In this document: positions 1 to 64,000 of the stretch, in pieces
How positions within the stretch are numbered: the first letter of the stretch is position 1
Layout of the letters: every line of letters starts with the position of its first letter
Source: a virus
DNA length: 64,000 nucleotides
Virus record (IMG/VR): IMGVR_UViG_3300032224_000679
Coordinates: 21,487-85,486 of that record
Strand: one strand, 5' to 3'
Translations under genes and position numbers: made by a program
Notes under the pieces: generated by a model
Database searches by the model: none
The model's input: only the letters and a program-made list of their open reading frames with translations
Told to the model about the DNA's origin: nothing

Positions 1-1
1 C

Positions 2-2104
2 TCCGGTATAAAAACACATTATTGGGATGGCACCGCAGATAGGCAGTCATTCTTCGGAAGAACAAATGACACAGGTAACTTTGAATATTATTCAAATGTT
101 ATTAGTGAAACTGGTAACATTGTTACTGGCACGTACGGAACAATAAAAACTGGAAACTTAACTTTAACCGGCACAGCCACTATTGCAAGTACACTAACTG
201 TTCAATCAAATATAACAGCCAATGCAATAACAGTTAATAACAGTGGAACATTTGGCACTACCTTAAGCGCACTAGGCGGTTTACAAGCCACACCAATTGG
301 TAATGTTGCACCTAGTACTGCTATCTTTACTAGCGAAAGCGTTAGTGGCAATAGTACCGTTAATGGATTAACGGTTAATAATTCAGCAACGATTGGCGGT
401 ACGCTGGGTGTTACGGGTAACTTAATTGCAGGCAACTTATCTGCCACTAACTTTGTAGGCAATGCAATAACACTTGGAACTAATACCGCAGGACAATTAG
501 TCAGCAATGCAGTTACTTTAACATCAGGAACTTCTATTACTAACAGTATAGCACAATTAAATTATGTATTAGGTAAACTTGTACCTACTGCACCAAACAA
601 CTTCCCAGGCGGACAATCGTTAACGATCAGTACATTGAGTACATATCGTATGGCTAACTTTACACAAACTGATAACACCGCTACTGGCGGCAAATCAGTC
701 GCAGGTGGAACCAGTGTTGCTAACGTCAGACGTGTTAACACTTATACCACATCTACTATAGCCAACGTTGGCCCGGGTGACAGTGGCATAGTCACAGCAT
801 ACAGAAACGGAGTTGGTGTAGGTAATGTTACATTAATTGCTGGAAACGTAAGCGGAACATATGGCAATTTAGTAATTACTCGTAGTGGTGACTATGCGAA
901 CGTTTCAAACGTTACACCTGGCTTTTGGTATAGTTTTAGTTCAAGTTTAAGTGGCAACGTCATAGCAGGGTGGAACGAAGTTTATATAGCGCACAGTACA
1001 ACAGCCAACACAAATATTCCTTATTGGTATTATGATTCATCTGCTCCGGGCACACCAACTTGGAGTAATACCAATATTTCAATGACCACAAATAGTTCTA
1101 CTTATTCAAGTACTATTCCGCACTTGAACAGTGGTTCTGCATTTACACTAACTGGCAATGTGGCAAAACTAAGTGGAGATATGTTCCCAAGCGGTGCTAG
1201 CTCTAATGCTTATGCGTTTGTAACTGGCTCAGCAGGCGGCGCATTGGCTGCACCAACTAGTGTAACTTATGCAGGTGCAAACGTAACTTGGCCATTGGCA
1301 CAAAATTTATATGTAAGTTCAGGCAGTGCTTATTTGTCCACAACAGCCGCAGTTATCAGTGGATTTGGATCAAGCAGTACTGGTCCAAGTTTAACAGCAG
1401 ATAACAGTTACTTTACAGGTGCGGCAACATTTAGTCCTGGTGTTACTATTTTATATAAAACTGGTACAAGTACACAGATTGAAGAAACAAGTATAACTGT
1501 AACCAGTGTGGGTACTGGTAGTGGTAATGCATTACGAGTTATAAATCCAGGTAGTACAGATACTCCCGTGATATCAGCCAACACAGCATTTAACAGTCAA
1601 ACATCCACACTGCAAACATATGATACAACAGTAGTTGCTGCCATATTAAAACACGACCAAGTTAATTATTCAACTGGTTACTTGCCAGTTGGTCCTAATT
1701 TAAGTTCAGGCAGAACAGGAGATCAATATTTCACATTCAGATTTACAAGAACAGTTGTTAGTAAATTTGATATCAGTATAACTGGTAACGTAGCAGGATG
1801 TTTTGTAGCACTGCCGGGTAGTACCATAGATAGTACAAGTACATTAAATGGTTGGATAGACATGAGTGTTGCATATGCTGGATCAGGCGTACCTGGTGCA
1901 AATACTGGAGCAGGCGGCAATGGAAGTAACGGCTGTGCATTGGGTGGTGTGTTTACCACAAACTCATCATCTACACAAAGTAAAACTTGTACATTTGGTA
2001 CAGTAAGTTCAAGTAGTACAGTAAGCAACGAAATTTTTGTAAGATTAAGACTGGTATCAGGTCAAACTGTTACCGCACTAAGTATAGTAACAGCGACTCA
2101 TTAA
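2..2104 (+). CDS. Giant fibre-like virion protein, 5'-truncated by the window edge
   Basis: The frame is open from base 2 (SGIKTHYWDGTADRQSFFG...) with no stop, so the 635 start in the ORF track is internal. The C-terminal ~520 aa are paralogous to the C-terminus of 2106..7946. Confidence 0.85.
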   Translation, partial: SGIKTHYWDGTADRQSFFGRTNDTGNFEYYSNVISETGNIVTGTYGTIKTGNLTLTGTATIASTLTVQSNITANAITVNNSGTFGTTLSALGGLQATPIGNVAPSTAIFTSESVSGNSTVNGLTVNNSATIGGTLGVTGNLIAGNLSATNFVGNAITLGTNTAGQLVSNAVTLTSGTSITNSIAQLNYVLGKLVPTAPNNFPGGQSLTISTLSTYRMANFTQTDNTATGGKSVAGGTSVANVRRVNTYTTSTIANVGPGDSGIVTAYRNGVGVGNVTLIAGNVSGTYGNLVITRSGDYANVSNVTPGFWYSFSSSLSGNVIAGWNEVYIAHSTTANTNIPYWYYDSSAPGTPTWSNTNISMTTNSSTYSSTIPHLNSGSAFTLTGNVAKLSGDMFPSGASSNAYAFVTGSAGGALAAPTSVTYAGANVTWPLAQNLYVSSGSAYLSTTAAVISGFGSSSTGPSLTADNSYFTGAATFSPGVTILYKTGTSTQIEETSITVTSVGTGSGNALRVINPGSTDTPVISANTAFNSQTSTLQTYDTTVVAAILKHDQVNYSTGYLPVGPNLSSGRTGDQYFTFRFTRTVVSKFDISITGNVAGCFVALPGSTIDSTSTLNGWIDMSVAYAGSGVPGANTGAGGNGSNGCALGGVFTTNSSSTQSKTCTFGTVSSSSTVSNEIFVRLRLVSGQTVTALSIVTATH

Positions 2105-2105
2105 T

Positions 2106-5100
2106 ATGGCCATATCAGATACACAAAAAGTAGATTACTTATACAAGAAACTAGGTTACGGTGTAGCTAAAACTGACACTTCATCTGTCAAGAGTCCCAG
2201 TAACGAAGCCAATGCGAGCCCGTTACTGATTCGTGGTGATACATTGTGGGTCAACTCTGGCAACGTACCAGCATCCGCACCCAGTTCAAATACTAGCATT
2301 GTTGCAGTGTATACAGGAACTGCGGCAATTAAAACAGTCAACGATGGCACATCCAGTACTAACAGAACTTGGTTAACTAATTTATCCGACTGGATTGGTA
2401 GTGAATTTGGCGCAACATATCAACCCCGAGTTTGGGCAGCACCCGCCGCTACAGCCAATGCGGCAGCGTCTGGAACAAGACTATTTCCAGACGGCAGCGG
2501 CAACAATGACAGTTGGTTCTTTGATCCACAAGCTGGTATTTTAAACTTTGCAGATACTAGCGTACCAACAGCAGTCACGGGTAATGTGGTATTCATTGAA
2601 GGCTATAGGTACATTGGGCCAAAAGGCGTTGCCAATGCCACAGGAAATATTACGTTCAGTAACGTTACTATCACTAATAATTTTGCCAATGCAAATATTT
2701 TTATAACACCAACAGGCACTGGTCAATTAATTGTAAACAGTAATCTAACTGCAAATGCGCTGACAATCAACAACTCAGCTACCATTGGATCAACACTGGG
2801 TGTGACTGGTAACGTAACTGCTCCTTATTTTATTGGTAATATAATTGGTAATGTTTCGGGTAATCTTTCAGCAGCCGGGGCCAATACACAAGTCATGTTT
2901 AATGACGTTGGTACGATTGCAGGCAATACCGGATTAACTTTTAACAAACAAACTCAAGTTTTAAGTTTAACAGGAAATTTAGTTGCGTCAGGAATTACTG
3001 CCAATAATTCAATCACAGCAGGAACAACACTAAGTGCTGCTGGTGGTATACAGAATACTCCTATAGGTAACGTAACTGCTAGTTCAGGTCAATTTACCAC
3101 GTTAAGTGCGACAGGTAACGTAACTGGCGCTGCTTTAACAAGTAATGGAAGTATAACTGCGATTACCACGCTAAGTGCTCTTGGAGGCATACAAGCAACG
3201 CCCATTGGCAATGTTACTGCGTCAACAGGTCAATTTACTACTGTGTCCGCAACTGGTAACGTAACTGGTGCTGCATTGACCAGCAATGGATCAATTACAG
3301 CAATTACTTCGCTAAGTGCATTAGGTGGATTACAAGCAACACCTATAGGTAACGTTACTCCAAGTACAGCAATATTCACAAGTCAAAGCACCAGCGGCAA
3401 TGCTACTGTAAATGCTCTAACAGTTAACAACTCGGCTACAGTAGGCGGCACATTAGGTGTAGTTGGTACATTAACCGGAACAGCAATAACCACAACAGGC
3501 AATGTCACAGCCGCTGGACTAACTAGTAATGCAAGTATAACAGCAGGAACGACTATCAGTGCTCCTGCAGGTCTACAAGCAACTCCAATTGGTAATGTTA
3601 CCCCAAGTACAGCAACATTTACCAGTGCTATTGTCAGTGGAGCATTAAGTGTGGGCGGTAATGCTACAGTTAATGCACTGGCAACAAATGGTAGTGCAGT
3701 AATTAACACAACGTTACAGGCTATCGCAGGTATTCAGAACACACCAATTGGCAATTTAACACCTAGTACAGGTAACTTTACTACACTAAATGCTAGTTCA
3801 GGATTAACTGGCAGTGCATTGACAGTAAACGGTGTTGCTACTGTTGGGTCAACTTTAACAGTATCTGGCGCCACAACAGTTAACAGTTTAACAAGTAATG
3901 GCGCAGTCAGCGGCACAACTGCTCAATTTACAACAATTAATGGGTCAGGCAATGCAACCCTATCAGGACTAAATGTAAACAACAGTGCAACTATTGGCAC
4001 AACATTAAGTGCCAATGCAGGTATTCAAAATACAGCAATTGGTAATGTAACACCTAGTACTGGTAATTTTACTACATTAGGTACTACTGGTAATTTAACG
4101 GTGTCGCAGTTAACAGTTAATACCACTGCTACTGTTGGTACAACATTGGGTGTTGGCAGTAACATTACCGTTGGTGTGGGTACTGGTGGTAATATAACTG
4201 GTGCTAATTTAATATCAGCTAATTCATTTACTGCCGCAGTATCATTTAATGGACCTGTAAATGGGACATTGGGCTCAGCAGGCGGCAATACTGCTATTGT
4301 TACTACACTGAGTGCGACAGGTAATGTAACTGCGGCAGCAGTAACTAGTAACAGTAGCATTACCGCTGCCACTACAATAAGTGCTAATGCAGGTATTCAA
4401 AATACAGCAATTGGTAATGTTACACCTAATACTGGTAATTTTACTACACTAACAGCAAGTTCTGTATCAATTAGTGGAAATGCTATAGTTGGTAATTTAG
4501 ATGTATTGGGTAATGTAACTTATATTAATAGTACTATTACCACAATACTTGATCCAATCATTGAACTAAACACCAGTGCAAACGGTGCGCCATTAAGTGG
4601 CAGTGCTCCTTATGATTCAGGTATAAAAACACATTATTGGGATGGATCAGCTGACAGACAGTCATTCTTTGGTAGAGCAAATGATTCTGGATTCTTAGAA
4701 TATTATTCAAATGTAATCAGTGAGTCAGGTAATATCGTCACTGGTACATACGGAACTATTAAAACTGGTAATTTACTATTAACTGGTAATGCTACTATTG
4801 CAAGTACATTGAATGTGCAAGCAAACACCACAGTAAATGCTTTGACTGTTAATAACAGCGGAACATTTAATACTACGTTGAGTGCGCTCGGAGGCCTACA
4901 AGCAACACCAATTGGTAATGTTGCCCCAAGCACTGCATTGTTTACTTCAGTGGGTTCTAGCGGTAATGTCACAACCAGTGCATTAACAGTTAACAATTCA
5001 GCTACTATAGGATCATCTTTAGGAGTTGTAGGAACATTAACTGGTACAACTATTAATGCTGCGACATTTGGTAATACTAGTGCTGTGTTTACTGGCGCAA

Positions 5101-7946
5101 CATACACAGCAACCAATTCATTTAATGGCCCACTGAACGGAACATTGGGATCTGCAGGTGGAAATACAGCTATTGTTACAACACTAAGTGCCACAGGCAA
5201 TGCCACAGTAAATGCATTAACGGTGAACAGTAGTGCAGTAGTTGGTACAACATTACAAGCATTGGGCGGCTTGCAAGCAACCCCAATTGGTAATGTAACA
5301 GCTAGCTCAGGTCAGTTTACCACAGTTTCAACAACAGGAAATATAACAACTGCGGCATTAACTACAAATAGCTCTGCAACCATTGGTTCAACTTTAGGCG
5401 TAACTGGAAACATTACTGCCAGCAATTTAAATTTAACCAGCAATACTATTTCTTTTGCTAATTCAAGTATTGTACAAGTTAATCCTTTGGCTTTGGCTAT
5501 TACAGGTGCGTATCAAATTGCTATTAAACCAGCGGGCGGTTCATACCAATGGACATTTAATAACGACGGTTCGTTAACTGGTCCGCAATATATCACTGCA
5601 TTGGGTGGTATACAAGCAACACCAATTGGTAATGCTACTGCTAGTACAGGGCAGTTTACAACATTGTCAGCAACTGGTAATGTTACTGGTGCTGCATTAA
5701 CTAGTAATGGAAGTATCACAGCAGCCACTACATTGAGTGCGTTAGGCGGTATACAAGCAACACCAATTGGTAATGTAACAGCTAGCTCAGGTCAATTTAC
5801 TACTGTTAGTGCAACCGGAAATATCACAGCAAGTGCATTAACTATTAATAATTCAGTTACGGTTGGCACAACATTAGGTGTCACTGGTAATGCCACAGTT
5901 GGCAACATTCTTGCTAATGCATTTTATTTTGCAAATGGTGCTCCGTTTACTAGCGTAGGCGGAACAACGGGACAAATACAATACAATAACGCCGGTAACC
6001 CTGCAGGCGCAACATACTTGACTTATGTTAGCGGTAATGGGCAGATTATTGCCAATGCAGGTATAAGTTCAACTAATACAGTAACTGGTACAATGGTAGT
6101 TACTGGAGGAGTTGGCGTCAGCGGTAACATTAATGCTGATGGATTGGCAGTAAATAACTCTACTACAATTGGATCTACATTAAGTGTAACTGGTAATGTA
6201 ACATTATCAGCAAATATCACTAGCCCAACAAATACTAATGTGACATTGGCCCCAGCTGGTACTGGTGTTGTATCAATTAAATCTAGCGTAGGCGGCGCAA
6301 CTGGAATAGCAATGGGTACACCTACACAAGGTAACTTAACAAGTAATGCGGTTACATTAACAGCGGATAGTAGTATTACAAATAGTATTGCACAGTTAAA
6401 TGTAGTATTAGGTAAATTAGTTCCAACAGCACCAAATAACTTCCCAAGCACTTTTACACTGACTGTTACCACAGCCACAGTTGGTCCGTATAGAATGGCT
6501 AATACAAGTCAAACGGATAATACTAACAGCGGCGGCAAAACAGTTGCAGCAGGTACTAGTTTGAGTGTAATTCGTGGAAGCGGATACACAACAAGCACAA
6601 TAGCCAACGTTGGACCAGGCGACAGTGGCGTTCTTACTGGCTACAGAAACGGTGTAGCAGTAGGTAACGTTGCGCTAACTGGTAGTAGCAATGGTACATA
6701 CAGTAACTTAGTAGTCCTAAACAATCAAGATTATCACAATGTGGTCAGCAGTGTATCTGCCGGTTTTTGGTATTCATTCTCAACGTATATGTCTGGTGTA
6801 GTACAACCAGGATGGAATGAAGTAAATATCAAACACAGTACAACAGCCAACACAAATATTCCTTATTGGTACTATGATTCAACTAGTCCGGGCACACCAA
6901 CTTGGAGTAATGTTAATATAGCATTGGCTTCAAATAGCTCTACCTATAGTAGTACTATACCTCACTTGAACAGTAGTTCAATATTCACTTTAACTGCTAA
7001 CGTTGCCAAATTAAGTGGAGATACATTCCCATCAAGTAACACATTTGTCACAGGCACAGCAGGTGGTGCAATTGCCGCACCAAGTAGTGTTACGTATGCC
7101 CAAGCAGTTGGTATAACTTATCCGCTAGCACAAAATTTATATGTAAGTTCAGGCAGTGCTTATCTAAGCACCAATGCCGCAGTAGCCAGTGGATTTGGAT
7201 CAAGCAGTACTGGTCCAAGTTTAACAGCAGATAACAGTTATTCAACAGCCTCACAATCGTTTACTACAGCATTAGGAAAAACAGTGTTGTACAAAACTGG
7301 AACAGCCAGCTCAATGGAGGAAACCAGCATTACATTTGGTAGTACAGTGGGTACTGGATCAGGTTTAGCATTTAGAATTATTAATCCAGGCAGTGCAGAC
7401 ACTCCTACATACACTGGTACAGAAGCAGCATTTGACAGTCAGAACAGTACACTACAAACTTATGATGCTACTATTGTCGCCGCAGTGCTTAAAAACGACA
7501 CAACAAACTATTCAACAGGATATTATCCAGTTGGTCCTAACCTAAGCGGACAAGGTGCATCACAGTACTTTACATTTAAGTTTATTCGCACATCTGTATC
7601 AAAATTTGATATTAGATTTACAGGAACCATAGCAGGCCTTTGGGTAGCACTGCCAGGTAGTACCATTGATTCTACTTCAACGTTGAATGGATGGTTGGAT
7701 TTAAGTGTAGCATATGGGGGCTCAGGTATACCTGGTGCAAACACTGGCGCAGGAGGCAATGGTAGTAATGGTGGCTCATTGGGAGGCACAGCACCATTGA
7801 ATTCAGCACAAGTAAACAAAAACGTTACAGTAACATTCGGTACAGTAAGTTCATCGAGTACAGCAACTAACGAAATATACGTTAGAATAAAACTTACCGC
7901 AGGACAAACCGTAACAGCATTATCATTACAGACAGCGAGTAACTAA
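2106..7946 (+). CDS. Giant repetitive tail-fibre/virion appendage protein (1946 aa)
   Basis: G/T/N/A/S-rich with a 47-aa TPIGNVT...LSALGGxQA repeat. N-terminus is paralogous to 7948..14268 and C-terminus to 2..2104. Confidence 0.85.
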   Translation: MAISDTQKVDYLYKKLGYGVAKTDTSSVKSPSNEANASPLLIRGDTLWVNSGNVPASAPSSNTSIVAVYTGTAAIKTVNDGTSSTNRTWLTNLSDWIGSEFGATYQPRVWAAPAATANAAASGTRLFPDGSGNNDSWFFDPQAGILNFADTSVPTAVTGNVVFIEGYRYIGPKGVANATGNITFSNVTITNNFANANIFITPTGTGQLIVNSNLTANALTINNSATIGSTLGVTGNVTAPYFIGNIIGNVSGNLSAAGANTQVMFNDVGTIAGNTGLTFNKQTQVLSLTGNLVASGITANNSITAGTTLSAAGGIQNTPIGNVTASSGQFTTLSATGNVTGAALTSNGSITAITTLSALGGIQATPIGNVTASTGQFTTVSATGNVTGAALTSNGSITAITSLSALGGLQATPIGNVTPSTAIFTSQSTSGNATVNALTVNNSATVGGTLGVVGTLTGTAITTTGNVTAAGLTSNASITAGTTISAPAGLQATPIGNVTPSTATFTSAIVSGALSVGGNATVNALATNGSAVINTTLQAIAGIQNTPIGNLTPSTGNFTTLNASSGLTGSALTVNGVATVGSTLTVSGATTVNSLTSNGAVSGTTAQFTTINGSGNATLSGLNVNNSATIGTTLSANAGIQNTAIGNVTPSTGNFTTLGTTGNLTVSQLTVNTTATVGTTLGVGSNITVGVGTGGNITGANLISANSFTAAVSFNGPVNGTLGSAGGNTAIVTTLSATGNVTAAAVTSNSSITAATTISANAGIQNTAIGNVTPNTGNFTTLTASSVSISGNAIVGNLDVLGNVTYINSTITTILDPIIELNTSANGAPLSGSAPYDSGIKTHYWDGSADRQSFFGRANDSGFLEYYSNVISESGNIVTGTYGTIKTGNLLLTGNATIASTLNVQANTTVNALTVNNSGTFNTTLSALGGLQATPIGNVAPSTALFTSVGSSGNVTTSALTVNNSATIGSSLGVVGTLTGTTINAATFGNTSAVFTGATYTATNSFNGPLNGTLGSAGGNTAIVTTLSATGNATVNALTVNSSAVVGTTLQALGGLQATPIGNVTASSGQFTTVSTTGNITTAALTTNSSATIGSTLGVTGNITASNLNLTSNTISFANSSIVQVNPLALAITGAYQIAIKPAGGSYQWTFNNDGSLTGPQYITALGGIQATPIGNATASTGQFTTLSATGNVTGAALTSNGSITAATTLSALGGIQATPIGNVTASSGQFTTVSATGNITASALTINNSVTVGTTLGVTGNATVGNILANAFYFANGAPFTSVGGTTGQIQYNNAGNPAGATYLTYVSGNGQIIANAGISSTNTVTGTMVVTGGVGVSGNINADGLAVNNSTTIGSTLSVTGNVTLSANITSPTNTNVTLAPAGTGVVSIKSSVGGATGIAMGTPTQGNLTSNAVTLTADSSITNSIAQLNVVLGKLVPTAPNNFPSTFTLTVTTATVGPYRMANTSQTDNTNSGGKTVAAGTSLSVIRGSGYTTSTIANVGPGDSGVLTGYRNGVAVGNVALTGSSNGTYSNLVVLNNQDYHNVVSSVSAGFWYSFSTYMSGVVQPGWNEVNIKHSTTANTNIPYWYYDSTSPGTPTWSNVNIALASNSSTYSSTIPHLNSSSIFTLTANVAKLSGDTFPSSNTFVTGTAGGAIAAPSSVTYAQAVGITYPLAQNLYVSSGSAYLSTNAAVASGFGSSSTGPSLTADNSYSTASQSFTTALGKTVLYKTGTASSMEETSITFGSTVGTGSGLAFRIINPGSADTPTYTGTEAAFDSQNSTLQTYDATIVAAVLKNDTTNYSTGYYPVGPNLSGQGASQYFTFKFIRTSVSKFDIRFTGTIAGLWVALPGSTIDSTSTLNGWLDLSVAYGGSGIPGANTGAGGNGSNGGSLGGTAPLNSAQVNKNVTVTFGTVSSSSTATNEIYVRIKLTAGQTVTALSLQTASN

Positions 7947-7947
7947 C

Positions 7948-10900
7948 ATGGCAGTATCTGACGCACAAAAAGTTGACCTCTTATATAAAAAGTTATTTGG
8001 TGTTGCCAAGACTGACAACTCTACAAATAAAGCGCCAAGTAACGAATCGATTGCTAGTCCAGCGTTTTTACGTGGCGATACAATTTGGACTCAGTCAACA
8101 CTTATTCCAAACGTTGCAGCCAACGTATCTACTGTTGTACAAGGGTACACCGGCGGCGGTGCTGTACAATGTACAGCTGATACCACAACAACTCCTATTA
8201 GCACAGTATATCCAACTTGGAAAACAAATTTAACTAATTGGGTTCCTCCAGAATTTGGTGCCACATATTTGGTAAAAGTTTATGCGGCTCCCACAGGACA
8301 AGCCAACGTTGAAGCCACAGGCACTCAATTATCTGCTGCTGGTTCGGGTGGTACAGGTGAATGGTATTTTGATCCAGTTGCGGGTGTACTAAACTTTATT
8401 GGACAAACAATACCTAGTGCATTGAGTAGTTCCAATGTAATTTACGTTGTTGGTTATAGATACATAGGCACCACCGGAGTCTCGTCTACATCCAATGTAA
8501 CTGCTGGTAATATCAATATTGCTAATAATTCTATTATTAGTACAAACGCCAACGGCAATATTTTATTAACACCTAACGGTACTGGTAACGTACTAATTTC
8601 TAGTAATGCTACATTAACTGGCAATGCTACAATTAACGGACTAACTGTTAATACCAGTGGAGTGTTTAACACTACATTACAAGCAAAAGCAGGTATACAA
8701 AATACACCAATTGGTAATGTCACCCCAAGCACAGCTATTTTTACTACAGAGAGTGTCAGCGGTAATAGCACAGTAAATGCATTAACAGTTAACACCAGCG
8801 CAGTTATAACTTCTACACTACAATCAAAAGCAGGTATACAAAATACAGTTATTGGTAATGTAACACCAGCCGAGGGATATTTCACAAGCATCAGCACTAC
8901 TCTTGACAGTATAATGGGCGCCAACTTAACGGTTAACGGCAACTTAATTATTATTGGTAATACCATTACATCAGGATCTAATAATGTTAGCTTTACTGAC
9001 AGTATTATCGAACTCCATACTTTACCTAATCTAGGAAACTTAACTTTCAATGATGGTAAAGACATCGGTATTAGATTCCATTATTATTTTACAGAAAACC
9101 AAGACGCCGCTTTAGTGTTGGCCAACGACACTGGTTTCTTAGAGTGGTATGGTGCGTTTGCGGCAGAAACAGCAAATAGTAATATTGGTGGTAATGCTAC
9201 ATACGGAACAATTAAATCAGGTGAATTGCTACTCGCCAACACCACAATATCCACATCAAGCTCAACTGGTGCGCTACGTGTAAGTGGTGGTGCAGGTGTA
9301 ACTGGAAATATATATGTTGGGGGACTGGGCCGATATTCAGGCGGATTACAAAATACACCAATTGGTAACGCAACACCGAGTACAGCACTATTCACTAGCG
9401 TTGGATCGAGTGGAAATATAACAGCATCAGCACTAACTGTTAATAATTCTGCCACAGTGGGCGGCACACTAGGCGTTACGGGAACAACTACCGCAGCCGC
9501 AATTACTGCTAGTGGTACAGTACAACCAAATGCTAATGCTAGTGTTGACTTTGGTACAACCGGTGCATATTGGAACAACGGATATATCAAAACATTAAAT
9601 GCACCTAGTATAACTGGTGTATTGCAAACAAACGCACAAACCAATATTACTTCAGTTGGTACACTGACTGGGCTAACATTAAGTGGTACGCTATTTGGTA
9701 CAACCATCAATGCAGCCACAATTGGTAACAGCGGGGCAAACTTCTCGGGCGCAACCTACACAGCAACCAACTCATTCAATGGCCCGTTAAACGGAACATT
9801 GGGATCAGCGGGCGGAAATACTGCTATAGTCAGCACTTTAAGTGCTACTAGCAATGCCACAGTTAATGCATTGACTGTTAACAATAGTGCAACTATTGGC
9901 ACAACATTGAATGTTACTGGTAATGTAATTTTTAATAGTAATTTAGGTATTGATGGTGGGCAAGTAACTATATTTGACAGTATCTTAGATTTACATACTT
10001 ACAGTAATCTAGCTCCGTGGACTGTTGACGATGGAAAAGATATCGGCTTACGTATGCATTACTACAAAGGTGCCGATACGTTAGCATTCCTTGGAATAGA
10101 AAACACTACAAATACACTACAATTTTTACAAAATGCCACTGAGACCAGTAGTAACGTGACTGGTACATTTGGTAATGTGCAGTTCGGTAGTTTAACATTA
10201 TCAAACACTACTATAAGTGCAAATACAACATCAGGCGCATTAATAGTATCGGGTGGTGTGGGTGTAAGTGGCAATTTAAACGTTGGCAATGCATTGTCTG
10301 TATCTGGAGGCATTCAAAATACCCCAATTGGTAATGCAACTGCATCAACTGGTCAGTTTACTACATTATCGGCAACTGGAAACTTAACTGCGGCAGCAGT
10401 AACCAGTAACGGATCGATTACGGCTGTTACTACATTGAGTGCATTAGGTGGCATACAAGCAACTCCAATTGGTAATGTTGCACCAAGTACAGCATTGTTC
10501 ACTAGTGTCGGGTCAAGTGGAAATACTACTGTATCTGCATTGACAGTCAACAATTCGGCAACGGTTGGGTCTACTTTGGGTGTTGTGGGAACTTTAACCG
10601 GTACAACTATTAATGCTGCTACATTTGGTAATGCCAGTGCCGTGTTCACTGGTGCAACTTATACAGCAACTAATTCATTTAATGGACCACATAACGGAAC
10701 ATTGGGCAGTGCCGGTGGTAACACGGCTATAGTTACAACATTAAGTGCCACAGGCAATGTAACAGCAGCCGCAGTAACTAGCAATGGGAGTATAACCACA
10801 ATCACTACTTTAAGTGCATTAGGTGGTATACAAGCAACTCCAATTGGTAACGTAACCGCTAGTTCAGGTCAATTCACTACAATAAGTGCTACAGGTAATG

Positions 10901-13900
10901 TAACTGGTGCTGGATTAACAAGTAATGGATCAATTACCGCAATAACAACAGTAAGTGCTTTAGGTGGGTTGCAATCAACACCAGTTGGTAACGTTACTCC
11001 AAGTACAGGTAATTTTACCACATTAAGTACTACTGGTAATTTAACAGTATCACAATTAACAGTTAATACCACTGCTACAGTTGGTACAACATTAGGTGTT
11101 GGTAGTAACGTTACTGTTGGTACTGGTACCGGCGGTAACATAACTGGTGCTAATTTAATATCAGCTAATTCATTTACTGCCGCAGTATCTTTTAATGGCC
11201 CATTAAACGGAACATTGGGATCTGCAGGTGGCAACACAGCTATAGTTACAACACTAAGTGCAACAGGCAATGTAACTGCTGCCGCAGTAACCAGCAACGG
11301 ATCAATTACTGCAATTACTTCATTAAGTGCGTTGGGCGGTATACAAGCAACACCAATTGGTAATGTTACTCCAAGTACTGCATTATTTACATCTGTTGGA
11401 TCGAGCGGAAACATAACCGGAGCTGCTTTAACCAGCAACACCTCAATTACTGCAATTACTACACTAAGTGCTCTTGGGGGCATACAAGCAACTCCAATTG
11501 GTAATGTAACAGCTAGTTCAGGTCAATTCACTACAGTAAGTGCTACAGGAAATGTAACAGGAGCCGCAGTAACAAGCAATGGAAGTATAACAGCGATCAC
11601 TACGCTAAGTGCATTAGGCGGATTACAAGCAACACCTATTGGTAATGTTACTCCAAGTACTGCATTGTTTACTTCAATTGTATCCAGTGGTAATGCTACA
11701 GTATCAGCATTAACTGTTAATAATTCTACAACAATTGGTTCTACATTAGGAGTAACTGGCGCTGGTATAATTTATGGCGGTTTGCAAAACACTCCTATAG
11801 GAAATTCAACAGCCAGCACTGGTGCATTCACTACTCTTTCTGCTAATTCATTATCAATTAGTGGTAATGCTGTAGTTGGTAATTTAGATGTATTGGGTAA
11901 TGTAACTTATATTAATAGTACAATCACCACAATAGTTGACCCAATCGTCGAATTGAATACAGGAGCAAATGGTGCACCGTTAAGTGGTAGTGCTCCGTAT
12001 GACTCTGGCATCAAAACTCATTACTGGGACGGTTCAGCTGACAGACAATCATTCTTTGGTAGGACCAATGACACAGGCAATTTTGAATTCTATTCTAATG
12101 TTATTAGTGAAACTGGTAACGTCATTACTGGTACTTATGGTACAATTAAAACAGGAAATCTAACACTAACTGGCCTTGCTACTATTGCAAGTACATTGAA
12201 TGTACAAGCAAATACTACAGTAAACGCATTAACAATTAATAACTCTGCTACAGTTGGCGGCACATTAGGAGTTGTTGGTACATTAACTGGAACAACAATT
12301 AATGCAGCCACAATTGGTAATGCTAGTGCGGTGTTTACAGGCGCAACATACACAGCGACTAATTCATTCAATGGACCACATAACGGAACATTGGGATCTG
12401 CAGGTGGTAACACAGCTATAGTTACAACACTAAGTGCAACAAGTAACGTAACTGCTGCCGCGGTGACCAGCAACGGATCAATTACCGCAGTTACCTCATT
12501 GTCTGCATTAGGTGGTTTACAAGCAACACCAATTGGTAATGTTACTGCAAGTACAGGTCAATTTACTACTGTCAGTGCAACAGGTAACGTAACTGGAGCT
12601 GCTTTAACTAGTAACGGATCAATTACAGCGATTACCACAGTAAGTGCTCTCGGTGGATTACAAAACACACCAATTGGTAATGTAACACCTAGTACTGCAT
12701 TGTTTACATCTGTTGGATCGAGCGGAAACATAACTGGAGCTGCCTTAACCAGCAACACCTCAATCACAGCAGTTACTTCATTAAGTGCATTAGGCGGTAT
12801 ACAATCAACACCAATTGGTAACGTTACTCCGAGCACAGCAACTTTCACAAGTCAAAGCACTAGCGGAAATGCCACAGTCAATGCGTTAACTGTTAATACC
12901 AGTGCAGTAGTTGGTACAACTCTACAAGCCGCAGGCGGATTACAGAATACTGTAATTGGTAACATTACACCAAGTACAGCAACTTTCACAAGTCAGAGTA
13001 CCAGTGGAAATGCCACAATCAATGCGTTAACTGTAAATGGCAGTGCTACAGTTGGTACAACATTAAGTGCTACGGCAGGTATTCAAGCAACACCTATAGG
13101 CAATGTTACAGCAAGTACTGGGCAGTTTACAACATTATCAGCTACTGGTAATATTACTGCTGCTGCCTTAACTAGTAACGGAAGCATAACAGCAGTTACT
13201 ACAATAAGTGCATTGGGCGGATTACAATCAACACCAATTGGTAATGTTACACCAAGTACAGCACTGTTTACTTCGGTTGGCTCAAGTGGAAATATTACAG
13301 CATCTGCACTTACAGTTAATAATTCGGTGACTATTGGTACAACACTGGGTATTACTGGAATAACCACTGCCAGTGGTACAGTACAACCAAATGCCAATGC
13401 CACAGTCAACCTGGGCACTACCAGTGCATATTGGAACAATGCTTATATTGCCGCACTAAATGCTCCAAGTATCACGGGTGTATTACAAACCCCTGGACAA
13501 CCAAATATTACTTCAGTCGGTACGCTAACTGGATTAACACTAAGCGGTACGCTAACTGGCACAACAATTAATGCTGCCACATTTGGTAACAGTGGTGCAG
13601 TATTCACAGGTGCTACATACACAGCAACTAACTCGTTTAATGGGCCACATAACGGAACATTGGGCTCAGCTGGTGGTAATACTGCTATCGTTACGACACT
13701 AAGCGCAACTGGTAATGTAACCGGTGCTGCCTTAACCAGCAATGGATCAATCACAGCAGTAACAACTTTAAGTGCAGCAGGTGGTATACAAGCAACACCA
13801 ATTGGTAATGTCACCCCAAGTACTGGTAATTTTACCACACTAAATGCCAGCAGTAATGTAACAGTATCTGCTTTAACAGTAAATGCGTCTGCTACTATTG

Positions 13901-14268
13901 GGACTACATTGGGGGTCACAGGCAATGCTACGGTTGGTAATATTTTGGCTAACGCATTCTACTTTGCCAACGGAGCTCCGTTTACTAGTGTGGGCGGTAT
14001 ATCGGGGCAGATTCAATACAACAATGCAGGTAATCCTGGTGGTGCAACATATCTAACATATTTAAGCGGCAATGGTCAAATCATAGCTAACAGCGCCATT
14101 GTAAGTACCAGCAATGTAACTGGAGCAATGGTTGTTACAGGTGGGGTGGGTGTAAGCGGTAATATATATGTTGGACAACGTGTGGGCTTTGTTGCAGCCA
14201 ACAGCGTGAGTGCAGTTTACCAAATCTACAATGCAGCCACAAATAGTTTAGATACTATATTTGGATAA
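7948..14268 (+). CDS. Giant repetitive tail-fibre/virion appendage protein (2106 aa)
   Basis: Same repeat family; three related globular inserts (DSIIELH..DIGIRFHYY, DSILDLH..DIGLRMHYY, DPIVELN..DSGIKTHYW). Confidence 0.85.
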   Translation: MAVSDAQKVDLLYKKLFGVAKTDNSTNKAPSNESIASPAFLRGDTIWTQSTLIPNVAANVSTVVQGYTGGGAVQCTADTTTTPISTVYPTWKTNLTNWVPPEFGATYLVKVYAAPTGQANVEATGTQLSAAGSGGTGEWYFDPVAGVLNFIGQTIPSALSSSNVIYVVGYRYIGTTGVSSTSNVTAGNINIANNSIISTNANGNILLTPNGTGNVLISSNATLTGNATINGLTVNTSGVFNTTLQAKAGIQNTPIGNVTPSTAIFTTESVSGNSTVNALTVNTSAVITSTLQSKAGIQNTVIGNVTPAEGYFTSISTTLDSIMGANLTVNGNLIIIGNTITSGSNNVSFTDSIIELHTLPNLGNLTFNDGKDIGIRFHYYFTENQDAALVLANDTGFLEWYGAFAAETANSNIGGNATYGTIKSGELLLANTTISTSSSTGALRVSGGAGVTGNIYVGGLGRYSGGLQNTPIGNATPSTALFTSVGSSGNITASALTVNNSATVGGTLGVTGTTTAAAITASGTVQPNANASVDFGTTGAYWNNGYIKTLNAPSITGVLQTNAQTNITSVGTLTGLTLSGTLFGTTINAATIGNSGANFSGATYTATNSFNGPLNGTLGSAGGNTAIVSTLSATSNATVNALTVNNSATIGTTLNVTGNVIFNSNLGIDGGQVTIFDSILDLHTYSNLAPWTVDDGKDIGLRMHYYKGADTLAFLGIENTTNTLQFLQNATETSSNVTGTFGNVQFGSLTLSNTTISANTTSGALIVSGGVGVSGNLNVGNALSVSGGIQNTPIGNATASTGQFTTLSATGNLTAAAVTSNGSITAVTTLSALGGIQATPIGNVAPSTALFTSVGSSGNTTVSALTVNNSATVGSTLGVVGTLTGTTINAATFGNASAVFTGATYTATNSFNGPHNGTLGSAGGNTAIVTTLSATGNVTAAAVTSNGSITTITTLSALGGIQATPIGNVTASSGQFTTISATGNVTGAGLTSNGSITAITTVSALGGLQSTPVGNVTPSTGNFTTLSTTGNLTVSQLTVNTTATVGTTLGVGSNVTVGTGTGGNITGANLISANSFTAAVSFNGPLNGTLGSAGGNTAIVTTLSATGNVTAAAVTSNGSITAITSLSALGGIQATPIGNVTPSTALFTSVGSSGNITGAALTSNTSITAITTLSALGGIQATPIGNVTASSGQFTTVSATGNVTGAAVTSNGSITAITTLSALGGLQATPIGNVTPSTALFTSIVSSGNATVSALTVNNSTTIGSTLGVTGAGIIYGGLQNTPIGNSTASTGAFTTLSANSLSISGNAVVGNLDVLGNVTYINSTITTIVDPIVELNTGANGAPLSGSAPYDSGIKTHYWDGSADRQSFFGRTNDTGNFEFYSNVISETGNVITGTYGTIKTGNLTLTGLATIASTLNVQANTTVNALTINNSATVGGTLGVVGTLTGTTINAATIGNASAVFTGATYTATNSFNGPHNGTLGSAGGNTAIVTTLSATSNVTAAAVTSNGSITAVTSLSALGGLQATPIGNVTASTGQFTTVSATGNVTGAALTSNGSITAITTVSALGGLQNTPIGNVTPSTALFTSVGSSGNITGAALTSNTSITAVTSLSALGGIQSTPIGNVTPSTATFTSQSTSGNATVNALTVNTSAVVGTTLQAAGGLQNTVIGNITPSTATFTSQSTSGNATINALTVNGSATVGTTLSATAGIQATPIGNVTASTGQFTTLSATGNITAAALTSNGSITAVTTISALGGLQSTPIGNVTPSTALFTSVGSSGNITASALTVNNSVTIGTTLGITGITTASGTVQPNANATVNLGTTSAYWNNAYIAALNAPSITGVLQTPGQPNITSVGTLTGLTLSGTLTGTTINAATFGNSGAVFTGATYTATNSFNGPHNGTLGSAGGNTAIVTTLSATGNVTGAALTSNGSITAVTTLSAAGGIQATPIGNVTPSTGNFTTLNASSNVTVSALTVNASATIGTTLGVTGNATVGNILANAFYFANGAPFTSVGGISGQIQYNNAGNPGGATYLTYLSGNGQIIANSAIVSTSNVTGAMVVTGGVGVSGNIYVGQRVGFVAANSVSAVYQIYNAATNSLDTIFG

Positions 14269-14270
14269 TT

Positions 14271-14498
14271 ATGGCAACAATAGCAACTAGAATTACTGCT
14301 GACGGGATATTCTACTCTCGAGGGGAATTAGACGAAGTCACAAAGACTACGATAAGTGTCACGCCAAATAATGTATTTGCGGCTCAATTTGACGAAGTTA
14401 GTATAAGTCCTGTTAGCAACGGACTTGCCAAAAGAGAATATTTCAATGGTAATTTGCAAGTGGGTGGATATTTTGATGAGGTAACTGGGATTACTTAA
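14271..14498 (+). CDS. Small fibre-associated protein (75 aa)
   Basis: Tightly coupled to the upstream gene; threefold internal (L/F)DEV(T/S) motif. Confidence 0.7.
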   Translation: MATIATRITADGIFYSRGELDEVTKTTISVTPNNVFAAQFDEVSISPVSNGLAKREYFNGNLQVGGYFDEVTGIT

Positions 14499-14534
14499 TG
14501 GTTTTGTGTCGCATTTGGCACTTTAAAAGTTCGA

Positions 14535-14541
14535 ATAAATA
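14535..14541 (+). promoter_or_regulatory. T4-type late promoter (ATAAATA)
   Basis: Variant of the gp55-dependent TATAAATA box. The motif recurs at 17676, 29511, 33524, 36809, 37329, 46141, 58518 (+) and 26013-26019 (-), each upstream of a putative late gene. Confidence 0.7.
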
Positions 14542-14547
14542 TAAAAT

Positions 14548-17500
14548 ATGGCAAAACTCCTTAGCGGCACAAGAATTTACGGTAACGCAACCGTTGATAC
14601 GAACTTAATTGTAAGCGGTACAACTACCAGTACCACCCCATTGACGGGCGCATTAACTGTAGCTGGTGGCGCAGGCGTTGTCGGTAATTTATTTGTTGGC
14701 AATATTTTAACAGCTAGTGCAGGGCTGCAAAATACCCCAATTGGCAATTTGACAGCAAGTTCAGGTCAGTTTACTACAGTAAGTGCTACTGGAAACGTAA
14801 ACGCCGCGGCATTAGCCAGCAACGGATCAATCACTGCAATAACAACATTATCAGCATTAGGGGGTGTTCAGAACACACCAATTGGTAACGTTACACCGAG
14901 TACAGCACTGTTCACTACTGTTGGTGCAAGTGGAAATACTACAGCGTCAGCATTAACAGTTAATAACTCAGCAACCATTGGATCTACATTAGGTGTTGCG
15001 GGTACATTAACGGGTACAACTATCAATGCAGCCACATTTGGTAATTCAAGCGCAGTGTTTACCGGCGCAACCTATACAGCAACTAACTCGTTTAATGGGC
15101 CACATAACGGAACATTGGGCTCAGCAGGCGGCAATACCGCTATAGTTAGTACTCTAAGTGCAACTGGAAACGTAACAGCAGCCGCAGTAACTAGTAACGG
15201 AAGTATAACAGCTATTACTTCGTTGAGTGCTTTAGGTGGTATACAAGCGACCCCAATTGGTAATGTCTCACCAAGCACGGCATTGTTCACTAGTGTTGGA
15301 TCGAGTGGTAACATCACAACATCAGCATTAACAGTTAACAACTCAGCTACTATTGGCACAACGCTAAGTGTTGGTGGTATGTTACGTGCATTTGAGATAT
15401 ACGTAAGTCAATCTGCTGGCGACGAAGGCGGACAGATTAATTTTGCACCAGCACAAACCAACACGTCCGTAGCTGGTAATATTATAATTGATGTATTTCA
15501 AAATAAAATTAGATTTTTTGAAAGCGGTGGTACCAACCGTGGTGCTTATCTTGATATCACTGGTGCAAATGCTGGTGTGGGTACAAACTTATTATCTGGT
15601 GGCGGATCAGGCACACCTGGTGGTACATCGGGGCAAGTACAATATAATTTAGGTAGCACATTTGCTGGCGCTTCTGGATTTACAGTAAGTGGTAGCAATG
15701 TGTCAATGACTGCATTGACAGTTAATAGTTCTGCGGTCATTGGATCAACATTGGGTGTTGTCGGAAATATTGTGGCAGATATTATTGCAGCCACAAATAA
15801 TGGTAACGGAACTAATTTTAAAGTTGGTGATGATACTTGGATTGGCGATATCAACATAGCCAACACATTTCGTGTAACAGGACAACAAGATGGTACACAA
15901 GGGTATATTGTATTTGGTAATAGCAATGCATTAAGTCTTGGTAGATCTGGTACAGGTGCGTTAACTTATCAAGGTGCATTTACATCTTTAGGCGGAGTAC
16001 AAGCGACGCCAATTGGCAATGCTACTGCAAGTACTGGTCAATTTACTACATTAAGTGCTACTGGTAATGTGACTGGGGCTGGACTAACAAGTAACACAAG
16101 CATAACCGCAATTACTACACTAAATGCATTAGGTGGGTTACAAGCAACCCCAATTGGTAACGTAACACCAAGCACTGCTTTATTCACATCAGTTGTATCA
16201 AGCGGAAACATCACAGCCGCCGCAGTAACAAGTAACGGATCGATTACCGCAGTTACCTCATTGTCTGCATTAGGTGGTTTACAAGCAACACCAATTGGTA
16301 ATGTTACTGCAAGTACAGGTCAATTTACTACAATATCAGCAACAGGTAATGTCACCGGATCTGCATTAACTAGTAACGGATCAATTACTGCAATTACTAC
16401 ATTAAGTTCGTTGGGCGGTATTCAGAACACACCAATCGGTAACTTAACACCGAGTACTGCTATTTTCACTAGTGAAAGCGTTAGCGGAAATAGCACAGTT
16501 AATTCTTTAACTGTTAACAACTCAGCTACTATTGGTTCTACCTTAGGTGTAGTGGGCAATATCACAGCTGGTAATATATCAACATCTGGTCCCAGCGGTA
16601 ACATAACTGGCGCAAATATAATATCAGCTAATTCATTTGTGGCCGCAGTATCATTTAATGGACCACATAACGGAACACTAGGATCAGCTGGGGGTAATAC
16701 AGCAATAGTCAGTACGCTAAGTGCTACTGGTAACGCTACTGTTAATGCATTAACAGTCAATAACTCAGCGACAATTGGTACAACCTTAGGTGTAACAGGT
16801 AACATAAAAACTGGCGGAATATTAACGGATGGATATTATTATGCCAACGGATCGCCCTTCGCTGGTGGCGGCGGGTCGAGTTTTACTTCCGTTGCGGTAC
16901 CAAGCCAATCTTCATTACTGCCATCATTTAATCCAGTATTAACTTTAGCTAATTTACCAGGTTTGGTGTTTACTACAACACAATCAAACAGCACCATAAC
17001 AATGGGAATGACTGGCGGAACGTTTGCTACCCCATCAGATTTTGGATTAGAAACAGGGTCAGTAACATACAGCCAAGATTTGGGTAGCATTACTGGTGCG
17101 GTAACGGAATCAGTAAATTTAAGTAAATTGGCAGTAGACGGAGTAGTTCCTGGTTCTAGCATAGTAGCAAACTCAATCACAGGCTCTACAATACAGTCAA
17201 ATACCAATATTACTACAACTGGTAACGTAACTACTGGTGCAATTTACACTGATAATTTCTTGTTTGCCAATGGTACTCCGTTGGCTAGTGCTATATTCCC
17301 GGTAGATACCATATATGAATTGGATGATATTTCCAATTACACAGATGGTCGATCAAATTCATTTAAGCTAACATACAATCAAGCAAATGTAACAATTAAT
17401 AGTCCATTCAATTTATTGGTTACTGTAAATGGTTTGACACAACCAGCATTTGATTTCAATCTTTACAACTCATATGGCGCACTTTGGGGCAGTTATGTAT

Positions 17501-17667
17501 TGGGAAGTTACAAAGGTTATACTATAGATTCAACCAGCGGAAACATCAAATTCGCCAATACGCCGCCAATCAATTCACAAATTATGATGCGAACTGTGGT
17601 TGGCGCACCTGCAGCCACTACCAAACAATACCCTTTCAAAGCAGTAGATATACTGCTGGGCTTCTAA
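14548..17667 (+). CDS. Repetitive fibre-like virion protein (1039 aa)
   Basis: Same 47-aa repeats; distinct C-terminal globular domain (LDDIS..DG...F.L). Confidence 0.8.
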   Translation: MAKLLSGTRIYGNATVDTNLIVSGTTTSTTPLTGALTVAGGAGVVGNLFVGNILTASAGLQNTPIGNLTASSGQFTTVSATGNVNAAALASNGSITAITTLSALGGVQNTPIGNVTPSTALFTTVGASGNTTASALTVNNSATIGSTLGVAGTLTGTTINAATFGNSSAVFTGATYTATNSFNGPHNGTLGSAGGNTAIVSTLSATGNVTAAAVTSNGSITAITSLSALGGIQATPIGNVSPSTALFTSVGSSGNITTSALTVNNSATIGTTLSVGGMLRAFEIYVSQSAGDEGGQINFAPAQTNTSVAGNIIIDVFQNKIRFFESGGTNRGAYLDITGANAGVGTNLLSGGGSGTPGGTSGQVQYNLGSTFAGASGFTVSGSNVSMTALTVNSSAVIGSTLGVVGNIVADIIAATNNGNGTNFKVGDDTWIGDINIANTFRVTGQQDGTQGYIVFGNSNALSLGRSGTGALTYQGAFTSLGGVQATPIGNATASTGQFTTLSATGNVTGAGLTSNTSITAITTLNALGGLQATPIGNVTPSTALFTSVVSSGNITAAAVTSNGSITAVTSLSALGGLQATPIGNVTASTGQFTTISATGNVTGSALTSNGSITAITTLSSLGGIQNTPIGNLTPSTAIFTSESVSGNSTVNSLTVNNSATIGSTLGVVGNITAGNISTSGPSGNITGANIISANSFVAAVSFNGPHNGTLGSAGGNTAIVSTLSATGNATVNALTVNNSATIGTTLGVTGNIKTGGILTDGYYYANGSPFAGGGGSSFTSVAVPSQSSLLPSFNPVLTLANLPGLVFTTTQSNSTITMGMTGGTFATPSDFGLETGSVTYSQDLGSITGAVTESVNLSKLAVDGVVPGSSIVANSITGSTIQSNTNITTTGNVTTGAIYTDNFLFANGTPLASAIFPVDTIYELDDISNYTDGRSNSFKLTYNQANVTINSPFNLLVTVNGLTQPAFDFNLYNSYGALWGSYVLGSYKGYTIDSTSGNIKFANTPPINSQIMMRTVVGAPAATTKQYPFKAVDILLGF

Positions 17668-17711
17668 CTGAAACGATAAATATTATGAAATATTCCCGGA
17701 GAATTCATTAA

Positions 17712-20700
17712 ATGGCAAGAAAAGCAATATTAGACACATATTATGTCTTTACACCCTCAACAAGAACTATTGTAATCCCGCGAGCCATCCCACGTGAACG
17801 ACTAGTTTTAATTACTGATGTAACAACTAATCAAGTTATTTTTAACTTCAGTGATTCAACCTTGTCGGCTACATCGTACACTATAACAAACGATGGATTG
17901 GGTAATGCAAACACAACTATTGTTCTAGCATACAATACTACAAATTTATCGGCCACTGATAAGTTGCAGATTCTAATAGATGAATATGCAGAATCAATGA
18001 AGCCCAATGAAGAATACACTGATCCAGTTAACAAGTTCAGAGTCTCAACACCGCAGGCTTTGATTGACACTGACTTTGAATATGGCACACAGTCAACAAA
18101 ATGGGAAAGTCTTTCCCTTTTAAACAATATTCCTTTTGCTTATTATAATCTAAATAATCCTATTACTATCACAAACGTTTCTGCAACCAACGGGTCCAGA
18201 AATGTTGTGGTTGCAACAACAACACCACCCGCTGGCGGTGTTCCAGTATATATACAAGATACAAATTGGTCAGGTGCAGATGGATTATATATTGTTGATT
18301 CTAATATTGCCAGTACAAGTTTTTCTTACACAGCCCGTGTAGCTTACACTGGTGCAACAGGCACTATTTACAATGCTGCACAAACTGCCGTATATCAAGG
18401 TAATATTTTTAGTAATGCTAATATTGGTATTTCTACAGTAGTTGCAAATGGAACCAATGCTTCCAATGTTCAAATTACTACTTCAGTACCGCACGGTCTA
18501 AGCATAGGTAATGAAGTTGCAGTGGTAGGAACTTCAGCCACAACATTCTCCCCTAACGGATCATGGATTGTATCAACTATTTCTAACTCTACAGCTTTCT
18601 CTGTTTATACTACTAGTGCTCCCACTGGATCTATAACAGCTCCTACAGGAGCTAACGTATATGTTAGACCGCAAGGACAAACAATACACAGGGCATTTGA
18701 CGGCGGCGTACAATTTAGTACATTTGCTGCCAGCCACAATCATCAAATGGTTCGACAAACACGTAGATATTTCCGCTATCAGTCTGGTAAAGGTATACAA
18801 ATGAGTACTGGTAGTATTTTAAAACCTAACTTTAATGTGGACTCGATAACCAGTTCAGGTACCACAGTGACCGTAGTTACAAAAATTCAGCATAATATAA
18901 ACATGGGCGCTACAATACAAATTAGTGGATGTAACGAAACAGCTTACAATGGTACATTCAGTGTTACTGCTGTACTAGATGCTTATAGATTTACGTATAC
19001 AACACTATCAACCCCAACGGCGGCCCAAGCTAGTGGAAACTATGTTTTAGCTGTTACTGGATGGTACGGCGCTAGTACCCGTGTTGGTATGTTTGATAGC
19101 CAAAACGGTATTTTCTTTGAATTTGACGGACAAAGTTTATTTGCAGTAAGACGTAGTTCAACCTATCAACTCAGTGGATTTATCGCAGCTACTCCAGGTA
19201 GTAGCACTATAACTGGGATAAGCATAAACGGCGTCACCACAGCTTTTAGTAAACAGTTACAACCTAATGACTTCGTTGTAATTAGAGGTATGAGTTATCG
19301 TGTTCTTAATATTGCTAGCGATACATCTCTCACTGTTACTCCTGCATACAGAGGATCTGTGGCAGTTACTCAGGGTGTAATGAGTAAGACCATTGACTAC
19401 AAAATTCCAAGTAATTTATGGAATATTGATCGTTGTGACGGAACTGGCCCCAGTGGATTTTCAGTAGATCTTACTAAGATGGAAATGTTTTATTTAGATT
19501 ATAGTTGGTATGGTGCTGGTTTTATTCGTTGGGGTTTCAGAGGTCCTGACGGTAACGTTATTTACTGCCATAAACTTGTCAACAATAATGTAAACTACGA
19601 AGCGTATATGCGTTCAGGCAACTTACCTGGTCGTTATGAAACAAATACATTTAGTAAGTCTGCAATACTTACTAAAGACATGGGTTCTGCAAATACCGTT
19701 GCATACCTATCAGATACAATGAATTGGCCTCCAATTGGAACTTTAGTAATTCGAAATGCCAATCAAGTTGAGTATGTGAACTATACAGCAAAATCTCAAG
19801 ATGCGCTGTTACCGTTTACATTAACGTCGGGTAATACTGTAGTTACTGGCACAAATACAACAGGTATTGTTGCAGGTATGTTTGTTATGGGCAACGGCAT
19901 ACCAACCGGATCTACGGTACAGAGTGTAGTTGCAGGAACATCAGTGACGTTAAGTCAACCTGTTACAATTACTGGATTACAAACACTAACGTTTAATCCT
20001 CAACTTGTTAATCTAACTAGAGCACAACCTGGCGGCAACTTGACATTTACTACTACGGCAAATAGTATAACTGCTACTGGGTCAGTGACTAGTGGTGTGC
20101 AAATTGGACAATATATTATTGGAACAGGAATACAACCAGGAACTCAAGTGAATGCGTTTGTAACTAATACTAGTATTACAATGAACCAAGCTGCCACAGC
20201 TAGCGGAACAGTAACATTAACATTTGCCCCGATGGGTAATACAACAGCACAAACATTTAGTTATAGTGCAACTGCTCCTACTGCTGTAGAATTACAAGCA
20301 CCACAATTTGCAGCCACCATCAGTCATTGGGGTACATCAGTTATTATGGACGGACGCTTTGATGATGATAAATCTTTCGTGTTTACACAGGGTCAAACGT
20401 CTTCAACAGTTATTGCTCCTGGTGTAAGAAATGTGCTACAAAGTTTCCGTATTGCACCATCGGTGAGTAATGGTGTTACATCAGCTACACTAGGTAGCAG
20501 GGAACTTATTAATCGTATGCAGATGGTTTTGCGTCAGATGGACTTGTACTCAAATGGTAGCTTCTTGGTACAGTTGGTACTTAACGGAGTGGTTGGCAAC
20601 ACAGCCAGCGGTACTAATGCTACATGGCTCAGTGTAGGCGGTTCGAGTTTAGCGCAATATATTAATCATGGAACTAACGTTGGTATTAATGGCGGCGAAA

Positions 20701-20936
20701 CAATTTTCGGCTTCTTCTTAAATTCATCAGCTGGTGCTTCAACATTCGGTGCATCACAGCAAGACTTGATATTAGTTCGAGACATGGGTACTAGTATTTT
20801 AAGTGGAGGATCCACAGTGGCCAACTTGAATATATACCCAGATGGTCCTGACCAAGTTCACACTGTTGTACAAAACTTAGGAACATCGAATGCCAACGTT
20901 TTTGCTCGTATGAGTTGGACAGAAGCACAAGCGTAA
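17712..20936 (+). CDS. Large virion structural protein (1074 aa)
   Basis: DTDFEYG and RQTRRYFRYQSGKG motifs recalled from large myophage structural proteins; repeated small beta domains; late promoter at 17676. Confidence 0.7.
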   Translation: MARKAILDTYYVFTPSTRTIVIPRAIPRERLVLITDVTTNQVIFNFSDSTLSATSYTITNDGLGNANTTIVLAYNTTNLSATDKLQILIDEYAESMKPNEEYTDPVNKFRVSTPQALIDTDFEYGTQSTKWESLSLLNNIPFAYYNLNNPITITNVSATNGSRNVVVATTTPPAGGVPVYIQDTNWSGADGLYIVDSNIASTSFSYTARVAYTGATGTIYNAAQTAVYQGNIFSNANIGISTVVANGTNASNVQITTSVPHGLSIGNEVAVVGTSATTFSPNGSWIVSTISNSTAFSVYTTSAPTGSITAPTGANVYVRPQGQTIHRAFDGGVQFSTFAASHNHQMVRQTRRYFRYQSGKGIQMSTGSILKPNFNVDSITSSGTTVTVVTKIQHNINMGATIQISGCNETAYNGTFSVTAVLDAYRFTYTTLSTPTAAQASGNYVLAVTGWYGASTRVGMFDSQNGIFFEFDGQSLFAVRRSSTYQLSGFIAATPGSSTITGISINGVTTAFSKQLQPNDFVVIRGMSYRVLNIASDTSLTVTPAYRGSVAVTQGVMSKTIDYKIPSNLWNIDRCDGTGPSGFSVDLTKMEMFYLDYSWYGAGFIRWGFRGPDGNVIYCHKLVNNNVNYEAYMRSGNLPGRYETNTFSKSAILTKDMGSANTVAYLSDTMNWPPIGTLVIRNANQVEYVNYTAKSQDALLPFTLTSGNTVVTGTNTTGIVAGMFVMGNGIPTGSTVQSVVAGTSVTLSQPVTITGLQTLTFNPQLVNLTRAQPGGNLTFTTTANSITATGSVTSGVQIGQYIIGTGIQPGTQVNAFVTNTSITMNQAATASGTVTLTFAPMGNTTAQTFSYSATAPTAVELQAPQFAATISHWGTSVIMDGRFDDDKSFVFTQGQTSSTVIAPGVRNVLQSFRIAPSVSNGVTSATLGSRELINRMQMVLRQMDLYSNGSFLVQLVLNGVVGNTASGTNATWLSVGGSSLAQYINHGTNVGINGGETIFGFFLNSSAGASTFGASQQDLILVRDMGTSILSGGSTVANLNIYPDGPDQVHTVVQNLGTSNANVFARMSWTEAQA

Positions 20937-20964
20937 TTGACAGTAATATAGGATAATAATAAAA

Positions 20965-22395
20965 ATGGCAACCCAAATACAGTTTAGACGTGGAACAACA
21001 GCAGAAAACAATGCCTTTACTGGTGCCTTGGCTGAAATTACTGTAGATACTACTCTGAGTGTGGTAAGGGTACATGATGGATCCACTGTTGGTGGGTTTC
21101 AACTAGTTGGTGCAAATTCAGCACAAAACTTAAACAATAAAACTTTTGGTACCACAACATTTAGTCCTAACATATCTGTATTACAGAGTTTGTTTGTTGG
21201 TAGTACAGCCAACACCACAACCTATTCTAATCCTACATTAGTTATTAAAGCAGCAAATACTAGTTCATCGTCTTACATTCAAGCTGCCATGGTCAATAGC
21301 ACCAGCAGTGGTGCAAGTCGATGGATCGCTTATGCAGACAACGGAACAGATTTAAGTGGATGGACTGCAATTGGAACAACTGGTTCTACATTTGCCAATG
21401 CTAGTTATACTATAATTGGAAAAACTGACGGATTTGTATTTTCAAATGGAATATCAGGTTATGGCGGCAACTTAGTTATTGCCACTGGCGTGGGTGGCGG
21501 AGCCAACAGCGATATTATTTTTGGTGCAAATGGATTTACTTCAACAGATGAAAAATTTAGATATGTAAGTAGTACTAATTCTCTGAAACCATATGGTAAC
21601 TTGGCTATGAGCTTAGGAACTACTACTAATTGGTATGGTAACCTCTATTCTGGTAATGCTAGTATTAGCACATTGACAGCAGGAACTTTCTCGGTAAGTA
21701 ACTTTAATGTTGCTGGTCCTATTACATTGAACAGTAGTGGTAATGCTTCTGCAATTATTAATGGCGGAGCGAACGGCGTCGGTAACATTGGATCAAGTAT
21801 TGCACAATTTAATACAATCTATGCCACAGCCGCACAATTAACCGGCAATTTAACTTTTGGAAATATCGTTGGTAATGCCAATATTACTGGCTCAATAGTA
21901 ATTGGATCCACCAACAATGCCACAGTAATAGTTAACGCTGGTACGAGCGGCTCAGGTAATATTGGTGCAACTGGAGCTACTTTTAACACTGTATTTGCTA
22001 AAGCGACAACTGCACAATACGCTGACTTGGCAGAATACTATTCTAGTGATAATGTATATCCTCCAGGAACAGTGGTTGATTTTGGCGGCACTGCTGAAGT
22101 CACACTAAGCACAAAAGATATGAGTACAAAGGTAGCAGGTGTAATTTCTACCGAACCTGGATTTTTAATGAACTCAGTATGGGATGGTGGCGGCAAGGTA
22201 GTGGCAGTGGCATTAACAGGTCGTGTACCTTGCTTGGTTACAGGTAATATTTCTGCAGGGGATATGGTAGTCAGTGCTGGAAACGGATATGCTAGAGCAG
22301 AATCTAATCCTAAATTGGGTAGTGTAATTGGTAAAGCACTGTCTAACTTTACTGGCAACCGCGGTGTAATCGAAGTAGTTGTTGGAAGACTTTAA
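20965..22395 (+). CDS. Tail fibre/spike with Mtd_N-like N-terminus and C-terminal autocleaving chaperone-like domain
   Basis: N-terminal QIQFRRGT..E...D motif; C-terminal YADLAEYY...GVIST.PG..MN...VAL.GRVP (Peptidase_G2-like). Confidence 0.75.
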   Translation: MATQIQFRRGTTAENNAFTGALAEITVDTTLSVVRVHDGSTVGGFQLVGANSAQNLNNKTFGTTTFSPNISVLQSLFVGSTANTTTYSNPTLVIKAANTSSSSYIQAAMVNSTSSGASRWIAYADNGTDLSGWTAIGTTGSTFANASYTIIGKTDGFVFSNGISGYGGNLVIATGVGGGANSDIIFGANGFTSTDEKFRYVSSTNSLKPYGNLAMSLGTTTNWYGNLYSGNASISTLTAGTFSVSNFNVAGPITLNSSGNASAIINGGANGVGNIGSSIAQFNTIYATAAQLTGNLTFGNIVGNANITGSIVIGSTNNATVIVNAGTSGSGNIGATGATFNTVFAKATTAQYADLAEYYSSDNVYPPGTVVDFGGTAEVTLSTKDMSTKVAGVISTEPGFLMNSVWDGGGKVVAVALTGRVPCLVTGNISAGDMVVSAGNGYARAESNPKLGSVIGKALSNFTGNRGVIEVVVGRL

Positions 22396-22826
22396 TCTAA
22401 TAGAGATTCCAAAGTCTTTAACTTATCTTTACTTGCTTTAATTTTAATAGTTCTATAAACACCTGGGTGTAATGGCTTGGGGTGATCTTCTAATGGTACC
22501 CAGCAATATCCACGGTGTTCGTCATTTAGCACAGGTACAAATTCTTCTTCTACTTTAACTAAAAATGTATGATAAACAAATTTACCATTATCACTGGTAA
22601 ATTGTTCAACGGGAACATATTTTGCATCTTTGATTATGCCGCCCAGTTCTTCTTGTATCTCTCGCTCTAGTCCCTGTTGTACAGTCTCATTGAGTTCAAT
22701 TTTTCCGCCAACAAGCCCCCAAGTATTTGAGTAGCGCCCATTGCTTCGTAATAAAAAAAGATATCTGTTAGTGGTGGTGCAATATATCATCGCACCGCAT
22801 CCAGATTTTATATGATTAGTTGCCAT
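22392..22826 (-). CDS. Nudix hydrolase
   Basis: Nudix box GGKIELNETVQQGLEREIQEELG. Confidence 0.9.
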   Translation of the reverse strand: MATNHIKSGCGAMIYCTTTNRYLFLLRSNGRYSNTWGLVGGKIELNETVQQGLEREIQEELGGIIKDAKYVPVEQFTSDNGKFVYHTFLVKVEEEFVPVLNDEHRGYCWVPLEDHPKPLHPGVYRTIKIKASKDKLKTLESLLD

Positions 22827-24619
22827 TGTCCTGCAGGATAATATCCTTCGTAACTCTTAGCCCAACTTACACCATCCCATCGATATTGTGTGCCAGTAGT
22901 CATATTAGTCACGTAGTTAACTCCGGGAGTGCTGGAAGCAATAAATGCTCTATACCAGTGCTGACCGTTGTATTGAATTATATCATTAGCATACGCTTCT
23001 AATCGAGTTCCGTCAATACCTAACCAGTTATAAACTGAAGCATTTGCACCAATGTCAGCTGAATAGTAGTCATTGACTAAAAGATATCTAGTGCTGTCCA
23101 CTAGTTTTTGTAAGTCTTTATTGGGTCTTGAACTTATGGGATCAATAATAGCATTAACTGGAGCAATAGTATTAACTGGCAGTGTATCAATGTCGGGACT
23201 ATACAATAACACAGTGTCGTCTATTGGGTTGTAAGCAACAGTGCCAACAACTTCATTGCCATCTGCTAGTTCAAGTTTAACTTGACTACTGCCATTTACA
23301 AGATTTCCGTAAACGTTGATTAAATCTCTCCATGGCTCTTCTGCACCGTATTTGTGTGTGGTTGCAGTGAATACAATCTTAGCATTAGCTGGTGCAGTAA
23401 CAATGTTACTGGTTACAATAGAATGTCCAGAAGTAGAAATAACTCTGGTGTTACTTGCTGTGATTGTTTGGAGATAACTGTAACCCACATTACTGATATT
23501 ACCAGTCAAATTACTGGATACAGTAACACTGGTATTACTGGCAACGTTAGTGACATACCCTAAATCGTATGCATTATAAAACATCAATGTACCAATACTC
23601 AAATCAGATAAAAATGTTGTTCCATTTCCTGTAATAACATTGCTGTTGATATTTCCAGTGATAGTCCCGGCACCAGTAAAATCTAAACCAGAAACTAACA
23701 TACCAGGCTCGACACCATCTGCATTGTCTAGTGTAAAGTTAGTGGCAGCAGTTACATTGGCAGCTAGAGTTTTTACAATTTGTTGCCCAAACTCATCTAC
23801 AACACCAGAATTATACTTGACTAGTCTCAACGTATTTTCAAATAAGATTACACCGTATTGTAATGGAGTAAACTGCTGTCTACTTAATAAGTTTGCTTCG
23901 TTATAAATTGCTTCATCTATGTTACCGTCGGCATCAAAAATACTAGCAACAATCTTTTGTATAACACCCAATTTTTTAACAAGTGCAGGACTACTGACAA
24001 AAATTGGTAATTCAAAAGTTAATGTAGCAACGTCAATGGGACTGTCAGCACCAACAGGCACAGTCCTCGAGCTCCATTGTACACTGGTTAATAGAACATA
24101 AGTTAAACTAGTCCAATCAATGTAGTTGTCTGTGCTTTGAATTTCCAATGCTGGATTGAATAATGTGCAAAGTTGTTCCAACAACTGTAATTTTTGTTCA
24201 GTGTTACTGGTCCAAATATCTAACTTCAATGTTAGTTTATAAGGCACAGGCATTAATCGTTCAACTGTAAAAGTATCACCTTGTTGAGTACTGTAATCGC
24301 CAGTTTCTGGATCGTAGTATCGCTCACGCAGGTTTAATTTTCCAACATAAGTAGGATTTTGTACACGAGCTCTATCGTAGTCCATACCACCAATATACAC
24401 AGCCATAGCAGGCACAGCGTTAAGCATGTTTTCACTGTTTTGTTTTATGATAGTTGCAGCTTGTCTACTACTATCACCATAGATGACAGGTACACGTTGT
24501 AGGGCAGTTACGCCATTTCTATCGCGCCCAAACTCAACTTGGAAATTAGATACCATACGAATAAACTGTATGATGTATCGTCTAATTTGTTGGTCATAAA
24601 AAAACTGTTGAAGTGCCAT
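22808..24619 (-). CDS. Tail sheath stabiliser/terminator (T4 gp15-like) with C-terminal extension
   Basis: FFYD.QIRRY, VPV.YG and MPVPY.L...LDIW......QLLEQ....FNP motifs of the gp15 family. Confidence 0.8.
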   Translation of the reverse strand: MALQQFFYDQQIRRYIIQFIRMVSNFQVEFGRDRNGVTALQRVPVIYGDSSRQAATIIKQNSENMLNAVPAMAVYIGGMDYDRARVQNPTYVGKLNLRERYYDPETGDYSTQQGDTFTVERLMPVPYKLTLKLDIWTSNTEQKLQLLEQLCTLFNPALEIQSTDNYIDWTSLTYVLLTSVQWSSRTVPVGADSPIDVATLTFELPIFVSSPALVKKLGVIQKIVASIFDADGNIDEAIYNEANLLSRQQFTPLQYGVILFENTLRLVKYNSGVVDEFGQQIVKTLAANVTAATNFTLDNADGVEPGMLVSGLDFTGAGTITGNINSNVITGNGTTFLSDLSIGTLMFYNAYDLGYVTNVASNTSVTVSSNLTGNISNVGYSYLQTITASNTRVISTSGHSIVTSNIVTAPANAKIVFTATTHKYGAEEPWRDLINVYGNLVNGSSQVKLELADGNEVVGTVAYNPIDDTVLLYSPDIDTLPVNTIAPVNAIIDPISSRPNKDLQKLVDSTRYLLVNDYYSADIGANASVYNWLGIDGTRLEAYANDIIQYNGQHWYRAFIASSTPGVNYVTNMTTGTQYRWDGVSWAKSYEGYYPAGQWQLII

Positions 24620-25992
24620 TAATTGTCTGCCTTAGGTGTTAGGGCCTTACTTAAACTCTGACGTGTTGGTAATGTTTGGCCTTCATGATTTGTATATGTA
24701 CTTGTATCATTAACAAAAATACTACGTTGAGTTTGATTATTTGGTCCGGGAGTAAGATCTGTTCTTACATTATCTTCTACTTTGATCCAACGTGTTCCGC
24801 TGTATCTAAATAACCTATTAGGAACATAGTCTGTGCGTAATACATAATCTCCTATGGTAGGAGCCGCAGGGAATGAAGTTGCAACAGTAACAGGCCATCC
24901 GTCGGGAGTTTTGCCATCTCCTGCTAAGTACCCTGGTATATTTGAGTCTGGTGTAGTTGGTTGTGTTGCGTAGTCTACTGTGCTGTCAACATACAAGAAA
25001 TCTGAATTTGATTGTTGTCCTGTTGGGTCTCCTGGACTGCCATCAGGGTTTAATGGTAAATTATACAATGGATTAATATCAGTACCACTTGCAGGAACAT
25101 CTATCTGTGCTTGAGCAATAATAGCGTCGTTGATTTGATTTAGTTTACTCAATGTGCTGATTACCTGTCCAATAGGTGTTGCATTAGCATCGCCTGCTGA
25201 TACAATGTTTAAAATATCTTTGTATTCTTGACTGTCTACCAATGGTGTACATTTTACACGCCAAATGTGTGGCCACCAGGTTTGACTAAATCCTGAGCTT
25301 TCAAATGTAGCATCTTGTACAACATAATACCGTTTGAGTACAGCAGGGATATCTGCGTTTAACGGATAGTAATCTTTCTTATGCGGCAGCTCTAATACAT
25401 CGCCACTCATAATTTTTCTACCCAATGCTGCCACAGTGTCAGTTAAATGAAATGAAATATAAATTGTATCGGCATTTAAGAAAATACCAAATTGTGTTAA
25501 GTCAAAGTCGTTGTCGTTGACAGTATAAATGCCGCGCAGATTATAAACGTCGCTGTCGTACTTGCGGTCTCTATTTTCTAAGAATAACAAGTCCTGAATA
25601 TTCAACGCACTTTGATTAGCATAGTTTGGTTTAGTTGCATCATTCCAATACACTGAAATGGGGTTACCTGATGAAATGGTAGTTGTAGCACCACTGGTCA
25701 TCGTAACAGTATTTGCAGTTACATTGGTGCTGAATATAACAGTGTTGGCTGCAATGCCAATTCCGCTTAATGTTTGTCCAACTTCAAAAGAAGCCACATT
25801 GGAAAAATACAAAACTCTTGAGTTAGCCGAAGTATTGCCAGTGGTAGTGTATGCAGTGGTTTGATTTGTGGTGCCAAGATATTTGTGAAGATTTACTCCC
25901 ACTCCGCCCACAGTGAACTCTTCGGAAATTCTTTTATCAAAAAACTTGTAATCGTTACTGTGGTTTTCACGCCACATACTTAATCTTGGCAT
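24619..25992 (-). CDS. Neck/head-closure protein (T4 gp14-like)
   Basis: Adjacent to the gp15-like gene; DLLFLENRDRKY, DLTQFG.F and GDVLELPH motifs; late promoter at 26013-26019 (-). Confidence 0.65.
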   Translation of the reverse strand: MPRLSMWRENHSNDYKFFDKRISEEFTVGGVGVNLHKYLGTTNQTTAYTTTGNTSANSRVLYFSNVASFEVGQTLSGIGIAANTVIFSTNVTANTVTMTSGATTTISSGNPISVYWNDATKPNYANQSALNIQDLLFLENRDRKYDSDVYNLRGIYTVNDNDFDLTQFGIFLNADTIYISFHLTDTVAALGRKIMSGDVLELPHKKDYYPLNADIPAVLKRYYVVQDATFESSGFSQTWWPHIWRVKCTPLVDSQEYKDILNIVSAGDANATPIGQVISTLSKLNQINDAIIAQAQIDVPASGTDINPLYNLPLNPDGSPGDPTGQQSNSDFLYVDSTVDYATQPTTPDSNIPGYLAGDGKTPDGWPVTVATSFPAAPTIGDYVLRTDYVPNRLFRYSGTRWIKVEDNVRTDLTPGPNNQTQRSIFVNDTSTYTNHEGQTLPTRQSLSKALTPKADN

Positions 25993-26023
25993 ATCGGATC
26001 CTGCTAATAGTGTATTTATGGGC

Positions 26024-26052
26024 TTGACAGGTATTCCATTTTATCGTATAAT
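26024..26052 (+). promoter_or_regulatory. Consensus sigma70 (early) promoter
   Basis: TTGACA-17 nt-TATAAT. Confidence 0.85.
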
Positions 26053-26083
26053 ATACTTTTTACACAAAGTGCGGGGATCAAAC

Positions 26084-27247
26084 ATGGCTACAGTAGCAGG
26101 CGTTAAGATTAAAACTAAAGTTGCTAAAGCAAGAGGCACAGCCTTTGCTGATGAAAAATACACAGGTGGCGAGCCCCAGTGGGACACTGAGCAAGCACTG
26201 ACTATGGAGCAAAGCGAATTTGACCATAACCTGCGTAAAAGTTTTTATTATTACAACTATTACTATAGTCAAAAAGATACCAAAAAGTATGTAGTAGAAT
26301 GGATGCAGAAAAATGGCTATGCAAAACAGCAAGTCAGTGATTTTGTACGTAGTCCGGACCGCTCGTTAAGCATGACAGCATGTAGTTTGGTTATGGCACA
26401 TAGAGCAGGGATGCCCATGCGTGAACGTGAACTGGAATTCCTTAAAACACAGATTGCTGAAGTGCTGGAGAAAAGCGAACCCGAAGTGGTCGAAGTGGTT
26501 GCAGATAAGCCCAAGGCTTACGTACCAACAATTCAGGATCGGTTAAATGAAAAAACCAGCGAGATTATTGGTGAGCTTGAAGGTGTGTTTGATGATGTCA
26601 GCACAGGCACTAAAAACCCCACAAAGTTGTATGACTTTTTGGTTGCTAACAACGTGGTACAAAGTCAACTCAGCAAGTATGAAACACTGTACACCAAACG
26701 CAAAGAAGAGTTGTTGGCCGCACAAGGCAAGGAAGATCCACAGCTCAAAGAAGGTTACAGCAATTTCAAAGCCGCAGACTTTAAGCGCATGATTGCTTGG
26801 ATTGATGACTTACTTGCGGCAGTGGAACAATATCGTGGAGTTAAAAAAGCTACCAAAAAAGCCCGTGTTAAGAAAGCGCCCAGCAAAGAAAAGCTGATTG
26901 CTAGACTTAAATACGCCAAAGAAAATAAAGAGCTTAAAATTGTAAGTATCAATCCTGCTGACATATTGGGCGCACAGGAACTGTGGATGTATAACGCAAA
27001 AACTCGCAAATTGGGCAAGTATGTTGCGGCTACATACAAAACACTGTCAGTCAAAGGTACAAGTATTGAAAACTTTGATACAGATAAAAGTGTATGCAAA
27101 ACCCTGCGTAAACCCGAAGAGAAGCTCAAAGAGTTTGCCAAAGCAGGTAAAGTTCAATTACGGAAGTTTTTGGAAGATATTCGAGCTACAGAAACCAAGC
27201 TCAACGGAAGAATTAACGAAGATATTCTGCTATTGAAAGTTGCCTAA
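26084..27247 (+). CDS. Conserved hypothetical early protein (Lys-rich, 387 aa)
   Basis: Start moved to ATG 26084, downstream of the promoter and preceded by a GGGGA RBS. Confidence 0.75.
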   Translation: MATVAGVKIKTKVAKARGTAFADEKYTGGEPQWDTEQALTMEQSEFDHNLRKSFYYYNYYYSQKDTKKYVVEWMQKNGYAKQQVSDFVRSPDRSLSMTACSLVMAHRAGMPMRERELEFLKTQIAEVLEKSEPEVVEVVADKPKAYVPTIQDRLNEKTSEIIGELEGVFDDVSTGTKNPTKLYDFLVANNVVQSQLSKYETLYTKRKEELLAAQGKEDPQLKEGYSNFKAADFKRMIAWIDDLLAAVEQYRGVKKATKKARVKKAPSKEKLIARLKYAKENKELKIVSINPADILGAQELWMYNAKTRKLGKYVAATYKTLSVKGTSIENFDTDKSVCKTLRKPEEKLKEFAKAGKVQLRKFLEDIRATETKLNGRINEDILLLKVA

Positions 27248-27251
27248 CATC

Positions 27252-27287
27252 TGTGTCCTGTTGGCTAAATATGGTTAACAGGACACA
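27252..27287 (+). promoter_or_regulatory. RBS-sequestering hairpin with a late promoter (TAAATA) in its loop
   Basis: 14-bp stem tgtgtcctgttggc/gttaacaggacaca; loop TAAATATG; the AGGA lies in the 3' arm; ATG at 27291. Confidence 0.75.
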
Positions 27288-27290
27288 TTT

Positions 27291-28454
27291 ATGACAACTG
27301 GTAATGTAGTAATAACACCCGATTTACAAAATGACCTAAGCCTTCGTTCAAAGAGTTTAGGTGGCCCAGGCACAATTAGCACAGACAGTGCTATCGCCGC
27401 CAATGAACAAATACAAACACTTAATCAACTACGCAACGATATGGTTGACTATATCAGACTGCGTTTAGGCGATCAAATTGTTGACGTTGAGTTAGATAAA
27501 GAGCATTACGAAATGGCCATGAAACAGGCTTTGATCAAGTATCGTCAACGTGCGCCCAATGCATCTGAGGAAAGTTATGCGTTCTTAGACTTGTTGCCTG
27601 AAGTACAAGAGTATATATTGCCTAACTACATCACAGAAGTTCGACAAATATTCCGACGAGGTATTGGAAGTGTGTCGGGTACTACTGCTAGCCAGTTTGA
27701 ACCGTTTGCGTCAGGTTATTTGAACACTTATATGTTGGTAGCAGGGCGGGTTGGCGGATTAACTAACTACGAACTGTTTGCACAATATCAAGAATTAGCC
27801 ATGAAGATGTTTGGTGGTTACATGAACTTTACATGGAATCGTGTAACTAAGAAACTTACTATTGTGCGTAAGATTCCAAATTACGGGCATACATATTTTG
27901 CACTACATAGCCTAACGTCTTCAGGCACAGCAGTAGGTAGTACAATAACAATTACCACAGCAACCCCTCAGGTCATGAGGACTGGCGACAGCATTTACAT
28001 CGCTGATTGCGGGGTATCAGGATACAATACACAATATGTAGTTGACACTATAGACAACACAGGTACTGTGATAACTGTTATCTCATCACAAGTCTTAGGT
28101 GCAACATCAGTAACGGGGTATCAACTAAGTCAAACACACGTTTGGAGTCCTCAAGTTGATGGAATGAATAATACTGAAAGTGTGCTACTTTGGATCTATA
28201 ACTACAAGCCAGATGTCATGCTATTGAGCGATCCTATGGTATTTCCATGGTTGCAGGATTATGCATTGGCGTTTTGTAAAACAATACTTGGACAAGCTCG
28301 CGGTAAGTTTGCTCAAATTGCTGGTCCACAAGGCGGCACACAGTTAAATGGTGCGGCACTGATGGCAGAAGGACAAGCCGAGATGGAAAAGCTCGAAGAA
28401 GATTTGAAGAACTACGTAGACGGAAGTACTCCACTATATTGGGTAACAGGATAA
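27291..28454 (+). CDS. Neck protein (T4 gp13-like)
   Basis: DYIRLRLG...VDVELD, WLQDYALA..K..LG..RGKF....GP.GG..LNG. Confidence 0.85.
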   Translation: MTTGNVVITPDLQNDLSLRSKSLGGPGTISTDSAIAANEQIQTLNQLRNDMVDYIRLRLGDQIVDVELDKEHYEMAMKQALIKYRQRAPNASEESYAFLDLLPEVQEYILPNYITEVRQIFRRGIGSVSGTTASQFEPFASGYLNTYMLVAGRVGGLTNYELFAQYQELAMKMFGGYMNFTWNRVTKKLTIVRKIPNYGHTYFALHSLTSSGTAVGSTITITTATPQVMRTGDSIYIADCGVSGYNTQYVVDTIDNTGTVITVISSQVLGATSVTGYQLSQTHVWSPQVDGMNNTESVLLWIYNYKPDVMLLSDPMVFPWLQDYALAFCKTILGQARGKFAQIAGPQGGTQLNGAALMAEGQAEMEKLEEDLKNYVDGSTPLYWVTG

Positions 28455-28477
28455 TTGACTTTGTTTGTGTTTTATGT

Positions 28478-28504
28478 AAAAATGCTCCTAATGGGGCATT
28501 TTTT
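28478..28504 (+). terminator. Putative intrinsic terminator
   Basis: aaaaatgctcc-taat-ggggcatttttt after gp13. Confidence 0.55.
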
Positions 28505-29125
28505 ATGATTATCGGAATTTCAGGATTTATTGGCAGCGGCAAAGACACAGCCGCAAACTACCTAGTGGGCTTTCATGGCTTTAGGCGTGACAGCTTTGCA
28601 GGCGCACTCAAAGACGCAGTAGCCGCTGTATTTGGCTGGGATAGAGAACTGCTTGAAGGATTGACTCCCGAAGCACGACACTGGCGCGAACAAGTAGACC
28701 CATGGTGGGCAGAACGTTTGAATATACCTGGATTGACTCCAAGGTGGGTATTGCAGTTCTGGGGCACAGAAGTTTGCCGCAAAGGATTCAACGATGACAT
28801 CTGGATTGCCGCACTTGAAAACCGCCTTCGTAGTCGTACAGGTCACACGGTAATTAGCGATGTGCGTTTCCCCAACGAAATTGCTAGTATTAAAAATGCC
28901 GGAGGCAAAATTATATGGGTGCAACGTGGTGTTATTCCTCACTGGTATGAGCTTGCTATTAAAGCCAATCGAGGTGATGCCAAAGCAGAGCAATGGTTAG
29001 TGGATAATAAGATTCATGTCAGCGAAACTGCTTGGGTCGGAACAGAATTTGATGTTATTATTGACAACAATAGATCCGTTGAGAATCTATACTCAGCACT
29101 TAAAAATCTGGTACAAGAGGGCTAG
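28505..29125 (+). CDS. Deoxynucleoside monophosphate kinase (T4 gp1-like)
   Basis: IIGISGFIGSGKDT P-loop, TPR..LQ..GTE, VISDVRFPNE, H.SE; start taken as ATG 28505. Confidence 0.9.
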   Translation: MIIGISGFIGSGKDTAANYLVGFHGFRRDSFAGALKDAVAAVFGWDRELLEGLTPEARHWREQVDPWWAERLNIPGLTPRWVLQFWGTEVCRKGFNDDIWIAALENRLRSRTGHTVISDVRFPNEIASIKNAGGKIIWVQRGVIPHWYELAIKANRGDAKAEQWLVDNKIHVSETAWVGTEFDVIIDNNRSVENLYSALKNLVQEG

Positions 29126-29450
29126 GCTTCCACGGCAACTTACTTGTTGCTACTTCCACTCTACAGTTAAGACAAACAGTCTTTAAATTAAACTGGCCAA
29201 CATTCTTTAAGTTACCATCTACATGATAAACAGTCATTTGTTTATCCACATATTTTGCATGCCACCCACATTTATCACATATATGTGACTTCCTGTAACC
29301 TGCTTTATACCAAGAAGGTACAGGTTTGTATTTCTTCCCTGCCCTAGCACAAACATCACAAACCTTGCGATAATAAACTTTTTCGCCTAGATAACGATTA
29401 ATTGCTACAGGCCTACTGTTACAAGTGGGACATAATGGTCTATCTTTCAT
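29100..29450 (-). CDS. Zn-finger/HNH-like protein
   Basis: Four CxxC pairs and YHVDGNLKN...NL..VCLNC. Confidence 0.7.
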   Translation of the reverse strand: MKDRPLCPTCNSRPVAINRYLGEKVYYRKVCDVCARAGKKYKPVPSWYKAGYRKSHICDKCGWHAKYVDKQMTVYHVDGNLKNVGQFNLKTVCLNCRVEVATSKLPWKPSPLVPDF

Positions 29451-29545
29451 ATTGTATTTACTCAAACCTTAATTAAGGGCAACCAAACAGCCCATATTTT
29501 GTTTCATCCGATAAATATCTTTAACAGTTTAAGAGGAAATGAAAC

Positions 29546-32500
29546 ATGGCAATACTAGTTTCTCCAGGCGTATCAGTTACAGTCACAGATGAAAGTAATT
29601 ATGCACCTAATCAACTTGGTTCAGTAGCTTACATCCTAGTAGCAACTGCAACCAATAAAGTAGCACCAGGTGGAACTGCTTATGCAGCAGGCACACTACT
29701 TGAAAATGCAGGTAAAGTTTATAACATTACAAGTCAACGTGATCTTGTAACAACTTTTGGCACCCCAAGTTTTTATACCACATCCGGCGGAGCACCTATA
29801 AATGGTGACGAACGTAACGAATATGGTTTGATGGCAGCTTATAGCTTATTGGGCGTAAGCAACACAGTTTATGTACAACGTGCAAACGTTGACTTAGCAG
29901 CCTTGGGTGGTACAACAAGTCGCCCATTGGCAAATCCAGCAAGTGGCGCATTTTGGTTAGACACAACAATGTCTGATTGGGGCATATATGAGTGGAGTTC
30001 AGCTAAACAAGATTTCACTTTAAAAACTCCAATTGTTATCATGGCTAATACAGATTTAGCCACAGACAACTTTACACCAAACACTGCCTTAGGATCAATC
30101 GGTAGCTATGCAGTTAACACATATTCTAATGCAAATCCTATATTCACTAAAGTATATGATAATTCATGGAAACTATTAGGCTCAACAGCTTGGCAAGCAG
30201 CACTTCCCGCTGTCACAAGTTCGAATGCTAGTGCAAACATCCAAGCAACTGCTGGTATCATTATCAACACAACTAACGTTGTAGTGGGAATCGGCGCTAA
30301 CTTAACTACAGTGGCAGGCAATATCAATGCTGCAAATATTACAGGTGTTACTTCTAGAGTAGCAAATAACTTGTTAATTATCAGTGTAACTGATCTTGCT
30401 AAAAGTGCCAATGTAACAGCAGACGGTCGTGCAAATATCAGCAACGGCGGTGCAGGCACAGCACTAACAACATTGGGTATTACAGCAGGTTCTTACACTG
30501 CACCTAATTTAAGTATAGCACCTTATTATAGCGTACCAAGTTGGCAAGGCACAACTGCTGACGGTGCACTACGTCCAAGTGGTAGCGTATGGCAAAAAGC
30601 CAGTTCATTGGGCATGGGATTAAATTCTGTTATTAAAAAATACGATAGCAGTTTAGGTGCATGGGCAACACAATCAGTTCCTGACTACTCGACTATATTT
30701 GCTGCTACATATGGATTAGATCCAACAGGTGGCGGATTGAATATTACTCAAGGAACAATATACTCACAATACAATGCTTATGGTAACGTAACTGCTTCTG
30801 AAGTATTTTACTACAGAAATTCAACAGGTGCCACAACTGTTACAGCTAATACAACAACCCCTGCAGCTCCTAGAGTTGGTGCAACATTTACCTTAACTAC
30901 AAGAGCAAATGCAAGTTTAGGAACTACAACTAGCTATTCAGGTAATGTTACAACTGGTACTGTACAAGGATTTTTAAATGCTATTTCAGCATTGGGTGAC
31001 CCAAATATTACAGCTAATTTAGATGCATCTGGTAGAGTTGTTATTACTCATGCGCTGGGTGGAGACATGATTGTTGCTGACGGTACAGGTACTCCTTTTG
31101 CTAACGTTGGTATTAACACTAATGCAACAAATGTTTATGCAAGTCCATATAGCGGAAGTGCAAACTTGTTACTAACTAACTGGAAACCTTTAGATAATGT
31201 TACATCTACTGGTTACTATAGAAGCAGTACACAACCTTATGTTGAACCTGCTAACAACACATTGTGGTATTATAATACCCCAAGTCGTGCAGACATTATG
31301 ATCAGTAATGGTAGTGCTTGGTTAGGTTATCAAAATCTAACTAACGATATTCGTGGTTATAATCTAAGTAACACTAACTCAACTGGTCCAATTCTATCAA
31401 CCAGCACACCAACATTGCAAGATGATGGTACACAATTGGTATATGGTGACTTATGGTTAAACACTGCTGACTTAGAAAATTATCCTAAGTTATACAGATG
31501 GCAACGTGTTAATGGTATTGATCAATGGGTATTGATCGATAATACAGACAACACAAGTCAAAACGGTATACTATTTGCAGATGCACGTTGGTCAACAGCA
31601 GGAAATGTAAATCCAGTAACTGGTACTATTCCTAGCATTGCAACATTGGCAGCAAGTAACTATGTTGATTTAGACGCTCCCGATCCAACACTATATCCAC
31701 GTGGTATGTTATTGTTTAACACAAGAGCCAGCGGATACAATGTTAAAGAATATAAGAGTTCTTACTTTACTAGCTCTGCTTATCCAAATCAATCTTTACC
31801 AAGTAGAGCAGATACATGGATCAGCGTTAGTGGATATCAAAGCAACGGTGTTGTTCCAAACTTTGGACGCAAAGCACAGCGCGGTGTTACATTGGCAGCA
31901 CTAAGATCTGCTATTGACAGTAGTACAGCATTGCGTGAAGATGCAAATCAATTTAACTTGATTGCATGTCCTGGATATCCTGAATTGATTCCTAATATGG
32001 TGTCATTGAATGAAGACCGTGATAACACAGCATTCATTGTTGGCGATACACCGCTGAGATTGGCCGCAACAGGTACAGCAATTCAAGCCTGGGCACAAAA
32101 CAGTGTCAACACACCAAGTACAGGCGAAGATGGATTGGCAACTGTTAATCCATATGTTGGTGTTTACTATCCAAGCGGACAAACAAATGACTTGGCTGGC
32201 AATCCTATTGCGGTTCCTCCAAGTCATGCAGTATTACGTTCTATTATTAAGAGCGATAATATAAGTTATCCATGGTTAGCTCCTGCAGGAACACGCAGAG
32301 GTTTAATTGATAATGTTAATGCTATTGGATATGTTGACGGCACTTCCGGAGCGTTTGTAAGTGTTGGTATTACACAAGGTCTACGTGACGTAATGTACAC
32401 AAACAAGATCAATCCGTTGACTAACTTACCAGGTGCAGGTCTTGTAATTTATGGTCAGAAAACACTAAGCTCTACTCCAAGCTCATTGGATCGAGTTAAT

Positions 32501-32842
32501 GTTTCAAGACTTGTAAATTACTTACGTACACAAATGAACACATTGGCTCGTCCGTTTATATTTGAACCAAACGATCCAATTACTCGTAACAGCATTAAAT
32601 CTGTTGTAAGTTCATTGTTAAACGACTTAGTTGCCAAGCGTGGTGTAACAGACTACCTAGTAGTTTGTGACAGCACAAATAACACACCAGAGCGCATTGC
32701 AAGAAATGAACTTTGGGTAGATGTAGCAGTTCAACCAACTAAAGATGTTGAATTTATTTACATTCCGATTAGATTGAAAAATCCTGGCGAAATACAAGCA
32801 GGTAACCTAGCATCAGCTACAACAGTAGGAACAGGAGCATAA
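29546..32842 (+). CDS. Tail sheath protein (T4 gp18-like), enlarged
   Basis: LVSPGVSV...DES N-terminus; YPWLAPAG..RG, INP, YGQKT, LDRVNVSRL, CD.TNNTP..I.RNEL, VEFIYIP. Confidence 0.95.
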   Translation: MAILVSPGVSVTVTDESNYAPNQLGSVAYILVATATNKVAPGGTAYAAGTLLENAGKVYNITSQRDLVTTFGTPSFYTTSGGAPINGDERNEYGLMAAYSLLGVSNTVYVQRANVDLAALGGTTSRPLANPASGAFWLDTTMSDWGIYEWSSAKQDFTLKTPIVIMANTDLATDNFTPNTALGSIGSYAVNTYSNANPIFTKVYDNSWKLLGSTAWQAALPAVTSSNASANIQATAGIIINTTNVVVGIGANLTTVAGNINAANITGVTSRVANNLLIISVTDLAKSANVTADGRANISNGGAGTALTTLGITAGSYTAPNLSIAPYYSVPSWQGTTADGALRPSGSVWQKASSLGMGLNSVIKKYDSSLGAWATQSVPDYSTIFAATYGLDPTGGGLNITQGTIYSQYNAYGNVTASEVFYYRNSTGATTVTANTTTPAAPRVGATFTLTTRANASLGTTTSYSGNVTTGTVQGFLNAISALGDPNITANLDASGRVVITHALGGDMIVADGTGTPFANVGINTNATNVYASPYSGSANLLLTNWKPLDNVTSTGYYRSSTQPYVEPANNTLWYYNTPSRADIMISNGSAWLGYQNLTNDIRGYNLSNTNSTGPILSTSTPTLQDDGTQLVYGDLWLNTADLENYPKLYRWQRVNGIDQWVLIDNTDNTSQNGILFADARWSTAGNVNPVTGTIPSIATLAASNYVDLDAPDPTLYPRGMLLFNTRASGYNVKEYKSSYFTSSAYPNQSLPSRADTWISVSGYQSNGVVPNFGRKAQRGVTLAALRSAIDSSTALREDANQFNLIACPGYPELIPNMVSLNEDRDNTAFIVGDTPLRLAATGTAIQAWAQNSVNTPSTGEDGLATVNPYVGVYYPSGQTNDLAGNPIAVPPSHAVLRSIIKSDNISYPWLAPAGTRRGLIDNVNAIGYVDGTSGAFVSVGITQGLRDVMYTNKINPLTNLPGAGLVIYGQKTLSSTPSSLDRVNVSRLVNYLRTQMNTLARPFIFEPNDPITRNSIKSVVSSLLNDLVAKRGVTDYLVVCDSTNNTPERIARNELWVDVAVQPTKDVEFIYIPIRLKNPGEIQAGNLASATTVGTGA

Positions 32843-32846
32843 TAAA

Positions 32847-33473
32847 ATGGCAGTTTCATCATTAACAAGATTTACCGTACCACTGGGCGGTAATCAAAGC
32901 GCAACAACTCAGGGCTTGCTTATGCCCAAGCTCAAGTTCCGTTTTAGAGGAACATTTGATAATCTGGGTATATCGACTCCTAAAACAGAACTTACTAAGC
33001 AGATCATGAGTTTTGCAAGACCACAGGTTGAGTTTACTCCAATTGAAATTCCTGTTTACAACAGTAGAGTTTATCTAGCAGGTCGTCCAGTATGGCAAGT
33101 TGTGCAAGTTGTTTTCAGAGATGACGCAGGCGGCAACGTCACTAGATTGATTGGTGAACAGTTGCAGAAGCAATTTGACTTTATGGAACAAGCCAGTGCA
33201 AGTTCTGGTATTGACTATAAGTTTACCAGTACTATTGAAATGTTAGATGGTGCTAACGGTGCAACAGAACCTACAGTATTAGAAACATGGCAACTATATG
33301 GATGTTTCCTAACTAACGTTAACTACAACGACATGGACTACAATGTCAATGATCCTGCTACAATCACTTGTAGTCTCCGTATTGACAATGCTGTACAAAT
33401 TGCCAGCGGCACAAGTCCAGGCGGTGTTGGGCTACCAGTCACACGTACTAACGGCGGTGTTGTAACTGGTTAA
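32847..33473 (+). CDS. Tail tube protein (T4 gp19-like)
   Basis: Follows the sheath gene; PKLKFRFR, YLAGRP.W, ETWQLYGCF. Confidence 0.85.
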   Translation: MAVSSLTRFTVPLGGNQSATTQGLLMPKLKFRFRGTFDNLGISTPKTELTKQIMSFARPQVEFTPIEIPVYNSRVYLAGRPVWQVVQVVFRDDAGGNVTRLIGEQLQKQFDFMEQASASSGIDYKFTSTIEMLDGANGATEPTVLETWQLYGCFLTNVNYNDMDYNVNDPATITCSLRIDNAVQIASGTSPGGVGLPVTRTNGGVVTG

Positions 33474-33493
33474 TCTCATATTGATGAATAGGT

Positions 33494-33518
33494 AAACCCA
33501 CTTTCGAGTGGGTTTTTT
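33494..33518 (+). terminator. Intrinsic terminator
   Basis: aaacccact-ttcg-agtgggttt followed by a T-tract. Confidence 0.85.
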
Positions 33519-33535
33519 ATTGAATAAATACTTGT

Positions 33536-35989
33536 ATGCCAACATTATATAATGCAGACTTAAAGCCTTTAGGTAATGGTGTGAAAACTCACCCTTATCA
33601 ACATGCCACTAAATTATTTTTAGATGACAATTATAGGCTTGCACCAAAACAAAGTTTTTTATACTATGTCTGTATTAACATCGATGTTGGTATATTACAA
33701 AGTATTTTGTCAGGTGGGTATTCGGACCCAGCCAGTAGTCAAGATTTAGTTGAGCAATACGAGACTGGGTTATTAGTAAAACGGGTAGACTTACCTAGAT
33801 TTTCAATGACCACTAAAACTATGAATGCTTATAATAGAAAAAATATTATACAGACTGGCATTACATACGATCCCATTTCCATGTCGTTCCACGATGATGT
33901 TGCTGATGTTGTCACCACATTCTGGAATGATTACTATACTTACTACTACAGAGACAGCGATTACGACCCCACTCTTTATCAAGTACCGCACAAGTATCAA
34001 CCTAGACTTAGAGAAGGATGGGGTTACAGTCCAAGAAATCGAACACTAAGACCTTTTCTTCGAAACATACAAATTTTTAGTTTACACAATAAAAGATTTA
34101 CAGAATATCTTTTAATAAACCCGTTTATAACTAATTGGCGTCACGGCGAACATAATTCTACAGGCGACACTGGTATTATGGAAAATACAATGACTGTGGC
34201 CTATGAAACAGTCAAGTACAAAACTGGTTATGTTAATCCTGTTGACGTAAACGGATTTGCTTTGTTGCATTATGATAATACAGATAGTCCTATATCAACC
34301 AGTGTTACAAACATATACTCTGATGCAGGATTGGTAGGCAGCATTGCTGGGGCGCCCAAGGACCTTGCAAGGCCAGATGGCACTACGGGTGGTGCTGGAT
34401 TGTTTGGATCTATACTGAGTGCATATAGGGCATATCAAGGATTAAAGAAAGCAAACCTACAGTCATTGGCTAAGGTAACTTTAGCATCCATAGGCGTGAA
34501 TGTTTTAAATGGTGCAATTAACGGAGCACTAAACAGTATTTTTGTTCCTACTGCTGGCAGTGTACCAGGTTATGGAGGCAACTATAGTGGAAGTCAAGTT
34601 GGTGTCCCGTTGCTGGCATCTACGTTCAGTCCATATGGTTCACCAATGGCATCGTCAGGAATTTCTATTAATGGTCTTGCTTCATCTATAGTAGCAGGCA
34701 TAGGATTAAATTTTAATCCTGCAACAAATAATAGTTATGCAAGGGGAGTGAACCAAAATAGCGGAGTTCCAACTTATAATCCAGTGTTTGACGCTAGGAA
34801 TAATAATGGCGCTATTGCAATTAATCCAAGTACTGGCCAACCTGTAACAGGAACTTATACATCTCAAGTAATTAACGTAGATGGGGAAGTAGTAAGTTCA
34901 ACAAGTAATAAAGTATCGGGATATGGCGGATATAACAGTAATGACCCTAACGTAAACGCCGCAACTACAGAAATTATTCAAGATGAATCTGGCCAAACCA
35001 ATATAAGACGCACGTACTTAGACGGCACACAAATAACATTTGACGCAAGCAATAATGTATTGAATACTGTACCTGGTTCTGCTAATGTAGTGTTTGGTAG
35101 CCCAACAGATACAAGATCATTGGCTGCAGGGGGATCAATTATAAACCCTGGTCAGCCTCAATACTATACAGATCCTAGATCAGGTATAACTTACACAGTT
35201 AACGGTGGTACAGCAGGTAAAGTCACCAATGCTATAACAGGAACAGCAGGTACTGCGGCTGGTCTATATGCTGGCTATGAAGTTAATCAATATTTAAGTG
35301 GCACATTCTTAGGTAAATCGGTTATTGGTAGAACTGTGTCTGCTGGTATTAGTGGATATGCAGGTAAAGTAATTGGCACAGCAGTCAACAACGGGTTACA
35401 ACCTATTGTCAATCAAGTTACTGGATCTATCTCGCAAGGGTTTGATAGTTTGACTGGAAAGATTAAAAACGTAGTAAGTTCGTGGACTGGCACTGGCGGC
35501 TATAATCCTTCTAAACCAACAGAGAATGTTGCGTTCCCTCCAACTGTTGATGAAATTGGTAATAAAACAACTACATACAAAGACGGGACCGTAGTTAACG
35601 TATCGCCTGACGGAGTTGAAACTATAGTTAACAAAGGGTCCAGTTCAAATTCATTTAGTGACTTCTTTAATAAAACACCTGGAACTAATGTTGATACTTC
35701 AGCTACTATTCGTGGTAGCACCTACGGCGGTTATGTAACTGACCGTGACGGTAATCCTATTAGAACAGCCGACGGCTATTTGACATACGGTTCAGGTCCT
35801 GGCACTGTTGTAGATCCTGGGTATAACATTACTCCGGTGCTAAACGAGTCTACTGGTCAACCAATATTCTCGAGTGATGCTGGGTGGAATCCTTCTCCAG
35901 AATCTACAGACGCAATAGATACTTCGTTAACTGACACAGCAGGTAACAATGATTATAATGATAATTATTTCAGTGAAGATGCTGGTTAA
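33536..35989 (+). CDS. Tube-fold baseplate/tail-tube initiator-like protein with long G/T/S-rich extension
   Basis: N-terminal VK.VDLP.F.......NAYNRK......ITYDPIS.SFHDD tube-like motif; located after gp19. Confidence 0.6.
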   Translation: MPTLYNADLKPLGNGVKTHPYQHATKLFLDDNYRLAPKQSFLYYVCINIDVGILQSILSGGYSDPASSQDLVEQYETGLLVKRVDLPRFSMTTKTMNAYNRKNIIQTGITYDPISMSFHDDVADVVTTFWNDYYTYYYRDSDYDPTLYQVPHKYQPRLREGWGYSPRNRTLRPFLRNIQIFSLHNKRFTEYLLINPFITNWRHGEHNSTGDTGIMENTMTVAYETVKYKTGYVNPVDVNGFALLHYDNTDSPISTSVTNIYSDAGLVGSIAGAPKDLARPDGTTGGAGLFGSILSAYRAYQGLKKANLQSLAKVTLASIGVNVLNGAINGALNSIFVPTAGSVPGYGGNYSGSQVGVPLLASTFSPYGSPMASSGISINGLASSIVAGIGLNFNPATNNSYARGVNQNSGVPTYNPVFDARNNNGAIAINPSTGQPVTGTYTSQVINVDGEVVSSTSNKVSGYGGYNSNDPNVNAATTEIIQDESGQTNIRRTYLDGTQITFDASNNVLNTVPGSANVVFGSPTDTRSLAAGGSIINPGQPQYYTDPRSGITYTVNGGTAGKVTNAITGTAGTAAGLYAGYEVNQYLSGTFLGKSVIGRTVSAGISGYAGKVIGTAVNNGLQPIVNQVTGSISQGFDSLTGKIKNVVSSWTGTGGYNPSKPTENVAFPPTVDEIGNKTTTYKDGTVVNVSPDGVETIVNKGSSSNSFSDFFNKTPGTNVDTSATIRGSTYGGYVTDRDGNPIRTADGYLTYGSGPGTVVDPGYNITPVLNESTGQPIFSSDAGWNPSPESTDAIDTSLTDTAGNNDYNDNYFSEDAG

Positions 35990-36000
35990 GAAAGAAAATT

Positions 36001-36378
36001 ATGGACGCAACTAACCCACAACAACCCAGTAACTTAAATAGCTCAGGTACTAATAATACCACGAGATTTTTCAACAACTTTTTCATACCTGCTTATACAG
36101 TAAGTTCAAACGTCAACGATGCTATTGTCAGTTACTTTCAACAACAAACAGGCAGTTTAGAGAGTGCCAAGCTATTGTCACAAACAGTCATCAATACTGC
36201 ACAAGCACAGAGAACAGATCCACTGACTATATTAAATGAATTTCAAAAATTATCTAGTAATCAAATAAATGCATTGCTAGCACTTTATTTGAATAGCTCT
36301 AGAGTTAACACAAGTTTATTAGGTGTTAAAAATACACCCAAGCCTAATAAATTTATCACCAGAACAATCTTAGCATAA
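36001..36378 (+). CDS. Hypothetical virion protein
   Basis: 125-aa ORF coupled to the gp4-like gene. Confidence 0.65.
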   Translation: MDATNPQQPSNLNSSGTNNTTRFFNNFFIPAYTVSSNVNDAIVSYFQQQTGSLESAKLLSQTVINTAQAQRTDPLTILNEFQKLSSNQINALLALYLNSSRVNTSLLGVKNTPKPNKFITRTILA

Positions 36379-36812
36379 TGGCCAAATATATTCAAGGTAA
36401 GTTTCAAGTTAAGCATCCTGAAAAGTACATAGGCAAAGGCGCACCTACCTATCGTAGTAGTTGGGAATTTGCTTTTATGAATTTTTGTGATAATAATCCA
36501 GCAGTAGTGCAATGGGCCAGCGAAGCCATACATATAAACTATAAAAATCCTTTTACAAATAAGAATACCATCTATGTGCCAGACTTTCTTATCATTTATA
36601 TAGATAAAAATGGAACACGCCACGGCGAAGTTGTGGAAGTTAAACCTACCAAAGAAACAAATCTCAATGAAGCTAAGAGTATGCGGGACAAAGCCGCAGT
36701 GGCTCTTAATATGTACAAGTGGGAAGCAGCTCGTAAGTTCTGCGCCGCACAAGGATTAAAGTTTAGAATAGTAACAGAATCCGATATTTTTGCGGGTACC
36801 AAATCCAAATAA
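36378..36812 (+). CDS. Head completion nuclease (T4 gp4-like)
   Basis: PEKY.G....YRSSWE, WASE, YVPDF, EVKP, KWEAA, F...TE. Confidence 0.9.
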   Translation: MAKYIQGKFQVKHPEKYIGKGAPTYRSSWEFAFMNFCDNNPAVVQWASEAIHINYKNPFTNKNTIYVPDFLIIYIDKNGTRHGEVVEVKPTKETNLNEAKSMRDKAAVALNMYKWEAARKFCAAQGLKFRIVTESDIFAGTKSK

Positions 36813-36820
36813 ATATTGGT

Positions 36821-37315
36821 ATGACCAAAAAACTTGAAGAACTTTTTAACTTACCTGAAAAACTGCCTGAAGATGTTACTATGGAACAAGCAGTTGCAGC
36901 CGCAGAAGAACACAAAACTGTGTTCAAAGACATAGACACAGCAATCGATAAAATTGACGAAGCGTTACCACGTGTTAGAGATTTAGACACTAGCGACCAA
37001 GAATTAGACGAACTAGCCAATTTAGCCAAAGGTAAGTTTGAGGACTTAATGGACTTAGGTATGAACATGGAAGCACGTTTTAGCGGGCAAGTATTCCAAA
37101 CAGCTGGGGTATTGTTGGGGCATGCTATCACTGCTAAACAAGCCAAATTAGACAAAAAACTACGTATGGTAGACCTACAGTTAAAGAAAATGAGACTGGA
37201 TCACCAAATGAAACAAGACGGTGCAAAGCCTGGAGAAGCTGCTATAGACGGCGAGGGTGTTGTACTGGATCGCAATGCATTACTAGCTCAAATAATGAGC
37301 AAACCCAAGCAATAA
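36821..37315 (+). CDS. Helical hypothetical protein, possibly small terminase subunit
   Basis: Late promoter, coiled-coil character and size; the function is only a guess. Confidence 0.5.
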   Translation: MTKKLEELFNLPEKLPEDVTMEQAVAAAEEHKTVFKDIDTAIDKIDEALPRVRDLDTSDQELDELANLAKGKFEDLMDLGMNMEARFSGQVFQTAGVLLGHAITAKQAKLDKKLRMVDLQLKKMRLDHQMKQDGAKPGEAAIDGEGVVLDRNALLAQIMSKPKQ

Positions 37316-37354
37316 TTATCAAAACCTGATAAATATCTAATAATAGGAATTACT

Positions 37355-37990
37355 ATGAAGTCGTTTACCACATACTTAACAGAGTCCGCTAGGACTTATG
37401 ATTTTAGAATTAGAATCGCCTGCGAAATGACAGATGATGTTGTTAACAAGATCAAATCTGTATTAGAAGCATATAAAGTCGAATCTATTACTAAACCAAA
37501 AAGATTACCAATTCAAGAGAGTCCGTTGTTCCCTAATATGGGTCCAGTAGAAGTAAACATCATGGATGTGTGCTTATGCTACCCTACTACAGATGCAAAA
37601 GTTTTAAATTTAATTGCAGAGTGCGGGTGTGCTCCTGCAAATTGTATTAAAGTTACTCCAACTAATAGTCCATTTGAAGCTACTCTAGCTGGACTGGAAC
37701 AAAGCAATTTACAAAAGCCAGGCGAAAGTGTTTTAATGACTCCAGACATGGTCACAGAAAAACATGCTCCCGACTTAGTGGGCGATGCACGTATTCCTAG
37801 TTTAATCAAAGAACTTGAAGACACTCGTAAGTATGAGTATCCAGAAGCTGCTGGCGGCAAAGAGAAAGACAAAAGTCTTGCTGATCACGGCACATTAAAC
37901 AAAGTACCAGTGGGACAAATCAGTCCCATTGGCACACATCAGAACAAAGTCATTAGACCTCGTGACATGAAAGCAGGAAACGGAAGATAA
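37355..37990 (+). CDS. Putative internal head protein
   Basis: N-terminus MKSFTTYLTE resembles the T4 capsid-targeting sequence; late promoter at 37329. Confidence 0.6.
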   Translation: MKSFTTYLTESARTYDFRIRIACEMTDDVVNKIKSVLEAYKVESITKPKRLPIQESPLFPNMGPVEVNIMDVCLCYPTTDAKVLNLIAECGCAPANCIKVTPTNSPFEATLAGLEQSNLQKPGESVLMTPDMVTEKHAPDLVGDARIPSLIKELEDTRKYEYPEAAGGKEKDKSLADHGTLNKVPVGQISPIGTHQNKVIRPRDMKAGNGR

Positions 37991-37991
37991 T

Positions 37992-40880
37992 ATGAATAAT
38001 AACAACAACCTATATAATATACTAAACAACTTTAACAAACTGTCTGAATCAGACACACCGAAGCCTGCTACTGAATCTAAGCCTAAAACATTGTTAGAAT
38101 CGACAATGGAAGAAGTACTGCAAGAAAAGTACATGGGTTTTAAAAAGACAGTCGGTGCATTGAAAAAACAAGGCGGCATCGAAGACCCCGAAGCTCTTGC
38201 CGCAAGCATTGGTCGTAAAAAATACGGAAAGAAAGCATTTCAAAAAGCCGCGGCTGCTGGCAAGAAAATGGGCGAAGAAGTTACTCCACCAAAGACTTAT
38301 GGCGGACAAGGACCAGAAGGACAGAAGTTTGACATTTATATGCAAAATCGTAAAGACGCATTAGATAAACAACGTCCAGCACCTGTACCAGTAGTAAAAC
38401 CCATGGGCGAGGGTGATATGGAAGAAGGCAACGAGTTCAGTGGCAATCGTGATAAAGCTATCAAATCTGGACAAGATGAATTCAAAGTAGACGGCAAGAC
38501 TTATCCTGTTAAAGAAAATGGCCTACAACGCCACATTGGTATCAAGAAGTACACTAAAAAAGGTTTTGAAGAATTACAAGCCGCAGGCCGTGAAGGTGCT
38601 GACGAAGAAGAAAAAGGTCGCATCAAAGATCGATACATTAAGAAAGTAAAAGAAAATCGTGATGCATACCAAAGAGATTATGACAGTAGCGTAAGCGGTA
38701 TGGGTACAGACCATGAGTTTAGAAATCGTGAACGCAATGCTGGTCTTGAAGATGAAAAGAATAATTATGCAGTATACATAGATGGTCGACAATGGAAAGT
38801 ATTTGCTGACAGGCGTCAAGCAGAAAACATTGCCAGAAGTTTAACAAACAAAGGTAAAAAAGCAGAGGTGTATGTTACTGGTGCAAATGTATCGGAAGAA
38901 AGCGATTGGTCAAACCTAGGTGCTGAATACCGTAGCACCAAGCCTGGCACCAAAGAGCCAACACACACTGGCGAAAAAGAATACTTCAAAGGTGGCGTTA
39001 AACATACCAAAGATTATGATAGAGAAGTTAGCCACACAGCAGCCACAGGAGAAAAACGTGGACGTGGTCGTCCTAAGAAGTCACAGTTTGAAGGTCACTA
39101 TACTATCGATCAACTAATTGCAGAAGCATTTGGCGAAGAAGATCAAGAACAATCATTAAACTACGAACAAGATCAATTACGTAATGCTATCGGTGACGAC
39201 TTGTTTGCAGAATTACAACGTTCGGTTAGTAATGGAGATTACGATTTCGGTGATGATTTATTCCAAACATTATATGATCACTATTTTGATGAAATGCCTC
39301 CGGGTACAAGAAAAGCCCGCGACGGAGATCCTTACGAATGGATTGGTGATAAGATAGGTGAAGTGTTCTCCGATGATTCATTGAAAGAAGGTGGCTGGCA
39401 AGACATCGACGATCGCAGTGCCCCGCCTAAAGGTGCAAAACAAGAGATTAAAACTATAGAACCAGGTAGTGCAATCAGAGTAGACCCTAACTACAAAGAT
39501 CCAACAACTACCAAAGCGCCAACAAAATCTCCATCGATGATGGACAAAGTTACACAGTCGGCAGGGCGTACCCCACCATATATGCCTGAAAAACCCACAA
39601 AGGCAGACAATGGAATGGGCCGCATAGTACAAGGCACATGGCAAGCGGATCCCAAAGGCACAGTTAAAGCACCTAGCGGTGATCCAGAAGGGGTCAAAGA
39701 ATCTAATCCACAACCAGGACAAGACTTTACTACTACTCAAGGGGCACAGATGAAATATAACCCAACTAGCGGTAGTTGGCAACAACAAGCTCCTGTAACT
39801 CCCAATGATCCATATACAAGCATTAGTACCAAGTCAACTATGAATACTAAAGATGTCAATGGTAAACCAACAACAGATTACACAAACACTACAACAGCAA
39901 CTGATCCAGCTACTGGAAAAACGCAAAGTATGACTACAACTGATGACGATGCAAATGAGGATATAATGATGACAAATGAACTAGCAGAGATGATGCGTCT
40001 AGCTGGCATGACAGAAAGCAAAAAAGCCAAACCCGACTACTTAGACTTTGACAAAGACGGCGACAAAAAAGAACCAATGAAGCAAGCTCTTAAAGACAAA
40101 AAAGTTGACGAGTCAGAAGAAAAAGCTGATAAAGATTACGATGGCGATGGCAAGATTGAATCTGGTAAAGATGAATATCTAGGCAGCAAAATTGCAGCCG
40201 CTAAGAAAGCTGGCAAATTAAAAGAAGGTACTTGCAAGAGTTGCCACAAAGATCCATGTGTTTGCAAAGAAGAAAAATGCATGGAGTGCGGCATGTATGA
40301 AAGCAAATGCAAGTGTGATGAAAGTATGTCAGAAGCATTAAATCAAATGCGTAGAATTGCTGGATTGAAAGAATGTGACATGAGTCCTATCTCTGGCGCA
40401 GCTGGCGACATGCAACAGCAACAAGGTAAGATGAACATCAGTACTAACATGAGCAGCGACGGTAACAAGAGTGTTACAATTACTGCTGATGGCGACTCTG
40501 CACTAGAACTAATGCAAATGCTTAAACTAGCTGGTATGGCTGCACACGGCGAAGTAGAAGTAGAAGTTGACGAAGAATCAGAGTCGCCAACACCAAGTAC
40601 AGACGGCACTACTTCTTCTCCTACTCCTACTCCTATGCCACCCACTACAGGCGGTGAAGTAGAAGAAGCCAAAGATCCACGCTATCACGCTAATACTACA
40701 CCAGAAGAACATGTTTATCCGGAACAAGTTCTAACCAGAGGCGGTAATGGTGATGTTGCTGGTAGAAATAAACAAATGCACAAAGATGGTTACCAATTTG
40801 GCGACAATCCAATGGCAATGAAAGAAAGCATGGGTTTAAAGTTCATGAAAGAATACGAAGGTATTAAGGTCAAAAAATGA
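37992..40880 (+). CDS. Large low-complexity putative prohead-core/internal protein (962 aa)
   Basis: Charged and mostly disordered; AT-hook KRGRGRPKK, DxDxDG loops, Cys cluster, three MxxxAG(M/L) helices. Confidence 0.7.
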   Translation: MNNNNNLYNILNNFNKLSESDTPKPATESKPKTLLESTMEEVLQEKYMGFKKTVGALKKQGGIEDPEALAASIGRKKYGKKAFQKAAAAGKKMGEEVTPPKTYGGQGPEGQKFDIYMQNRKDALDKQRPAPVPVVKPMGEGDMEEGNEFSGNRDKAIKSGQDEFKVDGKTYPVKENGLQRHIGIKKYTKKGFEELQAAGREGADEEEKGRIKDRYIKKVKENRDAYQRDYDSSVSGMGTDHEFRNRERNAGLEDEKNNYAVYIDGRQWKVFADRRQAENIARSLTNKGKKAEVYVTGANVSEESDWSNLGAEYRSTKPGTKEPTHTGEKEYFKGGVKHTKDYDREVSHTAATGEKRGRGRPKKSQFEGHYTIDQLIAEAFGEEDQEQSLNYEQDQLRNAIGDDLFAELQRSVSNGDYDFGDDLFQTLYDHYFDEMPPGTRKARDGDPYEWIGDKIGEVFSDDSLKEGGWQDIDDRSAPPKGAKQEIKTIEPGSAIRVDPNYKDPTTTKAPTKSPSMMDKVTQSAGRTPPYMPEKPTKADNGMGRIVQGTWQADPKGTVKAPSGDPEGVKESNPQPGQDFTTTQGAQMKYNPTSGSWQQQAPVTPNDPYTSISTKSTMNTKDVNGKPTTDYTNTTTATDPATGKTQSMTTTDDDANEDIMMTNELAEMMRLAGMTESKKAKPDYLDFDKDGDKKEPMKQALKDKKVDESEEKADKDYDGDGKIESGKDEYLGSKIAAAKKAGKLKEGTCKSCHKDPCVCKEEKCMECGMYESKCKCDESMSEALNQMRRIAGLKECDMSPISGAAGDMQQQQGKMNISTNMSSDGNKSVTITADGDSALELMQMLKLAGMAAHGEVEVEVDEESESPTPSTDGTTSSPTPTPMPPTTGGEVEEAKDPRYHANTTPEEHVYPEQVLTRGGNGDVAGRNKQMHKDGYQFGDNPMAMKESMGLKFMKEYEGIKVKK

Positions 40881-41566
40881 AAATACAAGAAGTCATTGTA
40901 AATGAAGATATCGAAATTGGAGACAGTTTCGATATTGAGCTGGGCAACATAGTTATTGAAACTGGCGTTGTTGGTTTCATGCACGATGGTATAATTGTAG
41001 AAGGCGATGAAAAAACACTAGCCCTATTAGGAGTCAGCGGTGCATTACTGGAAGGTGTTAACAATTATATGGATACGGATCCAGCATCAGTAACTGCTAA
41101 CAAAGCTAAAGAATTTGATCAGGCTGCAAAACAAGCATTTAAGCCTGATACCCCAGGTTACTTTGATGATGAAGATCCTAACCCAAAAAAGATTCCACAA
41201 TCCCAGCACTGGGCTGATCCTAATCCAAATGTCCAAAAAACTGTGCAAAATTACATGAATCGAAATTACATGGATTCTAAACCAGCAGCCGGGGCACAAG
41301 GCACCCAAGAGTCCAAAATAAAAAACGAAGCCAAATATCACGGCCGTGAAGTACCACTGGGTAAAAAGATGGCTGGTGATGTTAAAAAGTCTAAGGTCTA
41401 TGTACGTGGTCCTAAAGGCAATGTAGTTAAAGTTAACTTTGGCGACAAGAAAATGCGTATTAAGAAAAGCAATCCTAAACGCCGTAGGAGTTTCAGAGCT
41501 CGCCACAACTGTGCCAATCCTGGTCCACGTTGGAAAGCACGTTACTGGTCATGCAGAAGTTGGTAA
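40877..41566 (+). CDS. Putative internal head protein with basic C-terminal domain
   Basis: MKIQEVIVNE N-terminus; KVNFGD...RRSFRARHNC...ARYWSCR.W. Confidence 0.7.
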   Translation: MKIQEVIVNEDIEIGDSFDIELGNIVIETGVVGFMHDGIIVEGDEKTLALLGVSGALLEGVNNYMDTDPASVTANKAKEFDQAAKQAFKPDTPGYFDDEDPNPKKIPQSQHWADPNPNVQKTVQNYMNRNYMDSKPAAGAQGTQESKIKNEAKYHGREVPLGKKMAGDVKKSKVYVRGPKGNVVKVNFGDKKMRIKKSNPKRRRSFRARHNCANPGPRWKARYWSCRSW

Positions 41567-41570
41567 ACAT

Positions 41571-41951
41571 ATGAAAATAAACGAAGTCATTGTAGAAGGC
41601 AGAGTCGGAAAAAGACCTGAGCATGCAGAACATTCTCACGCAGGCGAATGGAAGTTCCGTGACAAAGGCGGCTACGACCGTGCCTACAACCTTAATCGTA
41701 TTATGATGGCAACAGCCATGGCCGACGGTAAATCCGACAAACCAGTAGACATGGATCAAAGTAGTTGGGTTGAAAAATACAACGTTGCTCGTCCTTATAC
41801 TAAAGAAGAACATATGATGTTGAAGGCAGCATTTAACACAGTCGACAGCGAAGTAGAACACAGCGGACCTGATCATAAAAGTAGTGAGCACCCAGACACA
41901 CATAAAGTAAGTCCAGTAACTAATCCTGGTCCTATCAAACGTAAAAAATGA
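41571..41951 (+). CDS. Putative internal head protein
   Basis: Start taken as ATG 41571 (MKINEVIVE); C-terminus similar to the next gene (KSSE...HKVSP vs KSEE...NKTSP). Confidence 0.7.
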   Translation: MKINEVIVEGRVGKRPEHAEHSHAGEWKFRDKGGYDRAYNLNRIMMATAMADGKSDKPVDMDQSSWVEKYNVARPYTKEEHMMLKAAFNTVDSEVEHSGPDHKSSEHPDTHKVSPVTNPGPIKRKK

Positions 41952-42322
41952 AAATCAAAGAAGTAATCTTAGAAGGCGGTACTGGTAGTTTGTCACCAGC
42001 AGTGGCTCGTGCTATGCCTACTACGTGGGAACTTCCTGCACTACCAAATCAAGATCCTTACTTACAGTATAGAATGGGTATTGCTATGGCCAGCGCACGT
42101 AGCAATGAACCTATGGAAACTAAAAGTGCATTTGGTGAAAATATGAGCATTGTTGGATACACAGATGCCGACGACGAAACAGTTGAGCTTGCATTAAAAA
42201 TCATGGGCAAAGAATACGCCAAAGGTGCAAGATCTATTTCTACTAGAAAGTCTGAAGAAGCTACAGACGTAAACAAAACCAGCCCAACACCTGCTAAAAA
42301 GCGTAACAAATACGGTGTATGA
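41948..42322 (+). CDS. Putative internal head protein, paralogue of 41571..41951
   Basis: MKIKEVILE N-terminus; shared Y...R...AMA and YT motifs. Confidence 0.7.
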   Translation: MKIKEVILEGGTGSLSPAVARAMPTTWELPALPNQDPYLQYRMGIAMASARSNEPMETKSAFGENMSIVGYTDADDETVELALKIMGKEYAKGARSISTRKSEEATDVNKTSPTPAKKRNKYGV

Positions 42323-42564
42323 AACAACTTCGATTCACAAGCACATATAACTCAGACAGCACAATACCGGATGCAGTAATGGATACAAGCGATCCAGCAT
42401 TTGCTATTACCAATGGTGTTGTGCCTCGCCTCAATTATACAGAATTGCCTGTTTGGCAACAACATAACCCAGAAAATGAAAAAGCTCGAATAATGCGCGA
42501 ACAAAATATTAAACCAGGCACTCCTGCTTGGTTTGCTTTATGGGGTAGAGGCGGCGCAAGATAG
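42319..42564 (+). CDS. Hypothetical protein
   Basis: 81-aa ORF with an overlapping start; NIKPGTPAWFALW motif. Confidence 0.65.
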   Translation: MKQLRFTSTYNSDSTIPDAVMDTSDPAFAITNGVVPRLNYTELPVWQQHNPENEKARIMREQNIKPGTPAWFALWGRGGAR

Positions 42565-42589
42565 TTAAATATTATTTTAAGGAGCCATT

Positions 42590-42880
42590 ATGCGTATAAC
42601 AGCAATGGCGTTCCTATTCTGCCTAATTAGCTCTATAGCCAACGCCCAGGAAATTATAGATTTACAGAAACAGTTGAAGTGTTCAAAAGCTGAAATGGTC
42701 ATGAACTATTTCAAAGACAACTTCCAAGAAATGCCAATTTGGGTAGGCAAAACTAACACCGGAACACACATTACTTTGTTGGTTAACAAAGAAACTCGTA
42801 CATGGACTATGATTGAATATGATGCCAGCATCGCCTGCGTACTAGGTGCAGGCGAGACTAGCAGTAAACCGGAAGTCTAA
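42590..42880 (+). CDS. Small exported protein with signal peptide
   Basis: AAGGAG RBS; hydrophobic N-terminus ending in ANA-Q. Confidence 0.7.
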   Translation: MRITAMAFLFCLISSIANAQEIIDLQKQLKCSKAEMVMNYFKDNFQEMPIWVGKTNTGTHITLLVNKETRTWTMIEYDASIACVLGAGETSSKPEV

Positions 42881-43402
42881 TTACTTAGGTTCAATACCCA
42901 AATACTGATACCAGCTTGCGTGCCGAACTTGCACAGGACGAGCTTTCCACTTATTGATTAAATGGAAATGATCTGGCTTAAACGGAGCACGTAGAGGTTT
43001 CCATAACTTGTGACCTTTTTTATGGTTACAAGTCTTACAAGCGGTAACAGAGTTTTCCCAAGTAGTCTTACCGCCTTCGGCACGTGGAACTACGTGATCC
43101 AAAGTAAGATCCTTGTAATCAAATGTATCTGCACAGTATTGGCATTGGAACAAGTCCCTAAGGAACAAGTTACTGCGGCTAAACTTAGCAGACTTTTTGA
43201 AACTAAAGTAATCTTTGGTCACACAAACACTGGGAACTTTCATTTCGAATTTTTCGCTGTGAATCACCCAATCTTCGTATTCTTCAAGAATGGTTACACG
43301 ATCCAAAAAGTAAAGTTTCACAGCATGTTGCCAGCTGATAACACTTAATGGTAGTACACTAATAGGATTATAATCGCTGTTCAACAGCAGTACGTCAGAC
43401 AA
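42881..43402 (-). CDS. HNH endonuclease
   Basis: RD.FQCQYC...LTLDHVVPR..GGKTTWEN.VTAC..CN..KG. Confidence 0.9.
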   Translation of the reverse strand: MSDVLLLNSDYNPISVLPLSVISWQHAVKLYFLDRVTILEEYEDWVIHSEKFEMKVPSVCVTKDYFSFKKSAKFSRSNLFLRDLFQCQYCADTFDYKDLTLDHVVPRAEGGKTTWENSVTACKTCNHKKGHKLWKPLRAPFKPDHFHLINKWKARPVQVRHASWYQYLGIEPK

Positions 43403-43483
43403 AATAAAATCTCACTTGTTAGTTCATAAATATTGATTATACAGTATTTACTAATTTAACGCAACCGAAAAATCAAATCAAAT

Positions 43484-44083
43484 ATGAATTTCGATAATTT
43501 ACTAATTTTTTATGCACCAGGTTCTCGCGGGGACTTTTTGGCAAGCGTATTGCTAACTCAGCTAATGGATCAACCATTGTGGCATATAAAGACTGAAAAA
43601 ATATTTAACCCTTATGCCGAATACATAAAAGCGCACGACCTTACCAAAGATCCAGGGCAGTTTGGTAAAGTACAAGTTGAAGACTTAATAATAAATCGTA
43701 GTATACGAATTAAGTTACAGACACCAAGCGATTTTTTGTCAGCAGTTTATTATAGCAAAGCTAAAATACTGGCCAACAAAAATTTGCCAGAAGATTCTTT
43801 ACTAAGTAATTATTTGATAAAAGAAAAGCGTTATAGAAAATTAGACAGTATGTTTGATTACGTGGTAGACTTTTCAAATTTATTTGATATAGAATTTATA
43901 AAACAGTTTTATGCCAATTACGTTGGTGAAGAATTGCCAGCCGAGGCAATTAAAAGAATACAGGACAACATTAACCTTCACACCGTATTAAACTTAGAGA
44001 ACTATCAAAATTACTTAAATAATGTTAATATCAATAACTTTTTAAAAGACTATGGCAGCAAATACGGAAACGGTTTTAATTAA
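43484..44083 (+). CDS. Hypothetical protein
   Basis: AT-rich 199-aa ORF; YAPGSRGDFL loop; no confident family. Confidence 0.6.
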   Translation: MNFDNLLIFYAPGSRGDFLASVLLTQLMDQPLWHIKTEKIFNPYAEYIKAHDLTKDPGQFGKVQVEDLIINRSIRIKLQTPSDFLSAVYYSKAKILANKNLPEDSLLSNYLIKEKRYRKLDSMFDYVVDFSNLFDIEFIKQFYANYVGEELPAEAIKRIQDNINLHTVLNLENYQNYLNNVNINNFLKDYGSKYGNGFN

Positions 44084-45614
44084 AAAACCAAATAAAATAG
44101 AGTCCTTTACGGAACAGCAGATCATTGAAATAGCTAAATGTGCTGATCCCGTCACAGGGCCACAGTATTTTTTGGATAACTACTTCTACATTCAACATCC
44201 CACCAAAGGGCGTATTAGATATAGACCATTTGAATATCAAGTCAGGCTAGTTGACAGTTACCATAACTACAGATACAGTATTAATTTGATGCCACGTCAA
44301 ACTGGTAAGTCCACAACAGCCGCAGGTTACTTGTTATGGTATGCAATGTTTGTATCGGACAGTACAATTCTAGTTGCCGCACACAAATACACAGGTTCAC
44401 AAGAAATTATGCAACGTATCCGTTATGGATATGAAAGTGTACCTAACCACATCAGAGCAGGTGTTACAAGTTATAACAAAGGCAGCATAGACTTTGACAA
44501 TGGATCGCGTATTGTGAGCGCCACAACAACAGAAAACACAGGTCGTGGTATGTCTATATCATTACTGTACTGCGATGAGTTTGCATTCGTTCGTCCAGGC
44601 ATTGCCAAAGAGTTCTGGACTTCTATTAGCCCTACACTAGCAACTGGTGGTAAGTGTATTATCACATCAACACCCAACAGTGATGAGGATCAGTTTGCAT
44701 TAATATGGCGCCAAGCAAATAAGCGTACAGATGAATATGGCAACGAAACTGAATTGGGCGTCAATGGATTCAAAGCATTTAGAAGTTACTGGAAAGAGCA
44801 TCCAGATAGAGATGAGAAGTGGGAAGCAGAACAGCGAGCACAGTTAGGAGAAGAACGTTTCCGTCGTGAAATGGATTGTGAATTCATTATCTATGATGAA
44901 ACATTGATTAATCCTATTCACTTAACTGAGATGGCTGGAATAGATCCTTTACAAAAACAAGGACAAGTACGTTGGTACGGGACTCCACAAAAAGGATCAG
45001 TTTATATTGTAGCACTAGATCCTAGTTTGGGTACTGGTGGTGATCCCAGTGCAATTCAAGTGCTTGAATTACCTAGCATGAAACAAATTGCCGAATGGCA
45101 ACACAATCGTACTCCTGTACAACAGCAAGTGAAAATATTGGCAGAGATTACCAAGTATCTCAGTGAACATACCGCAGTGGACACAGATGTTTACTACAGT
45201 GTTGAAAACAATACCTTGGGTGAAGCAGCATTGGTTGCCATTGATGAATACGGTGAAGAAAATATTAAAGGTATTTTCATAAGCGAGCCTGGCAAGGTTG
45301 GATCTAGTAGACGATATCGCAAAGGGTTCAACACTTCGAACAAAAGCAAACTCAGTGCATGTGCTAAGTTTAAAAATTTAGTAGAAACACGTAAACTGCA
45401 TATTGCCAGTAAAGCATTGATCAGTGAACTAAAGACATTTGTAGCTTCGGGTAGCGGGTATGCAGCCAAAATAGGTGAAACAGATGATTTAGTAATGAGT
45501 ATGTTGTTGGCAGTACGTATGGCCATGTTCTTGCGTGAGTATGATCCTAACTTAGATGAAAAACTCAAAGATGGTGAGGATATAATAATGCCCATGCCTT
45601 TTATAATGATATGA
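44052..45614 (+). CDS. Terminase large subunit (T4 gp17-like)
   Basis: PRQTGKST Walker A, LYCDEFAF Walker B, ITSTPN, DPS.G.GGD, VENN, DDLVMS. Confidence 0.95.
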   Translation: MAANTETVLIKKPNKIESFTEQQIIEIAKCADPVTGPQYFLDNYFYIQHPTKGRIRYRPFEYQVRLVDSYHNYRYSINLMPRQTGKSTTAAGYLLWYAMFVSDSTILVAAHKYTGSQEIMQRIRYGYESVPNHIRAGVTSYNKGSIDFDNGSRIVSATTTENTGRGMSISLLYCDEFAFVRPGIAKEFWTSISPTLATGGKCIITSTPNSDEDQFALIWRQANKRTDEYGNETELGVNGFKAFRSYWKEHPDRDEKWEAEQRAQLGEERFRREMDCEFIIYDETLINPIHLTEMAGIDPLQKQGQVRWYGTPQKGSVYIVALDPSLGTGGDPSAIQVLELPSMKQIAEWQHNRTPVQQQVKILAEITKYLSEHTAVDTDVYYSVENNTLGEAALVAIDEYGEENIKGIFISEPGKVGSSRRYRKGFNTSNKSKLSACAKFKNLVETRKLHIASKALISELKTFVASGSGYAAKIGETDDLVMSMLLAVRMAMFLREYDPNLDEKLKDGEDIIMPMPFIMI

Positions 45615-46144
45615 TAATAGAACCAGTAGACGATGCAAACGATTTGTTTGTAGTACGAGATTTTTACCCTGAAGAACTGTTAAGTAGATTTTTAGCCACA
45701 GATCATTTAACGCAACCTTATACAAAAGAAGCATGGCAAGCAGACTGGCCCAGACGTAGACTAGTGCATGACTTGGATCCCATATACAATGAACTGGGAG
45801 ATTATGTAGCTTCGCAGTTGTCTGAAATATCTAAAACAGTTAATACTGAACTCTCAAGATGCGATACTGGGTTTTGGTTGGATAATGCGGGATTTAGAAT
45901 GGCCCCTCATGTTGACAACGCTATGGTTCAAGTAGCAATGCAGATATATCTAAACGAAAACGATATAACCTTAGGAACTGTATTTTATGATAATACACTA
46001 AGCGTAAGATACCGCCCTTTGTATAAAATTAATCAAGGGTATTTGATGATAAACAATCCTAAACAGTTACATGGAATGATGGACAAAGTGCCTGCAGATT
46101 CTTATAGGATTAGCAGTTACACTTGGTTCTATCCAAAAACATAA
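45611..46144 (+). CDS. 2OG-Fe(II) oxygenase-like protein
   Basis: HVD...H...RxS facial-triad pattern. Confidence 0.65.
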   Translation: MIIEPVDDANDLFVVRDFYPEELLSRFLATDHLTQPYTKEAWQADWPRRRLVHDLDPIYNELGDYVASQLSEISKTVNTELSRCDTGFWLDNAGFRMAPHVDNAMVQVAMQIYLNENDITLGTVFYDNTLSVRYRPLYKINQGYLMINNPKQLHGMMDKVPADSYRISSYTWFYPKT

Positions 46145-46154
46145 ATATATTACT

Positions 46155-47558
46155 ATGCTAGAAATTGAAAAAATTGCCGAAAACTTGTTTGATAAAATCC
46201 GTAGCCGATTTGAAGGTGTAAGCATTGGCGACGAGCATGCCAAAGCAACACTAGATCCCACTAAAGCAAGATTCTTTAACTTTGACTACACACAAGAAGG
46301 CGAAAACTACGGCAACATTACTATCAGTCTAGTAGATGACAACAATTTAAAAGTCTATTTCGACAAAGATCTTGACGAAGAAATGGGCGACACACAAAAG
46401 AAAAACTGGTACAAATTTTTAAAAGGACTGCGTTTATTTGCTAAACGTAACCTACTAACATTTGACATTAGAGATATTGCTAAGAGTGGATTGAATCTTA
46501 GAGATTTAAAACACGCAAACAAAAATGCAGACATCACTGATATTGAAGATATTCAAATGACTGAAAGCAAGATGTATGGCACTAGCCGTAGTAGCTATCA
46601 GAAAATGGAAAGTGTACGAATCATAGCAAGACACAGCAAGCAAGTGGACGAAAATCAGCGAGGTGCAAGAGCCAGACACATACAGGCGATCTACATCGAG
46701 AACCACGACGGCGAGCGTTTCAAGTTACCTGAAGGTACTACACTAAACGGTGCAAGAGTCTATGCTAGACATGTTAAAAATGGCGGACAAATCAATGACG
46801 ACTTTGGACGACACATTGGTACAATGATTAAAGAAATGAACAGTTTAAAACTATTTGCCCGTAACATGCGTGGTAGACAGTTTGAAGATGTTGAAACAGA
46901 TTTAATGGTAGAGACTGCTATCGACCATTACGGCAAATTACATAGAGACTTGTTTACACTACGTGGACAACGTGGATATGAATCATATCGTGCATTGTGG
47001 CAACCCGAAGCACTGACTGAAGATGAATTTGACATCAATGCACTTAGAGAACGATTTGTTAAACGTGTGTTTGATGATAGATTAATGGATGCACTACCAA
47101 TTGTGCAACGTGCATATCAAGAAAAGAAAAATAAAGTAGGCGAAGAATTTGAATCTTGGGCCAACGGCATACTAGAAGACCTTGACAACGATGACGAAGA
47201 AAATGATTTGGACGTCAATGTAAAAAGTCCGTTTGCTAATAGTAAGGACAGTGGCGCTAATGATTTGGACGGTGGAGAAGTAGATAAAGGCATGGAAGCA
47301 TTTCTACAAAATCACGGATTTATGTTCAAAATTTTGGACGGAAAATTTTGGCTTGACAGCAAAGAAGAAGTTGAACGTGCCAAAGATGTTATAGCCGCAC
47401 ACGATCCTAAAATGAAATTCCCACCTATGGGCGTATATGATTACCAATATGGTATCTATGGCGCCAGCACAAACGATAGAGAGTTTCCAGACCACGGTGT
47501 TATGGAACAAATGGAAGACCTAGGACTTCTAAAACGATTATCTGGTATTACCAAATAA
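46155..47558 (+). CDS. Conserved hypothetical late (probably head-associated) protein
   Basis: Late promoter at 46141; C-terminal LKRLSG helix similar to those in 37992..40880. Confidence 0.65.
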   Translation: MLEIEKIAENLFDKIRSRFEGVSIGDEHAKATLDPTKARFFNFDYTQEGENYGNITISLVDDNNLKVYFDKDLDEEMGDTQKKNWYKFLKGLRLFAKRNLLTFDIRDIAKSGLNLRDLKHANKNADITDIEDIQMTESKMYGTSRSSYQKMESVRIIARHSKQVDENQRGARARHIQAIYIENHDGERFKLPEGTTLNGARVYARHVKNGGQINDDFGRHIGTMIKEMNSLKLFARNMRGRQFEDVETDLMVETAIDHYGKLHRDLFTLRGQRGYESYRALWQPEALTEDEFDINALRERFVKRVFDDRLMDALPIVQRAYQEKKNKVGEEFESWANGILEDLDNDDEENDLDVNVKSPFANSKDSGANDLDGGEVDKGMEAFLQNHGFMFKILDGKFWLDSKEEVERAKDVIAAHDPKMKFPPMGVYDYQYGIYGASTNDREFPDHGVMEQMEDLGLLKRLSGITK

Positions 47559-47715
47559 TTTGATTCTTAGAATTACACCTGCTATACTACGTGGGTGCTA
47601 AACAAAAATTTAAGTTTTTTTCTTTATAGACTAAATACTACTGTTAGATTATGCAACGGTGTATAATTTATCTAGGCACAACAAAGACCATCTTAAATCA
47701 TATAGGAGAAACATT

Positions 47716-48711
47716 ATGGCAACATCATTAGCAGACATTCGTGCAAAACTACAAGCACAAGAAGGCCGACAAGGCGGAAATCAAACAGGCGGAGACAATG
47801 GCATTTATGCCCATTGGAATATCCCAGAAGGTACTACAGCTCGTGTACGTTTCCTTCCAGACGCAAACACTAAAAACACTTTTTTCTGGGTCGAACGACT
47901 TATGATCAAATTGCCTTTCGCAGGCATTAAAGGTCAACCAGAAAGCAAACCCACTTTTGTACAAGTACCTTGTGTTGAAATGTGGCAAGAGTCTTGCCCA
48001 ATTCTGGCAGAAGTTCGTACATGGTTTAAAGATCCAGCATTGGAAGAAATGGGTCGTAAATACTGGAAGAAAAAATCATATTTGTTCCAAGGCTTTGTGC
48101 GTGACAATCCTTTGAGCGATGACAAAACTCCAGAGAATCCAATTCGTCGTTTTATTATCAGTCCACAAATTTTTAACTTGGTTAAGAATGCGCTGATGGA
48201 TCCAGAATTGGAAAACTTGCCTGTAGACTACGAAGGTGGTTTGGACTTTACTATTAAGAAAACTAGTAAAGGTGGCTATGCTGACTACAGCACCAGCACA
48301 TGGGCACGTAAAGAATCTGCATTAACTACAGCAGAACTTGAAGCAGTTGAAAAATACGGCTTGTATAACTTGGCAGACTTTTTGCCTAAGAAGCCCAGCG
48401 AAGCTGAATTGAAAATCATCAAAGAAATGTTTGAAGCGTCAGTTGACGGTGAAGCATATGACATGGAACGTTGGGGTCAGTACTACAAACCAGCTGGTAT
48501 GGCAGCACCTGCCGCATCAGAAAACACTGCTAAGGCAGCACCCGCTCCTGCCCCAGTAGCTAAGGCAGCACCCGCTCCAGTAGCGGCAGACGCAGACGAT
48601 GCTCCTTTCGAAACAGACGAGCCAGAAGTAACTGCACCAGTTGCAGCCGCTAAACCTTCTAGCCAACGTGCTGAAGATATTTTAGCAATGATTCGTAACC
48701 GTCAGAAGTAA
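47716..48711 (+). CDS. Single-stranded DNA-binding protein (T4 gp32-like)
   Basis: AGGAG RBS with ATG 47716; VRFLPD, CP, GYADY..S.W, Ala/Pro linker, EDILAMIR tail. Confidence 0.9.
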   Translation: MATSLADIRAKLQAQEGRQGGNQTGGDNGIYAHWNIPEGTTARVRFLPDANTKNTFFWVERLMIKLPFAGIKGQPESKPTFVQVPCVEMWQESCPILAEVRTWFKDPALEEMGRKYWKKKSYLFQGFVRDNPLSDDKTPENPIRRFIISPQIFNLVKNALMDPELENLPVDYEGGLDFTIKKTSKGGYADYSTSTWARKESALTTAELEAVEKYGLYNLADFLPKKPSEAELKIIKEMFEASVDGEAYDMERWGQYYKPAGMAAPAASENTAKAAPAPAPVAKAAPAPVAADADDAPFETDEPEVTAPVAAAKPSSQRAEDILAMIRNRQK

Positions 48712-48733
48712 TTTAATTACTTGCTTGTGTCAT

Positions 48734-48758
48734 GTAGGGGAGACGGTCCCCTACTTTT
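48734..48758 (+). terminator. Intrinsic terminator
   Basis: gtagggga-gacgg-tcccctac-tttt. Confidence 0.75.
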
Positions 48759-48763
48759 ACATC

Positions 48764-49378
48764 ATGCTTTCATATTTAGATCCTATTATATTTCCCGATC
48801 AATGTGTAGTCTATGAGATTGACATTAATCGATATGTGTATCCTATTTTTAAAAATGGATCATCCAGTCTTGCGGCTAAAGGCTATAGACAGTTAAGTCA
48901 CGAAGAAATAAGAAAACTTTCAACAATTGAAGTGTATATTAGAGATCCTTACGATCGTTATGTGTCGGGAGTACAAACATATCTCAATCATCTAGGTCCG
49001 GAATACGATCGTGCCACAGTATTAAAAATGATTAGTGAGTTCCTATTTCTTAATAGGCACTTTGCATTACAGTTTCATTGGTTAGCAAATCTTGCAAGAT
49101 TCACTGATGCTTGGCTACGTTTTAGGCCAATGGAAGAATTACAAACAGCCACAGAACATACATTTAATATCATTTCACGCGATCCCGCGTTAACCGAATA
49201 CTTTAAAGACAACGATAAACTACACTACTACCTAGAGTTAGACAAAATATTGTTTGAATGGTACATGGGAGAATGTGTAAGTTTCCCATCAATAGTAGCC
49301 CGAGTACGTGGACACCATTATGATCTTTATAAAGAAGTTATTGAAAGAAACATACGACTATGTACTGTCCTAGGCTAG
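48764..49378 (+). CDS. Sulfotransferase-family-like protein
   Basis: PIFKNGSSS (5'-PSB-like) and RDPYDRYVSG (3'-PB-like) motifs. Confidence 0.65.
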   Translation: MLSYLDPIIFPDQCVVYEIDINRYVYPIFKNGSSSLAAKGYRQLSHEEIRKLSTIEVYIRDPYDRYVSGVQTYLNHLGPEYDRATVLKMISEFLFLNRHFALQFHWLANLARFTDAWLRFRPMEELQTATEHTFNIISRDPALTEYFKDNDKLHYYLELDKILFEWYMGECVSFPSIVARVRGHHYDLYKEVIERNIRLCTVLG

Positions 49379-50307
49379 ATCATTTTGTAAGATTTAATCC
49401 TAATGGCACAGTAAGTCGTTGTGGACACATGGCCTCCGCACCCGAATTCGCTAGCCTTGAAGAAATGGACTCTAGTCTATGGTTACGCAACGCAAAACTA
49501 AGTTTCAATAAAGGCATATGGCCCAAAGAATGTGTTCGTTGTAATCAAACAGAACAGACTAATGGTTCTAGCATTAGACTCAATGCCATTGAGTTTGATA
49601 AAATACAAAATAAAAAAGATTACTTAACAGTGGGCGGTGTATTAGACAACGTTTGTAACAGTGCCTGCTTTTCTTGTAGTGAACAGTTAAGCACAAAGAT
49701 TGGTAGTTTAAAATCTAAATCTTACCCTATAATAGATAATTCCAATAAATTCTGGAAGCTACCATTGGATCGTGTGGTACATTTAGATATTAACGGAGGC
49801 GAGCCCAGTGCCAGCAAAAATTATCGTTACCTTTTACAAAACATTCCCCCTAATGTTAAATCTGTTAGGATCAACACTAACTGTTCATTGATCATAGATG
49901 AAATTAAAAATTTAGTTAGTGCGGGTATCAAAGTAACTGTAACTGTTAGTTTGGATGGGATTGAAGATGTACACGATTTTGTTCGCTGGCCAATTAAATG
50001 GGATAAATTTTACGAAAACTTGATGTATTATAAAAGTATGGATCACTTAGATTTGAATACTTGGACCACAGTCAGCGCATTAAACATTCATAATTTTACA
50101 GCCATTAGACAATTTGTTGCCAATAATCAACTTGCACATGATTATGCATTCTTGCATAGTCCTGAACCTATGAACGTTAAATACCAAAACAATTTGACGT
50201 TACCTTACAAAACAATGTTTCCAGGAATAGTTGCTGTAGATAAAAATAATCAAGAAGAACTAGATGCATTTATTAATGAACAGAAAAAACTTCGAGGAAT
50301 ACTATGA
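49360..50307 (+). CDS. Radical SAM enzyme with N-terminal SPASM/twitch-like domain
   Basis: CNSACFSC, GGEP, NTN, VSLDG; N-terminal CP..G.VSRC..CVRC. Confidence 0.85.
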   Translation: MYCPRLDHFVRFNPNGTVSRCGHMASAPEFASLEEMDSSLWLRNAKLSFNKGIWPKECVRCNQTEQTNGSSIRLNAIEFDKIQNKKDYLTVGGVLDNVCNSACFSCSEQLSTKIGSLKSKSYPIIDNSNKFWKLPLDRVVHLDINGGEPSASKNYRYLLQNIPPNVKSVRINTNCSLIIDEIKNLVSAGIKVTVTVSLDGIEDVHDFVRWPIKWDKFYENLMYYKSMDHLDLNTWTTVSALNIHNFTAIRQFVANNQLAHDYAFLHSPEPMNVKYQNNLTLPYKTMFPGIVAVDKNNQEELDAFINEQKKLRGIL

Positions 50308-50777
50308 AATACTATGTTGAACTGCCCTGCGAAAATATTAAAGAAATATCTAATGAAATTTTTAGTTTCTTAAAAAACGAAACTGAGTTACTTTACACCA
50401 CTAAATTTGGTTGGCACTTTATTGATTGTAAAATTTTATTATCTTCTAGTCCCGCACTGGCATCATTTTTTAGAAACAATAAGTTGATTCCTAGACATGC
50501 CGCAATTACAATAATAGAAGATAATTCACATTTAGGAAAACACATAGACGAACTGCCTGTTATTGCTAAAATAAACTTCCCCGTGCTTAATGTACATGGG
50601 TGGGCCAATCGTTGGTATGTTGATGATGTATTGGTTGCAGAATTATTAGACATGCCCTGCCCCATAGTATTCAATTCTCAAATAATGCATAGTGTTGAAA
50701 AAACCACAGCCACTGAGCTGCCTAGAATTGTAGCAAGTTTTACTTTCCACAATGAACCATTGGAATTATTAAAATGA
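50304..50777 (+). CDS. 2OG-Fe(II)/cupin-like protein
   Basis: HID...MHSV...RIVAS. Confidence 0.55.
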   Translation: MKYYVELPCENIKEISNEIFSFLKNETELLYTTKFGWHFIDCKILLSSSPALASFFRNNKLIPRHAAITIIEDNSHLGKHIDELPVIAKINFPVLNVHGWANRWYVDDVLVAELLDMPCPIVFNSQIMHSVEKTTATELPRIVASFTFHNEPLELLK

Positions 50778-51325
50778 AAATAGCAATAACAGGACATAGT
50801 GCAGGTATAGGGCAAGCATTGGCAAAAGTTTATGAATCGCAGGGTCACGAAATACTTGGACTCAGTAGACGAAATGGTTACAACATACGTTCTATACCTA
50901 AGATTATTGACAAAGTAGAACCCTGTGACATGTTTATAAACAATGCACAAGTGGGTTTTGCACAAACAGAATTGTTGTATGGGATTTATAAAAAATGGCA
51001 AGGCATTGCTAATAAAAAAATTATCAATATAAGTTCAATGATGACTTTAGAGCCTATTAGTCCACTGCCTGGTATTGATATGATAGAGTACCATACTCAA
51101 AAACTAACGCTTGAAGAAGCACATCGTCAATTACTGCATCTACATAATATATGGCCTAAGTTATGTTTAGTTAAGCCTGGAGCAACAGCTACTCAACCTG
51201 GACAAACAAGTCCATACCCATACGCAGATGTTGATCATTGGGCACAAACGTTGGTGACTATTTTAGATTTAGCTGGTCAAGAATTAGAAGTGGGGGAAAT
51301 CTCCTTGGGTGTTAATTACAAATGA
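50774..51325 (+). CDS. Short-chain dehydrogenase/reductase
   Basis: ITGHSAGIG, INNA, NISS, YxxxK. Confidence 0.85.
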   Translation: MKIAITGHSAGIGQALAKVYESQGHEILGLSRRNGYNIRSIPKIIDKVEPCDMFINNAQVGFAQTELLYGIYKKWQGIANKKIINISSMMTLEPISPLPGIDMIEYHTQKLTLEEAHRQLLHLHNIWPKLCLVKPGATATQPGQTSPYPYADVDHWAQTLVTILDLAGQELEVGEISLGVNYK

Positions 51326-52470
51326 ACAGCAAAGAATACTTGACCAATCGTGCATTTTGTCCCATGCCATGGACTGGGTTAATGTATAACTTTGACGGAA
51401 ACGTTAAGAATTGCATACGCAGTGACGGCCCAATTGGCAATATTCATAACAATACAATTTCTGAAATACTGGCCAATGATGTTGCAGTTAAAACAAGTAT
51501 GCAAGCAGGGCAGAAATTTAATCGATGCAATCCTTGTTATGATTTGGAACATGAAAAGAATAATTTTAATATCATAAGTGATCGAGTTTTTTATCTTAAA
51601 GAATTAAAAAGTGTTGATCAAAATTTGTATAATACCACAGATTTTGAATTAAACACAATTGATGTACGATGGAGTAACCTGTGCAATTCTGCTTGTGTGT
51701 ATTGTAGTCCAACGTTTAGCAGTAAATGGGCTGGTGAGCTTAGTATTAAGATTTCTACTCCCAGTGAACAACAGTTGCTTGATTTTAAAAATTACATTTT
51801 TGATAATGTATCGAAACTCAAACATGTTTATTTGGCAGGAGGGGAACCTTTGCTGATGAAAGAAAATTTGGAACTGTTAACGTTATTGAAAGAAAAGAAT
51901 CCTGAAGTTAATTTAAGAATCAATACTAATTTAAGTAAAGTGGATACCAAAATATTTGATTTGATTTGTGAATTTAAAAATGTACATTGGACAGTGAGTT
52001 TAGAATCCATCGAAGAAGAATATAATTATATACGATATGGTAGCCATTGGGCAGACTTTCTAGACAACTTAAACATCATCAAAGAATTGGATCACAAAAT
52101 ATCATTTAATATGTTGCACTTTTTGTTAAACTACAAGTCCCTATTCAAATGTGTTGATTTTTTGCAAGCACTGGGATTTCATAACAATAGTTTTGTAATT
52201 GGTGCGCTGTTGGAACCTGAGTATCTAAATATTAGACATTTGCCCAACGACGTGTTACAATCAGTGAAAACAATACTCGAAGAGAAAATTAATGAACAGC
52301 CAGGATTTTTACTTGAAAACGGTTACAGGAATATGTTGCAATACATAAACAATCCAATTCACAAAGACTTGGCAAATTCATTTGAACAAATAAAAATTAT
52401 GGACGCAAGACGTAATTTAGATAGTAAGAAAATTTTTAAAGATTTATATAAGGAAAATAATCATGGCTAA
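51322..52470 (+). CDS. Radical SAM enzyme with N-terminal SPASM/twitch-like domain
   Basis: CNSACVYC, AGGEP, NTN; N-terminal FCPMPW..C..CNPC. Confidence 0.85.
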   Translation: MNSKEYLTNRAFCPMPWTGLMYNFDGNVKNCIRSDGPIGNIHNNTISEILANDVAVKTSMQAGQKFNRCNPCYDLEHEKNNFNIISDRVFYLKELKSVDQNLYNTTDFELNTIDVRWSNLCNSACVYCSPTFSSKWAGELSIKISTPSEQQLLDFKNYIFDNVSKLKHVYLAGGEPLLMKENLELLTLLKEKNPEVNLRINTNLSKVDTKIFDLICEFKNVHWTVSLESIEEEYNYIRYGSHWADFLDNLNIIKELDHKISFNMLHFLLNYKSLFKCVDFLQALGFHNNSFVIGALLEPEYLNIRHLPNDVLQSVKTILEEKINEQPGFLLENGYRNMLQYINNPIHKDLANSFEQIKIMDARRNLDSKKIFKDLYKENNHG

Positions 52471-53539
52471 ACCATTTGACGTAAGCAAATTTCGCAAAAG
52501 CATTACTAAAGCAATCGACGGCATCAGCGTTGGGTTTAACGATCCCACAGACTGGATCTCAACTAACAACTACGCACTGAACTATTTGATCTCGGGTGAC
52601 TTTAACCGAGGTATTCCGATGGGCAAGGTAACTGTATTTGCAGGTGAATCCGGTGCAGGCAAATCATTTATTTGTTCAGGTAACTTAGTTAGGAACGCAC
52701 AAGAGCAAGGTATTTTTCCTATTCTAATTGATACTGAAAATGCTCTTGATGAAAAGTGGCTACATGCTCTGGGCGTAGATACCAGTGAAGACAAGTTATT
52801 AAAACTTAACATGGCCATGATTGATGACGTGGCTAAAATGATTAGTGAGTTTGTCAAAGAATACAAAACACTACCAGTAGAAGGTCGCCCTAAAGTATTG
52901 TTTGTTTTAGACTCATTGGGTATGTTATTGACCCCAACAGACGTTAATCAGTTTACAGCAGGTGACTTAAAAGGTGACATGGGTCGCAAACCTAAGGCAT
53001 TGACTGCATTAGTCCGTAACTGTGTTAATATGTTTGGCGACTTAAACTTGGGCTTAGTTGCTACTAACCATACCTATGCAAGTCAGGATATGTTTGATCC
53101 CGATGATAAAATTAGCGGTGGACAAGGCTTTATCTACGCTAGTTCTATTGTTGTTGCTATGCGTAAGTTGAAGTTGAAAGAAGACGAAGATGGCAACAAG
53201 GTATCAGAAGTTAAAGGTATTCGTGCCGCTTGTAAGATTATGAAAACTCGCTACGCTAAACCTTTTGAAAGTGTACAAGTTAAGATCCCATACGAAACTG
53301 GTATGAACCCATACAGCGGATTGGTTGATTTAATTGAAGGTAAAGAACTTCTGAAGAAGGAAGGCAACAGTTTGCTATATACTACTGCTGATGGCGAAGT
53401 TATTAAAAAATTCCGCAAAGGCTGGGAACGAAATGATGATGGTTGTTTAGATACTGTAATGAAGGATATCACTGACAATCCTCATAAGTTTGATAAAACA
53501 GCAACAACACCTGTTACCGATGAATCAATTGAAACTTAA
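52463..53539 (+). CDS. uvsX: RecA-like recombinase UvsX
   Basis: FAGESGAGKS, IDTENA, LDSLG, TNHTY, SGGQG..YASS. Confidence 0.95.
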   Translation: MAKPFDVSKFRKSITKAIDGISVGFNDPTDWISTNNYALNYLISGDFNRGIPMGKVTVFAGESGAGKSFICSGNLVRNAQEQGIFPILIDTENALDEKWLHALGVDTSEDKLLKLNMAMIDDVAKMISEFVKEYKTLPVEGRPKVLFVLDSLGMLLTPTDVNQFTAGDLKGDMGRKPKALTALVRNCVNMFGDLNLGLVATNHTYASQDMFDPDDKISGGQGFIYASSIVVAMRKLKLKEDEDGNKVSEVKGIRAACKIMKTRYAKPFESVQVKIPYETGMNPYSGLVDLIEGKELLKKEGNSLLYTTADGEVIKKFRKGWERNDDGCLDTVMKDITDNPHKFDKTATTPVTDESIET

Positions 53540-54044
53540 TTTTTCTGCTACTAAATGTAAAAGTTGGCCCAAGCTCAGATTCTACATAGATGGTGATTTA
53601 TATGAAGATTATCATTTTGAATCTGAGTCTGCCACTATTACCCTGCCCATTGACTTATTGCCAGGAGAACACGAGCTGTCAATAGAACTTTACGGCAAGA
53701 CTATGGAGAACACAGTAGTCGACGGGGATAAAATAGTAGAAGATCAATTAGTGACCATAGAGTCTATGTCCATAGACGATGTTGAATTATTGCCTATGTT
53801 TATATACCATGGGCGAGTTGACGGAGCAGAACACACACCACAAATGGTATGGGGAATAAATGGCTTTTGGCGTTGGCGGTTCGGTGCTCCAATAATTGAT
53901 TGGGTATTAGACTATAAAAATTCTTATATTGACGAATCATTGAATTCGCAAATTATCATTTCTACTTTTTCAGCTAAGAAGAAAAATAAACTTTTGGATC
54001 TATTAGATTCCATGGAGGCAGCATTAGAAAATGTCCGTGTTTAA
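53520..54044 (+). CDS. Hypothetical protein coupled to the B12 radical SAM gene
   Basis: ATG at 53520 overlaps the end of uvsX; no recognised family. Confidence 0.6.
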   Translation: MNQLKLNFSATKCKSWPKLRFYIDGDLYEDYHFESESATITLPIDLLPGEHELSIELYGKTMENTVVDGDKIVEDQLVTIESMSIDDVELLPMFIYHGRVDGAEHTPQMVWGINGFWRWRFGAPIIDWVLDYKNSYIDESLNSQIIISTFSAKKKNKLLDLLDSMEAALENVRV

Positions 54045-55527
54045 AAAAGCAGTCGCAATAGCATCTGGTCAAATTGAAAAGAATAGGCCTCCTCCAGGTC
54101 TAGGCTTTCTAGCGGGTGTATGCGAACACAATCAAGTTGACTACGATGTTTACGACTTGAATGTTTATATACTGGACATGGTAGGTGAAAAAGATTGGTT
54201 AGAATTATATGACTATACGTCTGTTTATTCAGACGAAAATTTTAATCCAGTACTAGATGAAAAAATAAACACAGTACTTGAAAGTTTTGTGGATCTAGTA
54301 ATTGAATCCTCGCCAGATATTATCTTAATAACAACATTGACGTATTGGGAAAACTACTGGTGTCAACGTCTACTAGAAAAAATTAAACAAAAAAATATTC
54401 AAGCAGTTACTATGGTGGGTGGCCCTGGTGTGTCAGCACAAGATCACAATCAGAACAGCTTTGGTAAACAAATGTGCAATAAAGGCATATTAGATTACTA
54501 TGTCTTAGGAGAAGGCGATATAGTACTGGACCAATTCTTTAAAGGACATAAAGAGCTAGGAGTCAATTCATCCAAGGATCTAGTAGAAACATGGGCAATA
54601 CAAATAGATGATTTAGATTCTATACCAGTGTCCTCTTACAAAAAAATTGATATTAATCGATATCAAACATATCAAGGCAGCGGGGAAATATCTGTTACTA
54701 CCAGTCGTGGCTGTGTTAGGAGATGCACATTCTGTGATGTGGGCAATACTTGGAAAAAATTTAAATTTAGATCAGCAACAAATGTAGCCGAAGAAATTAG
54801 ACAACATTATCTTGCAACTGGATGTACAAAGTTTTTCTTTACTGACAGTTTGATTAACGGTCCTTTGAAAAATTTTATTAACTTAATGGAAGAACTGGTT
54901 AAGTTACAGGAAGTGTATCCAGATCTAAAACAAATGTCATTTTCGGCACAGTTCATTATCCGTCCAAAATCTCATCACACTGAATACATGTATCAGTTAA
55001 TGCAAAAAGTTAATTTTCAAAACATACAAGTCGGTGTAGAAACAGGCAGTGATAGAGTTCGCCATCATATGAAAAAAGGCTTTACTAACGAAGATTTAGA
55101 TTATCACATGGAGATGTGTAACAAGTACAAGTTAGGAAATACTTTGTTGTTTTTAGTAGGGTATCCCACAGAAACATTAGAAGATTTTGAAGATACATTA
55201 AATATGCTGAAGCGATATCAAAAGTATTTGATGAACGGTGTACTAATAGATGCAAATGAATCGATACCTTTAATATTATTAAAAGACACACCATTACACG
55301 AAATGGCACCAGATCTAGGAATTGAACTGGACAATAAGTATGCCAACATTCGTTGGATTTCTAAGAAAAATCCAGAATTAACAATTAAAGAAAGATTTCG
55401 TAGATATATCATGATGCAAAGACTAATGATAAATCTTGGATATCCTCGCCCAGCTACTACGGCTGTGCAATTAAGTCAATATATTGAAAAAATTAAATCA
55501 CTAGGGAGTAATACACATGTCGATTGA
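54031..55527 (+). CDS. Cobalamin-binding radical SAM enzyme (class B methylase-like)
   Basis: PPPGLGFLAG, VGGPG, GEGD, SRGCVRRCTFC, GVETGSDRV, VGYPTET.EDF. Confidence 0.85.
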   Translation: MSVFKKAVAIASGQIEKNRPPPGLGFLAGVCEHNQVDYDVYDLNVYILDMVGEKDWLELYDYTSVYSDENFNPVLDEKINTVLESFVDLVIESSPDIILITTLTYWENYWCQRLLEKIKQKNIQAVTMVGGPGVSAQDHNQNSFGKQMCNKGILDYYVLGEGDIVLDQFFKGHKELGVNSSKDLVETWAIQIDDLDSIPVSSYKKIDINRYQTYQGSGEISVTTSRGCVRRCTFCDVGNTWKKFKFRSATNVAEEIRQHYLATGCTKFFFTDSLINGPLKNFINLMEELVKLQEVYPDLKQMSFSAQFIIRPKSHHTEYMYQLMQKVNFQNIQVGVETGSDRVRHHMKKGFTNEDLDYHMEMCNKYKLGNTLLFLVGYPTETLEDFEDTLNMLKRYQKYLMNGVLIDANESIPLILLKDTPLHEMAPDLGIELDNKYANIRWISKKNPELTIKERFRRYIMMQRLMINLGYPRPATTAVQLSQYIEKIKSLGSNTHVD

Positions 55528-55747
55528 CGTTGAAGTTTTAAGCGAAACTTATCAAACACTAAAACAATACATACCGCAAAAGGATAGGCAAGAGGCAAGT
55601 GACAACTTGATGAGTATTCTTGTTGACGTATTGGGAGACCGAGAATTAAAAGAATTTGGCGGAACAGATGCATACACTAAACGTAGTTTAGAAGAATATG
55701 CAGGAGACATGGAAGATAGCTTCGAAGAAGATGACTACGAAGAATAA
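55517..55747 (+). CDS. Small acidic hypothetical protein
   Basis: GGAG RBS; acidic tail. Confidence 0.7.
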   Translation: MSIDVEVLSETYQTLKQYIPQKDRQEASDNLMSILVDVLGDRELKEFGGTDAYTKRSLEEYAGDMEDSFEEDDYEE

Positions 55748-56987
55748 GTATTTCCCCATTAAGACTGATACTAGCTGTCAGTTAAAATGGAATTGGAGTA
55801 CTCTTTATCTTAATACGGGCGTGACTATGTCCTGTCATAGAACATCCGCCAGCGTATTAACGCCTGACAATTTTAATAATTTTCATAACACTGATATTAA
55901 GTTAGCCGACAGACGCAGTATGTTAAACGGCGAATGGCCTAGTTCTAGTTGCGGTTATTGTAAAAACATAGAGGATGCCGGGGGATACAGTGACAGGATG
56001 TTACATTTAAATGTTCCCGACATGTATCCCGCAGAACTAGACACTGATTTAACTGCTGTTAATGTTTCTCCAGTAATATTAGAAGTATATTTTGACAACA
56101 CCTGCAATTTAGGATGTTTGTATTGTTTTCCATCGTTAAGCTCTAAGTTAGCCGATGAGAATAAAAGATTTGGCGCCTTTGAAGTGGGAGAAATAAAATT
56201 ACTGCCCTTGGACCAAAAACACTATAAGTCACTGACACCATTGTTTTGGAAATGGTTGCCTGACAATTTTCATTCATTGAAACGAATGCATATATTGGGT
56301 GGTGAGCCTTTATTGCAAAAAGAGTTAGATATATTTTTATCCTTTGTTGAAGACAATCCTAATCCTAATTTGGAACTAAACATAATATCTAATTTAATGG
56401 TGCCAAAAGATAGACTAATAAACTACATATCCAAGATTAAAAAATTAGTAGTTGGTAGAAAACTAAAACGATTTGACATCACTGCTAGTATTGATTGCTT
56501 TGGTCCGCAACAAGAATATGTAAGATACGGACTTGACTTAGCAACGTGGCAAGATAACTTTGAATACATACTAAATCAAAAATGGATTAAGTTAAACATT
56601 AATCAAGTAGTAAACGCACTGACAATAAAAACTATGCCAGAATTGATTAATAAATTAAACGAATGGAAAAAGGTGCGACCAGTTGGGCATCATTTAACTG
56701 GCCCAATACAAGCAGATCATATGTCTGCAGAAATATTCGGAGCAGGAGTGTTTACAAAAGATTTTGAGAAAATTTTAAGTCTTATGGACACTAACACTGA
56801 CGATGAACGTATTGCCAAAAAGTACATGAGTGGAGTTTTTCAAGCAGTTGAAAACAAAAAGATTGACTTAGACAGGGTAAAACAGTTATTATTGTTCTTA
56901 GATGAAAAAGATAGAAGAAGGTCCACTAGTTGGCGGCCTTTATTTCCGTGGCTAACTGTTTACGAGGATATTGAACATGTGGTATAA
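55731..56987 (+). CDS. Radical SAM enzyme with N-terminal SPASM/twitch-like domain
   Basis: CNLGCLYC, LGGEP, ASIDC; N-terminal C.LKW..SCH..CGYC. Confidence 0.85.
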   Translation: MTTKNKYFPIKTDTSCQLKWNWSTLYLNTGVTMSCHRTSASVLTPDNFNNFHNTDIKLADRRSMLNGEWPSSSCGYCKNIEDAGGYSDRMLHLNVPDMYPAELDTDLTAVNVSPVILEVYFDNTCNLGCLYCFPSLSSKLADENKRFGAFEVGEIKLLPLDQKHYKSLTPLFWKWLPDNFHSLKRMHILGGEPLLQKELDIFLSFVEDNPNPNLELNIISNLMVPKDRLINYISKIKKLVVGRKLKRFDITASIDCFGPQQEYVRYGLDLATWQDNFEYILNQKWIKLNINQVVNALTIKTMPELINKLNEWKKVRPVGHHLTGPIQADHMSAEIFGAGVFTKDFEKILSLMDTNTDDERIAKKYMSGVFQAVENKKIDLDRVKQLLLFLDEKDRRRSTSWRPLFPWLTVYEDIEHVV

Positions 56988-57429
56988 TAAGGTAGTAGCA
57001 GATCTTGGCAACATACCTGCGTTCATTAATTACTATGAAGATGAACTAGTAGAAGCCAAATACGACTGTGGAGTCAAAGGTAACTTAGAAAAGAACATTG
57101 CTGGCTTGCCTGGCTTAACTGAACACAGATTTAATCAATTACAAGAAATTGAAGCTGTATTAAACTATCTAAACATACAGTTACGTAGGATTCGTAAAAA
57201 ACACTTTCAAAAGTATTTGGAAAATTATCCCAGAGCGCTGACCAGTAGGGATGCTGAAAAGTATGTAGACGGCGAAGATGAAGTCATCGATTTTGAAACT
57301 ATCATCAACGAAGTTGCACTGGTACGTAATAAATGGTTAGGCCTACTTAAAGGTCTAGAAAGCAAAAACTTCATGTTGGGGCATGTGGCTAGACTCAGAA
57401 CCGCAGGCATGGAAGATATTACTCTATAA
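56977..57429 (+). CDS. uvsY: Recombination mediator UvsY
   Basis: RALTSRDAEKYVDGE, KGLESK...GH..RLRTAGMED. Confidence 0.85.
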   Translation: MWYNKVVADLGNIPAFINYYEDELVEAKYDCGVKGNLEKNIAGLPGLTEHRFNQLQEIEAVLNYLNIQLRRIRKKHFQKYLENYPRALTSRDAEKYVDGEDEVIDFETIINEVALVRNKWLGLLKGLESKNFMLGHVARLRTAGMEDITL

Positions 57430-57437
57430 GTATTGAT

Positions 57438-58196
57438 ATGAAAATTGTTGTAGTCAGCGGGGGATTTGACCCCTTACATTCCGGTCACATTGCTATGTTT
57501 AAATCTGCAAAAGCATTGGGCGATCGTTTATTAGTTGCAGTTAACAGTGATGCTTGGCTTGTTCGCAAAAAGGGCAGAGCATTTATGCCGTTGTTTGAAC
57601 GTACTGGTATCATAACTAACTTGTCCTGTGTAGATGAAATTGTCATGGGCTACGATGACAGCGACGGCTCCAGCATAGATGCGCTACGTAGAGTAAAAGA
57701 AAAATACCCCGACGATGAGATTATCTTTGCCAATGGCGGAGATCGCAATATGTTCAACATTCCAGAAATGGCTGTGGAAGGTGTAACTTGTAACTTTGGT
57801 ATCGGGGGAGTCCAAAAAGCTAACAGCAGTAGCTGGATACTGGAAGAATGGAAAGCACCCAAGACTGAACGAACATGGGGCCACTATAGAGTATTAAAAG
57901 AATACGGACCAACAGTCAAGCTCAAAGAACTTACAGTGGAACCTGGTCAACGTCTCAGTATGCAACGTCACGAAAAACGTGCAGAGCATTGGTTTGTGGC
58001 AGAAGGTACTGCCACAGTATACAGTATAGATTCCAGCACAGATGTTGAGCTATTGGGTACTTACGAACAGTTTCAGCATGTACATATTAACCGTACACAA
58101 TGGCATCAGTTATGCAACGAAACTGACGAGCCTTTGAAAATCATTGAAATACAGTACGGCGAAGACTGCGTTGAAACTGACATTGAGCGTCAGTAA
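57438..58196 (+). CDS. Cytidylyltransferase-like (HIGH) domain fused to a type II mannose-6-phosphate-isomerase-like cupin
   Basis: SGGFDPLHSGH, VNSD..L.RKKG, ANGGDR, NSSS; then R.WG.Y.VL, LSMQRH..RAEHW, IIEIQ.G..C.E.DIER. Confidence 0.85.
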   Translation: MKIVVVSGGFDPLHSGHIAMFKSAKALGDRLLVAVNSDAWLVRKKGRAFMPLFERTGIITNLSCVDEIVMGYDDSDGSSIDALRRVKEKYPDDEIIFANGGDRNMFNIPEMAVEGVTCNFGIGGVQKANSSSWILEEWKAPKTERTWGHYRVLKEYGPTVKLKELTVEPGQRLSMQRHEKRAEHWFVAEGTATVYSIDSSTDVELLGTYEQFQHVHINRTQWHQLCNETDEPLKIIEIQYGEDCVETDIERQ

Positions 58197-58282
58197 TAGT
58201 AGCGATACCCTTGGCGGTATGCTCGTGCTTGTTGCTCGCGATTGGCAATAATTGCCTTAACTACGCAATTTAAAAATTTCAT
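58190..58282 (-). CDS. Small hypothetical peptide (30 aa)
   Basis: MKFLNCVVKAIIANREQQARAYRQGYRYYY; purine-rich RBS, overlapping the stop of the upstream minus-strand gene. Confidence 0.45.
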   Translation of the reverse strand: MKFLNCVVKAIIANREQQARAYRQGYRYYY

Positions 58283-58443
58283 ATTAACCCTTCCTTTTGT
58301 TGATCGTATTGATATTGACGTTGTAGGTGCTCGAGATCGGCAGCGTTTTGTGGATTTTTGCTGGCAATGTAACGTTCCATTCTGCTTTGATAGTCGCTTT
58401 CGGGAAACATTTCTGCCAGGCGTTCTAGTAATGTTCTTAACAT
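58279..58443 (-). CDS. Small hypothetical protein (54 aa)
   Basis: AAGGA RBS and ATG at 58443; MLRTLLERLAEMFP... Confidence 0.6.
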   Translation of the reverse strand: MLRTLLERLAEMFPESDYQSRMERYIASKNPQNAADLEHLQRQYQYDQQKEGLI

Positions 58444-58544
58444 ATTTTTCCTTATCAGTGTTTCTACTGATATATTTATCATGCATTGCGACATTTGAAA
58501 CAATATCTAAATTAAAAATAAATACACAATAACCTAAAATAATC

Positions 58545-59774
58545 ATGACTGATATCCGCAAATTTATAGACATTGTTGCTGAAGATCCAGCAGATGTGCG
58601 ACAAGCAATCACTAAAAAAGTCGAAAAAATACCCGACGAAAGTGACCTAACAGACATCTTAAAATTTACCAACAAGTACAGCATTAAAAAAGATGTTGAA
58701 AAGTTTGCCACAGTAAGAGATTACAAAGGGCTGGTTAGTACTATATTCTTGCAAGCTCTAGCCAATGCAGAGTTAAGTGATGCTGAAGTTAAAAAATTCC
58801 TTAAGAAACTTAGCACTGATGGTATTTTGGATGAAAAGAAACTGCTGACTCCACGTAAAGTACATAGCTACGCAGAGCTAATTGATAAAGAATATCAGAA
58901 AACATTCAACGCAATTAAAGTTGATATCTTTGAAAAGATTGCTGGTAAGATTGGTGAAAAGGGTGATGTGGGTAAGGGCGAATACATGTTGGACATTATC
59001 AGTCCTACAGTTAATCGTCGTGGAGCTCCGGGCGACTTGGATATTGATGGTACTAAGATTGAACTTAAAGCTGGACAAAACGGACGTTTAGGTCCCGCAG
59101 GCAGTCAAGCACTGGTGGGACGTTTCGCTCGTGAATTTGCGCCTATTGTGCAAAAGATACAGCCCGATGTTAAAGTGCCAACATCCAACGATCAAATTTC
59201 GGATATTTTCAATCCTAAACTGAACATGAGTGCATTCACTGATTACTTTGACAACGACAGTAAAAAAGTCAAATTGGCGTTGAAAGCATTGTTACAGATG
59301 CATTATCCCAGTGTTAATGTCAATGACATAGTAAACAAAGTAGTTGGTAGCAATGGTGTTATAAACGGCAACGAGCTAAAGAAACAAATGCTTAAAAACA
59401 GTTTTGATGTTTATAAAGCAGACAAAGATTTTGATGGTGTAATTATCATGGACAGTGGTGTTACTGGATTCTTATATGTAAACAGTGGCGATGACTTAGC
59501 CGCAGTGGCTGATTCTTTGAGCGTAAGTTTTCCAAGTTGGACAGACACACAAGGTAACTGTATGAAAGTTACACTAACTGCTACAGCACTTAAATCAGCT
59601 GGTGCAGCCGCAGGTCTTGCACCCGCACCAAAAGCATCAAAGGTCAAAGATCCAGAAAAGTTGGCTGCACAAACACACAAAGTTTCTGGACTCAAACCGC
59701 AAGCGGCCAAAGCCGCCGCAAAATCTTTAGCAACCAAATCTAAAGAACCAAGTCCTTTACGTGCTCGCAGATAA
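58545..59774 (+). CDS. Late protein with a PD-(D/E)xK nuclease-like motif
   Basis: GKGEY...GDLDIDG.KIELK; N-terminus MTDIRKFIDIVAE; late promoter at 58518. Confidence 0.6.
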   Translation: MTDIRKFIDIVAEDPADVRQAITKKVEKIPDESDLTDILKFTNKYSIKKDVEKFATVRDYKGLVSTIFLQALANAELSDAEVKKFLKKLSTDGILDEKKLLTPRKVHSYAELIDKEYQKTFNAIKVDIFEKIAGKIGEKGDVGKGEYMLDIISPTVNRRGAPGDLDIDGTKIELKAGQNGRLGPAGSQALVGRFAREFAPIVQKIQPDVKVPTSNDQISDIFNPKLNMSAFTDYFDNDSKKVKLALKALLQMHYPSVNVNDIVNKVVGSNGVINGNELKKQMLKNSFDVYKADKDFDGVIIMDSGVTGFLYVNSGDDLAAVADSLSVSFPSWTDTQGNCMKVTLTATALKSAGAAAGLAPAPKASKVKDPEKLAAQTHKVSGLKPQAAKAAAKSLATKSKEPSPLRARR

Positions 59775-59777
59775 CTG

Positions 59778-59806
59778 TTGACACAAATTGCAATAGACTA
59801 TATAAT
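59778..59806 (+). promoter_or_regulatory. Consensus sigma70 promoter at the head of the tRNA island
   Basis: TTGACA-17 nt-TATAAT. Confidence 0.85.
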
Positions 59807-59817
59807 AGACACATGTT

Positions 59818-59894
59818 GCGCTTGTAGCTCAGTTGGTTAGAGCAGTGGACTCATAATCCATTGGTCGCGGGTTCAAGTCCCTCCGAGCGCACCA
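59818..59894 (+). tRNA. tRNA with CAU anticodon (Ile2-like, or elongator Met)
   Basis: Cloverleaf, loop CTCATAA, encoded CCA; body resembles bacterial Ile2. Confidence 0.9.
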
Positions 59895-59901
59895 AGAATT
59901 T

Positions 59902-59987
59902 GCCAGAGTGGTGGAATGGTATACACAGCAGACTTAAAATCTGCCGCCCGCAAGGGCATACGGGTTCGAGTCCCGTCTCTGGCACCA
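59902..59987 (+). tRNA. tRNA-Leu(UAA)
   Basis: Loop CTTAAAA, long variable arm, CCA. Confidence 0.95.
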
Positions 59988-60032
59988 AACGTAAAACAAA
60001 ATAGTTAATTTTATCAATATTACCAAAGGTAG

Positions 60033-60061
60033 TTGACAAGAAAGACTAAATAACTTACAAT
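60033..60061 (+). promoter_or_regulatory. Sigma70 promoter of the leader-peptide transcript
   Basis: TTGACA-17 nt-TACAAT; the spacer also contains TAAATA. Confidence 0.8.
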
Positions 60062-60071
60062 AGAAACTGTT

Positions 60072-60203
60072 ATGAAAATACAAAGATCCTTACATTCGTT
60101 TATTTGCATAGCCAAACAGGCAGGCGTTATGCCCGCTTATTGGTCAGCGATTAATCTAAGTAATGATCGCACACCAGAGGAATCCGGGGTCCGGGAAGGA
60201 TAA
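60072..60203 (+). CDS. Putative attenuator leader peptide (43 aa)
   Basis: MKIQRSLHSFICIAKQAGVMPAYWSAINLSNDRTPEESGVREG; ATG lies 10 nt after the -10 box; the 3' codons overlap the antiterminator strand. Confidence 0.65.
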   Translation: MKIQRSLHSFICIAKQAGVMPAYWSAINLSNDRTPEESGVREG

Positions 60204-60230
60204 CAAGTACAAAAATACTTTAACTTCTAA

Positions 60231-60265
60231 GGACCCCAGGCATAAACACCCTGGGGTTTTTGTTT
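60231..60265 (+). terminator. Intrinsic terminator with a competing antiterminator
   Basis: accccagg/cctggggt stem plus TTTTTGTTT; its 5' arm ggacccc is also complementary to ggggtcc at 60186-60192. Confidence 0.85.
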
Positions 60266-60280
60266 ATGTAATGAGGAAAT

Positions 60281-60439
60281 ATGAGAATAGGTAATAACAA
60301 TAGACAACATGAGTTTATTCGACAGCATACGCTAACACAGGAACAACGGCAACGTTTGATCCAAGATAAGTTAGAACGTGCTAGGCAAATTGCTCAAGCA
60401 GTTGTAAAGCGTGAGGTGGCTCTTCAAAGTCGTCGATGA
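60281..60439 (+). CDS. Small basic helical protein (52 aa) immediately downstream of the attenuator
   Basis: GAGGA RBS; MRIGNNNRQHEFIRQHTLTQEQRQRLIQDKLERARQIAQAVVKREVALQSRR. Confidence 0.6.
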   Translation: MRIGNNNRQHEFIRQHTLTQEQRQRLIQDKLERARQIAQAVVKREVALQSRR

Positions 60440-60456
60440 CCGCAAAGTGTGAATAT

Positions 60457-60688
60457 GTGGAAACGAGGTCCACGTCCCGAACTTAAAACATGGGACAAAC
60501 GGGCGGACAGGATACATGAACGTGTGGCGAAAACGCACTTAGTAAGACTCCTGGGTAGGGTACTAACCCTATCATATCCTGTGGCAACACAGGGTATTCT
60601 AAAATGTATCAGATGACCAATACTACTTGCTCTCTTGACGAGTTCGGAGCCTCTTGTGTACACAAGCCCTGGTGCGTTTTAGAATACC
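60457..60688 (+). ncRNA. Putative structured ncRNA of unknown class
   Basis: Series of hairpins plus a 20-bp stem 60593-60612/60669-60688 containing G-U pairs. Confidence 0.5.
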
Positions 60689-60696
60689 AAATATAC

Positions 60697-60725
60697 TTGA
60701 CTGTCAACGAGTTATAGTATATAAT
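60697..60725 (+). promoter_or_regulatory. Sigma70 promoter
   Basis: TTGACT-17 nt-TATAAT. Confidence 0.75.
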
Positions 60726-60743
60726 ACGTTTTTTAAGGCAAAT

Positions 60744-60959
60744 ATGAAACATCCTCACGTTATGATTGATACAGACAAATGTGTTACTAACATTGGTAAC
60801 AGATTTGAATTAATTCTTGTTGCCAGTATTAGAGCAAGAGAACTTAGTAGAAAAACTCATACAGCAAAGGTTGTTACCCATAGTAAATCTATTGTGGCAA
60901 CACTGCAAGAAATTGAGGAAGGCCATATTGGTCGAGAGTACTTGAAAAAAGTTAGGTAA
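60744..60959 (+). CDS. rpoZ: RNA polymerase omega subunit homologue
   Basis: IGNRFELILVASIRAREL...K.IV.TL.EI..G.IG.E.LKKV; start taken as ATG 60744. Confidence 0.85.
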   Translation: MKHPHVMIDTDKCVTNIGNRFELILVASIRARELSRKTHTAKVVTHSKSIVATLQEIEEGHIGREYLKKVR

Positions 60960-60966
60960 GCAACAT

Positions 60967-61041
60967 TCCCTGGTAGCTCAGAGGTAGAGCAGCAGACTGT
61001 TAATTTGTTGGTCGGTGGTTCGAGCCCACCCCGGGGAGCCA
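60967..61041 (+). tRNA. tRNA-Asn(GUU)
   Basis: Loop CTGTTAA, G73, CCA. Confidence 0.95.
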
Positions 61042-61047
61042 AGTTTT

Positions 61048-61104
61048 AGGATACTAACAGCAAATTCAAAAATTTCACTGTTAATGAAACCAAAATAGTA
61101 TCCT
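61048..61104 (+). ncRNA. CAGCAA-stem RNA 1 carrying an Asn(GUU)-type anticodon stem-loop
   Basis: aggatacta/tagtatcct stem, ACAGCAA, TTTCA-CTGTTAA-TGAAA. Confidence 0.7.
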
Positions 61105-61133
61105 GTTGTATTTTGAGTGATAAGTAAGAACAT

Positions 61134-64000: not shown

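Follow-up and report, generated by a model that had tools for sequence, protein, structure and literature searches.

The source of this DNA is an uncultured giant phage from freshwater. The window, meaning the whole 64-kb stretch that was analyzed, is the last part of an 85-kb IMG/VR virus contig, and because CheckV puts the completeness of that contig at only 24%, the phage genome is taken to span several hundred kilobases. From position 59818 to the contig end, tRNA genes and genes for non-coding RNAs form an island. Within it, between a tRNA-Leu gene that ends at 59987 and an ORF of 52 amino acids, lies a short leader element in which a promoter and a small ORF are followed by two alternative RNA folds and by the sequences that those folds may control. 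The features of this region are as follows.

60033-60061, plus strand: sigma70-type promoter, with TTGACA at 60033-60038, a 17-nt spacer, and TACAAT at 60056-60061
60072-60203, plus strand: leader ORF of 43 codons, with ATG at 60072 and TAA at 60201-60203
60141-60176, plus strand: possible ORF-internal hairpin, UGGU..GCGAUUA with UGAUCGC..ACCA, over the S-A-I..N-D-R-T-P codons
60184-60240, plus strand: antiterminator, a three-helix stem-loop predicted by folding, -22.6 to -22.7 kcal/mol
60229-60265, plus strand: intrinsic terminator with loop 60241-60249, GUUU after the 3′ arm and a U-tract, -16.7 to -18.5 kcal/mol
60281-60439, plus strand: ORF of 52 amino acids with its own Shine-Dalgarno sequence, the first cargo
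60440-60692, plus strand: conserved structured RNA, predicted from pairs with compensatory changes, the second cargo
60697-60725, plus strand: next sigma70 promoter, which feeds the omega-like gene and the tRNA array
60744-60959, plus strand: omega-like gene (PF01192)
From 60967, plus strand: tRNA array, also fed by the promoter at 60697

The leader promoter matches the sigma70 consensus at 11 of 12 positions and its -10 hexamer ends 10 nt ahead of the ATG, which confirms an earlier sequence-only reading of this DNA that had placed a sigma70 promoter just ahead of the ORF. The 5′ UTR in the window is probably 3-6 nt long, counted from an inferred start site, and in the window's group of relatives it carries no Shine-Dalgarno sequence, so efficient initiation on the leader ORF is an assumption. 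A strong sigma70 promoter occupies the equivalent position in all relatives. Three promoter arrangements among them place the end of the -10 hexamer 6-10 nt ahead of the ATG and would produce leaderless or nearly leaderless mRNA, and another group of relatives has a 5′ UTR of ~55 nt with a 5′ hairpin and the motif AAGGA. The same reading had cautioned that further promoters at 60697 and at 61977-62097 feed the island; the first is present, and at the second no sigma70-like site was listed at the scan threshold. Owing to this further strong promoter, at 60697 in the window and also found in many relatives, an attenuator at the leader is not the sole control of tRNA expression in these genomes.

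Searches of IMG/VR with two short DNA patterns and with the 409-aa protein encoded upstream gave 38 further distinct versions of the element on contigs of up to 364 kb and, with the window, a set of 39 loci. A profile of the leader peptides, searched against 1.84 billion cluster representatives (50% identity clusters), matched 161 proteins at E ≤ 0.001, 50 of them at E ≤ 1e-10, and nearly all of the matched proteins are 41-57 aa long. The 146 usable representatives form a set largely independent of the 39 loci. The ORF is called as a gene in many metagenomes, and the family to which it belongs is large, diverse, and unannotated. In the GenBank phage collection, neither DNA nor protein searches matched the region, the upstream 409-aa protein, or the 52-aa ORF, and a word-indexed protein search with the leader peptide returned no match. 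The peptide has no relative in Pfam or PHROGs and no protein match outside this phage group, and no Rfam family, with T-boxes, riboswitches, and known leaders included in the search, covers 60033-60265 or its homologues at E ≤ 1. A scan of the genome contigs for the terminator pattern found six loci, only one of which (L074) has the leader; the other five were set aside as ordinary terminators behind ordinary genes. L074 is a contig of a Polynucleobacter MAG and offers a lead to the host.

The leader ORF encodes the peptide MKIQRSLHSFICIAKQAGVMPAYWSAINLSNDRTPEESGVREG. Sequence and ORF scan agree with the composition described in the sequence-only reading: the ORF has 43 codons, reaches its 20th different amino acid at residue 36, with an internal Met at residue 20, and uses 36 distinct codons, including four for Ala, four for Ser, three for Arg, three for Gly, two for Gln, and two for Glu. 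An ATG followed by an open frame of 41-57 codons is kept in all homologues (the 39 loci, with the 146 representatives also open), and the frame is never broken in the N-terminal third, which is variable among homologues. Conserved residues undergo synonymous changes, including a conserved Ser that switches between TCN and AGT codons. This pattern of substitution marks the leader ORF as truly coding.

All 20 amino acids are present in 35 of the 39 loci. For a null expectation, evolution was simulated on the element tree in 1500 runs with conserved columns fixed, a root holding 20/20, and, to be conservative, equilibrium frequencies estimated from the variable sites of the family itself; the mean number of complete tips was 11.5-15.2 and the maximum 28, against the 35 observed. 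Among the cluster representatives, 106 of 146 hold all 20 and 34 hold 19, where the expected number of complete representatives is 0.5 at window composition or 6.9 at pooled family composition (maximum 17 in 2000 runs). For the window leader by itself, the sequence-only reading had suggested simulating how often 36 codons would cover the whole alphabet, and the chance of 20/20 proved to be ~0.00015 at the amino-acid frequencies of the window's long ORFs; for 43 residues at these frequencies it is ~0.001. Of the window's six-frame ORFs of 41-57 aa, 71 in all, two hold all 20, the leader and one other. Members of the adjacent small-ORF family are longer (51-65 aa) and contain 14-19 different amino acids, never 20.

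The manner in which completeness is kept is also informative. Cys accounts for 0.5% of phage residues and is single-copy in 33 of the 39 leaders, where it is spread over 9 different alignment columns, while His occurs in 12 columns and 37 of the 39 have an internal Met. The incomplete leaders (4 of 39 loci, 40 of 146 representatives) are missing one to three amino acids, mostly Cys. Codon runs are absent, each amino acid appearing about once to a few times, and Ala averages 2.9 of ~47 residues in the representatives, without the Ala enrichment seen in the whiB7 leaders considered below. Together with the simulations, these observations indicate that selection maintains a complete amino-acid set in the leader while the peptide itself diverges. 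The comparison of related phages that had been proposed along with the simulation gave the same picture, with an open frame of 41-57 codons and the pairing described below kept across the 39 loci, and the 20/20 set kept in 35 of them, despite peptide divergence.

Completeness is not the only constraint on the ORF. The peptide has a conserved core, A-K/Q-x-x-G-F-M-P-x-Y-W-S ... N-D-R-T-P-E, and its codons GCC, GGC, UUU, CCC, UAU, AAU, GAU, ACA, CCA, and GAG are near-invariant, although GCC, CCC, and GAG are rare in the phage, at 12-17% of their synonymous sets. The demand for completeness alone would fix single-copy residues (W, Y, F, D, and the internal M) in place. The conservation of core codons points to an extra constraint beyond this, which may be RNA structure, pausing, a nascent-peptide effect, or a function of the peptide, and a rule of "each amino acid once" does not fully explain the conservation of core peptide and codons together. 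Codon diversity as such is more equivocal. The 36 distinct codons of the window leader compare with 26.4 ± 2.3 expected from 42 random codons, and codon diversity is above the phage codon bias in 38 of the 39 leaders (mean z +1.96), but it is hardly higher than a uniform-synonymous null (mean z +0.65). The emphasis placed earlier on codon diversity is thus upheld against the first of these expectations and not against the second, and sampling at the level of isoacceptors, as opposed to amino acids, is suggestive and is not established by codon diversity.

The end of the ORF and the nucleotides that follow can adopt two folds. The antiterminator is built from helix P1, in which CCGGGGUCC (60184-60192) pairs with GGACCCC.GG of 60231-60240, helix P2, in which GGAAG (60194-60198) pairs with CUUCU (60224-60228), and a hairpin, P3, at 60205-60220, with the stop codon (60201-60203) placed between P2 and P3. 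The terminator, which is single copy in the window, pairs the 5′ arm AAGGACCCCAGG (60229-60240) with the 3′ arm CCUGGGGUUUUU (60250-60261). The two structures are mutually exclusive because both use 60229-60240. Folding both of them recovered the coordinates of the pairing between ORF end and terminator, and with it the exclusion, that had been described before any folding.

Both folds are conserved. In the alignment of 39 sequences, the terminator, which RNAalifold selects as the consensus fold, is 98.9% paired and has 2 compensatory pairs; the P1 core is 98.2% paired and has 3. The outer P1 pair changes from G-C to A-U in six sequences and two more pairs change from C-G to U-A, and P1 covariation lies above that of all shuffles and all slid registers. 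P2 is present in all 39 despite sequence change (GGAG/CUCC, GGAAG/CUUCU, UGGAG/CUUCA, and others), as is the P3 hairpin, whose sequence is unrelated between homologues. The motif GGGGUCC that forms the 5′ strand of P1 is retained in three reading frames that give G-V, G-S, and R-V tails, indicating that the constraint on it acts on the RNA. The fold z-score of the leader region is -3.4. Across homologues the antiterminator has a folding energy of -20 to -29 kcal/mol and the terminator of -14 to -17.5 kcal/mol, with the antiterminator more stable in 39 of 39. The stop codon lies within the antiterminator stem-loop in every one of the 39, starting 14-18 nt past P1 in 34 of them and 18-31 nt ahead of the P1 3′ strand.

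Since only stalls upstream of the antiterminator 5′ arm can free that arm, a leader that senses every amino acid should have completed its set ahead of it. The 20th amino acid is encoded 3-21 nt ahead of GGGGUCC in 32 of the 35 complete leaders (6 nt in the window), and in these the 5-12 tail codons contribute no needed amino acid. Among complete representatives, 89 of 106 have at least 8 residues left after completion, compared with a mean of 28 and a maximum of 47 when residue order is shuffled, a difference in which early completion partly reflects the fixed N-D-R-T-P-E block and the sequences are not independent trials.

The effect of ribosome position on the choice between the two folds was approximated by masked folding, a crude equilibrium model that ignores steric exclusion and kinetics. 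The free RNA formed the antiterminator in 31 of 39 sequences, and footprints at codons 12, 20, and 30 left it formed in 30, 32, and 27 of 39, respectively. With a ribosome on the stop codon the terminator formed in 26 of 39, and the antiterminator core stayed paired in 12 of 39, the mask being one that lets the helix close around the ribosome, so that these 12 speak neither for nor against the switch. The window sequence behaved as the attenuator model predicts in all five states. The possible hairpin inside the ORF, at 60141-60176, has 90.8% of its cells paired across the 39 sequences with weak covariation; this covariation is too weak for a proven pause element, and the hairpin is a possible candidate for the pause or timing element that an attenuator would require to keep ribosome and polymerase in step. 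An alternative 4-bp GCCC:GGGU pairing has also been proposed as a pause or anti-antiterminator hairpin.

Behind the terminator, a small ORF with the motif ..LIQDK[LF]ERA.. is found in about three-quarters of relatives; the 52-aa ORF of the window has no Pfam match and weak PHROG matches only. The structured RNA at 60440-60692 was detected in 26 of 28 relatives inspected, and 21 of its 25 predicted pairs are compensatory, in that some sequence keeps the pair with both sides changed. No Rfam family matched it. In loci L025, L036, L024, L049, L066, L070, and L037 this RNA begins ~10-15 nt past the U-tract, which leaves no room for a promoter. A conserved RNA that can be made by read-through only argues that the terminator is conditional.

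Of the 31 relatives mapped, 30 have same-strand tRNA genes farther on, beginning 217-965 nt past the terminator. In locus L052 the leader is followed by 31 tRNAs, which together serve all 20 amino acids and suffice to decode each codon of the leader. Given the promoter at 60697, the direct cargo in the window consists of the RNA at 60440-60692 and the 52-aa ORF that precedes it, and the tRNA array receives a regulated contribution. An ARAGORN 'tmRNA*' call at 62754-63313 was rejected as cargo; it overlaps ordinary tRNAs and gives a weak Rfam echo only.

Metatranscriptome contigs from relatives that are 85-99% alike cover the leader in four runs from three studies, and single contigs bridge the terminator at 60124-60363, 60174-60381, 60148-60298, and 60215-60537. 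These contigs carry no transcript ends, strand, or level, and DNA may be present in the libraries, so the bridging contigs show only that the joined sequence occurs in RNA libraries. As the contigs come solely from relatives at least 85% alike, the gaps before 59782 and after ~60640 carry no meaning.

These features are probably best read as a ribosome-mediated transcription attenuator that senses a shortage of any charged tRNA. Every sequence-level prediction of this pan-amino-acid attenuator, as first put forward in the sequence-only reading, that could be tested in relatives held. What the comparisons document is a coding ORF, selection for 20 amino acids, two helices that are conserved and exclude each other, the stop codon's location, and the nature of the cargo. 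In the proposed mechanism, polymerase would start at the strong promoter and a ribosome would translate the 43-codon ORF close behind it. With smooth decoding, the ribosome at the stop codon would keep the antiterminator stem-loop open, the terminator arms would pair, and transcription would end at ~60262. A lag at any of the first ~36 codons, where a charged tRNA is scarce or damaged, would let the more stable antiterminator form first, as would the loading of no ribosome at all. The antiterminator would then capture the 5′ arm of the terminator, and polymerase would read on through the 52-aa gene and the structured RNA to the tRNA array. We infer the remaining components of the model, namely that the leader is translated, how efficiently transcription terminates, that coupling and pausing occur, and in which direction and how strongly the switch responds.

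It is possible, though unlikely, that the switch responds to the general supply of ribosomes or to transcription-translation coupling as a whole, and not to individual charged tRNAs; host shut-off, a scarcity of free ribosomes, or a change in polymerase speed would be example triggers. The ribosome-free default fold is the antiterminator, so that any failure to load or to keep up would lead to read-through, and the nearly leaderless transcripts of some groups are consistent with such a sensor. However, a pure coupling sensor needs neither all 20 amino acids nor their completion ahead of the antiterminator arm, and it leaves without a purpose the turnover by which one Cys and one His are preserved.

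A functional small protein as the main product of the ORF, with the stem-loop and terminator ending and stabilizing its short mRNA and the competing pairing having no regulatory role, appears improbable. Strong conservation of the core peptide motif speaks for it, as does the prediction of the ORF as a gene in many metagenomes, and leader peptides with functions in trans are known, such as peTrpL. Yet there is no known reason for a folded protein of 45 aa to contain every amino acid, or to have Cys and His residues that move. The retention of GGGGUCC in three frames and the covariation of the antiterminator pairing speak for the RNA, and the conserved structured RNA that sits right behind the terminator without a promoter means that read-through must occur. 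Least probable is a reading of the element as chiefly an RNA gene whose terminated leader of ~195 nt acts as an sRNA or processing substrate, with the ORF incidental, since the high synonymous-site conservation in the core, the fold z-score of -3.4, and a location amid many non-coding RNAs are set against an ORF that is open in 39 loci and 146 representatives, a variable N-terminal third that keeps frame, Ser codon-family switches, and a 20/20 statistic that is meaningful only for a translated sequence.

The pan-amino-acid attenuator can be compared with several known systems. In the classical attenuators of enterobacteria (trpL, hisL, leuL, thrL, ilvL, and pheL), one or a few cognate codons are repeated in runs and the genes under control belong to the corresponding biosynthesis; a 1:2 pause or anti-antiterminator hairpin leads to termination when nothing is translated. 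The phage element shares with them a promoter, a short ORF, alternative hairpins, and the location of the stop codon, where a ribosome that terminates would keep the antiterminator from forming; it differs in that the leader has no codon runs, the untranslated default is read-through, and the cargo consists of RNA genes. Antibiotic-sensing leaders, including those of the ermC type, PA5471.1/armZ, vmlR, and the mef/msr leaders, respond to drug-bound ribosomes at specific peptide motifs. In these, as proposed here, ribosome stalling in a short ORF acts on downstream expression through alternative RNA folds, but the phage leader gives no indication of a drug-dependent arrest motif. T-boxes bind one specific uncharged tRNA directly and do not need translation. 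They likewise report the charging state of tRNA through a choice between terminator and antiterminator, whereas the proposed phage switch would need translation and has no T-box or other Rfam match.

The closest precedent is the whiB7 (wblC) uORF attenuator of mycobacteria, a sensor of general translation stress that lends experimental support to the principle. There, a uORF is combined with an antiterminator and a Rho-independent terminator, smooth translation leads to termination and stalling to read-through, and experimental removal of the Trp or His codons from the uORF abolished sensing of that starvation (PMC10274678). The whiB7 uORF is variable in length and enriched in Ala, its amino-acid set is incomplete in most species (Cys is absent in M. 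smegmatis and several amino acids in M. tuberculosis), and the cargo is a bacterial transcription factor (PMC10274678). The likeness lies in the architecture and in a compositionally diverse uORF that senses many amino-acid or tRNA defects. The two show no sequence relationship, however, and no WhiB7 gene lies downstream of the phage leader, which is compact (20 amino acids in ~36 codons), is selected for completeness, and stands ahead of a structured RNA and tRNA genes in an array. Besides whiB7, a search of the full-text literature found neither an all-amino-acid leader peptide nor attenuation of phage tRNA arrays.

To our knowledge, leader-peptide attenuation, a textbook form of regulation, has always involved one or a few amino acids and biosynthetic genes. 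What is new in the present element is a leader that, though compact, spans the entire amino-acid alphabet, recurs across more than 160 sequence clusters, and is tied to a terminator switch ahead of a phage tRNA array that likewise covers all 20. If the attenuator operates as proposed, it would supply synthetic biology, and work on tRNA-targeting defenses, with a natural and portable 200-nt reporter for the state "any tRNA short", and it would mark the structured RNA behind the switch as something the phage wants when translation falters.

It would also be the first case in which the expression of viral tRNA genes is regulated by a general sensor of decoding capacity, and it would explain how giant phages match tRNA supply to need. 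A further step, which is offered tentatively and is more doubtful than the attenuator itself, is that the leader serves as a counter-defense alarm. With ~36 codons that sample the whole set of amino acids, elongator Met included, it would sense when any host tRNA is cleaved or depleted, whether by anticodon nucleases or by further tRNA-targeting defenses, as well as the tRNA decay of host shut-off, and the phage would answer with its own complete tRNA set, the structured RNA, and the small protein. Were this so, sensor and response would form a single feedback loop through which the phage autonomously controls decoding capacity.

The leader ORF, whose 43 codons cover all 20 amino acids, is conserved at the codon level as well as in its peptide. 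Across window positions 60100-60180 and the homologues, codons at the conserved residues of the peptide core are near-invariant, including codons that this phage otherwise uses rarely (GCC, CCC and GAG make up 16%, 12% and 17% of their synonymous sets), and the two conserved prolines are always encoded by differing codons, CCC and CCA.

The leader's promoter region takes different forms among the relatives. In one group, which includes loci L025, L042, L052 and L060, a 5′ UTR of ∼55 nt precedes the ATG, with a small covarying hairpin at the transcript start (ACGUUA-GARA-UAACGU, ACACU-GUAAAA-AGUGU, and others); downstream of this hairpin, UUUAAGGA precedes the start codon by 11-16 nt. In other groups the -10 element lies just 6-10 nt before the ATG, which points to a leaderless-type mRNA. 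In the window, a further promoter just upstream of the leader drives two tRNAs, and the cargo and an omega-like gene follow downstream:

59778-59987, perfect consensus promoter (TTGACA, 17 nt, TATAAT) with tRNA-Met and tRNA-Leu
60281-60439, ORF of 52 aa, preceded by a Shine-Dalgarno sequence of its own
60440-60692, conserved structured RNA (∼180-250 nt) directly 3′ of the attenuator
60744-60959, phage gene for an omega-like RNA polymerase protein (E 8.6e-12 to PF01192 Rpb6/omega)

Because no terminator separates the tRNA-Met/tRNA-Leu unit from the leader's own promoter, some leader transcripts may originate at the upstream tRNA promoter. The consensus promoter at 60697 belongs to the omega-like gene, which is flanked by the attenuator cargo on one side and tRNA-Asn on the other.

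Within the cargo, about three quarters of relatives carry a homologue of the 52-aa ORF, 51-65 aa long and sharing the motif ..T.EQ..KLIQDK[LF]ERA..; the ORF has no match in Pfam and only weak PHROG matches. Homologues of the structured RNA occur in 26 of 28 inspected relatives, for example:

L024, 1764-1944, structured RNA homologue
L052, 1908-2096, structured RNA homologue

This RNA, which has no family match in Rfam, comprises a 5′ closing helix (AGUGUG..), a hairpin with an AACGNGR loop, GGGCGG..GGAUG, and a stem formed by GUAUUAAAG and CUUUAAUAC. For 21 of its 25 predicted pairs, pairing is kept in some sequence despite changes on both sides.

Farther into the tRNA island, a permuted 'tmRNA*' called by ARAGORN (62754-63313) is probably spurious and overlaps tRNA-Tyr and tRNA-Asp. 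A weak additional tRNA-like Rfam match (63179-63259, 34.8 bits) is absent from the ARAGORN calls.

Two relatives extend this picture:

L025, 1-458, minus strand, GOLLD RNA (RF02032, 190.8 bits), incomplete as the locus end cuts off the match; contig IMGVR_UViG_3300021963_000021
L074, 5640-5926, leader locus; JBBAKF010000113.1, a contig of 6.2 kb assigned to the bin of a Polynucleobacter MAG

The GOLLD RNA lies at the far end of a leader-headed, same-strand tRNA array in a relative of 364 kb. L074, the sole leader-carrying match in the species-genome collection, encodes a 48-aa leader with 20/20 amino acids and the same switch as the window's; its place in the Polynucleobacter bin could be a binning artefact or a lead to the host.

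Follow-up and report, generated by a model that had tools for sequence, protein, structure and literature searches.

An omega gene in a phage tRNA island

The DNA analysed here, which we call the window, is 64,000 nucleotides long and forms the last 64 kb of an 85.5-kb virus record in IMG/VR whose completeness is estimated at 24%. Near its end lies a short open reading frame that encodes a homologue of RpoZ, the omega subunit of RNA polymerase. The frame stands within an island of tRNA genes, and the features to which we refer throughout are as follows.

59778-59806, plus strand: sigma70-type promoter TTGACA-17-TATAAT, 12 of 12 consensus positions, preceding tRNA-Met
59818-63982, plus strand: tRNA island with 16 tRNA genes found by ARAGORN and one found by Rfam only (63179-63259), reaching the end of the contig
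60033-60061, plus strand: sigma70-type promoter TTGACA-17-TACAAT, 11 of 12 consensus positions, preceding a conserved stretch at 60112-60506
60697-60725, plus strand: sigma70-type promoter TTGACT-17-TATAAT, 11 of 12 consensus positions, for omega and the downstream tRNAs
60735-60738, plus strand: Shine-Dalgarno sequence AAGG, 5 nt 5' of the ATG, read off the sequence
60744-60959, plus strand: coding sequence of the phage omega (RpoZ) homologue, 71 amino acids plus stop, with ATG at 60744 and TAA at 60957-60959
60744-60770, plus strand: N-terminal residues 1-9 (MKHPHVMID), alignment offset 4
60777-60929, plus strand: conserved omega core, residues 12-62, covering Pfam profile positions 1-51 of 53
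60967-61041, plus strand: tRNA-Asn(GTT), beginning 7 nt past the omega stop codon with no terminator between

A preliminary description of this locus had presented the gene as a phage-encoded omega with a clear omega core and the N-terminus MKHPHVMIDT, lacking the MAR motif, served by its own sigma70 promoter and placed directly upstream of tRNA-Asn in the tRNA island. All of these points held up, on the evidence reported in the following sections; the N-terminus, for example, is confirmed by the translation of the reading frame. This omega is new in three ways: it belongs to a phage, it is set in a tRNA operon, and it has no MAR at its N-terminus.

Identity and start of the omega homologue

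The reading frame translates as MKHPHVMIDTDKCVTNIGNRFELILVASIRARELSRKTHTAKVVTHSKSIVATLQEIEEGHIGREYLKKVR, with LKKVR at its C-terminal end. Both of the omega core motifs, G-N-R-F/Y..L-V-x-A..R-A-R and L-x-E-I-x-x-G, are present in the window protein, which carries them as IGNRF-LILVASIRAREL and TLQEIEEG; residues 18-34 read GNRFELILVASIRAREL, and residues 54-60 read LQEIEEG. The protein scores 45.3 bits against the Pfam family PF01192 (RNA_pol_Rpb6; cut-off 26, E = 8.6e-12) and 37.7 bits against the NCBIfam equivalog TIGR00690 (rpoZ; cut-off 23.6). Since both scores exceed the curated cut-offs, the match lies far above chance. A sequence search of the PDB with the window protein returned omega chains only. 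When residues 11-67 are aligned with the E. coli and Vibrio omegas of solved polymerase structures, the offset is a constant 4 residues, and the core aligns to residues 7-64 of E. coli omega.

The predicted fold agrees with the profiles, omega being a helical bundle that wraps around beta-prime. An AlphaFold model built with 43 homologues has a mean pLDDT of 80.8 and consists of four helices, and in a Foldseek comparison against the PDB all 50 matches listed are omega chains or omega within RNA polymerase complexes, with TM-scores of 0.56-0.72. The associated E-values are all above 0.001, because the protein is so small. By profile, motifs and predicted fold, the window reading frame is confirmed as a member of the omega family, and we are highly confident that its product is a genuine, functional phage omega.

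We also considered a start at the internal ATG (M7) and rejected it. That codon has no Shine-Dalgarno sequence, whereas the first ATG has one, and the corresponding methionine is missing in the relatives P0003 and P0007. The ATG at 60744 is therefore the likely start.

Phage origin of the contig

The record carries phage genes for a tail sheath, a tail tube, a sheath stabiliser, a large terminase and a gp32-like single-stranded DNA-binding protein, together with a T4-type major capsid protein, Gp23 (E = 1.6e-98). Gp23 is also found in the four omega-bearing relatives examined. The omega-carrying genome is that of an uncultured T4-like giant lake phage.

It is important, nevertheless, to ask whether host DNA might have been misassembled onto a phage contig, or whether the gene might be a recently captured host rpoZ in decay. 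The window ends in a repeat-rich tRNA island, where assemblies break. The run that holds 96% of the stretch is probably the source sample; its contigs agree with 58500-59861, 59919-60475 and 60448-61161 at every position, but 57 nt within tRNA genes are left uncovered. However, two lake-water studies from other years contain contigs about 93% identical that span 59980-61004 and cover the promoter, omega and the start of tRNA-Asn, so the same order has been assembled again elsewhere; the differences within their reading frames correspond to the P0002 protein variant. Two of these four relatives are near-complete (345 and 356 kb, 94-96% complete), and each holds its single copy of omega far from the genome ends, near 264 kb. 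Moreover, the identity to any cellular omega found is at most 54%, the gmk-rpoZ-spoT context of cellular genes is absent around the window omega, and dN/dS in the viral family is about 0.13. Because both the lake contigs and the near-complete relatives carry omega, misassembly or host contamination is excluded for practical purposes, and we regard misassembly and recent capture, taken together, as extremely improbable.

Promoters and transcript layout

The window contains only four sites of the form TTGAC-N17-19-TAnAAT in its 64 kb, and three of them cluster in a single kilobase where the tRNA island begins. Across the viral loci such sites are extremely strand-biased: in 86 loci, amounting to 698 kb, we counted 275 such sites on the strand of omega and the tRNAs as against 4 on the opposite strand. 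At the omega promoter the discriminator 3' of the -10 element is AT-rich (ACGTTTT), and in phage promoters the seven bases 3' of the -10 hexamer have a GC content of 0.23, compared with 0.41 across the loci.

The window omega has its own promoter and is separated from the upstream tRNA by 756 nt. It is the leader reading frame of a transcript that runs on through tRNA-Asn, Leu, Gly, Met, Val and Pro, and tRNA-Asn is the first tRNA co-transcribed with it. The 11 of 12 consensus match of the promoter, the 7-nt gap to tRNA-Asn and the 16-17 tRNAs on the same strand agree with the arrangement given in the preliminary description. An Rfam search of positions 57000-64000 returned nothing but tRNAs above gathering scores. 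ARAGORN additionally called a permuted tmRNA at 62754-63313, overlapping tRNA-Tyr and tRNA-Asp; with an Rfam tmRNA match absent, this call is probably a false positive, and the extra tRNA that Rfam places at 63179-63259 falls within it.

Downstream of the promoter at 60033-60061, and ahead of that of omega, the stretch 60112-60506 shares conserved DNA sequence with further phage loci that carry omega (68% over 419 nt with L081:736-1146, and 80-92% with pieces of L038 and L040). A small reading frame at 60281-60439 matches L081 too (tblastn, E = 7e-8). The predicted fold of 60068-60700 has z = -2.5, and a 20-nt inverted repeat (60593-60612 and 60669-60688) lies just 5' of the omega promoter. 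The conserved stretch has no match in Rfam; it may code for a structured RNA, for a small protein or for both.

A family of viral omegas linked to tRNA genes

A scan of IMG/VR with the window protein found seven loci at 52-59% identity, and a scan with a narrower alignment (A2) found at least 478 stretches encoding relatives, the best 80 of which were kept. A profile-free, exhaustive search of 1.84 billion representatives returned 259 clusters at E <= 0.001, and many of these show an N-terminal read-through that resembles translated tRNA 3' ends. Several viral members of the family are already labelled omega by the automatic annotation of JGI, while no PHROGs family matches the window protein.

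In all but one of the 87 viral loci examined we find tRNA genes, all of them on the strand of omega, and the viral omega usually lies between two tRNA genes. Measured from the assigned start codons, the upstream tRNA ends a median of 23.5 nt before the ATG, and the next tRNA follows the stop codon at a median distance of 7 nt; this downstream tRNA begins no more than 30 nt past the stop in 51 of 65 unique viral omega genes. The identity of the flanking tRNAs varies by lineage (Met, Arg or Ile upstream; Val, Pro, Gly, Arg or Cys downstream). Thus, the linkage between omega and tRNA genes has outlived the reshuffling of the islands. A distance of 14-24 nt from tRNA to ATG, furthermore, leaves no space for a promoter, and so in most of the relatives omega must be cut from a tRNA precursor.

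The viral omega genes have a median pairwise dN/dS of 0.13, and the ratio ranges from 0 to 0.29 among the 12 closest pairs listed (dS 0.10-0.23). The viral omegas are under purifying selection.

We searched 50,697 GenBank phage records by tblastn with the family members P0001, P0029 and P0013, and the matches were to contaminating or mislabelled bacterial DNA only; among these records we found no isolated phage carrying this omega. Two records named 'Acinetobacter phage MD-2021a' (CAKLQH020000003.1 and CAKLQF020000004.1; L001) are pieces of bacterial chromosome, with pil genes, ispH and gmk-rpoZ-spoT on their contigs. Two Campylobacter phage records (MG065691.1 and MG065686.1) carry an enterobacterial-type omega, which suggests contamination, and the matches also include Salmonella contigs. 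A full-text search of the literature found no paper discussing a phage-encoded omega, and omega goes unmentioned in two major comparative studies of jumbo and huge phages.

Phylogeny of viral and cellular omegas

We inferred a maximum likelihood tree of 155 omegas from 76 alignment columns. Because there are only 76 columns, the tree is poorly resolved inside. One split, however, has an SH-aLRT value of 99: it separates 65 viral and 17 metagenomic omegas from 68 cellular and 5 metagenomic ones. An omega phylogeny had been suggested in the preliminary description as a check, and it places all of the viral omegas on one side of this split.

The viral side comprises two groups. One has the MAR start or a decayed version of it (L006, L008, L009, L007 and the 'MARITSE' type). 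The other consists of 64 rows without MAR and holds both the subclade of the window omega (P0002-P0007 and L003) and a clade of 58 sequences that start M..LSRG[PT]x[IV]DTEKCV, which we call the SRGP clade (SH-aLRT 98). The window omega pairs with P0002 (SH-aLRT 95), then with P0006 and L003; unlike the SRGP clade, its subclade has neither the SRGP motif nor an extra Gly before NRF. The simplest reading of the tree would be a single ancient capture of omega from a proteobacterium. This reading falls short of a demonstration, because the cellular sample is biased to gamma- and betaproteobacteria and the root of the tree is not known.

When one genome per prokaryotic species is scanned, the best cellular match to the window omega is a 67-amino-acid omega from Comamonadaceae at 54% identity (L090), in the usual gmk-rpoZ-spoT context; at the window locus the order is instead promoter, omega, tRNA-Asn. 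The scan otherwise gave ordinary proteobacterial rpoZ genes. Among 401 evenly drawn Pseudomonadota genomes, nothing exceeds 62% identity to P0013, a MAR-bearing omega of the viral side. The best cellular matches, the Comamonadaceae omega (54%) and ordinary gammaproteobacterial omegas, do not single out a host, and L170-L172 are omegas of the enterobacterial type, 90-91 amino acids long.

The short length and the LKKV ending of the window omega had been taken to resemble betaproteobacterial omega. The likeness stands as regards these two features and the 67-amino-acid Comamonadaceae match, which has the same short form ending soon past LKKV. A specific betaproteobacterial affinity, on the other hand, is absent from the tree.

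Loss of the MAR start and a possible loss of ppGpp site 1

Omega residues 2-5, along with other omega residues and with R417 and K615 of beta-prime, coordinate the phosphates of ppGpp at site 1, and for RNA polymerase with an omega lacking residues 2-5 the apparent Kd for ppGpp rises above 100 uM (PMC7676912). These data bear out the earlier statement that the MAR residues contribute to ppGpp site 1. The MAR motif is named in a passage of PMC6416229 that cites Hauryliuk et al. (2015).

A site-1-competent omega binds ppGpp together with R362, R417, K615, I619 and D622 of beta-prime, and its N-terminus M-A-R-x-T is not found in the window protein. Its first nine residues are MKHPHVMID, and the alignment places V6-M7-I8-D9 at the positions of A2-R3-V4-T5 of E. 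coli omega, behind five extra residues. The loss of MAR extends across the whole clade to which the window omega belongs. The MAR start is present in 77 of 78 cellular omegas (76 directly and one from a GTG start, the exception being an endosymbiont) but in just 3 of the 65 viral rows. On the tree, MAR state must have changed six times or more, only once on the cellular side, and on the viral side MAR has been lost at least five times.

The individual positions have fared differently. In cellular omegas anchored on NRF, M1 is conserved in 100%, A2 in 98%, R3 in 98% and T5 in 100%. In the window subclade residues 1-8 vary: the commonest residue accounts for 54% at the A2 position and for 36% at the R3 position, while 90% have Asp at the T5 position. 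In the SRGP clade no N-terminal position varies more than that of R3 (commonest residue 22%), the T5 position is Asp in 89%, and a new S-R-G triplet just upstream is 91% conserved at each residue. Across 58 unique viral omegas the entire motif S-R-G-[PT]-x-[IV]-D-T-E-K-C shows strong conservation, and the window omega carries the D-T-D-K-C part only. Such a pattern suggests that the SRGP motif may represent a gained function or contact, and not a simple loss.

Since residues 2-5 are needed for binding and are replaced here, we infer that normal binding of ppGpp at site 1 would be lost in a polymerase containing the phage omega. A loss of site 1 in the window omega is plausible on this comparison, in which the site-1 contacts are those of E. 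coli and may differ in the host. Three of the viral omegas (L006, L008 and L009) keep MAR within tRNA islands; carrying an omega, therefore, does not require that MAR be lost.

The probable polymerase partner and proposed effect of the phage omega

T4 uses the core enzyme of its host throughout infection, and T4-like phages are not known to encode an RNA polymerase. In two near-complete and three partial omega-bearing relatives, neither the beta-prime domain PF04997 nor sigma70 region 2 gave a match. Profiles for AsiA (PF09010), RpbA (PF10789) and T7-type RNA polymerase (PF00940) matched nothing, but since the control genomes were equally silent these blanks carry no weight. Because promoters of sigma70 consensus pack the islands, the host sigma70 holoenzyme is the likely transcriber of omega, and it is most likely what omega joins.

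We propose the following course of events. The host sigma70 holoenzyme would transcribe omega early, as the leader reading frame of a tRNA operon, and tRNA processing, with an RNase P cut 7 nt past the stop codon, would free a short omega mRNA. Because the beta-prime-binding core is kept, the phage omega should occupy the omega site on the host core, either filling empty sites or competing with the host omega. The resulting polymerase would be expected to lack a working ppGpp site 1, because the N-terminus differs at the phosphate-coordinating residues. As a result, the pool of RNA polymerase would remain assembled and active while responding less to the alarmone, and initiation at phage promoters would be a less likely target of the effect than elongation and pausing, or than activity as a whole. 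Of these steps, we infer that the protein binds beta-prime, that it exchanges with the host omega, that ppGpp binding is lost and that the phage benefits; what the data show is the homology, the fold, the phage origin, the promoter, the tRNA linkage, purifying selection and the absence of MAR throughout the clade. The complete chain, in which the phage omega joins the host polymerase and lacks a working site 1, we put forward tentatively, with a degree of belief slightly short of even. The exchange of omega on polymerase already assembled, after host shut-off, is uncertain.

The preliminary description took the argument one step further and suggested that an exchange of omega could blunt the stringent response and so keep phage tRNA transcription on. 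Our results neither show nor exclude such an effect. Several of them would favour a role for ppGpp: the repeated erosion of MAR, the conserved change of charge at the T5 position, the co-expression of omega with stable RNA genes, the MazG genes in both near-complete relatives, and the TraR/DksA-type gene downstream of omega in 9 of the 87 loci. TraR acts at the secondary channel, the other place of ppGpp action. Counting against the idea are the retention of MAR in L006, L008 and L009, the AT-rich discriminators, the dominance of site 2 in E. coli and the new SRGP motif of the largest phage clade, with its hint of a gained contact. Stringently inhibited rRNA and tRNA promoters have GC-rich discriminators; the discriminators of the phage are AT-rich, and therefore its tRNA promoters should need little protection from ppGpp at initiation. 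In E. coli the effect of site 2 with DksA on initiation far exceeds that of site 1, and loss of omega causes a modest lag only (PMC7676912).

The main rival reading is that the phage does nothing more than supply extra omega, so that the host polymerase stays intact, stable and charged with sigma70 through a long infection once host gene expression has ceased. The N-terminus would then have drifted as constraint relaxed, to no regulatory end. The MAR-bearing L006, L008 and L009 branch nearest to the cellular omegas, which argues that omega was of use to phages before they gave up MAR; residues 1-8 are variable in the window subclade, and strong sigma70 promoters drive the gene together with stable RNA genes. 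Omega is described as a factor for both the assembly and the stability of beta-prime, and recent preprints tie it to stabilisation of the transcribing RNA polymerase and to polymerase condensates at rRNA synthesis (PMC7700224, PMC13192885 and PMC13060160). Drift, however, is difficult to reconcile with a start that 77 of 78 cellular omegas keep and that the viral side has lost five times or more, or with a T5 position that has become a conserved acidic residue. Nor does it account for the newly conserved N-terminus of the SRGP clade. We rate plain supply as a possible but rather unlikely explanation.

That newly conserved N-terminus, strongly maintained in 58 unique viral omegas, would fit an omega whose rebuilt, surface-exposed end beside beta-prime recruits a phage factor, or blocks the docking of a host regulator or defence. 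Omega is known to dock GafA, a regulator of the phage-like element RcGTA (PMC9638019), and the TraR/DksA-type zinc-finger gene that follows omega in 9 of 87 loci could point the same way. Yet the window subclade has no SRGP motif and its N-terminus is variable, and beside the window omega there is no conserved partner gene, its neighbours being a tRNA gene, a promoter and the conserved stretch; we consider a role as adaptor or shield improbable. Returning to our preferred reading, in which the phage omega joins the host polymerase without a working site 1, it might be extended to a general strategy. T4-like jumbo phages of lakes and other waters would then routinely swap the omega of the host polymerase, removing site 1, adding a docking motif in the SRGP clade and a TraR-like partner in some lineages, and the polymerase would be uncoupled from starvation signalling during tRNA and early expression. 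So broad a claim is speculative, and in our judgement doubtful; if true, it would describe a widespread kind of phage takeover, by substitution of a subunit, that has so far gone unrecognised.

Relation to known systems

The window omega shares with bacterial RpoZ (for example E. coli omega, 10ma_K and 4jkr) the family profile, the core motifs IGNRF..LVxA..RAR and L.EIEEG, and the predicted four-helix fold. It differs from bacterial RpoZ in being encoded by a phage, in a tRNA operon as opposed to gmk-rpoZ-spoT, and in having MKHPHVMID in place of MAR..T; unlike the sampled cellular omegas, it falls on the viral side of the split. The other omegas of T4-like jumbo phages belong to the same family, lie between tRNAs of the same strand, have sigma70-type promoters and, with few exceptions, lack MAR.

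The best functional analogue is the E. coli omega that lacks residues 2-5, a site-1-null laboratory mutant (Ross et al. 2013, as summarised in PMC7676912). As that summary presents the mutant, in both proteins the phosphate-coordinating residues are missing or replaced and the beta-prime-binding core is intact, whereas the window omega is natural, has five extra residues and carries Asp at the T5 position.

Other phage measures likewise bear on the control of ppGpp, among them TraR/DksA-like proteins, MazG, the HD alarmone hydrolases of jumbo phages (PMC7824862) and the T7 portal protein Gp8, which inhibits RelA/SpoT (bioRxiv 10.64898/2026.01.27.700999). These act on the alarmone, on its synthetases or at the secondary channel, whereas a phage omega would replace a subunit of the polymerase itself. 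AsiA, RpbA and Alc of T4, Gp2 of T7 and P7 of Xp10 are, like the window omega as proposed here, small, made early and able to retune the host polymerase, but they are phage inventions without homology to any subunit, while the window omega is a true subunit homologue. Phages retune the host polymerase by small binding proteins, covalent modification and sigma factors. For a phage to bring its own version of a genuine core-associated subunit would be a different principle, the swap of a part.

The family comprises hundreds of viral contigs under purifying selection, is tightly linked to tRNA operons, and is absent from PHROGs and from the isolated-phage records searched. It offers a natural experiment on the roles of omega and of ppGpp site 1, which are debated even in E. 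coli. In addition, an mRNA flanked by tRNA genes provides a compact case of mRNA ends that are probably set by tRNA processing.

Neighbouring genes in related phages

The zinc-finger reading frame of TraR/DksA type (CxxC-x17-CxxC) lies 3' of omega, on the same strand, in one subclade that accounts for all 9 of the 87 loci with this gene (L024, L026, L037, L039, L043, L044, L045, L049 and L052), at about 0.1-3 kb downstream. The corresponding frame of one near-complete relative (G002:C1:261361-261465) matches PF01258 with 46 bits. No reading frame of this type was found in the 85-kb record of the window itself. A MazG-family reading frame occurs in both near-complete relatives (G001:C1:303051-303281 and G002:C1:293504-293737). 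Finally, the tRNA island of a related phage, L003, contains genes for a fatty-acid-desaturase-like protein (1891-2661) and an acyl carrier protein (3453-3740).
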